The translations under genes were made by a program, and so were the position numbers. 64,000 nucleotides of DNA from Sphyrna mokarran (taxonomy: Eukaryota), in NCBI GenBank assembly GCA_024679065.1, contig JAGIQG010000016.1, positions 2,666,001-2,730,000 on the forward strand. Reading direction: 5' to 3'. The notes beneath the pieces were generated by a model. The model ran no database searches. It had not been told where the DNA came from and was given only the letters and a program-made list of their open reading frames with translations. Positions 1 to 64,000 of this stretch are shown here, one piece after another (within the stretch, counting starts at the first letter, position 1; each line of letters starts with the position of its first letter).

Positions 1-195
1 ATTTTCTCGTTACCCACCGCTAAATTCCCCCTCTCCTCCTCCAAGGGTCCAACTTTCACACTAGCCCAGTCTCTTTATATATTTGTAAAAACTTTCACTT
101 TTTTTTATATTTAGAGCTAGTTTAGCTTCATACTCTATCGTTCCTTTCTTTATCGCTTTCTTAGTCATTTTTGTTGCTTTTTTAAATCTTTCTCA
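1..195 (-). mobile_element. CR1 LINE ORF2 fragment, part of the inverted 5' segment of the CR1 at 1258-2932
   Basis: The reverse complement matches the longer CR1 copy at ~28785-28985 and continues the minus-strand piece at 981-1245. Confidence 0.8.
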
Positions 196-980
196 AGATT
201 ATGAGGGGTATAGATAGAGTAAACAGGGCTAAGCTTTTTCCTAGGATGAACACGAATAGCACGAGGGGTCATGGGCTTAGGGTGAGGGGGTAAGGTATAA
301 TTTGGATGCTAGAAGGAGTTTTTTCACACAGAGGGTGGTGGGGGTATGGAATGCACTGCCAAGTAAAGTGGGGGAGGCAGGTACTCTGGAGTTATTTAAG
401 AAATACTTAGATGGGCACATAAACAGAATAGGAATGGAGGGGTATAGAAAACTGATTTAAAATAGGGATCATGAGCCTTGGGAGTCCCTGGGAAGTGTGT
501 AAATAGATGATATTGATGTACTTGTTTTTATCCTACAAGTGCTTTGGTCCACCTTGTTGTCTAACAAGGGGCATACACACGATGGGTCATGAGAGGGCTG
601 CTCTTGGATCTTTTTCCTAGTACTTCACGTCGTTAGTGTACGCTTGACCTGGACCATTTGATGAGCAACACGACAGCTCAGTGACTATCGCTGTGCTGTG
701 CAGATACATGGATTTGGGCCTGTGTCTGTGGGAGTTTGCGCATTCTCCCCGTGCTTGCGTGGGTTTTCTCCGGGTGCTCCGGTTTCCTCCCACATCCCAA
801 AGATGTGCTCTTAGGCTAATTGGCAAAACAAATTCTCCCTAAATTGTCTCAAATTTGGTTTTTAATCCATAGATCTATAAACATGAACAGGGATCGTGGG
901 TAGAGGTGGGAACATCAGGGTGGCGGCGTGGGCTCATTGAGCCGAAGGGCCTGTTTCCCGTGCTGTTTTGTTCTTTGTTC
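196..980 (+). mobile_element. 5'-truncated CR1-type LINE 3' end followed by a unique segment and V-SINE-like sequence with a (gttct) tail
   Basis: CR1 ORF2 C-terminal-like DNA at 197-450; V-domain gggagtttgcgcattctccccgtg...ggtttcctcccac at ~730-800; a second copy of 525-980 lies inverted at 48820-49278. Confidence 0.7.
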
Positions 981-1245
981 TAATTGCCTGCTATTTTTAG
1001 CTGCTCTGAAGGCATCAGCTTTTAATTTAATACTCTCCTCTATTTCCTTCCATAACCATACCTGGTTATCTCTTCTCTTACAGTCCTTTTTCACCATTGG
1101 AATATATTTCTGCTGAGTACCAAAAAAAATCTCCTTAAAAATCCTCCACTGCTCCTCAGCCGTCCTACCAACCAAACTGCGCCCCCAATCTACATTCGCC
1201 AATTCTGCCCTCATCTTATCATATTCCCCTCTGTTCAAACTCTAC
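981..1245 (-). mobile_element. CR1 LINE ORF2 fragment (inverted segment)
   Basis: ORF 915..1238 (NRGEYDKMRAELANVDW...EEQWRIFKE) matches the CR1 copy at ~28515-28780. Confidence 0.85.
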
Positions 1246-1257
1246 TTTCTCATCCTC

Positions 1258-2932
1258 CATTCGAATATTATGAATAGAAGGATGGTAGGAGACGAGGTCC
1301 TTAATGCATTTACTGTCACTGGAGAGGCAGTGCTTGATAGACTAATGGGACTGAAGGTAGACAAGTCTCCAGGACCGGATGGAATGCACCCCAGGATTCT
1401 GAAAGAAATGGCAGAGGTGATAGCAGATGTCTTCGCAATTATTTATCAAAATTTGCTGGACTCTGGGGAAGTGCCAGAAGATTGGAAAACAGCTAATGTT
1501 GTGCCGCTGTTTAAAAAAGGCAGCAGACAAAAGGCAGGGAATTATAGGCTGGTTAGTTTAACTTTTATAGTTGGAAAAATGCTAGAATCTGTCATCAAAG
1601 GAGAAATAGCGAGACACCTAGAAAAGAACATTTGATCAAACAGATGCAGCACGGATTTGTGAAGGGGAAGTTGTGTTTAATGAATTTATTGGATTTCTAT
1701 GAGGATGTGACTATGCGGTACATAGAGGGGAATCAGTGGATGTGGTGTTTTTAGATTTCTAGAAGGCATTTGATAAGGTGCCTCACTAAAGTTGCTGCAA
1801 AAAGGTTAGGGTGCATGGAGTTGGGGGTAAGGTGTTAGCATGGATAGAGGATTGGTTGTCTAATAGGAAGCAGAGAGTTTGAATCAATGGATGCTATTCT
1901 GGTTGGCAATTGGTGACTAGTGGAATGCTGCAGGAATTGGTGCTGGGCCTCAACTGTTTACCATTTACATAGACAATCTGGAGGCGTAGGCTGAGTATAG
2001 GGTAATGAAATTTGCTGATGACATGCAGATGAGTGGAAAAGCAAATTGCGTGGAAGGTGCGGAAAGTCTGTAGAGAGATCTGGATAGGCTGAGTGAATGG
2101 GCGAGGACCTGCCAGATGGAGTATAATGTTAGCGAACGTGAGTTATCCACTTTGGTAAAAATAATAGTAGGAGGGATTATTATTTAAAGGGCAAAAAGCT
2201 GCAGCATGCTACGGTGCAGACGGACCTGGGGGTCACTGTGCACAAATCGCAAAAACCCAGTCTGCAGGTGCAACAGGGGATCAAGAAGGCGAATGGAATG
2301 CTGGCCTTTATGATGAAGGGGATAGAATATAAAAATAAGGAGGTCTTGCTGCAACTGTACAGGGCACTGGTGAGGCTGCAACTGGAGTACTGGGTGCAGT
2401 TTTGGTTGCCGCATTTAAGAGGATATATTGGCCTTGGAAGGAGTGCAGAGAAGATTCACGAGGCTGATACCGGAGATGAGGGGGTTAGCTAATGAAGAAA
2501 GATTGAATAGACTGGGTCCGTACTCATTAGAGTTTAGAAGGCTGAGGAGGAATCTTATAGAGACTTACAAGATAATGAAGGGGTTTGATAGGGAAGAGGT
2601 ACAGAGATTCTTCCCGCTTAGAAAGGATAGCAGAACTAGAGGGCACAGTCTCAAAATAGGGGGAGGGGGCAGTTTAGATTGGAGTTGAGGAGGAACTTTT
2701 TCACTCAAAGGGTGGTAAGTCTCTGGAATTCTCTGCCCATTGCAGTGGCTACTTTGCTGAATATATTTCAGTCATGGGTAGATAGGTTTCTAATAGACAA
2801 GGGAATTAAGGGTTATGGGGACAAAGCGGGAAAGTAGAATGATCTACTTCAGATCAGCCATGATCTTATTGAATGACGGGGCAGGCTCGATGGGCTGGAT
2901 GGCCTACTCCTGCTCCTATTCCTTATGTTCTT
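1258..2932 (+). mobile_element. CR1 LINE, 5'-truncated, decayed RT, with 3' tail
   Basis: KSPGPDGMHPRILKE, PEDWKTANVVPLFKKG, FADD and LVRLQLEYWVQFW motifs; tail ttccttatgttcttatg. Confidence 0.95.
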
Positions 2933-3300
2933 ATGTGTCTTTCCCCTGTGAGTGGGGAGATCAATGTGGGTGTGGATAATCAGTACGAGTCTCTTCCCCC
3001 TCTGGGGATAGGGGGATCATGTGGGTGTCTTTCCCCTCTGGGATTGGGGGGAATCAGTAAGGGTGGGGGGGGGTATCAGTGTGGGAGTCTTCCCCCTCTG
3101 AGTGTGCGGGGATCAGTGAGAGTGTCTTTCCCTGTGAGGGTGGGGGGGGATCAGTGTGGGTGGGGATAATCAGTATGCATGTCTTCCCCCTCTGGAGGTG
3201 GGGGGGATCAGTGTAGGTGCCTTCCCCTTTTGGAGGTGGGGAGGATTAGTGTGGGTGTCTTTGCCCTCTGGGTGTGGGGGGAACAGTGTGGGTGGGGAGG
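2933..3300 (+). repeat. Degenerate G-rich tandem repeat (~38-bp unit, gtgtgggtgtcttccccctctggggNtgggggggatca)
   Basis: The unit recurs about 8 times with variation. Confidence 0.75.
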
Positions 3301-4149
3301 GTGAGATGAAAGACAACTGGATTAAATTAGGTTCAGTGTATAAATGTATTGTAGATTTATAGCTGTTGAGCAGCTGCCTGGTTTTATATCCTGTACACTT
3401 GCTTCTTTTATTTACTTATCCGTTATTGAATAACTTGTTGACTATCTGGCTGAAGCTGATTCAATGCCCTACCACAATTTATTTGTTTATTCTGTTAATA
3501 TTGAACACCTGTCTCATACTTCTCAATATTAAGTTGCGATTATCAGTTATTTACTGTTAAAATTTGCCAGCTCCCCATGTTGCTAAGTATTCTATGATTC
3601 CCACTTCCCTAACAGCATTGCAGGTATATCTACGCCACCGGCAGCAGTTTAGGAAGGCAGCTCACCACCACTTTCTCAAGCAACAATTAGAGATGGACAA
3701 TAAATGCTGGTCTAGCCAGTGACAACCAGAAAGAGTTTGTTCAGTTTATAGGGTTTTTTGTGTTGCTGAACTGTGGGTGGGGAAAATCTTTGCTTTCCTT
3801 TCCCATCCTGACAGAGTTGGCCTGATGTCCCCGGAGTTAATACTGAGCTTCATCCAAACATTTCACAACAGGAAAACATCCAGCAAAGGAAATCTGAGCC
3901 TCCCTCGCATAAAAATATTACAGAAATTACAAGAAAGAAAAGGATGAGGGATGAAGCTAATTGAAACATTTGTCAAAATGTCAAGGTATACATGGAAAGG
4001 TTATTGCTGCACGCTGCTCCAATCCCAGTTGGAATATAACTTGGGAACTATTGCGGGATATCAAAGAACAGTCAATGGACAATTCAACATGGAATAATCA
4101 TAGGTAAAGGATGAAAGGTCAGATATCCAGGTTTCTTGGACATTAGTAA

Positions 4150-4900
4150 ACCATGTTGTCTGCTGCCCTTGTCCTTCTACATGGTAGCGGTTGTGGGTTT
4201 GGAAGGTGCTGCCTAAGGAGCCTGGGGAGTTGCTGCAGTGCATCTTGTAGATGGTACACACAGCTATCACTGTGCGTTGGGGATTGAGGGAGTGAATGTT
4301 TATAGTTAGCATGTCGATTAAGTGGGCCTGCTTTATGCTGGATGGTGTCAAGCTTCTTGAGTGTTGTTGGAACTGCATTCATTCAGGCGGAGTATTCCAT
4401 CACGGAGTGATGGAGTATTCCATCACACTCCCGACTTGTGCCTTGTAAAAGGTGAACAAACTTTAAGGATTCAGGAGGTGAGTTACTTGGGATTCCCGGC
4501 TTCTGATTTATTCTTTAAACCTCAGTATTTATATTGCTAATCTAGTTTAATTTCTTGTTAAGGGTAACACAAGATGTTGATAGTGGAGGATTCAGCGATA
4601 ATAATGCCATTGAATGTCAAGGTTAGATTCTCTTTGTTGGAGATGTTGCTTGGCATGGATATTACTTGCCATTTGTTAGCCCAAACCTAGATATTATCCA
4701 GGTCTTTCTGCACTGCTTTAGTATCTGAGGAGTTTCAATTGGTGCTGAACATTGTGCAGTCATCAGTGAACATCCCCATCTTATGACAGAAGGTCATTGA
4801 TGAAGCAGCTGAAGATGGTTGGGCTGAGGACACTATCCTGAGGAACTCCTGCAGAGGTATTCTGGACCTGAGATCCCTGTCTCCAAAGACCATAACCATT
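4150..4900 (-). mobile_element. Old CR1/L2-superfamily LINE fragment
   Basis: Same family as 24460-24830, 25545-26390 and 34930-36120; VPQDSVLSPTIFSCFIND-like RT region and PTTLKKLDTIQHKA C-terminal motif. Confidence 0.75.
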
Positions 4901-6834
4901 GTTCCAGAAAAGGATCATTCCCTCCCATGAGTTTGGAAAAACAGCAAAGAATTAAACTCTGAAGCCCAACTCTGAAGAGGACTCATACAGACTCAAAATC
5001 TTAAATGTTTCTCTCTCTCCACAGATGCTGTCTTATCTGCTGAGTTTATCCAGCATTTTCTGTTTCTATTTCAAATTTCCAGCATCCGCAGTATTTTGCT
5101 TTTAATTTGATAGCATTAAACCCTGCAGAAGGTGAAGGAACATTTTCCCTAAACATCCCCTGCTTCCCTTCCCGCCACTATCTGAATTATTGCAGCTCCT
5201 TTCCATCCACCACAAAGATCACTTGCAATACACGGTACTTAAGGACACTGAAAGGCACAACCTTAACTGAGAGGGAACAAGATACCTGCTGATATTTTTT
5301 CCTGGGAATTGAGACAGTTAAAGAGTGCAGTGTTTACTGTGAGGATCCAGTATGATTCCGGATCACTGGGGGAGTTTCAGGTACAGCTCCTGAGAAAGGG
5401 GGATTGTTAAAGGGAGAACTGCACAGATTCCAGTGGAGCTGTGATCAGCAGCTATTGATTGTTGTTAATGTGACACACTGTCTGGTGATTGTTTGAGGCT
5501 AAACATTGAACAGAAAAGCAAAATATTGCAGGTAATGGAAATCTAAAATAAAGCTAACACGCAGGTCAGACAGGGAGGAAAAGTCAGTTAATATTGCAGT
5601 GGTAAATGTTCATTCCAGCACATTTCTGTTCCTCAGTTTTGTGTTACTATTTTCAGGAACACCAGATTTCTCAAAGTGCTTCAAAGTCAATGAAATACTT
5701 TCTGAAATGGATTCTCTGCTACAAGAGACATGTCAGTCTTGGATTTAATGCTCAAGTTCGGGAATGGGACTGATTTTGGGATCATTGCCGAGATGGAACC
5801 AGTTTAGAAGGAGACAGGCAATAAAGAGCTGAATCCTGGTAAAGATCAAAGACAGTTTCCCCCAGATCCACCTCTTTCCCTCTGGGATCTGAGACACTGA
5901 CAGTTCCAGCCATTCCCTTTGTTGCAATCCCAGTTGATGTTATACCCGATAGGAAGCTCCCAGAATAGATCCAGGCGGGGGGAAACTTTCCTTCACCCTC
6001 ATTCAGCTCTTTGTCCATGGGAATGGATGGAGAGGAGCTACAGGTACTGTCGGTGTCTCAGAGCTGGGAGGAAAGAGAGGGATCTGAGGGAAACTTTCCT
6101 TCATCCTCACCCCCATTCAGTTCTTTATCCAGAAAAATGGATGGAAAGGAGCTGCAGGGACTGTCAGCAGGCTATAGAGTGCAGCAATATTGGTACGAGG
6201 GAGAATGGGTAAGGGTGGGGGATCTGGGGGGAATGGGCTGAGGGCAATGGGCAATGGATGAAAAAAGAGTGGTGATGGTCAGACGGTGAGATCAGTGTCT
6301 GTTTCATATTACCTTACTAGGAGTGTGATTCTATTTACATTTTATTAAAGCAGAAATAGACCGGTTCAGCAAGCCACCTGGGTTTTTACATCCTGGGCAG
6401 TAGCTGCTTCCTTTATTTGCATTTCAGTTAATGATAACTAGGGCAATCTGTTTCCAGCTAATTCAGTTTCTGTCAACAGTTGTGCTTTGTCAATAATGAA
6501 TAAGACTCTGTCTCATACTTCTCCATAACAGATTGTGATTATCAGCCATGTATTGTTAAGAATCCCCAGCCTTAAAAATCCCCATGGTTCCCTATGTTGT
6601 CAGTACCTCACGATTTCCAATTTTCCTCACAGCATGGTGGGTGTACCTACACCTCAGGGACTGCAGCAGGTTCACAAAGTGGCTCACCCACCACCTTCTC
6701 AAGGGGCAATTAGAGATGGGCAATAAATGCTAGTCTAGCCAGTGACACCGCGTCCTGTAAATGAGTTAAAACATTTTGTTCGAGGTTTCCTTGTATATCA
6801 CATTGCTAAAAAGGGACACTCTTTTTTCCATATT

Positions 6835-6960
6835 AGCACTTCCTGATTTGCTAAGTTAATAGCTTCTCTACTTTTCTCCACAATATGTTTCACTGGGTGG
6901 GTCCAGACTGTTCTAATTTCAATCCAAGTGCACATTCCTGGGAAACGTCACTTCTGACCT
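6835..6960 (+). promoter_or_regulatory. Putative promoter of gene A
   Basis: ETS site cacttcctg (6837-6845), TTC-N4-GAA STAT-type site ttcctgggaa (6935-6944), CRE half-site acgtca; core aatccaagtgc..ttcctgggaaac resembles copies at ~38430 (-), ~59460 (+) and ~60810 (-). Confidence 0.5.
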
Positions 6961-7095
6961 GGAAGGCAAGGAACTGGAGACCAGGCATGATCCAACTTCA
7001 CCAACCCCACTCTGGTACAAGGTGAAGTAATTATCCCTCAGACACAGGCCCACCCAGGCTGTGCTTTGCACCTTCGTTTCTTCTGGCTATTTCTA

Positions 7096-7098
7096 ATG
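7096..7098 (+). CDS. Gene A putative exon 1, coding part is the ATG only
   Basis: ctaATG|gttagg donor; the leader exon at 10429 starts in phase 0 without Met; lies just downstream of the promoter-like block. Confidence 0.45.
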
Positions 7099-7588
7099 GT
7101 TAGGTGACTGTGAATGTGTCTCTGATGTGGGGCTCAGTGTTAATCCCTGTATTGACTGGGATGAGTGAACAGGAGCTGCAGAGACTGTCAGTGTCACTGG
7201 GGGAAACTTTACTTCATCCTCACCTCATTCAGCTCTTCATTCAAAATAAATTTCTGAGGATTCTGGAAATCTGAGATAAATATAGAAAATGCTAGAATTC
7301 CTCAGCAGTCCAGACAGAGAATCTGTGGCGAGAGAAACGGAATTAATATTTGACATTTAACCCAGCTTTCCTATCTGCTGACTCACTGTGATAATGAGTT
7401 ATGTTCTCAACCATCACAGCAAAAAATAGTCAGTGACAGTTTCTGTGATTCAGAGCATCCATCTCAATTTTACAACAGTAGACAGGGTGAAGAAACTATG
7501 GTCAACATATCCAAAAATCTCACCAAGTCAATTCCCTCAACCCATTGAATTCATTTCAGAGTTAACATAGAATCTCATCATACAGCAT

Positions 7589-8440
7589 TGAGCGGAATTT
7601 TACAAGAATGATTCTAAGTGTCTAGCGAGCATGAAAATGAGAAAGTTGTTAATCTGTTTCTTGGGTAAATTTTCATGCCCAATTTTACAGAAAAAAATGG
7701 TTTAATATTTGCTGCTGCTGCAAGCACTGGGCTAGGCTTAATTCAGCAGTTAACCTACAGAGAGAGCTACTGCACATGTGCAGACCTCCAATTCTGCACA
7801 TGCACAACTTGAACAGCAGGCATCTGATAGACAGAGGGCTGTCAGGCTGCTGCTGCCATAGGCAACTTAAACAAACCCCATCACCCCCTCCCATTCATAA
7901 TCATGGGGGCCCGCGGCTGATCATAAGCCCCACAACACTCAAAATGCAGTCCTCGCCGCCCAGACTGATCATGTCCTCTTCCCCCCTGATCCAACAGCAA
8001 TGCAGAGTGCGCAGCAGACCCCACTCACTCCTGATCAGGCCACCCCTTCAGGCCCTGCTCCTGACTATGCACCCATTGGTTTCACCCCTGCCCCATAGGC
8101 CCCGCACCTGGTCCCACCCTCATAGGCTCCACTCCTTAGCACTGGTGGGCAGTGGCCGGTGAGCATTGCTGTGATGCTAGGTTGGCAGTGCCAATGTGCC
8201 AGACTGGCACTACCAGGATGCCACTGCCCAAGAAAAGAACTTCGCCCAGCAAGGCCACAAAGGCAAATACAGGCAAATAAATATTACCATACACGACCTT
8301 AATTTCCGGTGAGAGGCTGACCACACCAGAAATCTGGATCTCATCTCGAGAGCTGAGAAATCGGGCGTGATCCTGATTTTTCAGCTCCTGTGCTCACTCC
8401 GCCTATCAATGGACAGGGCATGCTGGTAAAATCCCTGCCA
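7589..8440. mobile_element. Non-autonomous DNA transposon (MITE-like, possibly PIF/Harbinger type)
   Basis: Imperfect terminal inverted repeats gagcggaattttacaag ... ctggtaaaatccctgcc; non-coding GC-rich interior. Confidence 0.45.
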
Positions 8441-8547
8441 CTGTCTCAAAACACATCACAGGGCAATAATTTCTATGTAATCCTGTAATTACATTTAAAT
8501 TATAAACGTTTAGTAGGGTACTCTGGAGCTAAGTCAGATAAGCGCCC

Positions 8548-8812
8548 AGTGTAGCACTCCCTCAGTACTAACCCTCTGATAGTGAGGCATTCCCTCGGTC
8601 CTGACTGTCTGACACTGTGGCACTCCCTCAGTACTGACTCTCTGATAATGCGGCACTCCCTCAGTGCTGACCCTCCCTCAGTGCTGACCCTCTGACAGTG
8701 CAGCACTCCCTCAGCACTGACCCTCTGACACTCCCTCAGTACTGACTCTCTGATAATGCGGCACTTCCTCAGTGCTGACCCTCTGACAGTGCAGCACTCC
8801 CTCAGTACTGAC
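8548..8812 (-). repeat. 33-bp minisatellite (gtcagtactgagggagtgctgcactgtcagagg), Deu-SINE-derived
   Basis: Tandem units; same unit at 26703-27152 and 61214-61556. Confidence 0.9.
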
Positions 8813-10165
8813 TCACTAATAATGCAGTGCAGAGAGGAGTTAACATCCACTGGGGAGAGCACTTTGAGGACCTCCATAACCAGGATGCAAACTTTGCTGC
8901 AAATACCATTGACACCATCTCGCAATACATTACCTACTATCATCTCAGTGCAATCCCAGATCAAGGTGATGGTGAAAATGCCATTTGACAGCTGAAAAAC
9001 AAGAAGGCTCTGGCACAGGTGGAATCCTCACTGAAAAATTAAATCCGGCAGAGAGATACGCTTCACAAGAATATGCAATTTCATCCATTCGTGTCTGGAT
9101 GTAAGACAGCATAGTGAGAAGTCTCACAATCGCAGGTTAAAGTCCAACAGATTTATTTGTAGCAAATGCCACTCGCTTTTGGAACTGGCTGTTCCTTCTA
9201 AGACAGCATGTCAGCAGATTTCAGAGATGCCTTAATTGTGGCCATCTTCAAGAAAGAAGATGGGTCCAACTGTGGAAATTACAGAGGAATTTTCCTACTC
9301 TCCACTATGGGAAAAGTCATTGCAACAATTCTCCTCAAAGATTCCTCCCAGTGGCGGTACAGCTACTCCCTGACTCTCAGTGTGGCTTCGCCTGTTAGGA
9401 GACACAATGGACATGACCTTCGGCATACGGCAAATCCAGGTAAAGTGCAGGGAGCAGTATCAATCTCCATACATGGCCTTCTCCGACTCACAAAGGCTCG
9501 CAATTCGTCAACCGTGAGGGATTGTGGAACATCCTCCTCAAATCCTGCTTCCCACAGAAATTCGTCACCATTCTCCACCTGCTCCACAATAACACACAGT
9601 GATCCTCACCAGTACTGACCCTCTGATAGAGTTAATGTTTCACATTAATTGCCCTTCATTAAAACCAGAAAAAGGGAGAAACAAAATTGTTTTTATTTGT
9701 AATGATATAATTTATTCACTTAAATCTGGAAGACACATTACAAAACATGTTATAACTATAAATTGCGATGATATTCACATTCTCTCCAGAGATCTGATGA
9801 CATCAGAAACATTTCTATATTTTCGTTACAGAGTTCAATTCTTTTCAAACGATATACATCGGTTTTGCACTTCGGGGTACTTCAATACTCACTAATAATG
9901 CAGCGAAAAGAGGCACTTAACACTCACTGGGGAGAGCCCTTTGAGGATCTCTGTAACCAGGATCCAGCCTTTGACACAATGCCATTGACACCATCTCTCA
10001 ACATGCTACCCACCATCATCTCAGTGCAACCCCAGCTCAACGTGAGGGCAAAAATGCCATCTGACAGTTGAAAAATAACAAGGCCTCTGGCAGGGGTGGA
10101 ATCCTCACTGAAATATTAAATCCGGCAGAGATACTCTTCACAAGAATCCACAATCTCATCCCATG
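8813..10165 (+). mobile_element. RTE-type LINE fragments, with 8813-9090 repeated at 9888-10165
   Basis: HWGEHFEDL and DFRDALIVAIFKK...CGNYRGIFLLSTMGKVIA motifs. Confidence 0.75.
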
Positions 10166-10428
10166 TGCCATCTGCCAAGTGGCTCGGATTAAACTCTCAG
10201 TCTCGGGGTTTATAGATCTTTAACAGCTCTTCAGCATGACTTGGCTGAAAGGCTTTACAAAGTGATCTTTCCCCATCTTGCCCAGGCAGCAGCTGCTCCA
10301 AGTTAGAATGTGTCTCTCAGCATGTAATCCTGGGCAAGGGGACACAGGAAGTTTCGGGCAGTCCAATCATCAGTCTGAACAGGGGGTGAACCTGTTTTAA
10401 AGGGGGTAACAGTGTTTTCTTGTTGCAG

Positions 10429-10486
10429 GGACATAACTTCCACAAACTACTCTTGCTGCTGCTCAGTGTTGTTGCTGCTGTTTCAG
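10429..10486 (+). CDS. Gene A signal-peptide exon (GHNFHKLLLLLLSVVAAVS)
   Basis: tttcttgttgcag acceptor and tcag|gtaaga donor; 58 nt, phase 0 to 1; hydrophobic leader. Confidence 0.85.
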
Positions 10487-11250
10487 GTAAGAGCTGTGAC
10501 TGTTGGAACATTTCAGCACTGATCAAAGAAGGAGGGGATGGAAATTAAGAATACATCTTGCTTTAGGATGCTGTGTGTATTGCAAGTGGGACTATTGAGG
10601 GAGTGGACACTGTAGCTTCACATCACACAAAATGATCATCAGAATTGAAAGGAAGGAAGTTAATGTCTTTGCATTAACCCCTGTGATGTGAACAGTGGGA
10701 TCTGGACACTGAGCAACACTCAGTGACACTGGGATGGGTGACTGGATAACACTGGGATGGGTGCCTGAGATCCGGTGGGTCTCAGATGGGAATTGAAAGG
10801 GACTGGGATGAGATCCTGAGCTTTGGAATCAGGAGTCTGGGACTGTCCTGAGATCAGACAGGCATTGGTAAATGTGATTTTTACAATTCAGGGTCAGTTT
10901 TCAGCTCCTGAGTTCCACCTCACACTGTCCACCTCTCCCAGTCTGTGATTTTTCTCCCAAGGGGAGGTGACCAATATCCTGATGTGTTCTCTCAGCACGT
11001 GTACAAATGGAAAACATGTGATTCAAAGTGTTGTCCAGCTGCTCTGTGCTTATAAATATCCAGCACAAGCTGGTTTTAGTTAATGTCCCTCAATGCCTGA
11101 GCTTTAACCTTCCCACACAAATGAAAGCAGTGAGGTACTGATCAGTAATTCTTGTAAATCAAGCATCACAGTGTAACCATGTGAAGCTTGGGATGTAATG
11201 TACCAGCAGGGAGGTTATATCTGTGGGTAAATACTTTCAATCTTTTCCAG

Positions 11251-11595
11251 GTTTTTCACATTTCCCAGTTTCTGGGTTCCTTAGGGAGCAGGTTGTGCTG
11301 CCCTGTACCTACAAAGGGAATGTCCCAGTCTCAGATTTAATGGTAATCTGGGGGACACCCGAACATGCATTTTTGCACAAGTTTGTCAATGGAAATGATG
11401 ATTTGACAAAACAAGATCCACGGTTCAGAAACAGAACGAAGCTGTTCAAAGATCAACTGGAACAAGGAAACTGGTCAGTTCTGCTCTTTGACCTCAGGGA
11501 GTCAGACCGGAGCCAGTACGAGTGTCAGATCTACAAGAAGATTGATAAACAAAGTCATTTGGAGGGAATTAATTCAGTCGATCTCTTTGTAACAG
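11251..11595 (+). CDS. Gene A IgV exon 1, B7/butyrophilin/CD276-VTCN1-like V-set domain
   Basis: ttttccag acceptor, acag|gtgaga donor, 345 nt, phase 1-1; VVLPC..VIW..QDPRFRNRTKLFKDQL..GNWSVLL..D..YEC motif. Confidence 0.93.
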
Positions 11596-11917
11596 GTGAG
11601 AGATTTCTATTTCAGATATTCCATATTTATGATATGGTGATTACATTATTAAAATTATTTAGAGTATTTTGAACATTTCTGCAGTTGTTTCAATGGATAG
11701 ACAGTGAGTAACATTGGAAGGTTTGAAGTATCTTTGGTGATATTTTACCAAAGAATGATTGTGTGAGAGTGAGTGGTGTGGGTCACTGTTACCTGTAACT
11801 GGTCCTTAAATGACCTGGAATTGTTATTTCTGTTCTGAGTCTCACCTTCCTGTCCCTCAGATGTAGAGTTCAACAAGGAGATTCTATCTATTCATAAATA
11901 CTTTCAATCTTTTCCAG

Positions 11918-12262
11918 GTAACTTGCCTGTCCCAGTTTCTGGCTTCCTTGGGGAGCAGGTTGTGCTGCCCTGTACCTACAAAGGAAATGTTACCATCTCA
12001 GATTTACTGGTAATCTGGGGAACTGCCAAGGGTGATATCTTACACAGAGTGGTCAATGGAAACGATGATTTGACACAACAAGATCCAAGGTTCAGAAACC
12101 GAACAAAACTGTTCAAAGATCAACTGGAACAAGGAAACTGGTCAGTTCTGCTCTCTGACCTCAAGGAGTCAGACCAGAACCAGTATCAGTGTCAGATTTA
12201 CAAGAAGCTGGAGACAGGCTATTATTGGGAGCAATTTGAACTCGTCCATCTCTCTGTAACAG
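11918..12262 (+). CDS. Gene A IgV exon 2 (tandem duplicate V domain, ~70% aa identity to V1 by manual count)
   Basis: ttttccag acceptor, acag|gtgaga donor, 345 nt, phase 1-1; both Cys and the Trp are intact. Confidence 0.93.
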
Positions 12263-25294: not shown

Positions 25295-26702
25295 TATCCC
25301 TGTAACTCCATATATTTTTATCCCATGAATCCTTCTAACCTATGAATCCTGGGACACTAAGAGGTAATTTAGCATGGCCAATGCACCTAACTTGCACATC
25401 TTTGGACTCTAGGAGAAAATAGGAGCACCTGGAGGAAACAGACACAGGGAGAATGTGCAAACTCCACATGGACAGTGACCCAAGCCAAGGATTGAACCTA
25501 GGTCCATGGAGCTGTGAGACAGCAGTGCTTACCACTGTGCCGCCCATGGAATGTTTGTGGATTGGGTGCCGATCAACTGGAATCCTGGATGGTGTCCTAT
25601 TCCACTTCCCTCGACGCTGCGTTGTCCTGGATTGTGTCAAACATCTTGAGAATTGCTGGAGCTGCACTTATCCAGGCAAGTGGGAAGTATTCCATCACAT
25701 TCCTGATTTGTGCCTTGTAGATGGTAGGGCAGGATTTGGGGAGTCAGGCGGTGAGCTACTTGCTGCAGGACTCCCAGTCTCGACCTGCAAAGATCTGTAA
25801 GACTGGAGCAAAAGCACATCCTTGCTATTCAATGAGATTATGCCTAATTTGATTAAAAATCCTCAACTCCACTTTTCACCTTATGCCCATAAAATCTAAT
25901 CCTCTTACTGATTAGAAATCTGTCTATCTCAGCTTTGAACATACTTAATGACCCACAGTTTACTGTGTTGTAACTACAGTACTTATCTGGTTAGTTCAGT
26001 TTCTGCTTAATGGTGACCCCCACAGAATGTTGATAATGGGGGATTTAGCGATGGTAATGCCATTGAATATCAAGATGGTTAGATATTCTCTTGTTGGAGA
26101 TAGTCATTGCCTGCCACTAGTCCACTCACACCTGAATATTGTTCAGATCTTGTTGCATTTGGATATGGACTCCTTCACTATCTGAGAAATCACAAATAGT
26201 GCTGAACGTTGTACAGTTGTCAGTGAACACCTCCACTTTTGAATTTTTGATGGAAGGAAGATCATTGATGAATCAACTGAAGATGGTTGAGCCTAGGACA
26301 TTACCCGAAGGAACTCCTGCAGAGATGTCCTGGAACTGAAATGATTGACCTCCAACCACCACAGCCATCCTCTGTGGTGCTAGGTATGGTAAGCAAGTGC
26401 CACTTGATAGAATCATTGATGACCATTTCAATTACTGATGTCCTTATTGAATGATGGAGCAAGCTTGAGGGGCAGAATGGCCTCTTCCTGCTCATATTTC
26501 TGATCTGTTTAAATGGCTCCCAGAATATGATAGAGTGTCCTACCTGTTCCCTGTCTCTTACAGAGTGTAATCAAGAGCGGGCGGTGTGAGGGATAGAAAC
26601 TTCCCACAACGTCACAGCTTCCCTGTGGTTCAGAGTCTGAATGTCCTAGATTCACAGAGTCATGGCAGGAAGCTGAGCATAAAATTTAGGTTGACATCTG
26701 AC

Positions 26703-27152
26703 TATCAGTACAGAGAGAAGGCTGCATTGTCAGAGAGTCAGTACTCAGGGACTGCCACACTGTCAGAGGGTCAGTACTGAGGGAGTGCTCCCCTGTCAGA
26801 AAGTCAGTATTGAAGGAATGCTGCACTGTCAGAGGGTCAGTACTGAGAGCGTTGCGCACTGTCAAAGGTCAGTACTGAAGGCGTGCTGCATTGTTGGAGG
26901 GTCAGTACTGAGGGAGTGCCGCACTGTTCAGAGGGTCAGTGCTAAGGGAGTGCCGCACTGTCAGAGGGTCAGTGCTGAGGCAGTGCCGCACTGTCGGGGG
27001 GTCAGTACTGAGGGAGTGCCGCACTGTCGGGGGGTCAGTACTGAGGGACTGCCGCACTGTTGGAGGGTCAGTACTGAGGAAATGCCACACTGTCAGAGGG
27101 TCAGTACTGAGGGAGTGCTGCACTGTCAGGAGATCAGTACTGAGAGAGCACC
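26703..27152 (+). repeat. 33-bp minisatellite (Deu-SINE-derived)
   Basis: About 13 tandem units of gtcagtactgagggagtgccgcactgtcagagg. Confidence 0.9.
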
Positions 27153-28176
27153 GCAGCTCAGGATGAAGCATCAGCAGACAATATGGCAAGGACCCATTAC
27201 ATTGCAATCAGATTGTGTTTGGGCTATGCTCATGGCTGCCGTCTGGTGGACATTGAACTTATAGCAGTTTGATGGATTTTCACTATGTTCCGCTATTACT
27301 GTTGTGATCAGTGGAATTCAGAAGAATGAGGGGAGATTTTATGGAAACATATAAAATTATGAAGGGAATAGATCAAATACAAGCAGGGAAGTTGTTTCCA
27401 CTGGTGGGTGAAACTCGAACTGGGGACATGACCTCAAAATAAGTTGAAGTAGATTTAGGAATGAGTTAAGGAGGAATTTCTTCACCCAAAGGGTTGTGAA
27501 TCTGTGGAATTGCCTGCCTGGTGAAGTAGTTGAAATTACCTTCTTGAATGTTTTTAAGACAAGGGTATATAAATTTTTGAACAGTAAAGGAATTAAGAGT
27601 TATATTGGGAAGGCAAGTAAGTGGAACTGAGTCCACAAAAAGACCAGCCATCACCTTATTGAATGGTGGAGCAGGCTTGAGGGACCAGATAGCCTCCTCC
27701 TGCTCCTAGTTCTTATGTTTTATGAAATAACAGAGTTTAGAAGGTAGGCAGATGATCCTGTTCATTAGGATGTTTAGCAGTGGGGAGAAACTTGATAGCT
27801 GAATAGTGTTAAAATAATTATTTGTACTGAACAAAGTCACTGATTAAATAAGGAAAACAGAAAAATAAGGAAAAATTTCCATCCTGACTTGGAAATATGT
27901 CAGGCGTTCTTTCACTGTTGCTGAGACAAAATTCTGGAACTCTGTCCTTAACAGTAATGAAACAAATTTGAATTTTTCAGGGAGGTGTTTCAGTATGTAA
28001 ATAAGACAGTGCTGTTGATGTGCTCTACAATGGCTTCAGAAGGGCCTTTGACAAAGTTCCATGCAGGATACTAATCAAGAAGGTAAGAGCCCAAGGGATT
28101 GAGGGCAGTTTGCATCCAAAATTGGCATAGTGGTAGGAGGCAAAGGGTGATAGTCAGAGGTTGTTTTTGTGACTTG

Positions 28177-30640
28177 AGATGGGGCAGGCTATAAACAAAC
28201 AAATAATTGAGGTGTGCAGGAACGGAATGGCGATAATTATGGGAGATTTCAATCTACATGTTGATTGGACGACCCAAGTCGGACGAGGTGGGCTTGGGGA
28301 AGAGTTCCTGGAATGCTGTCGGGAAGGTTTCCTTGAACAGTATGTAACGGAACCTACAAGAGAGTGAGCTATCTTAGATCTGGTATTGTGTAATGAGGCA
28401 GATAGAATTAGGGATCTTCTTGTGAGGGATCCTTTTGGGATGAGTGGTTATAGTATGTTTGAATTTCTGATGCAGATGGAGTCTGAGAAAGTAGTGTCCT
28501 GAACCTGTGTACTCTGTTTGAATAGAGGGGACTATGATAGGATGAGAGCGGAATTGGCGAACGTAGATTGGGGACGCAGTTTGGTTGGTAGGACGGCTGA
28601 AGAACAGTGGAGGATTTTTAAGGAGATCTTTTTTTGGTACTTAGCAGAAACATATTCTGTTGGGAAAGAAGGAGTGTAGGAGAAGAGAAAATCAACCATG
28701 GTTGTCGAAGGAAATAAAGGAGAATACTAAATTAAAAGCTAATGCTTTCAGAGTAGTTAAAAGTAGTGGGCGATTAGAAGATTGGGAGAGTTTTAAGCAA
28801 CAACAAAGGATGACTAAGAAGGTGATAAAGAAACAAAAGATGGAGTATGAGGCTAAACTAGCTCTAAATATAAAAAAAAGACACTAAAGGTTTTTACAAA
28901 TATATAAAGAAGAGGAGACTGGCTAGAGTGAATGTTGGCCCCTTGGAGGACGAGAGGGGGGATTTAGCGGTGGGCGATGAGGAAATGGCTGAGGCTTTGA
29001 ACAAGTTTTTTGTGTCGGTCTTCACAGAGGAGGACACAAGTAGTTTGCCGAATATTAAAGATAGAAAGATGATAGGAGATGAGGTCCTTGATGCAGTTAC
29101 AGTCAGTAGAGAGGTAGTGCTTCATAGACTGATGGGGCTGAAGGTAGATAAGTCACCAGGATCGGATGGAATGCATCCCAGGGTTCTGAAAGAAGTGGCA
29201 GAGATGATAGCGGATGCCTTAGTAATTATTTATCAAAATTCGCTGACTCCGGGGAAATGCCGGAAGATTGGAAAACAGCTAATGTTATGCCGCTGTTTAA
29301 AAAAGGTAGCAGGGAAAAGGCAGAGAATTATAAGCCTGTTAGTTTAACGTCTGGGGTTGGAAAAATGCTTGAATCCATCATCAAAGAAGAAATAGCGAGG
29401 TAGCTAGTAAAGAACAGTTTGATCAAGCAGACACAGCACAGATTCATTAAGGGGAAATCGTGTTTGACAAATTTATTGGATTTCTGTGAGGATGTGACTA
29501 GTGCGGTAGATAGAGGGGAACCAGTGGATGTGATGTTTTTAGATTTCCAGAAGACGTGGATAGAGGATTGGTTGTCTAATAGGAAGCAGAGAGTAAGAAT
29601 CAATGGGTGCTATTCTGGTTGGCAGCTTGAGACTAGTGGAGTGCCCCAGGGATCAGTGTTTACCATATACATAGATGATCTGGAGGAAGGGGCTGAGTGT
29701 AGAGTAACGAAATTTGCTGATGACATGAAGATGAGTGGAAAAGCAAATTGTGTGGAGGGTGTAGAAAGTCTGCAGAGAGATCTGGATAGGTTGAATGAGT
29801 GGGCGAGGACTTGGCAGATAGAGTATAATGTTAGCAAGCATGAGATTATCCACTTTGGTAGAAATAATAGTAGGAGGGATGATTATTTAAAAGGCAAAAA
29901 GCTGCAGCATGCTACGGTGCAGAGGGATTTGGGGGTCCTTGTGCACAAAACGCAAAAACCCGGTCTGCAGGTGTAGCAGGTGATTAAAAAGGCGAATGGG
30001 ATGTTGGGCTTTACAGCGAGGGGGATAGAATATAAAAGTAGGGAGGTCTTGTTGCACTGTACAGGATACTGGTGAGGCCGCAGCTGGAGTACTGTGTGCA
30101 GTTTTGGTTGCCGCATTTGTGGAAGGATATATTGGCCTTGGAGGGAGTGCAGAGGAGGTTCACTAGGCTGATACTGGAGATGAGGGGGTTAACCTTTGAG
30201 GAGAGACTGAGGAGACTAGGTTGGTACTCATTGGAGTTTAGAAGGTTGAGGGGGGATCTTATAGAGACATATAAGATAATGAAAGGGATGGATAGGGTAG
30301 AGGTAGAGAAATTCTTCCCACTTAGAAAGGGTAGCAGGACTAGAGGGCACAGCCTGAAAATAAGAGGGAGGGGCAGTTTAGATCAGAATTGAGGGGAACT
30401 TCTTCACTTAAAGGGTGGTGAATCTTTGGAATCTGCCAGTTGAAGTGGTGGAGGCTACCTCACTGAGTATATTTAAGTCACGGGTAGATAGGTTTCTAAT
30501 AAGCAAGGGAATTAAGGGTTATGGGGAGAAAGCAGGTAAGTGGGACTGATCCACTTCAGATCAGCCATGGTCTTACTGAATGGTGGGGCAGGCTTGAGGG
30601 GCTAGATGGCCTACTCCTGTTCCTATTTCTCATGTTCTTT
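28177..30640 (+). mobile_element. CR1 LINE, longest copy (end of endonuclease, RT, 3' UTR), frameshifted
   Basis: IIMGDFNL, FLEQYVTEPTRE, KSPGSDGMHPRVLKE, GVPQGSV and KFADD motifs; tail cctatttctcatgttc. Confidence 0.95.
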
Positions 30641-31864
30641 TGGAAGCCCGTATCCAGTTGTGTATCGTAGGTATCAGTGCTGGATCCTTTGCGGTTTGTA
30701 GTATATATTAATGGTCTAGATGTGAATGTGTTTTTTAAAATGTATTAATTTCACAAGTAGGCTTACAATTACACTGCAAGTAAGTTAATGTGAAATGATC
30801 ACTCCCAAGGACAAATCTGTTCCTGAAATCCTTTTTTGCTCCCTGAAGTTATCCTTTCTGTTAATGATTTATCCAATTTGCTTTTCAAAGTGAAGAGTGG
30901 GAAGTGCAGGATAATGTAGTTGTACAGGTAACTGAGACTTGCCTTAGTGCAGCAGTTCAGGTTTTACTGAATGTTTGTGTATTTTGTCTCACACCATTTA
31001 TCTGTTCTGTCATTTAATGCATTTTTCCAAATATTGCCCTCAAGAGCATTGGATATGAAATGATAATTGTAAATCTAATCTGTTTATAAGTGTATTGAAG
31101 TATCTCAGAGTAACACTTTTTTGTTAAAAAAAATAGAAATTAGTAAACTCAGTTTATTTATTAGTGTCACAAGCTGGCTAACATTCACAATGAAATTACT
31201 GTGAAAACCCCTAATCGCCACATTCCAGTGCCTATTCGGGTACACTGAGGGAGAATTTAGCAGAGCCAATGTACCTAACCAGCACTTCTTTTGGACTTGG
31301 TATGAATGGTAAATTTGCAGATGACACAAAAATAGGTGGTGTAGCAAATTGCAAGTAGGAAAGCTTTAGATTGGAGGAGGATATAGATGAGCTGGTCCCA
31401 TAGGCAGAACAGTGATAAGTGGAATTTAACCCTGAAAAGTGTGAGATGATGCCTTTGGGAGGATTAATAAAGCAAGGGAATAAATTGTGAATAGTAGGAT
31501 GCTTGGAAGTATAGAAGACCAGAGGGAGTTTGAACTCTTAATTCCCTTGCTTATGTCCAAAGATCCCTGGGGGCAACAGAACAGAAGGCAAAGGGTAAGT
31601 TAGTTACCAACAAGGAAAATTCAAATGGTTGCACTCCAGCAATAGGCGAGTGAGGCGAGGGAGAGGCAGCATTATCTTGTAAATGGAGTTTGTGTCTATA
31701 TATGTCCTGTTTGTGAACACAAGTCCTCATTCACCTGATGAACGAGCAGGACTCCGAAAACTTGTGCTGCCAAATAAACCTGTTGGACTTTAATCTGGTG
31801 TTGTGACACTTCTTAATGGGCAGTAGATCCTAGACCAGAGTGAACGGAGGCCCTCATGCAAGGC

Positions 31865-32160
31865 AGCAGAGTGAATTTTGAAGTTTATTTATTAATATTA
31901 CAAGTAGGCTTACATTAACACTGCAATGAAGTTACTACGAAAACCCTCTAGTTGCCATATTCCGGTGCCTGTTTGGGTACACTGAGGGAGAATTTAGCAT
32001 GGCCAATGCACCTAACCAGCACGTCTTTCAGACTGTGGGAGGAAACCCACGCAAACATGGGGAGAACGTGTAGATTCCGCACTCACAGTAACCCAAGTCA
32101 GGAATCGAATCCAGGTCCCTGACACTGTGAGGCAGCAGTGCTAACCATTGTGCCATCCAA
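31865..32160 (-). mobile_element. HE1/V-type tRNA-derived SINE
   Basis: tRNA-like head ggcacaatggttagcactgctgcctcacag...gattcgattcctg plus V-domain; similar copies at ~18940-19135, 25330-25545, 33483-33798, 53110-53395 and 54990-55385. Confidence 0.85.
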
Positions 32161-32559
32161 CCAAGCAGAGGGCTCCAGATGAGATAATAGAGTGAATGAA
32201 GGATTCCAATTGTGGAAGTGGGCAGTTCAAAGTTCTCAGGCTAGTGAGATGAGAATAGGAACGTGAGAGAGCTGAGAGAGTTAGTGTGGTGTTTGAAGAA
32301 TTGACGGTAAGAAACCATGAGGTTCAACAAATTAAAGAGCTTTATTAAGGTGTTCACTACAGACTGTGATCTTACTCTGCAGTTGCCTGCGCACGTAGTT
32401 TACAATATCACATCCAATTGCGTCATGCATGCATAATCTTAAAGTACTCAGTTTAGCTTCAATGCAGCTTAGAAATAGAAATAGCATTAGAAATAGCAGT
32501 TGTACTATAATACACAACATGTCCCCTTTTAAATCAAACATCTCAAACACATTAAACAT

Positions 32560-34330
32560 GAATTATCAATTTGTCAGATGATTTGGAGATAATTATTCTC
32601 TGGTTGCTGATGAGTCTCAGGTGCCTGCTTTTTGACAATTACTGTAACCTCTGGCATTTTCAGCTAGATATGAACATCATCAATAGTTGGTTTGACTGGA
32701 GTCAAGGGGTAATGTCAGTATCAGATTTTTGGGGAGGTTTTGGTTGTAACTTGGCACAGTTGGATTCATATTCACTGCAGGTTCTTCCCCCAGTGGATCT
32801 CTTCGCCACGTGTCTCCTCCAAAGGACATTGTCTCAGGTCTAGACAGTATAGGAAATAGGTTCAGCCTGTGCTATGATTATGGCAGGACCCATTTTTCTC
32901 TTGTGGTATAGTTTCTAGATAGAATACCTTGCCCCGGGCGGAAGAAGTGTTTTGCTTTGCTTTCCTGCTGTTCAATTTGACCTTGTTGCTTTCTGTGAAT
33001 GATTTATTTTGTCTTTAGTCATTTTAATGAATTGATTGCTATGTGTAATTGTCATTTCATCATCTTTACTACTGGAAAAACTTTTCTTATTGAGTGAGCA
33101 GTGTTCCTATACACTAGCAGGAATTGAATCAAATATTTGACCAAAGAAACTTATTCCCTGGTTGCCTTTAACGTATTTCATCATTTGCAGAAATCTACTG
33201 CTAGTCCATTCGTAGCAAGATGATTTGCTGCAGAATATATTGTACTCCAAGAAGCTTTCAAATTCTTGAGAGATAAACTTTGATCCTTTATCACTCACCA
33301 ATTCCTCAGGGAAATTGAATCTGCTAAAGATTTCTCCCAGTCCTACAATTATCTTCTCTGATGAGGTTGACTCCATGAAGGCAACTTCTAGCCATTTTGA
33401 ATGAGCATTCATTATAATTAGAAACATCATCCTTCGCGTGGTCCTGCATAATCAACTTGTACCCTTTGCCAAGTCTCTTCAGGGCAGCACTGTAGCATAG
33501 TGCTTAGCAATGCAAGCACCAGGGACTGGGTTCAATACTGGCCTTGGGTCACTATCTGTGTAGGGTTTGCATATTCTCCCCGTGTCTGTGTAGGTTTCCT
33601 CTGGGTGCTCTGGTTTCCTCCCACAGTCCAAAGATGTGCAGATCAAGTGGATTGGCTATGCTAAATTGCCCCTTCACATCAGGGGAATTAGCAGGGTAAT
33701 TACATGGGTTACAGGTATAGGACCTAAGTGACATTGTTGTGGGTGCAGGCTTGATGGGCTAAATGTGCTCCTTCTGCACTATAGGGACTCTATGATTCTG
33801 GCCATTTCCGAGGATGCAATGGTGCTAATAGTTGCACCTTACACAAGAAGCATGTTCTTTATATACAAGAATAATGTAGATTCATTAGTTTAATTTCTGT
33901 GATGCGAGGGTTGTCCTATGAGGCTAGATTGGATAGCATGATCTCTCTGAAATATCTAAAATTCTGAGATTTTGAAATGGAATAGGGTCCCAACCTCAGG
34001 ATAAGAGGGCAGCCTGTTTGGACCAAGGTGGGGAGAAATTTCTTCATTCAGAAGGTTGCAAATCTCTGGAATTCCCTATACCAGAAAGCCATGGATGCTC
34101 CGTGACTGAGTATATTCAAGACTGCAATGAATAGATTTTATCACACCTGGGGAATTTCCTCCCTAACAATGCTGTTAGGGAGAGAATACTTCATACTTCA
34201 CCATTGAATCAACAACTTTATTCATAAGCAGCCCTGAGAACCTTGCTGCTAGCAATTCTCATTGGTAAGAACTTGCTCATGGTGAGGTTTTATTGTTTCC
34301 TAAGAATATGGTTCTGTCAAATTACCTGTA
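32560..34330 (-). mobile_element. Ty3/Gypsy LTR-retrotransposon integrase remnant, interrupted by a SINE and a duplicated block
   Basis: WQRVQVDYAGP..MFLIIMNAHSKWLEV..TSSEKII..FSRFNFPEELVSDKGSKFISQEF integrase core. Confidence 0.8.
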
Positions 34331-34929
34331 CTATCAGGCCTTGCAGCAACTTGCTCTTGGCAAAAATGCACAATCATTTCAAAATAAAAAAAGTGTTAAT
34401 GCATTTAAAATATCAAAATACTTGTTTAAATCATAATCACTTACTGCATTCATGTGTGTAAACTATTTTCTTGTTAGCTTCCAAGTCTGATTTAGTCATT
34501 TAACACAATGCTGGTAGTTCAATGTCTTAATACCTAATGGTTTAAAATCTTCTCTAACCTGCTACAATATTTTCTTTCCCCAACAGGATTGAATGGCTTC
34601 CTTCTGCACTGAAATATTGAGATATTTTACATTTTTTATATACAAGAATAATGTAGGTTCTTTAGTTTAATTTCTGTGATGCGAGGGTTGTCCTATGAGG
34701 CTAGATTGGATAGAATGATCTCTCTGAAATATCAAATTCAGAGATTTTGAAATGGAATAGAGTCCCAACCTCGGGATAAGGGGGCAGCCTGTTTGGACCA
34801 AGATGGGGAGAAATTTCTTCATCCAGAGGGTTGTAAATCTCTGGAATTCACTACCCCAGAGAGCCATGGATGCTCTGTGACTGAGTATATTCAAGATTGC
34901 AATGAATAGATTTTATGACACTTGGGGAA

Positions 34930-36120
34930 TTTCCTCCCTAACAATGCTGTTAGGGAGAGAATTCCAGGATTTTGACCCATCAGCTGCGAAGGAATAGCTA
35001 TACATTTCCAAGTCCGGACAATGAGTGGTTTGGAGGGAAACTTGCAGGTGGTGGTGTTCCCATTTATCTGCTGCACTTGTCCTTCTGGATGGGAGTTGTT
35101 GTAGATTCGAAAGGTGCAGCCTAAGGAACTTCAGTGTATTTCTGCAGTTCATCTTGTAAATAATTCATGATATTGAGTGTTTCTGATGGAGGGAGTGGAC
35201 GAGGTGCCAAACATGTGGGCCGCTTTGTCCTGGATGTTGTTGAGCTTTGAGTGTTGTTGGAACTCCATTATCAGGCAGGTGGAGAGTATTCCATGACAAT
35301 CCTGACTTGTAGGTGGTGGACAGGCTTTGGGGAGTTAGGTGATGAGTTACTTGTCACAGTATTCCAAGCTCCTAACCTTGTAGCCACAATGTTTATGTGA
35401 TAAGTCCAATTGCATTTCTGATCAATGATAATCCCAAGGATGTTGACAGTGGAGAATTCAGTGATGGGTAACCCCATTGAATGCTAAGGGCAGGGTTAGA
35501 ATAACACTTAGTGGAGATGGTCATCGCCTGGCATTTGTGAAGCACAAAAGTTACTTGCCACTTGTCAGCCCAAGTTTGGCAGCTCTTGTTGTGTTTGAAC
35601 ATGGACTGCTTCAGTATCTGGGGAGTTGTCAATGGTGCTGAACATTGCACAATCATCGATGAACATCCCCACTTCTGAGCTTATGACAGAGGGAAAGTTA
35701 TTGATGAAATAGTTGAAGATGGTTGGGCCGAGGACACTACTCCTGAGGAACTTCTGCAGAGATTCCTTGGAGCTAAAGATGGCTGACCTCCCCTCCCCCA
35801 CCCCCACAACCGAAATCATCTTTCTACATGCCAGATATGAGTCCAAGCAATGGTGACTTTGCCTCCTGATACTTAGTGTTACATTTGCAAGGGCTCCTTG
35901 ATGCCACACTTAGTTGAATGCAACTTTGATGTCAAGGGCTTTCATTCTCATCTCACCTTGGAACTCAGTCTTTCACATAGGTTTGAACCAAGGCTGGAAT
36001 GAAGTCAGGAGGTGAGTGATCCTGGCAAAACTTAAACTGGTCATCACCGAACAGGTTATTGCTGGGCACATCCTGCCTGATAGCATTGTCAACAACCTCT
36101 TCGTCACTTTACTGATGAAG
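34930..36120 (-). mobile_element. Old CR1/L2-superfamily LINE fragment
   Basis: SSVLGPTIFNYFINNFPSVISSEVGMFIDDC and WADKWQVTF motifs. Confidence 0.85.
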
Positions 36121-36234
36121 CAGTGATTGGCCAGGTTGGAACCTATGAAGCAGAGATGAAGATCAATAATCATTTGATTCAATGGACTTGGAGGCGTGAG
36201 GGGCTGAATGGCCACATCCTCTTCCTGTTAAAGT

Positions 36235-36688
36235 TCATGCAACAACTGAAAAGTTATCAAATGTTGTTTCTTTGTTTTCTGTCAATGCGTACTTGTAGAA
36301 ATGGCAAATATATTGAAAGAATTTATGCCTGAAGCTCGTAAATAACAACCCTTTGATTGGAAGTTGATCTTTCCTGAAATTCTGTGCACATTCTTCTGAG
36401 CAGCAGAGCGGAATATGATTGCTCATCCCAATCCCTAGCTCAAACTTTCCATCAGAAATCACTTGGTAACTACAATACTGGACTGATTGTTCCCTCTCTG
36501 ATCCAAGCTCAGTGCAGTCCTGGACAGTCCCATTCTCCAGAAGGTTTTGTTCTCCAGCCACTCCATCTTGCTGCTGAGATGCTATGTTCAGAAGGCCCCG
36601 TGCTTCACCTGACCAAGTCACCTCTCTCAAAGGGTCACCATTAGACACTTCATTTTGATTGCTGAGGTCTTTATTGCAAACAAAATAC
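36235..36688 (-). CDS. Gene B cytoplasmic exon (W|YFVCNKDLSNQNEVSNGDPLREVTW...SVQYCSYQVI...VVA*)
   Basis: ttttcctttctcccag acceptor; phase 2 matches the TM exon donor and enters ORF 36235..36648; DNA homologous to 16527-16745. Confidence 0.7.
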
Positions 36689-37194
36689 CTGGGAGAAAGG
36701 AAAATTGCAGATTGAAGGTTACTTTAAAACAATAGGTTATTGAGCACTTCAGCCCTGCTGTGCTATTCAACATGATCCCACATATCCTCCAGCCAAGCCC
36801 CACTTTCCACCCATTTCTATATCCCCCCATTCCCTTTGGCTGGAAAATCTCTCATCACAAGCTGCACGGTGATGAAGCACAGAGTGTAGAGGAGGCAACG
36901 GGCAAGAGCTGAACAGGAACTGTACTGACTGAAGCAGCAGACAAACAGAAAAATGATAGCTCAACTCTATGTTACACATCTTCTGAAGAAAACATCATAT
37001 GTTTAGTATTGTGTGTGACACAAACTGCAGAAATGGCAAAGACTCTATCGGGCTTTTGAGAAAAACATCCAGGAAGGAATGAGACTCGACTCAAACTGAT
37101 CAGGAACTGGAGCAACAGAGTGAAAAATCCAACAGGATTGCATTCAGGGTAGAATGGAGATTTTCCAGAGTTCCCTTGAGCAGGATCATTCCCA

Positions 37195-37401
37195 TGATGT
37201 AGAGATGCCGGTTTTGGGCTGGGGCAAGCACAGTAAGAAGTCTCACAACACCAGGTTAAAGTCCAACAGGTTTATTTGGTAGCACAAGCTTTCAGAGTGT
37301 CACTTCTTCAGGATTCATCTAAAGAAGAAGCGACACTCTGAAAGCTTGTGCTGCCAAATAATCCTGTTGGACTTTAACCTGGTGTTGTGAGACTTCTTAC
37401 T
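37195..37401. mobile_element. Palindromic Penelope-terminus-derived repeat
   Basis: Arms of ~80 bp: agtaagaagtctcacaacaccagg...cctggtgttgtgagacttcttact; related pieces at ~20990-21270, 31660-31815, 47405-47958, 51420-51560 and 56315-56530. Confidence 0.8.
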
Positions 37402-37514
37402 AGGATCACTCCCAGCAGGCTACATCCTCCTGTCCAGAGAATCCCCTCAGAATACTAGGCCTACTGGGATATACTTTCAAAACCAGAATTAACAGTATGA
37501 CCAATAAAACTCAC

Positions 37515-37611
37515 CAACTTAACACAGTTCGCATTATGACAGCCACAATTACACCAATAAAACAAATAAAACAAAGAATTCCAATGATTTCGCCAACAGA
37601 AAGTCCAGGAC
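37515..37611 (-). CDS. Gene B transmembrane exon (GPGLSVGEIIGILCFICFIGVIVAVIMRTVLS)
   Basis: ctgtctctag acceptor and ttg|gtgagt donor; 97 nt, phase 1 to 2; upstream intron 37612-37790 is homologous to 14835-15008. Confidence 0.85.
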
Positions 37612-38169
37612 CTAGAGACAGAATGAAACCATTAACAGACTGGGACACACTCACAAAACTAACAGTGGAGAACTTCAGCACTGAGTGTTTCAGAATCACC
37701 CCCAGTACAAGCAAATCCCTGGTTAATTCTAGTCCTGGAGGGATGTGGGAGGTTAGTTACCAATAATCACACAGACACCAGGCCACCCCACAATTCCTTG
37801 CATGTGCACACACACACACCCCTACCCCACCCCCCCATCACACACACATCCCTACACCCCCCACCCATCACACACACACCCCTAGCCTTCTACCCCTGGC
37901 TCCTACCGCCCCCATCCCCAAGTTCTCCCCTCCCAGCCCTCTCTTCCCTGGGTCTTCGCCGGCTTCCTCCACCACCACCTCCCCCCCCCTCCCCGGCTCT
38001 CTCCACTCTCCCTTCACCACCCTCCCATTGACTACACTTCTACACCTGTGACATTCTCTGCAGCTCCTTTCCACCCCCCATTACCCCGGTAAGGAGCTGA
38101 ATGGGGGGTGAGGATGAAGGAAAGGTTCCCCCCCCTTTCCCCCCCCCGGCTCTGAGACACTGACAGTAC

Positions 38170-38335
38170 CTGCAGCTCCTTTCCATCCATTCCCCACACA
38201 GGGATCAGCTCGGAGTCTCCACACTGAGAACAGGAGGGAAGAGAGACACACTGAATAAACTGCTGTCCTGCCTGGAGATGGTGAAGAAGTGTAAAGTCCA
38301 CTCATTAAGTTTGTTTGATTTTGTTGACGTGCCAT
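38170..38335 (-). CDS. Gene B candidate first coding exon (MARQQNQTNLMSGLYTSSPSPG...)
   Basis: ATG in strong context (ataATGg); two phase-1 donors in frame with the TM exon: cag|gtactg (exon end 38170) or non-canonical cag|gcagga (exon end 38272). Confidence 0.4.
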
Positions 38336-38359
38336 TATTTATTAGCTTTCCAACTGCTC

Positions 38360-38535
38360 CACATTGTATGGAGGGGGAGCTGACCATCCCCGCTCTCTCC
38401 TCCCTCTCCCCGGGTGTGGGTTGAACAGTTTCCCGGGAGCCGGTACTCGGATTCTTGTTTCACTCCAATCCCTTCAGGGGAAAAAGCAACTTTTAATCCG
38501 GCTTTTTCTGACAAGAGACTGGGACATTAATCCTC
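38360..38535 (-). promoter_or_regulatory. Putative gene B promoter, paralogous to the gene A promoter
   Basis: gagtgaaac (IRF-like) and tcccgggaa (GAS-like); core resembles 6921-6946; close copies at 59362-59602 and 60686-60924. Confidence 0.55.
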
Positions 38536-38693
38536 ACTCCCCCCGTCTCACTGTGAATAGAAAAGTCCTAAAAGAACTTGTCAATAACGGTAAATCAGGT
38601 GACATACAACTTCTTTACACGAAAGAAAAAGTGAAAGCACTGGAGAAACTGCGTTTACATTTCAATTGGAACATGATATTTCTTCATATGACC

Positions 38694-39737
38694 TTATCTG
38701 TCTGAACCCCTTTAATACAGGAACCAGACCCTCGGTTTATCTGTCTGAACCCCTTTAATACAGGAACCAGACCCTCGGTTTATCTGTCTGAACCCCTTTA
38801 ATACAGGAACCAGACCCTCGGTTTATCTGTCTCAACCCATTTAGTACAGGAGTCAGACTCTGGGTTTATCTGTCTGAACACCTTTAATACAGGAGTCAGA
38901 CTCTGGGTTTATCTGTCTGAACCCCTTTAATACAGGAGTCAGACTCTGGGTTTATCTGTCTGAACCCCTTTAATACAAGAGTCAGACTCTGGGTTTATCT
39001 GTCTGAACCCCTTTAATACAGGAGCCAGACTCTGGGTTTATCTGTCTGAACCCCTTTAATGCAGGAGTCAGACTCTGGGTTTATCTGTCTGAACCCCTTT
39101 AATACAGGAACCAGACTCTGGGTTTATCTGTCTGAACCCGTTTAATACAGGAACAAAACTCTGGGTTTATCTGTCTGAACCCATTTAATACAGGAGTCAG
39201 ACTCTGGGTTTATCTGTCTGAACCCCTTTAATACAGGAGTCAGACTCTGGGTTTATCTGTCTGAACCACTTTAATACAGGAGTCAGACTCTGGGTTTATC
39301 TGTCTGAACCCCTTTAATACAGGAGTCAGACTCTGGGTTTATCTGTCTGAACCCCTTTAATACAGGAGTCAGACTCTGGGTTTATCTGTCTGAACCCCTT
39401 TAATACAGGAGTGAGACTCTGGGTTTATCTGTCTGAACCCCTTTAATACAGGAGCCAGACTCTGGGTTTATCTGTCTGAACCCCTTTAATACAGGAGCCA
39501 GACTCTGGGTTTATCTGTCTGAACCCCTTTAATACAGGAGCCAGACTCTGGGTTTATCTGTCTGACCCCCTTTAATACAGGAGTCAGACTCTGGGTTTAT
39601 CTGTCTGACCCCCTTTAATACAGGAGCCAGACTCTGGGCTTATCTGTCTGAACCCCTTTAATACAGGAACAAAACTCTGGGTTTATCTGTCTGACCCCCT
39701 TTAATACAGGAACAAAACTCTGGGTTTATCTGTCTGA
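38694..39737 (+). repeat. 43-bp minisatellite, about 24 copies (tttatctgtctgaacccctttaatacaggagtcagactctggg)
   Basis: Head-to-tail near-perfect units with no spacers. Confidence 0.97.
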
Positions 39738-42198
39738 ATTTTATTGCCAATATAGAGTGAAATGGGGCAAATAAATCCAGACTCTATTGGAGAATAAAAG
39801 AGTTTGGAATGAAGAATAGGAGGAAAATTTTTCCTTAGTCAGTTGTCAAGTAGGAAATACAATTGACAAGCAGGTTAAAATCTACAGATAAATAAAGTGA
39901 CCGAGTGATTGAAGGAATGGGTCTGATTAGATAACAACATCCAGCTCCACACAGGAAGAGAAGGCTGTTGAGGTATTAGATGCATGTTTTGCAAATCAAG
40001 AAAATGTCAACAGAGAAACCACCAGGCAAGAAACCTCCAGTCAATAAATCAACAGCCACAAAAAGAGATCAGAAAGCAGCAAGATCAAACAAAACAGTGA
40101 AGAAGTTCGCAAATAATTTCCTGTGAAGGCAATAATAAGTTGAAAGACTTAAAAAAAAATAAATTGAAGACTGAGTACAATGTGAAAGCAGTGGCAGGAA
40201 GGAAGCGAAAGCAGCAATGCAAATTGAACCTGGAGACTTTTCTCACAGTCACCCAGTTGTCGCAGGAAAGAACTGATCCTCAGATCGCGTGTTCCCTGTC
40301 CCAGGACTCAGAGCAAATTTCAGATAGAAATTATTTTTAACAGTAATATTTGTACCACACAAATGCCAGGCAATGACCATCACCAATCAGAGACACTCTA
40401 ACCATCGCCACTTAACATTCAATGGTGTTACCATCACTGAATGCCCCCATTGTCAACATCGACCAGAAACTCCACTGGACTCACCACATAAACACAATGG
40501 CTACCAGAGCAGGTTTGAGGCTAGGAATACTGCGGCGAGTAACTCACCTCCTGACTTCCCAAAGCCTGTCCGCTATCTACAGTGTGGAGGGGTGATGACT
40601 ACACTACTAATTCATTACTACACTAGACGACTAATTCAAGGGACCTGGGTTCAAATCCTGCCATGGCAAATAGTGGAATTTAAATTCAATAATTAAGAAT
40701 CTACTGATCACCATGAAACCATTGTCGATTGTCAGGAAAACCCATCTGGTTCACTAACGTCCTTTAGGGAAGGAAATTTCCATCTTTACCTGTGACTCCA
40801 GAGCCACAGCACTGTGATTGACTCTCAACTGCCCTTCAAGGCAGCTAGGGATGGACAATAAATGCTGGCCAACCAACAACGCCTATATCCCGTGAATGAA
40901 TGAAAAAAAATGCAAGGACACAAGGTGGGAGTGTGATGGAATACTCCCCACTTGCCTGGATGGGTGCATGGTTGACCTCCTCTCAAGTAAGTTGCTCAGA
41001 TACTTGTCCCTCCCTTGATCTTGCCCATGTCTTTTCTTGCAAGAGCAGATTCTGAGAAGGCCGAACTCTGTCTGGACAGGTACTCGCTAATACAATCAAC
41101 CCTGATGTGATGTCAGTGGGACTCATGGTAGGAAGTATAGACAAGGGTTGGCAGAGGATTGTTAAGGCGTCACTTGTGGTGGTGGTTTGCGACACCACAT
41201 CTCCAAGTGTATGAACCTTGCCATGAAAAGGGCTTCTCTTGCTGTCCTGTCCTGCTGGACCCATGGCCATCTGTCCTCCATCCTTCAGTTCTTCCTCGGC
41301 CTCATTCTCTATATCCTCCTAGCCTTCCTCCTCTTCAGGGGCATCCAGAGAAAGTTAGGTGGATTGGCCATGCTAAATTGTCCTTTAGTGTCCCAAGTTG
41401 TATAGGTTATGGGGATTTGCAGGGCAAATGCATGGGATTACGAGGATAGAGCAGGGGGGATTGGCCTAGGTAGGATGCTCTGTCAGAATGTTGGTGTGGA
41501 TATAATGGGCCAAATGTGCTGTAGGGACTCTATAATCCCATGACTCACACTGAACACAATTTAAAATGTCATCAGACACTCTGATTAGGATCAAGAAATG
41601 GTGTTAAACATGGGAAACTGTGTGAATGTTTGATATTGAATCTTATTCAAAAGGAAACTCTGCCCTTTCAGATGATCAGGTGCTGCCTCATCACCTACAC
41701 TGTGTACCTGTCCATCACTGTCTCCCTCCTAACCCCCCCCCCCCACCTCCCCTCCCCCCCCCCCCCCCCAACCTGTCCAAACCCCCATCCACATCCTTGG
41801 GAACCCCCTCCCTCACCTGTTCCGATCTTTACATTTCAAGGTCAGTTTTCAGCTCCTGAATTCCACCTCACATTGTCTACCCCCTCAGTCTGTGATTTTT
41901 CTCCCAAGGGAGGGATGACCAATATCCTGGTGTGTTCTCCCAGCACATGTACAAATGGAAAACATGTGATTCAAAGTGCTGTACAGCTGCTCTATGCTTA
42001 CAAATATCTAGCACAAGCTGGTTTTAGTTAAAAGCCCTCAATGCCTGAGTTTTAACCTTCCCACACAAATGAAAGCAGTGAGGTACTAATCAGTGCTCCT
42101 TGTAAATCAAGCATCGCAGTGTAACCATGTGAAGCTCGGAATGTAATCTACCAGCAGGGAGGTTATATCTGTGGATAAATACTTTCAATCTTTTCCAG

Positions 42199-42478
42199 GT
42201 TTTTCACATTTCCCAGTTTCTGGGTTCCTTGGGAAGCAGGTTGTGCTGCCCTGTACCTACAAAGGGAATGTCCCAGTCTCAGATTTAATGGTAATCTGGG
42301 GGATATCCAAGAGTGAATTTTTATACAAATTTGTCAATGGGAAAGATGATTTGACAGAACAAGATCCATGGTTCAGAAACAGAACAAAGCTGTTCAAAGG
42401 TCAACTGGAACAAGGAAACTGGTCAGTTTGCTCTTTGACCTCAGAGAGTTAGACCAGGGTGAGTATCAGCGTCAGTTT
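42199..42478 (+). pseudogene. Truncated IgV pseudo-exon, paralog of gene A V1 (duplicated block 41838-42478 corresponds to ~10890-11530)
   Basis: Same acceptor and upstream intron as V1; 1-nt deletion at ~42428, second Cys changed to Arg (cgt), no G strand or donor. Confidence 0.9.
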
Positions 42479-43469
42479 AAAAGATAAGGCTTTCATCACC
42501 TTAACACTCTGGGTTACCAGCTGCCCTCTGGTGCCCATTCTGGTCAATTCCACTGTGGGGAGCACTACCCCTGTAATGTGAGTGAATATTAATGCTTTGT
42601 CCCATTTCATCTGCCCTTTCTTCAACTGTCCTAGAAAATTGCTAAGTACCTTATTGCCTGTGAGGTAATTGATTGAAGGAACTCATGATTCCCAAATGTG
42701 TACAAAAACACACATAACCCTGTAAATTTTGAGTGATTAAATTTACTTCACGCAGAATACAGCAAAGATGCAGAGTGAGACATACAGAACAATGATTCAA
42801 CACTTAGAAATATGAACTGATACTGATTAATTGTGGAATTTTATAGAAGTGTCTCCTATTCACAAATTGGGGGGGGGGGGTGGGCAGTGGCACTGTACTA
42901 GTCTGTTGGCATTTTTCTCTAATATCTGCAAAGAGCTGAAGAGACATGATCAAGTGAAGGTCTGAGTAAGGGGCTTCCACTTCTCTCATTGGGGATCAGA
43001 ACCCCCATTCACCTCCTGCACCCCAGTCACTCCCCGATTGCAGAATTGCACAGGCAACCTTCCCATCTCCCCTTAGGCCCTGCACTCTTCAGGCTCCAGC
43101 TCTTCCTCTTCAGATCGCCTCTCACCTTAGGTTCCAATGTGCCAGGCTGGCATTGCTAGGGTCCCAAGCCAGCATTGCCCAATGGGCATTGTGCCCTGCC
43201 CCAACCACCAGGGGGTCTGAATGGCCTCCAGTGCAACAGCGAGGCCATCATGACAGGTCTCCGTTATTGGGGACATTACAAGATCCTTGCTGGTGGGCAC
43301 CTCCACCAGCGAGGCTATTACGGGAAGTGAGCCTCGGCCAATTCTATCGCAGGCTCACTAATAATGTTTAAGATATTATAATCAACCCCACACCCTTCCT
43401 GGCTTCACAGTGGCAGGAAACCAGGCGTGGACCTGTTTTTTTGCCTCTTGTGATCTTACAGGCTAGCTA

Positions 43470-46400
43470 TGCCAATCAACTGGTGGGATGAGCTAGTAAG
43501 GTTGCCCCCATTGTGTCCAAAATCTGTTTCGCTGGATATAATAGAACATTTTGCAGTGAACTAAATGAAAACAAAGTTATGTGGAAAATCTGAGAAAAGA
43601 GTTTGAAGTTGGAGGCTAAAAGCAATGTAAAAGTCTCATCCTGTCCCATTTTCTGAGCATGAAGGGAAATGGGATGACAGAGCTGAGAAGTTGGTTGAAA
43701 TTTTTCAGAAACAATCAAGGCCATCTGCTGTTGTGTTTGTAAATTATTCCCTAAGCCCAGTGAAAGAAAATAAAAATTCATTGACGGGCACTCTAATTGG
43801 ACGAGATATTGCTGACCATGAAACTTCCAAAGCAGTATTAAATCTATATGTGCATTTGTTCAAATCTGTAAATCATCGAGAAGAATTGATTGGTTCTGTT
43901 TGAAAAGGAGTGTTCTCGTTAGAGGAAGATAGTTGTTGCCCTGTCAAATAACTGTCTTCTTTGGGACTACCTCCAGAGGGCGTGTTAAACATAGAACGCT
44001 ACAGCATAAACAGGCCCTTTAGCCCACAAGTTGTGCTGATCATATCTATACCTACCAGGCCTCTCTATAACTCTCAATCCCATTAAATCCCATGTACTCA
44101 TCCATAAAAGACCCCAGTGAGTTTACCTCTACCACCGCTGACGGCAGCCGATTCCACTCACTCATCGCCCTCTGAGTGAAAAACTTACCCTTGACGTCTC
44201 CTCTGTATCTGCTCTCCAGCACCATTGTCAAATTGAAAAGTTATTTTTTTATTAGCCTGTCTCGAATATCTCAGTGAATTTTACAAATTTCTGAAAGAGC
44301 ATTTGAAAGATTATCAACACTGTGTCTCAGGGAAGTCCAACTTTTTAACATACCACACCTACATTAACTTCATCAACATAATGGCAGAGCAGTTCAGAAA
44401 CCAATTCACCAATGACATAAAAGATGCCAAATACTGTTCCATAATAATTGCTTCAAAAACCAATATGAGCATGTGGACCAATTACCATTAATTGTAAGCT
44501 AATGTAACTAGCAATGATGGAGTTGCAGAGCAATTTCTTCATTTTTTCCAGCTGCAATCCCATATTTCTGAATGTTCAGAGATAAATGTCAAAAATTGTC
44601 ATGGACAGAGCTTTGAGAATGCCACAAAGATGGCAGGAAAATACTCAGGTGTACAAGCAAGACTGAACAATGCAAGCCCCCCTGTGCATTATTCATCCTA
44701 TGTTCCAGTCACTCTGTGAATTTGATCTGCAATGCAACAGCTGATTCCTGTGAGGCAGCTACACATTTTCTTTGGCTTTGTACAAAATGTGTAGGCCTTT
44801 TCTTCAGTTTCCATGCAGTGGAGAAGTACGAGCTAACCGCACTTAGAACAGGCAAACTCAAAACATTTGTCAGTCAAAAGAATTTGTGTCACCAGGTGTC
44901 TGTTCATGCTGATGCTGTTTTGGCTCAAAAAAAGGAAATTTGCTGATATAAAGAAAACTTTACTGGACATTTACATCAAATTCTGAAAAACAGAATATAA
45001 AAACTGAAGCAAAATCCTTAGCTGAAGGGTTTGAAGAGTGCAATATTGCTGTATTTACTCTTTTTGAGAAATCATTTACTTAAAAGAATCAATGCCACTA
45101 GCAAATCGCTGCAAAATGTTGACACAAATTGATTAATTATGCACAATTGTTAGCTACAGTTAAAAGTTTTATCATCAAAGTTTGAAATGACTATAACATT
45201 GTGGAAGCAGAGGCACCAACATTAACAGAAAACATTGGTCCATCTGATACGTCTGATGAGAAGCATAAATTAAACAGAAGTTATTTTTCAATTAAACTAT
45301 GAAACCAATTTAAAAGGAAAAAAGATGCTCACTTTGTGACAAATATTGGTGCAATTGCAGAGTAGAAATGTATCTCTGAAGAAAGCTGTTTACTTGTTTT
45401 GTGTGCTTTTTGACAAGTATGGGTGAAAATAAGTCATAGAAGTCTACAGCACAGAAAAATGCCCTTCAGCCCAGTGTGTCTGTGCTGGTTAAAGACAAAC
45501 CACCCAACTATTCAAATCCCATTTTCCAGCATTTGATTCATAGCCTTGACATTGCAAATGCACATTCAAATACTTCTTAAATATTATGAGGATCTCTGCC
45601 TCCATCACCCTTTCAAGCTGTGAGCTGCAGACTCCCACAAACATCTGAATGAAAAGGCTTTTCCCCACATCCCTCTAAATCTACTGCCCTTTACTTAAAC
45701 CAATGCCCCTGGTCAGTGAGCCCTCCAAAAGGAAAAAATTTCTGCTCTTTCAAAGCCTTTCATAATTTGATACATCTCAGTCATGTTCTCCCTGGTCTCC
45801 TCTGCTCCAAGGAAAACCGCACAAGTCTATCCAATCTCTATTCATCACTAAAACTCTCTGTAGCCCAAGGAACATCCTAGTAAATCTCTTCTGCACCTTT
45901 CCAGTGTTATCACACCTCTCCTAAAATGTGGATTCCAAACTGCGCACAATACTTCAGCTGTGGTCTAACCAACACCTTATACAGTTCCAGCATAACCTCC
46001 TTGCTCTTAAACTCTAAGCCTAGGCTGATAAAGGCATGTCTACCATATGCCTTCTTAACCACTTAATACACCTGTCCGGGTACTTTAAGAGAATAGTGTA
46101 CATGAACACTTAGATCTCTGTGATCTTTGGTGATTACCAGGGTCCTGTCATTCATCATATTTTCCCTTGTTTGTCCTGCCCAGTTTACTAGATTGAATTT
46201 CCTTTGCCACTGATCAGCCCATCTGAGCAGCCTGTCTATATCCTTCTAAGAAAGCTACCCTCCTCACTGTTTACCACCCTAGTAATTTTCATATCATCCG
46301 TGAACATACTCAGCAATCTTCCTATCTTCAAGTTTAGATCATTTATATAACCTACAAAGAGAAAGGGCCTTAACACTGTTCCCTGCAGGATGCCACTAGT

Positions 46401-47272
46401 CACAGTTTTCCAGTCTGGAAAACACTCCTCGGCCATCAACACTGTTTCCTATCATCAAGCAAATTCTGGATCCAAATTTCCAAACTTCCTTGAATCCCAT
46501 GGGCTGTCATCTTCACTATCAGTCTCTCATGCAGAACCTTATCAAAAACCTCAGTGAAGTCCAAGGAGACTAGGTCAAATGCATTGCCTTCATCTACACA
46601 CCTCTTTGAAAAATTCAATCAAGTTTGAATTTGATGACTTCCTCATCAAAGGAAGATGAGACTTCCTCATGACTTCCTTGTAACAAAACCTTGCTGACTG
46701 TTCTTGATTAATCCATGCCTTTCCAGATTCAAATTAATTCTATTTCTCAGAATTGCTTCCAATTGTTTCCCTACCATTGAAGTTAGACAATAGTTACCCT
46801 GGTGTATCCTCCAGCACCTCTCCTATGACCAGAGAGGAATTGAAAATTATTGCCTGCAACCTAGCTATTTCCTCCCTCATTTCACACAACATTCCAGGAC
46901 ACATTTCAACTGGCCCTGGAGATTTATCTACTTTTAAGCCTATCAGATCACTCAGAATCTCCTCTTGCTCTATCTTAATTTCTTTAATTACATGCTAAAA
47001 TGCTAAAAGCCACTGCAGTAAGCAATTAAGTGAATTTTACCTGGAGAACATAGACACGCATGAAGTGAAATAATTCATTCATTTTATTGCAAATGTGCTG
47101 TGTGCTTCCAGTTCATCAGCTGATCTGTACAGACTGGTACGTGACAGTTTGCAGGTAACCTTTCTAAATGTGGAAACCATTCTGAAATGTTTTTAACAAC
47201 ATCTGTCACAATGCTTCTGATTAACTTTTTTCTGTTTTGTAAAGAGTTAAAACTTATTTACAAAGTTTTATG
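43470..47272 (+). mobile_element. hAT-superfamily transposase fossil (Tip100/ZMYM1-like), interrupted by CR1 pieces at ~43985-44220 and 45435-46995
   Basis: DIKDAKYCSII, CHGQSFENATKMAGKYSGVQARL and FLNVETIL..FSVL-RVKTYLQS (dimerization domain) remnants. Confidence 0.75.
45435..46995 (-). mobile_element. Decayed CR1 LINE
   Basis: VDEGNAFDLVSLDFTEVFDKV, VTSGILQGTVLRPFLF and FTDDMKI motifs. Confidence 0.85.
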
Positions 47273-47862
47273 AGCTGCCCGCTCCTGTCTCAGGATTGAT
47301 CAAGTTTTTCTGGATTAGTCAATGCTTTGACAGGGTACAGTCTATCCATGCTGACAGAGCTTCTTTCAGAGACATTGAAGAGCCAATCCTGTGGTTAGAT
47401 TGTATGATCTGGAGATGCTGGCATTGGATTGAGGTAAACACAGCAAGAATTCTCAGAACACCGGGTTAAAGTCCAACAGGTTTATTTGGTAGCACAAGCT
47501 ATTAGCTGTCGGGGCACTGCTCTTTTGTCAAGTAAGTGTGAGTTCTGTTCACAAACAGGATATATAAAGATACAAACTCAATTTATAAAATAATTCCGCC
47601 AAGTTCCGCACACATGACGACAGCCTCACCCAGGATCTTGGGTTCATGTCACACTATCCGTAACCCCCATTTGGGCTTGCAAAATCTCACTAACTGTCCT
47701 GGCTGGAGACAATAACATCTTTTTAAACTATGCTTAACGCTCTCTTCATTCACATTGACTGTACCTTTAAGACTTGATTACTTATAATGACTTGCATTCC
47801 AATCATCATTTTGTAAATCGAGTTTGTGTCTTTATTCGCCCTCTTTGTGAACAGAAGTCCCA

Positions 47863-47901
47863 CTCACCTGACGAAGGGGCAGCACTCCGAAAGCTAGTGG
47901 G
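47863..47901 (+). ncRNA. Minimal type I hammerhead ribozyme motif in a Penelope-derived terminus
   Basis: Stem I CUCAC/GUGGG, CUGACGA core, stem II GGGG/CUCC, GAAA, palindromic stem III AGCU, predicted CUA cleavage triplet. Confidence 0.65.
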
Positions 47902-48819
47902 TTGTGCTACCAAATAAACCTATTGGACTTTAACCTGGTGTTGTGAGATTTCTTACTGTCAGATTATATCTCAGAGGCTACTTAAGGCTCAGGATTTACC
48001 AAAGATCCCAGTTACCCAGCCTGAAGGGAGCTGGAAGCAGGGGAGGAGAAACTTTTGAACCAGAAGCAACCAGAGTCAACTTTTAAATTTAAGAAACTTT
48101 TAACAGAATAGCCATTTTAAATTAAAGTACTTTTTAAAAAAAACTTGGAGAACACTTTTGAACAACAAGAACCTCTTTAACCCAAAGAACTTATTAAATC
48201 CAAACCTTTTTAAAATTAAAATTACTGAGAAAGACCATTGGGATCCACTAGATGAAAATTTGATATTTTTGAATTAAGTATTTGTAAGGTTTCTATACAT
48301 CTTTTGGAGATTTGATTTATATATCATACATAAAATACATGTACTTATATACCAGGAGGTAACCTACATCTAACTCTCAATTATCTTAACTGCTATTCAG
48401 TCTCTTGTCATTGGTAGCGGATGTGAATCAGTCTGATGATGGCCCATATTGAAGTCTTCTTTGACAACTTCCATCCACAAGTGACAATTTCCTGACAATT
48501 TATTCCTGGAGAGGATACACCACTCCCCAGCTCAGCTGGCCAATTGACTGCATGAGGTTTCACAGGTCCAATCTATCTCCATTCCACTTGGCTCCATCAT
48601 ATGGCTATTGTCCTTGGAATCAGATAGGGCAGCACTCAAATTGGATTTGATCTCCGGGGGTTGGGGCCATTTATTTCCTCATTTCTTTACAAGCCAATCA
48701 ATATGCTACACTTTACAGTTTCAAATACATATTTTATCCAAAAACATTATTGTGGCCGAAATACATCTGTTCAGACGGTGAGAGCTACTCAAAGTTAGAG
48801 TTAATATCTTTGGTTCAAG

Positions 48820-49278
48820 GAAGAACAAAGAACAAAACAGCATGGGAAACAGGCCCTTCGGCCCAACGAGCCCGTGCCACCACCTCGATGTTCCCGCCCA
48901 TGATCCCTGTCTATATTTGTAGATCTATGCATTGAAACCAAATTTGAGACAATTTAAGGAGAATTAGTTCTGCCAATCAGCCTAAGAGCACATCTTTGGG
49001 ATGTGGGAGGAAACTGGAGCACCTGGAGAAAACCTACGCAAGCACGGGGAGAATGCGCAAACTCCCACAGACACAGGCCCAAATCCATGTATCTGCACAG
49101 CACAGCGATAGTCACTGAGCTGTCGTGTTGCCCATCAAATGGTCTGGGTCAAGCGTACACTAACGACAAGAAGCACTAGAATATTCTCAAACAAAATCCA
49201 AGAGCAGCCCTCTCATGACCAATCGCGTGTATGCCCCTTGTTAGACAACAAGACGGACCAAAGTACCTGTAGAATAAA
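48820..49278 (-). mobile_element. Second copy of the composite unique-segment plus V-SINE-like repeat at 525-980
   Basis: Reverse-complement match throughout, including the tail. Confidence 0.85.
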
Positions 49279-50559
49279 AGTTTAATGATTTTAGCCATAC
49301 AGTTTTAAAATCACTGAGAAAATAAATAATTCATAATGTGCTATTCATAAACTGATAATTTATCAATAGTTTTAAATAAAAGTCCAACCATTTTAAATTG
49401 GTATTAGTTTTTCCAAAAAGGGCTATTAAGCTTAAATCCACTAAATACTAATATCCGTAAGTTATATCTGATGCATACTTAATTATTTGATTCGATATCT
49501 AAATTGGAGAAATCATTACTATGCACTATGAAAAAAATCAAACACAATTAGAAACTATTTTATCAAAATCAAGTTGAAAACTTGCCTTAATTCTTCACAT
49601 CTTAAGTTTTATAGATGACTTTACGGACAAATTCAGATTTGATTTGCTTTATTGTCACATGTATCTTGTTTCTTGCACGCTACATAGACAAAATATACCA
49701 TTCTTAGAGAAGGAAAGGAGAGGGTGTTACAGTCATAGCTACGTTGTAGAGAAAGGTCAACTTAATACAAGGTAAGTCCATTCAAAAGTCTGATGGCAGC
49801 AGGGAAGAAGGTCTTGGAGTCATTTGGTACATGACCTTAGACTTATATATATTTTTCCCAAAGGATGAAGGTGGAAGAGAGAATGTCGGGTGCGTGGGGT
49901 CCATGATTATGCTGGCGGCTTTGCCGAAGCAGTGGAAAGTGAGAAAGAGTCAACAGAGGTGAGGCTAGTTTGTGTGATGGACTGGGATATAAGCTGTGGT
50001 ACAACCAGAATGCTTTAAATATTTAAAACGTTAAGAGAATTGAGAGTTAGGTGTAGGTTAATTTCGGTCTTATTTCCTCCTGGCATATAAATACATGTAT
50101 TTTATATATAATATATTTTAAAAATCTCCAAAAGACACGTAGAAACCTGACAAATATTTAATTCAGAAATATCAATTTTTTTCATCTAGTCGCTCCCAAT
50201 GGTTTTTCCCGGTAATTTTAACAAGGTTTGGGTTTAAAAAATTCTTCAGGTTAAAGAGGTTCTTGTGGTTGAAGAAGTAGTCTCCAAATTTGAAAAAAAA
50301 GTACTTGTGATTTAAAATGATTAGTTTGTTACAAGGTTCTTAAATGTAAAAGTTGCTTCTGGTTTAGAAGTTTCTCTTCCCCTGCCTCCAGCTCCTCTCG
50401 GGCTGGCTAACTGGGCTCTTCGGTAAATGTTGAGGCAGCCCCAGCCGCTGAGATACAATCTGACCACAGGATTGGCTCTTCGAGGTCGCTGACAGAAGCT
50501 CCATCAGCACTGATAGGCTCTACCCTGTCTAAGCACCTCTCCGATTGTCTCATATGTAA

Positions 50560-50945
50560 AGATTCGTCCAATCTTGAGACAGAAGGCGGGGCAGTGAATT
50601 TCTCCCCACCTCAAGCCCCTCATTGGTTTATCTGTAAACAGTGAACCAATCTGTTGGGCCGGATTCCGTCATGACTCCCGATTGGCTACTCCGCAAAGGC
50701 TCAGCCAACCCGGCTGAGTCAGGGGGCGGGGCTGTGATTGTTAAGCGATGTGCGATACGGTAACCAGCACTAACCAATCACTGGGCCTAGAAAGTGGCGG
50801 GAAATAGGATCGTGCTCCGGGGCGGGGGCGGGGAGTACCAATTGACAGGACGACCCGGCACCTGATTGGTCCACTGCCTCTGGCCCCGCCTCCCCCGCGA
50901 GGCGGAACCGTTGGAGGGAAAAAAACGGTTAAAATTTGAAAAGTG
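50560..50945. promoter_or_regulatory. CpG-rich promoter with cell-cycle-type elements, probably bidirectional
   Basis: At least 7 CCAAT/ATTGG boxes, GC boxes, E2F site tggcgggaaa (50795-50804), MYB-like aaccgttg (50906) and aacggtt (50924), CHR tttgaa (50935-50940), forkhead gtaaaca (50634). Confidence 0.75.
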
Positions 50946-52989
50946 CGTCAAGGGGAGGTGAACGGTCAAAATCAATGGCCAACTTCCCAAAGTTGAGCTT
51001 GAGGAGGGTGGAAGGGCAAGGAGGGGAACAAGTCTCCTTTCTCTTTTGTTCCCATTCCCACATTCTTCAATAAAACCTCCCAAAGCCACAACCTCCAGCC
51101 TCCTCTAGAAGGACAAGGGCAGCAGGAACATGGGGATCACCATCACCTCCAAGTTCCCCTCCCAGTCTCACACACACCGTCCCCACTTGGAGACATATCG
51201 GCCGTTCCTTCATCATCACTGGGTCAAAATCCTGGAGCTCCCTCCCTGACAGCGCCATGGGAGCACCTTCACCACACAGGACTGAAACTGTTCAAGAAGA
51301 AGCCCCATCACCACCTCCTCAACGGACATCTGGGTACAGACAATAAATATCAGCCTTGCCAGAGATACCCACATCTTGAGAATGAACATATTGTAAAGAT
51401 GAAGGAACTCACTGCTTCCATGATGTGGAGATGCAGGCGTCGGACTGGGGTAAGCAGAGTAAGAAGTCTCACACGTTAAAGGTTAAAGTCCAACAGATTT
51501 ATTTGGTAGCATGAGCTTTTAAAGAATGAGTTGTTTCTCCATCAGGTGGGTGAACACCTGAATACACCCAGTAGATTTTAAAAAGCACTTAGATAGTTAT
51601 ATGGGTAGGAAGGATATAGAGGGATATGGATCAAACCCGGGCATTTGGGACTAGTTTAGGGTTTGGAAAAAAGAGCGGCATGGACAAATTGGGTGTAAGG
51701 GCCTATTTCCATGCTGTAAACTGCTATGACTCTGTTTTCATATAGACAGGTCCTTTGTGGTTTTCCTGTCTGGGTTTCCTCCAGGTGCTCTGCTTTCTTC
51801 CCACAGTCCAAGATGTGGTTAGGTGGATTGGCCATGCTAAATTGTCCCTTGGTGTCAAGAGATTAGCAGAGTTTACGGGTATGGTGCTGGGTGGGATTGT
51901 TGTCAATGCAAATTCGATGGGCTGAATGGTCTCCTTTTGTGGAGACCATTCAGTCTGTGGGGATTAGGTCCAGGAGTGTGTGGGTAGATGCAGTGGGTGG
52001 TGGGTTAACTCTCTGCTCCTATCGGGCATCAGTTCCTCATCAAGGCTGTCATTCTTGCCTCTGTTCACTGGGTTAGAGGTAAAAAAATTGAAAGCAATAT
52101 TATGTGGCTAAAAAAAGTTACAGCTAAGTAGATTCAATTTTTGTTGGATATGGAAACAAGTCAAACAGGAACCAAATGGGGACTTGGTATGTTCTGAGCC
52201 ATGTAATTGTGATAGAAAGGGAGTGTCTGATTAAAATTCTGAAGAAGTATCCAAACCAGTTCAACCACATTTATGCAAAGTTCAGCATGTCTTTAATGCT
52301 GAAGCAAAGCCAACAGAAATTATTCAAATGTTTTGGGTGATGCAAAATGGAAATTTAAAAGGAGTGTCAGATTATAATTTTGAATAAGAATTATCCACAA
52401 CAGTAATGTGATGCTATAGTCAGTGGCTGCCCTGCTGCTGTTGGTGATTTCTCTACAAGATAGAGAGGGTTGTGCACCCTCAGCGAGGTGTGCATAGTGC
52501 CTGCAGCCATTTCCAGCCCTCTACCCTCTGCGTGTCATGTTGAAAAGGACAGCCCTGTGCCAACAATCGCCATTCTCATTAATGCTCCACTCCCATCCGT
52601 TTCCCAGCATCTCCACCATCAGTTCTGCTCTGCTCCTTGATTTTATGATTCACTTGTGCCTGGAAGAGATAGGAAAGAATGCTGAGTGTCTGGGTGATAT
52701 GCCAACTGTAGCTGAATAGTTGGAAATATGTGGAGGAGCAGGGAGAGTTGGTATGTGAGGTTGGCATCATTGGTATGTGTATGAGGGTGAGGTGATGTTG
52801 TGCCTAATGCAGCCTGGGATCTGCTGAAAGAGGCCTTTTCTCATTCAGATGGAATTGCTGTACCTTGCGTGATGAATTCATCTTGCTTTGAAGTGCTGTG
52901 TATCCTGCAAATGGACCCATTGGAGGAATGGACATGGTAGGTTCACATTACACACAACCTTTTGTGTTCTCATTCTTTGAGTCCACACC

Positions 52990-54130
52990 CTTCCTATTTC
53001 TCATCTAAGTGCTGTCCCTCAACAACATCATCCAAAATATAGTATTAATTTTCACCGATGACAATCAACTCTACATCATCAGCACCTGTCTCATCTCCTC
53101 CATTAAATTGGTGGCACGGTGGCACAGTTGTCAACACTGCTGCTTCACAATGCCAGGGATTCACGTTCGATTCCTGGCTTGGGTCACTGTACAGAGTCTC
53201 CATGTTCTGCCCTGTGTCTGCGTAGATTTCTTCCCACATTCCAAAAGATGTGCTGGTCAGGTGCATTGGCCGTACTAAATTCTCCTTCAACGTATTAAAC
53301 AGGTGCTGGAGTGTGGTGACTGGGGGATTTTCACAGTAATTTCATTCCAATGATAATGCAAGACTACTTGTGACACCAATAAATAAACTTTCAAACTTTT
53401 AAATTGTCAAACTGCTGATCCAACATTCAGTACTGGGATGTGCAGAAATTTCCTGCAATTCAATATTGGGAAGACTGAAGCCATAGTTTACAGTTCCCGG
53501 TGCAAACTCCATTCCCTAACTACCAACTCCATCCCTCTCTGGCTATAGTCAGAGATTAAGCCAGTCTTTTCACAACTTGGCATCATATTTGATCCCAAGG
53601 GAAATTTGCAATCTCATATTCTTGCCACCAAGACCATTCATTTTCCAACCTCCATGACATTGCTTGAATTCTCTTCTGTCTCAGCTCATGTGCTGCTGAA
53701 ATCCTCATTCATGCCTTTCTTACCTCTAGACTTCACTATCCCACTGTGCTCTGGCTGCTGTCCTTTTTACCCTTCATAAACTTGAGGTCATCCAAAATTC
53801 TGCTGCCTGCAGTTTAATTCACAGTAAGTCTTGATTCCCCTATTACCCCTGTGCTCACTGAGCTATGTTAGTTTCCTATGAAGTAACACATTGATTTTTA
53901 TGTTCTCATACTTCATTTCAAATCCCTCAATGGCCTCACCCCTCCCTACCTGTATAATTGTGTCCAGTCCCACGGATCTCTGATTTCTTCATTTCCTAGT
54001 TCTTATGCGTTCTCTCCATTCATCGATTCACCATTAGTGGTTGAGCCTTCAGTTGCTTTGGCCCTAAGCCCGAATTTCCTCTATTCACCTTTTTACCTCT
54101 CTATCTTGCCATTCTCCTTTAAAATGCTCC
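52990..54130 (+). mobile_element. Decayed L2 LINE with an inserted SINE
   Basis: FTDDNQLY and NFLQFNIGKTEAIV L2-type motifs. Confidence 0.7.
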
Positions 54131-57100
54131 ATAAATCTTTCTCCCCACTCTCTGCGGAAGCGCATTCCACGTTCTCCCCATTCCCTGTGGAAGCGCGTTC
54201 CACGTTCTTCACATTCACTGTGAAGTAAAGTTTATTTATTAGACACAAATAGGCTTACATTAACACTGCAATGAAGTTACTGCGAAAGTCCCTTAGCCAC
54301 CACGCTCCTGTGCCTGTTCGGGTACACTGAGGAAGAATTTAATATGGCCAATGCACCTAACCGGCATGACTGTGGGAGGAAACTGGAGCACGCAGAAGAA
54401 ACCCACTGTGGGAACAAATTCCATATTCTCCTTGCTCTCTGTTGGAGCAAATTACAATTCTCCTCACTCTTTGGGTAAAGAAGTTTCGCCTGAATTCCTC
54501 ACTGAATTTATTAATGACTACCTTATATTAATGGCCTCTTCCCCACAAGGAGAAACAATCTCTCTGTATCCACTCAATCAGAATCTCTATAAGACCACCT
54601 CTCAGTCTTTTTACAAAAGATAACAGACACAGCTTATCAATCTTTTCCTGGTATGTAACTCCACACGTTTCTGGTATCATTTTTTTAATCCTGCTCTGTA
54701 CTTTCTTCAGTGTCCCTATATCTTTTTAATAATATGGCAATGAGAGCTGCACACAGCAGAATGATCTGGTCTCAGTCTGACCTAATGAAGGTTGAGTGCA
54801 GGATTATCAGAAATCTTTTACTCCTTAATTCTATTCTGGATGTAAAACCAGGGGCTTGACTTGCACTTTTATGTCTGCTAACCTGTGGAGTAACTTGCAG
54901 TGATGGACATATTTTTATTCTGAGATTCCATTGTTCCATTACCACAAGTAAAAAAAATTAGTGTTTTGGGGTCATTGCTGCAACCTTTCCATAGAATCCA
55001 TAGAATTCCTACACTGCAGAAAGAGGCCATCCAGCCCACGAGTCTGCACTGGCTCTCTGACGGAGCATCCCACCCAAGTTTTCCTCTTCACCCCTATCGT
55101 GGCAGATTACCATGTGCCTAAACTGCACATCTTTGCCTACTAAGGGACAATTCAGCATAGCCAATCTATCTAATCTGCACATCTTTGGATACCAAGGGGC
55201 AATTTAGCATGGCCAATTCACCTAACCTGCACATTTTTGGAGTATGCGAAGATACTGGAGCACCCATAGGAAACCCACACATCACGGGGAAATGTGTAAA
55301 CTCCACACAGTCACTCAAGCTGGGGATTGAATCCCGGTCACTGGCGCTGTGAAGCAGAAATGCTAACCACTATGCCACTGTGCTGCCCCAGGAGGTTGGT
55401 CAACACAACAGCCTTATAAACCAGACCTTGTTGACTTCTAAAGGTCCATATTGGCAATGACAAATTGGTACAGCTTGAACAAAGGCAGCGCTGGCACAGA
55501 TGACTGAATCTAGTCACAGAATCATACAGTACTTTAAAAATAACATCTGACATTGTTGTTCTTTGCATGAGGTCTCCATAAATCAAAAGAAATTGGTCTT
55601 TTATTTCCTTATTCCACACATATCAAATTTAATCCTCTTCCAGGAGTGCTCTGCCAGAAGACAGGTCCTTAGCTCATTATCTGCTGCTCTTTCATCCTGA
55701 GTTGGGTTGAGTCTGCTCAATCATTCAATACAATATGATCATATCTGATCATCCACTTTAATTCCTTTTCCTCACACTATCGCTATATCCCTTTAGGTCA
55801 CCTGAATTTAGATATCTGACAATCTGTACTTTAAACATAGTCAGTGACTGAACTTCCTCAACTTTTTGGGGTAGAGAATCCAAAAGATTCACAACCGCCT
55901 GAGTAAATAAAATTATCTTAAACTATGTCCCCTAGTTCTAGATTCTTCAACCAGGGGAAGCACCTTGCCTGAATTTACTCTGTTTCTTCCTGTTCTGTAG
56001 AAGAATCATTAAATTTTAACTCTGTTTTTCTGCTGCCAGGCCTGCTGGGTTTTTCTACCATTTTCTGATTTTATGGTCCCTTGAAGTATCTTGTTGGTTT
56101 CAATGAGATCACCTCTCATTCTTCAAAACTGCAAAGAATACATGCTCAGTTTCCACAATCCCTCTTCATAGGATAGTCCCGCTATCCTAGGAAAATCCAA
56201 GTGAACATTGTTGGAAAGACTAGCATACAGAGGGTACAGTTTAAAATTAGGGGGTCTCCCATGTGAGACACAGATGTGAGGAATGTTTCTCTCAGTGAGT
56301 TTCTCTCCCCTCCGTAAGAAGTCTCACAACACTAGTTTAAAATCCAATGGGTTTATTTATTATTATGAACTTTTGGAGCACCGTTCCTTCATCAGGTGAG
56401 TTTCGTCTGACACTCACACTCAAATACTCAAGTGATGAAGGAGCAGCGATCTGAAAGCTTGTGCTACCAAATAAACCTGTTGGACTTTAACCTGGTGAGA
56501 CTTCTTACTGTGCCCATCCAGTCCAACATCTATATTTTCACCTCATTTCTCTCCTCCAGAAAGCAGTGGAAGTTGGGTCATTGAATATTTTTACGATAGG
56601 GTTAGATAAGTTCTTGACTGACAAGGGAGACAAAGGACATTGGGATGGACAGGAATGTGAAGTTGAAACTACAGTTAGATTAGCCTGATCATACCAAATG
56701 ACAGAACAGGCTTGAAGGGGCAAATGGCCTACTCCTCTGCCTAATTCAATTATTTATATATTTATTTGTTTAACTCCTTGGCAGTGGAATGTGATTGCTA
56801 TTTCTACCCCACCCTGTAGGATGAGATTCCAAGCTTTTTATTTAACAATTGGCTGTGAGCTCCATTCCTGTTCTAAGACAGAATAGTTTCTTTTAGGAAA
56901 TTGGATAAATACGTGAAGGGGAATATTTTGCAGGACTATGGGAGGAAAAGCAGGGGAGAGTGGGACTAATTGGATAGATCTCTCAAAAAACCAACGCAAC
57001 GTATGATGGGCTGAATGGTCTCTTTCTGTGCTGTATAGAATCATAAAATCCTGTTTGATTGCTTCTGATGGATGACGTTCCTCTTTCAGTTCAGTTTTTA

Positions 57101-57339
57101 CATAATTATATCTCCATGTGTGCACAGAGCGAGTGCAGATTGCTGTTCTTGTCATGCAGCTTCTCTACAGATTTCACAATTCAGTGAGAGCCAAACTGAA
57201 GGAGGAAGGCGTTACCTGTACTCTGTCAAACTGTGATGTTTCTTTTCAGATTAGTGGGGGCACTGGGGGAGGAGCTCAGTTTCTCACATAAAGGTCAGGC
57301 TGTATAATCACTAATGTCATTCTCCAATATGAACAGATA

Positions 57340-57701
57340 GTGTGACGTCTCAGCCAAAGTCTTGGATAGAAAGGAAATTCCCCGATTTCTATAGGTCATT
57401 TCTGTTGCAAACACAAAGGTGATAAATGACCAGGTCATCTGATATTGGTTTAAATCTTAGCCCCAAGATTACGGAGTTAACTCCTCACTTCTCTGCTTTG
57501 TGAAATAGTGACCCTGGCCAAGGGGCCAGATGAGGTTCTGGGGGAAAAAGTGAACCAGAGGAAGTAAAATCTGATCTGTTCTGGAATTTCCTCACTGTGC
57601 AACTTTTCACCTGTCATCTCTCTGGGAAAGTCCATTTATATCGGTCGGAGCAGAACGGAGATTGGAGAGTGGAGTGGGAGTGAAAAGAAGAGCGAGTAAG
57701 T
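57340..57701 (+). promoter_or_regulatory. NF-kB/IRF/ETS/CRE motif cluster with a TATA-like box and downstream splice donor
   Basis: tgacgt (57343), ggaaattccc (57373), gaaaaagtgaac (57544), gaggaagt (57558), tggaatttcc (57582), gggaaagtcc (57624), tttatat (57635), gtaagt (57696). Confidence 0.45.
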
Positions 57702-59245
57702 AGAACTTCTTCACACAAGAGTGGAAATCTGGAATTCCTCAAAAAGCATTGAAGTCTGAGAGTGGTCAACGGAAAAAGTTCAAAACTGTAATTGATAGAT
57801 TTTTGTTGGGTAAAGGGGATTCGGGGTTACAGAACAAGGCTGAGCTAAAATACTGATCAGAAATGACTTAAAGCAGAAAAGGCTGTAAGATTGTGAAAGA
57901 ATAATATTGTTTTTATTGCTTATTTCCTGAATAAAACTTCTGCCAGTAATAATTTGTGTGACTTATAGTTCCAGAGATAATGGAGTTCGATTACTTGGAT
58001 AGATTGGAGAAACTAAGAGAAGGGGAGATTTGATCAAGATTTTCAAAATTATGAGGAGGTCTGGACAGAGTAAAGAGGGAGAAATTGTTCCCATCGGTGG
58101 AACGATCAGGAACTAGAGGGATGCATATCTATAGTGATTGGGCAAAGATGCAGTGGCAATGCAAGAAAAATCCTTTCTATGGAGCGAGTGGTTAGGAACA
58201 GGAGTGCGCTGTCTGAGAATGTGATGGATGCAGATTCAATCGGGGCTTTCATAAGGGAAGTGGCTCATTATCTGGAGAGGACGAATCTGCAGGACTCTGG
58301 GGAAAAGGTGGGGGAGTGGGATTAGGTGAGTTGGTCTCATAGAGAATTAATGTAGGCACAGTTTGCCTGAATGGCTTCCTTCTGTATTGTAACCATTCTT
58401 TGACTTTGAGTTTCTGATTTAATTGTGCGAAATAGTAATCGGTTCATGATATCAAAACACAATTGATTCAGAATGAATATTCCCTGTTTTGTCTTCTAAA
58501 AATGCTTTTTGATTTTATCCAGGCATAATTATGAACAATATTTTATGAAATATTGTTCTTTTAAAAGCTACTTCAAATAGGTGATTATCTGTTTACAGCC
58601 TGGCTATTACCTTCATCTGTGCCACAGATACAGCACAGAATGAGGCTATTCAGCCCAGTTCACCTTGTCTGCCCTCTGAAAGATCTGTCCAATTGGTCTC
58701 ACTCTCTCCGCTGCTCCTTCCCAAATCCTTCTCCTTCCAATTGCTCGTTGCAAAAGTTTCTATTGAATCTGCTTCCACTGCCCTTTTAGGCGGCACCTTT
58801 CAGATCGCAGCAACTCGCTGTGTGTAAAAAAAAAAATAAATTCTCCTCATCTCCCCCCCTACTCTGGTTCTTTTCCCAATTCTGTTCAATCGGTGTCCCC
58901 ACTAGTTACTGAGCCTTCTGTCACTGGGAACACTTTCCCCTTATTTATTCTATGGCAACATAATTTTGAGTGTCACAATTAAATCTTCCCCTTAATCTTT
59001 GCTGCTCCAAGGAAAATAATCCTAGCTTCTCCAGTCTCTCCGCATTAACTCATGTCCCTCATATCTGACTATTCTAGTAAATCTCAACCATCTCCAAGGC
59101 CTTGACAATTTTCCAATAATGTGTAATGCCCAGAATTAGACACAATCTTCCTGCTGGGACTGAACCAGTCATGTAACTTCTCAACAAAAACAGAAAATGC
59201 TGGAAAATCTCAGCCGGTTTGACAGCATCTCTGGAGAAGGAACAG

Positions 59246-59284
59246 AGCCAAATTTTCGAGTCGAGACGACCCTTCATCAGAGCT
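59246..59284 (-). ncRNA. Minimal hammerhead ribozyme motif from a second Penelope family
   Basis: AGCU-CUGAUGA-A-GGGUC/GACUC-GAAA-AUUU-GGCU; core intact but the cleavage triplet UUU is suboptimal. Confidence 0.5.
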
Positions 59285-59361
59285 TAAAGTAGAATGCTCC
59301 ACCCCATATGGGAACCGGTTTCTTTAATATGTCAATGTGGGTGTGGTCTGGACTGTGCCAT

Positions 59362-59602
59362 TGTGAAATGGGAAAGTAAGGAATAATGTCCCAGCCTCTG
59401 TCAGGAAAAGCCGGGTTAAAAGCTGCTTTTCCCCTGAAGGGATTAGAGTGAAACAAGAATCCGAGTACCAGCTCCCGGGAAACTGTTCAACCCACACCCG
59501 GGGAGAGGGAAGAGAGAGCAGGGATGGTGATCTACCCCCAGAGGGAGGGACAAACTGGAATTATTTGCTCCAAATCCAAAGGGAGGAGAAACCGGTATGC
59601 TT
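59362..59602 (+). promoter_or_regulatory. Orphan copy of the receptor promoter/first exon, ending at donor ccg|gtatgc
   Basis: Close match to 38380-38535 (reverse complement); inverted copy at 60686-60924. Confidence 0.55.
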
Positions 59603-59654
59603 TCTTTCTGCAGTGGAGAGATTCTATTCTTTTGATGCTTAGCTCCATTTAGGA

Positions 59655-61065
59655 TCATAGAGGTTTACTGCATGGAAACAGGCCCTCAGTCCAACTTGTC
59701 CATGCCGCCCTTTTATTTAAAATCCAAAGCTAGTCTCAATTGCCCACATTTGACCCATGTCCCTCTATACCTATCTTACCCATGTATCTGTCTAAACACT
59801 TTTTAAAAGACAAAATTGTACCTGCCTCTACTATTACCTCTGGCAGCTCGTTCCTGACACTCACCACTCTGTGTGAAAAAATTGCCTCTGTGGACCCTTT
59901 TGTATCTCTCCCCTCTCATCATAAACCTCTGCCCTCTAGTTTTAGACTCCCTTACATTTGGGGAAAGATATTGACTGTCTAGCTGATCTATGCCATCTAT
60001 TATTTTACAGACCTCTGTAAGATCACCCTTCAGCTTCCTATGCTCCAGGAAAAAAGTCTCAGGCTATCCAGCCTCTCCTTATAACTCAATTCATCAAGTT
60101 CCAGTAGTATCCTAGTAAATCTTTTCTGCACTCTTTCTAGTTGAATAATATCCTTTCCAGAATAGGATGACCGGAACTGTACACAGTATTCCAAGTGTGA
60201 CCTTACCAATGTCTTGTACAACTTCAAAAGACGTCCCAACTCCTGCATTCAATGTTCTGACCAATGAAACTAAACATACCAAATGTCTTCTTCACTGCTG
60301 TACTCACCTGTGACTCCACTTTCAAGGAACTATGAATCATTACCCCTAAATCTCTTTGTTCTTTATCTCTCCTCAATGCACTACCATTAACTGAATAAGT
60401 CCTGCCCTAGTTCAATTTACCAAAATGCATCACCTTGCATTTATCTAAATTAAACTCCATCTTCCATTCATCAGCCCACTGGCCTAATTGATCAAATCCT
60501 TTTGCAATCTGAGATAACTTTCTTCACTGTCCACTGTGCCACCAATCTTGGTGCCATCTTCAAACTTACTAACCATGCCTCCTATATTCTCATCTAAACC
60601 ATTAATATAAATGATAAATAATGATGGACGTAGTACCAATCCCAGAGGCAACTGCTGGTCACAGTGTGCGTACCAGTGCATATTCAAGCATACCGGTTTC
60701 TCTTCCCTTTGGATTTGGAGCAAGCATTCCAGTTTGTCCCTCCCTCTGGGGGTAGGGCACCATCCCTGCTCTCTCTTCCCTCTCCCCGGGTGTGGGTTGA
60801 ACAGTTTCCCAGGAGCCGGCACTCGGATTGTTGTTTCACTCCAATCCCTTCAGGGGAAAAGCAGCTTTTAACCGGCTTTTCCTGACAGAGGCTGAGACAT
60901 TATTCCTTACTTTCCCATTTCACAGTTTGAAAAGCAACCCTCTACAACCACTCTTTGGCTTTGTCACCAAGCCAATTTTGTATCCATTTAGCTACCATAC
61001 CCTGGATTCAATGAAATTTAACCTAATGCAACAACCCACCATGCAGTACCTTGTCAAAGGCCTTT
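59655..61065 (-). mobile_element. CR1 LINE fragment interrupted by the inverted promoter copy at 60665-60924
   Basis: [16 protein letters not shown] and LFIIYINGLDENIGGMVSKFEDGTKIGG motifs; CR1 sequence resumes at tttgaaaagcaaccctc. Confidence 0.9.
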
Positions 61066-61213
61066 TACATTCCCTTTGTCTTTTCGTCTCTACATCTTTG
61101 TCAATGCCCCCTCACCATAACAGTATAAATATCATTCTATTCTATATTGTCTAAAAACATGAGGAAGAAAGCAATAAAAAAACATAGGTTGACATGAAGA
61201 TGCACTGGTTGAT

Positions 61214-61625
61214 TGCTGCACTGTCATGGAGTCAGTGCTGAGGAGGTTGCACTATCAAAGTGTCGTACTGAGGGAGTGCTACACTGTTACGGGGTCAGTG
61301 CTGAGGGAGTGCCTCACTGTCAGAGGGTCAGTACTGAGGGAGTGCCGCACTGTCAGATGGTCAGTGCTGAGAGAGTGCCGCACTGTCAGAGGGTCAGTGC
61401 TGAGGCAGTGCCATACTGTCAGAGGGTCAGTACTGAGGGAGTGCCACACTGTGAGACGGTCAGTACTGAGAGAGTACCACACTGTCAAAGGGTCAGTACT
61501 GAGGGAATGCTGCTCTGTTAGAGCGTCATAACTGAGGGAATGCTGCACTGTCAGAGTGCAGACATTCCGGTGAGACATTAAGCAGAAGCCAGCACAAGTC
61601 CTCTCACGTGGATGTAAAATATCAT
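61214..61625 (+). repeat. 33-bp minisatellite expanded within a Deu-domain SINE remnant
   Basis: About 10 units, followed by gtgagacattaagcaga...ctctcacgtggatgtaaaa (Deu-domain-like). Confidence 0.8.
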
Positions 61626-62019
61626 TTGGGTCATTGGCAGTTTACCTCAACATTCTTGAGTCAATGGTTAGATTAAATCAATATCAGTAACACTAATAAA
61701 TAAACTTTAAAACTTTATAACTTAAATGTAATTATCTTGTGGTTTTTGAACTATGTATCTGTGTGATTTTGCTCTGTGCTAATTGGCTGCTGACTTTCCT
61801 ATATTACAGCATTGATCACACTCCCAAAATCTATTTCATTGGCCGTGAATCTCTTTATAATGACCTGAAATTGTGAAACTCACTCTGTAAATGTCTCTCT
61901 TTCTCACAGACATGTTCATTCTTGGGGTAATAATTGTCTTGGTTCTGATTCAACCAAATGTATCTGCTGGTGTCAAAGGTAAGATGTATCATCAGGTCTG
62001 TTCACACAGATGGCCAAGA

Positions 62020-63600
62020 ACATAGAACATAGAACACTACAGCACAAACAGGCCCTTCGGCCCATGAGTTGCGCCGATCACATCTATATCTACCAATCCA
62101 CAGACCTATCTATAACCCCCTATCCCATTCGTTCCCATATACTCATCCAGAAGTCTTTTAAAAGACCCCAGCGAGTTCGCCTCTACCACCTCCGATGGCA
62201 GCCAATTCCATTCACTCACCACCCTCTGACTGAAAAACTTACCCCTAACATCCCCTTTGTATTTGCTTTCCTGCACCTTAAATCTGGATCCATAAGGCCA
62301 AAGCCGCTTGGATCCCATGCCCTCTCACCTTCTCAAGAAGCCTTGCATGGGGGACCTTATCAAACGCCTTGCTAAAGTCCATGTACACCATGTCCACTGC
62401 TCTTTCTTCGTCAATGTGTTCAGTCACATTTTCAAAGAACTCTACTAGGCTTGTAAGGCATTACCTGCCCTTGACAAAACCATGCTGACTATTTCTGATC
62501 AGTCTAAACTTCTCCAAATGTTCATAAATGTTATTCCTCAGAAGTCTCTCCATCAGCTTACCAACCGCTGAAGTCAGACTCACTGGTCGGTAATTTCCTG
62601 GACTATCCTTGTTCCCTTTCTTAAAAATAGGAACCACATCCGCAATCCTCCAATCCTCCGGAACCTCTCCTGTTTCCATGGACGATGCAAAGATCATTGC
62701 CAGGGCTCTGCAACCACTTCCCTCACTTCCCACAATAACCTGGAGTACATCCCATCTGGTCCTGGTGACTTGTCTATCTTGATAACATTTAACAAATCTA
62801 ACACATCCTTGTTCCCTTTCTTAAAAATAGGAACCATATCTGCAATCCTCCAATCCTCCAGAAACTCTCCTGTTTCCATGGACGATGCAAAGATCATTGC
62901 CAGGGGCTCTGCAACCATTTCCCTCACTTCCCACAATAACCTGGGGTACATCCCATCTGGTCCCGGCGACTTGTCTATCTTGATAGCATTTAACAGACCT
63001 AACACATCCTTTTTCTTAATATCCACATATTCAATCTTTTCCGTTTGCCTCAAACCTGCAGTACAACCTCCCGGTTCACTTTCCACCGTGAATACCGAGG
63101 CAAAGTACTCATTAAGCACCTCTGCCATTTCTTCTGGATTCACACAGACTTTTCCCCCTTCATCTTTTATAGGTCCTATCCCTTCTCTTCTCATTCTTTT
63201 ACTTTTCACATATTTGTAGAAGGCCTTGGGATTCTCCTTAATCTTACCCACCAAGGCCTTCTCATGACCCCTTCTGGCTCTCCTAATTTCCTTTTTAAGC
63301 TCCCTTCTACACACCTTATACTCCTCTAGATCCCTAAAATCTCCTAGCTGTCTTAACCTTTTATACACCTTTCTTTTCTTCCTGACTAGGTTCACCACAA
63401 CCTTCGTGCACCATGGTTCCCGTGTCCTACCGAAACCTCCTTGTCTCCTCGGAACGTTGTCTTGCAGAGCCCCAGACAAACATTCCTTGAATATCCGCCA
63501 CTTTCCTTCTGTACTCTTCCCCAAGAACGCCTCCTTCCAGTTTATTCGTCCAATTACCTGCCTAATGTTTTCATATTTCCCCTTACTCCAGAAATATTTT
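62020..63600 (-). mobile_element. CR1 LINE with an internal deletion and a 200-bp tandem duplication
   Basis: ORF 62694..63524 (KENPKAFYKYVKSKR, KSPGPDGMYPRLLWE twice); 3' tail aacatagaacatagaac. Confidence 0.93.
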
Positions 63601-64000
63601 CATATTTCCCCTTACTCCAGAACCTTTTGAACACAAGGTTAACTTGAGGTCAGATGATTTATCAGGAATTGAGGTCACAAGGTGTGGGGAAGTCTAGAGG
63701 TAAATGATGGAAATGCCGAAGATTGAAATCCCAAAAATATTGCATAAGATACTAAATTGCCCTCACACCATCCTGGGACAGAGGCTTGTAAATCCTATTA
63801 TAGAGATTCAAGCACCATTATCCAGATCAATAATCCCATTTGCCAGTCATGATGCAGCGAAGCACTGTCCGATTGGCAGTGGGATGAGTTTGGAAAGATA
63901 TAGGAGAACTGGGAAAAATTGAAATGATGGCATTAATTTGGGTTTGATACAAGGAAATGGTAAATGAGCCGAGCTGCTGCTGCATACCTCCCACTACCTC

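What the first reader, a model, noticed from the sequence alone, without database searches (positions are those of the whole stretch)
36235..38535. Ectodomain-less paralog of a B7-like receptor: a possible newly derived transmembrane adaptor
Seen: on the minus strand, promoter and intron-1 homologs of gene A (38030-38535) directly abut the intron before the TM exon (37612-37790). No leader or IgV exon lies between them, and none was found on the minus strand upstream in this window. The remaining exons still have good splice sites and compatible phases: ATG 38335 to a phase-1 donor (38170 or 38272), TM exon (phase 1 to 2), then a 454-nt open cytoplasmic exon. This predicts a 204-238 aa protein with a short N-terminus (NQT sequon), a TM with CxxC, a juxtamembrane Cys and a tail containing YCSYQVI. 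Established: LAT/NTAL/PAG/SIT-type adaptors have this topology. Inference: an Ig receptor converted by deletion into an adaptor or dominant-negative. The first-exon choice is uncertain, the tyrosines do not match a strict ITIM, and the distal tail may be read-through.
Basis: partly seen in the sequence, partly recalled or inferred. Interest (0 to 1): 0.85.

Follow-up and report, generated by a model that had tools for sequence, protein, structure and literature searches.

The report
Expressed shark receptor gene lacking Ig domain
A shark gene derived from a B7-like immune receptor has lost its ligand-binding domain but is still transcribed and spliced, and a second shark species carries a matching gene; whether it makes a working protein here is not settled.

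Summary
The anatomy is largely real. On the minus strand there is a family-type first exon (ATG 38190, donor after 38170), a 97-nt transmembrane (TM) exon (37611-37515) and a last exon (from 36688, stop 36237-36235). No leader, V or stalk exon lies between them.

An RNA-like run of the same organism gives contigs that stop at the predicted exon borders and leave the sampled introns uncovered. The locus is therefore transcribed and spliced.

Mustelus asterias has an annotated 240-aa protein, LOC144485970. It shares the odd TM segment (30 of 33 residues) and the long tail (79%), and it also has no V domain. It does keep a signal peptide and a 13-aa stalk. The V-less gene is therefore older than the split of the two species, not newly derived.

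- Homology to gene A starts at 38194, not 38535.
- The family's ATG is 38190 (phase 0), which runs out of frame if spliced straight to the TM exon.
- The contigs do not show an exon-1-to-TM junction. Instead, 97 RNA letters after exon 1 are unplaced.
- LAT-type adaptor features are not met.

The conserved tail motif has changed faster here than in the Mustelus protein (8 changes against 1). This is a new variant of a known kind, of moderate interest.

The parts
38170..38343 (-). First exon as seen in RNA. It holds two upstream ATGs (38335, 38305; phase 1 at the donor) and the family's start ATG at 38190 (MDGKELQ, phase 0). The donor CAG|GT follows 38170.
   Evidence: X2 contig of 276 nt lies on 38165-38343 with 1 other letter. 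tblastn of P0001 residues 1-7 and 39-45 gives 7/7.
38027..38194 (-). Two copies of a roughly 105-nt unit (the end of exon 1 plus the start of intron 1), homologous to gene A 6019-6188. The second copy has lost the GT donor.
   Evidence: blastn 80%, alignment. P0001 residues 1-46 read through the same unit.
37803..38026 (-). G-rich, low-complexity junction that stands in place of about 8.6 kb of the gene A layout (leader, V1, V2). No coding exon was found in it.
   Evidence: Three-frame reading and splice-site enumeration. High DNA depth there shows a repeated sequence.
37612..37802 (-). Intron just before the TM exon, homologous to gene A 14818-15011. It contains a block that is identical in A and B (about 37752-37717).
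   Evidence: blastn 80.6%, alignment. X2 depth is 0 in 37648-37781.
37515..37611 (-). TM exon, 97 nt, phase 1 to 2. It encodes GPGLSVGE followed by a hydrophobic segment of about 19 residues and then RTVLS.
   Evidence: X2 contig of 154 nt lies on 37513-37613 with unplaced flanks of 26 and 27 letters. 30 of 33 residues match P0001. Best 15-residue hydropathy window scores 3.39.
36235..36688 (-). Coding part of the last exon: a juxtamembrane stretch, the family's conserved tail motif (about 36657-36520), then a 93-codon extension past the position where the family normally stops. Stop at 36237-36235.
34950..36234 (-). 3' untranslated part of the last exon, at least 1.28 kb, running into repeats.
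   Evidence: X2 contig of 1740 nt lies exactly on 34950-36689.

Best explanation
This locus (called B here) is this shark's counterpart of Mustelus asterias LOC144485970. It is a member of a shark cluster of B7-like single-pass V-set receptors that lost its V exon before the two species split.

Shown: B is transcribed. Its TM exon and last exon are used with exactly the predicted borders.

Inferred: the product is a membrane protein with almost no ectodomain. It keeps the family's conserved cytoplasmic motif, and loss of the family's stop adds about 93 residues. It amounts to a permanent version of the V-skipped isoforms that RefSeq predicts for family genes in Hemiscyllium. It could occupy the family's intracellular partner, or pair with full-length chains, without binding ligand, so it would act as a modulator or decoy rather than a LAT-type adaptor.

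In this species the gene looks to be under weakened constraint. The assembly lacks the leader and stalk exons that the Mustelus protein has, the family ATG is out of frame with a direct exon-1-to-TM splice, and the tail motif has taken 8 lineage-specific replacements.
For: - Exon usage. Contig ends fall at 36689, 37513/37613 and 38165, and sampled introns have depth 0.
- Orthology-like match: P0001 is the best hit of the tail exon (E 2.7e-59, 79%; 81%). Its TM exon matches 30/33, and the tail extension is found only in P0001 among 9 hits from 1.84 billion representatives. P0001 has no Pfam hit above the curated cut-off (one sub-threshold ECSCR match at E 0.0049, 17.2 bits against a 27-bit cut-off). 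It lies on the same 636,807-nt contig as the V-V protein P0030, which matches gene A.
- Family membership: exon 1 matches 7/7, the TM exon starts GPGLS, and 32 of 48 tail columns equal the family consensus.
- V-less isoforms elsewhere: P0008 against P0014, and P0027 against P0028, in Hemiscyllium.
- The open extension is unusual: 283 of 20000 simulated sequences stay open for 93 codons.
- Weakened constraint: 8 B-only against 1 P0001-only replacements in 48 columns (chi2 5.44, p 0.02; exact p 0.04). Related organisms C and D read the family letters at 36579, and C also at 36584, 36586 and 36587 (table 3).
Against: - No leader or stalk exon exists on the minus strand in the window. The Mustelus-type protein therefore cannot be encoded by the assembly as it stands.
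- The 97 unplaced letters after exon 1 in the 276-nt contig were never seen, so the 5' half of the mRNA is unknown.
- Run X2 is only guessed to be RNA, and it is a single run.
The absence of a V exon in Mustelus, and dN/dS, are therefore untested.
- About 80% amino-acid identity in the extension is roughly what neutral drift would give (my estimate, not computed).
- The decoy or modulator role is pure inference.
Confidence: 0.5

Rival explanations
1. Transcribed pseudogene. After the old V loss, a further deletion in this lineage removed the leader and stalk. The RNA is still made and spliced, but no useful protein is made.
For: - No leader or stalk in the window.
- The family ATG 38190 ends in phase 0, and the TM exon read after a phase-0 donor stops after 20 codons.
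- Two upstream out-of-frame ATGs lie in the RNA-covered exon.
- 8:1 excess of replacements at otherwise near-invariant tail positions.
- The last exon runs into repeats.
Against: - The ORF of the TM exon plus tail is intact over 181 codons.
- The 93-codon extension is open (283/20000 by chance).
- There is no frame-breaking difference from P0001 across the TM exon and tail, only one in-frame 5-residue gap.
- ATG 38335 has A at -3 and G at +4 and is in phase with the TM exon.
- The 276-nt contig carries about 100 extra letters, the length of the leader plus stalk of P0001.
Confidence: 0.33
2. Translation starts at ATG 38335, exon 1 splices directly to the TM exon, and the result is a 238-aa signal-less type III membrane adaptor of the LAT/NTAL/PAG kind.
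For: - ATG 38335 is the first ATG of the RNA contig, has a strong context and is in phase 1.
- The donor and acceptor are canonical.
- The interval has no other plausible exon.
Against: - The 276-nt contig continues after exon 1 with 97 letters that cannot be the TM exon, because the TM exon is already held whole by the 154-nt contig. This relies on my reading that de Bruijn contigs do not share words.
- This frame is not the one the family uses (P0024 and P0030 read the other frame).
- Adaptor motifs are absent or not conserved.
Confidence: 0.07
3. The TM and tail exons are the 3' end of a larger gene whose leader and V exons lie outside the window, or in sequence missing from the assembly. 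Alternatively, the exon-1 contig comes from a near-identical paralog.
For: - Both flanks of the TM contig and the 97-letter tail of the exon-1 contig are unplaced.
- DNA depth over 38050-38317 is 24-26 against 13-17 for neighbouring single-copy contigs, so a second similar exon 1 may exist.
- Family V exons and leader exons also end in AG.
Against: - No V or leader lies on the minus strand in the 25 kb upstream.
- The closest relative P0001 has no V domain.
- Family genes in this window span about 10 kb.
Confidence: 0.1

Closest known systems
Mustelus asterias LOC144485970, 'uncharacterized protein', 240 aa (P0001)
   Same: Same derived TM segment (30/33). Same exit from the TM exon into YFVC. 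Same tail motif and the same extension past the family's stop (79-81% identity). No V-set domain. Start MDGKELQ. It lies in the same gene cluster as the gene A counterpart P0030.
   Different: P0001 has a leader (about 20 residues) and a 13-residue stalk that are absent from this assembly. Its two TM positions are S and F where this locus has C and C. It has fewer changes in the tail motif (1 against 8). Its C-terminus is shorter. It is an automatic model, and its DNA was not seen.
V-skipped predicted isoforms of family genes in Hemiscyllium ocellatum (P0008, 161 aa; P0027, 145 aa)
   Same: Leader joined to stalk, TM and tail without the V domain. This gives the same topology as P0001.
   Different: They are splice isoforms of genes that still have a V exon (P0014, P0028). 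They have the canonical TM segment and a tail that ends at the family's stop. Here the V exon is gone from the DNA.
Full-length family members named MOG-like, CD276 antigen homolog or SCN4B-like in RefSeq of six shark genera; gene A of this window
   Same: First exon, start of the TM exon and cytoplasmic motif. The V domain of gene A is nearest to B7-H4 (4gos, E 1.4e-14) and CD276.
   Different: This locus has no V-set domain. It has a diverged TM segment without the basic RKRQRR stop-transfer, and a tail extended by 93 codons.
Transmembrane adaptor proteins LAT, NTAL, PAG, SIT (features recalled, not from a call)
   Same: Possibly a tiny ectodomain, one TM segment and a long tail.
   Different: No sequence relation. 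No conserved juxtamembrane CxxC. No YxN, ITAM or ITIM. It derives from an Ig receptor family whose conserved tail has no tyrosine motif.

Membership tests
Shark B7-like V-set receptor cluster (RefSeq: MOG-like / CD276 antigen homolog / SCN4B-like) | Short first coding exon MDG(K/E)ELQ ending in phase 0 | tested here: met
   38190-38170 matches 7/7 to P0001. It is 21 nt, phase 0.
Shark B7-like V-set receptor cluster (RefSeq: MOG-like / CD276 antigen homolog / SCN4B-like) | Leader exon (...KLLLLLLSVVAAVS), phase 0 to 1 | tested here: not met
   The only leader in the window is gene A's, at 10429-10486 (+). The 97 unplaced RNA letters after exon 1 leave open that the mRNA has one.
Shark B7-like V-set receptor cluster (RefSeq: MOG-like / CD276 antigen homolog / SCN4B-like) | One or two V-set domains | tested here: not met
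   No Pfam hit for the tail exon or the exon-1 ORF. There is no minus-strand V in the window. The only other V copy is a frame-shifted one on the + strand at 42195-42496.
Shark B7-like V-set receptor cluster (RefSeq: MOG-like / CD276 antigen homolog / SCN4B-like) | TM exon entered in phase 1 and beginning GPG(L/V/P) | tested here: met
   37612-37598 reads GPGLS. Phase.
Shark B7-like V-set receptor cluster (RefSeq: MOG-like / CD276 antigen homolog / SCN4B-like) | Conserved cytoplasmic motif NQNEASNG.PL.EVTCSGEAR.L..TAPEHQDGAAGEQNLLGNG.VQH | tested here: met
   32 of 48 columns equal the consensus of 29 proteins, 7 more are shared with P0001, and 8 are private changes.
Transmembrane adaptor proteins (LAT/NTAL/PAG/SIT); features recalled from general knowledge | Very short ectodomain and a single TM segment | tested here: inconclusive
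   A single hydrophobic segment is present. The N-terminal part of the product is unknown because the 5' exons of the mRNA are unresolved.
Transmembrane adaptor proteins (LAT/NTAL/PAG/SIT); features recalled from general knowledge | Cytosolic juxtamembrane CxxC for palmitoylation | tested here: not met
   C-F-I-C lies inside the hydrophobic run, and both Cys are S/F in P0001. One conserved Cys follows the TM segment (YFVC).
Transmembrane adaptor proteins (LAT/NTAL/PAG/SIT); features recalled from general knowledge | Several tyrosine docking motifs (YxN, ITAM, ITIM) | tested here: not met
   The contexts of the 6 Tyr are listed. None is YxN, none is a spaced YxxL/I pair, and VQYCSY and CSYQVI each miss one ITIM position.
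B7 family proper (CD80/86, PD-L1, B7-H3, B7-H4) | IgV plus IgC ectodomain | tested here: not met
   This locus has no Ig domain. Only the V exons of gene A resemble B7-H4/CD276 V domains, and gene A is V-V without a C domain.

The most novel reading that the evidence does not exclude
The family made its own signalling partner chain. V-exon loss, a remodelled TM segment and a stop-loss extension carrying a conserved YCxYQVI stretch turned a receptor into a ligand-blind chain. In the remodelled segment an acidic residue sits at the outer edge, where full-length members carry R-x-R. The chain would pair with full-length paralogs through that opposite charge and give them a new cytoplasmic output, in the manner of DAP12/FcR-gamma chains but born from the receptor gene itself.
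Probability: 0.06. Interest if true: 0.8.

Novelty: new variant of a known kind. Interest (0 to 1): 0.38.

Why it matters
Receptor families often gain regulators by losing domains. Here the loss is fixed in the DNA of a shark-specific B7-like family, and three text searches found nothing in print on that family or on its strongly conserved cytoplasmic motif.

If the V-less chain is functional, it offers a natural tool for finding what that motif binds. It would also be a case of coding sequence born from a 3' UTR by stop loss.

If it is decaying in this species but intact in Mustelus, it gives a dated series of steps in the death of a receptor gene: V loss, then leader loss, then faster tail change.

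Tried and rejected
1. Cryptic exon between exon 1 and the TM exon. I listed all AG...AG|GT/GC segments in 38169-37612 (51 candidates). I also listed all acceptors followed by letters within one mismatch of GTACT. Inside the interval there is none; the only sites listed there are the donor's own position (38169, which defines the pattern) and the TM exon start (37611), with the last-exon start (36688) further downstream. No frame encodes a leader-like stretch. Rejected.

2. The 97-letter tail of the 276-nt contig being the TM exon (also 97 nt). Rejected, because the 154-nt contig already holds the whole TM exon, and X2 depth over 37514-37647 (6.48) equals that contig alone.

3. X2 depth of 12.1 and 0.53 in 37782-38049 as the missing exon. 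The two figures fit one 95-nt piece of depth about 17.8 better than the 16.6 of the exon-1 contig. The place is a genomic repeat (DNA depth 772 against about 15). Left unexplained.

4. An inversion linking the plus-strand V copy (41824-42484, 90% to gene A) to this gene. Rejected: it lies outside the exon-1-to-TM interval, is more similar to A than the rest of the locus is (90% against 80%), and is frame-shifted near 42428.

5. A 23-nt frameshift in the TM exon compensated by a new acceptor. Rejected: the acceptors of A and B align, and both tails need phase 2. 97 nt fits an in-frame shortening of a canonical exon of about 121 nt. It is gene A's 120-nt exon that is off by one.

7. Fishing transcript-derived proteins of this species: none is in the protein collection, so the species appears unannotated there.

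8. Literature: three searches, listings only, no paper opened. Nothing on this family or its tail motif. The two hits for MDGKELQ are unrelated neuroanatomy papers. Supplements were not consulted.

9. No structure prediction was run. With only two sequences for the tail it would not have been informative.
Full report
WHAT IS THERE

The window has no N. It holds a plus-strand gene A. tblastn with three family proteins and direct reading give these exons for A:
- a first coding exon MDGEELQ at 6023-6043
- a leader exon at 10429-10486
- two V exons at 11251-11595 and 11918-12262, both Pfam V-set (E 1.4e-06 and 3.9e-10)
- a TM exon from 15009
- a tail exon near 16525-16728

The V exon of A is nearest to the solved V domains of B7-H4 (4gos, E 1.4e-14) and CD276, so 'B7-like' holds for the V domain.

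The finding concerns a minus-strand locus, here called B. blastn shows only three stretches of B that resemble A:
- 38027-38194 with A 6019-6188 (80%)
- 37609-37802 with A 14818-15011 (80.6%)
- 36839-36894 with A 16354-16408 (78.6%)

Between the first two lie 225 G-rich bases, where A has about 8.6 kb with its leader and V exons. No leader, V or stalk coding is found on the minus strand anywhere in the window.

CORRECTIONS TO THE OBSERVATION

- Homology to A begins at 38194, five bases before an ATG, not at 38535.
- 38373-38538 is a dispersed repeat with two other 91% copies in the window. It is not a promoter homolog.
- The shared stretch is a unit of about 105 nt that is itself repeated: A 5980, 6088 and 7197, and two copies in B.
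- The conserved start of the family, MDGKELQ, is at 38190-38170 and ends in phase 0.
- The TM exon needs phase 1. Read after a phase-0 donor, it stops after 20 codons.
- A 90% copy of A's V1 exon with its upstream intron lies at 41824-42484. It is on the plus strand and frame-shifted near 42428, and it is not part of B.

RNA EVIDENCE

One search for runs gave a DNA-like run X1 and a small run X2 of the same organism. X2 has 98 million letters, is guessed to be RNA, and holds 34% of the sampled words. The single read-laying run (34700-38690; four runs, all as contigs) shows the following for X2:
- a 1740-nt contig lying exactly on 34950-36689
- a 154-nt contig of which letters 28-128 lie on 37513-37613
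- a 276-nt contig of which letters 1-179 lie on 38165-38343, with one other letter
- depth 0 in 36710-37111, 37648-37781 and 38452-38690

A run this small cannot hold a single-copy locus as DNA, and the contig ends sit on the predicted splice sites. I therefore take X2 as RNA and the locus as transcribed and spliced.

The 154-nt contig is 28 + 97 + 29 letters once the two-letter overlaps with the splice sites are counted. That is the size expected for a 31-word graph path through the TM exon between two shared neighbours. The 29-letter side fits the start of the last exon, because the 1740-nt contig starts there. I did not see its letters, and the joint table lists only 15 rows and leaves 1852 unshown.

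THE UNRESOLVED 5' HALF

The 276-nt contig runs on for 97 letters after 38165.
- They cannot be the TM exon, or more than about 30 letters of the last exon, because those words are already in the other two contigs.
- They are not the contiguous intron.
- X2 depth over 38050-38317 equals the 276-nt contig alone (2.35 and 16.6).
- No canonical exon in 38169-37612 begins with letters within one mismatch of those that follow the donor.

The arithmetic 174 + 100 + 2 = 276 equals exon 1, plus the combined length of leader (61) and stalk (39) of the Mustelus protein, plus two shared letters. With the family ATG that would be in frame with the TM exon. This is arithmetic, not sequence.

If it is right, the leader and stalk are missing from this assembly or haplotype, or the contig comes from a near-identical paralog. 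DNA depth over exon 1 is 24-26 against 13-17 nearby.

RELATIVES

The tail exon (150 aa) finds M. asterias LOC144485970 (P0001, 240 aa) at E 2.7e-59 and 79% identity. Other shark proteins match far more weakly, and only over the first third of the query.

P0001 reads as follows:
- MDGKELQ (twice, reading through the repeated unit)
- a leader
- a 13-residue Pro/Thr stalk
- the same unusual TM segment (30/33 identical to B)
- the same junction into YFVC
- the tail motif and the extension

It has no Pfam hit above the curated cut-off (one sub-threshold ECSCR match at E 0.0049). It lies on the same contig as P0030, a 336-aa V-V protein that matches gene A down to its short tail.

A search with P0001 gave 29 proteins from Mustelus, Scyliorhinus, Hemiscyllium, Chiloscyllium, Rhincodon, Cetorhinus, Carcharodon and Heterodontus. 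Most have one V-set domain. All share the tail motif, which is nearly invariant. No protein of this window's species is in the collection.

An exhaustive profile-free scan of 1.84 billion representatives found 9 hits. Only P0001 covers the extension.

Hemiscyllium has predicted V-skipped isoforms (P0008 against P0014, P0027 against P0028), so a V-less chain is a recurring product of this family. The V-less state of B is thus shared with Mustelus and is not new. Whether its V exon is deleted or only skipped is unknown.

CONSTRAINT

For a coding role:
- The extension past the family's stop is 93 open codons, which happens in 283 of 20000 simulated sequences of like composition.
- B and P0001 differ by no frame-breaking gap over the TM exon and tail, only one five-residue gap.

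Against a coding role:
- In the 48-column conserved motif, B has 8 private replacements against 1 in P0001 (chi2 5.44, p 0.02; exact p 0.04). They fall at positions that are 81-100% conserved in the other proteins.
- At four of the changed nucleotides, related organism C reads the family's letters, and D does so at one (36579, 36584, 36586, 36587, table 3). These changes are therefore recent in this lineage.
The YCxYQVI stretch and the Cys after the membrane are kept.

COMPARISON WITH ADAPTORS

The defining features of LAT-type adaptors are recalled, not taken from a call. None is met apart from the possible topology. There is no homology, no conserved juxtamembrane CxxC, and no YxN, ITAM or strict ITIM among the six tyrosines. 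What B keeps is the family's own tyrosine-free motif. The most economical mechanism is therefore a ligand-blind family chain that competes for, or adds to, whatever that motif engages.

VERDICT

B is a real, expressed, V-less member of a shark B7-like receptor cluster, with a counterpart in a second species. It is a new variant of a known kind.

The proposed start, the direct first junction, the 'promoter homolog' and the adaptor analogy are not supported. Whether this species still makes a membrane protein from it (my odds about one half), or only a spliced RNA from a decaying gene (about one third), depends on roughly 100 RNA letters that the tools did not let me read.

The spliced model was searched exon by exon. 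The joined step was left out.

Noticed in passing
window 15009-15128 and 16500-16730 (+): Gene A's TM exon is 120 nt (phase 1 to 1), but the conserved tail frame needs phase 2. That frame reads QPTRYSMNLNETSNDTPLTGEIC then stop, like Mustelus P0030. As assembled, A would end after about 7 residues in another frame. This is a one-base difference from the Mustelus counterpart, or another donor is in use.
   Followed up: partly
window 41824-42496 (+): A 90% copy of gene A's intron-1 end plus V1 exon, on the strand opposite to B, frame-shifted near 42428. There is no leader next to it. It is a lone pseudo-V exon from a more recent duplication than B.
   Followed up: partly
window 38694-39738: A tandem array of about 24 copies of a 43-bp unit (88-95% alike), beginning 350 bp upstream of the RNA-covered first exon of B.
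   Followed up: no
window 37232-37401: An inverted pair of a very high-copy short element (arms 90.7% complementary over 172 nt) inside the intron between the TM and last exons. DNA word depth there is in the millions. Other copies lie at 9108, 21009, 31729, 47404, 51418 and 56438.
   Followed up: no
window 37717-37752 (-) and 14866-14905 (+): A block of about 36-39 nt just upstream of the TM exon is identical in A and B, while the surrounding intron is 80% alike. In one frame it reads PPT...PG with two stops. It may be a dead copy of the family's stalk exon, or a conserved splicing element. It is not covered by RNA in X2.
   Followed up: partly
proteins P0002, P0020, P0029 (Hemiscyllium, Cetorhinus, Rhincodon): Some family members carry, instead of or before the V domain, a Cys-rich segment of about 100 residues (...NIM.NKC.T..Q.P.LK.G......G.TC.GNYRA.FN.S.CY..C...) with no Pfam hit. 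This is a second kind of ectodomain on the same leader, TM and tail.
   Followed up: no
window 36174-36307: The last ~23 codons of B's open frame and the start of its 3' UTR lie in a moderately repeated sequence. DNA depth is 582 in X1 and 4400 in X6, against about 15 nearby. The C-terminal end of the ORF is probably repeat-derived.
   Followed up: no
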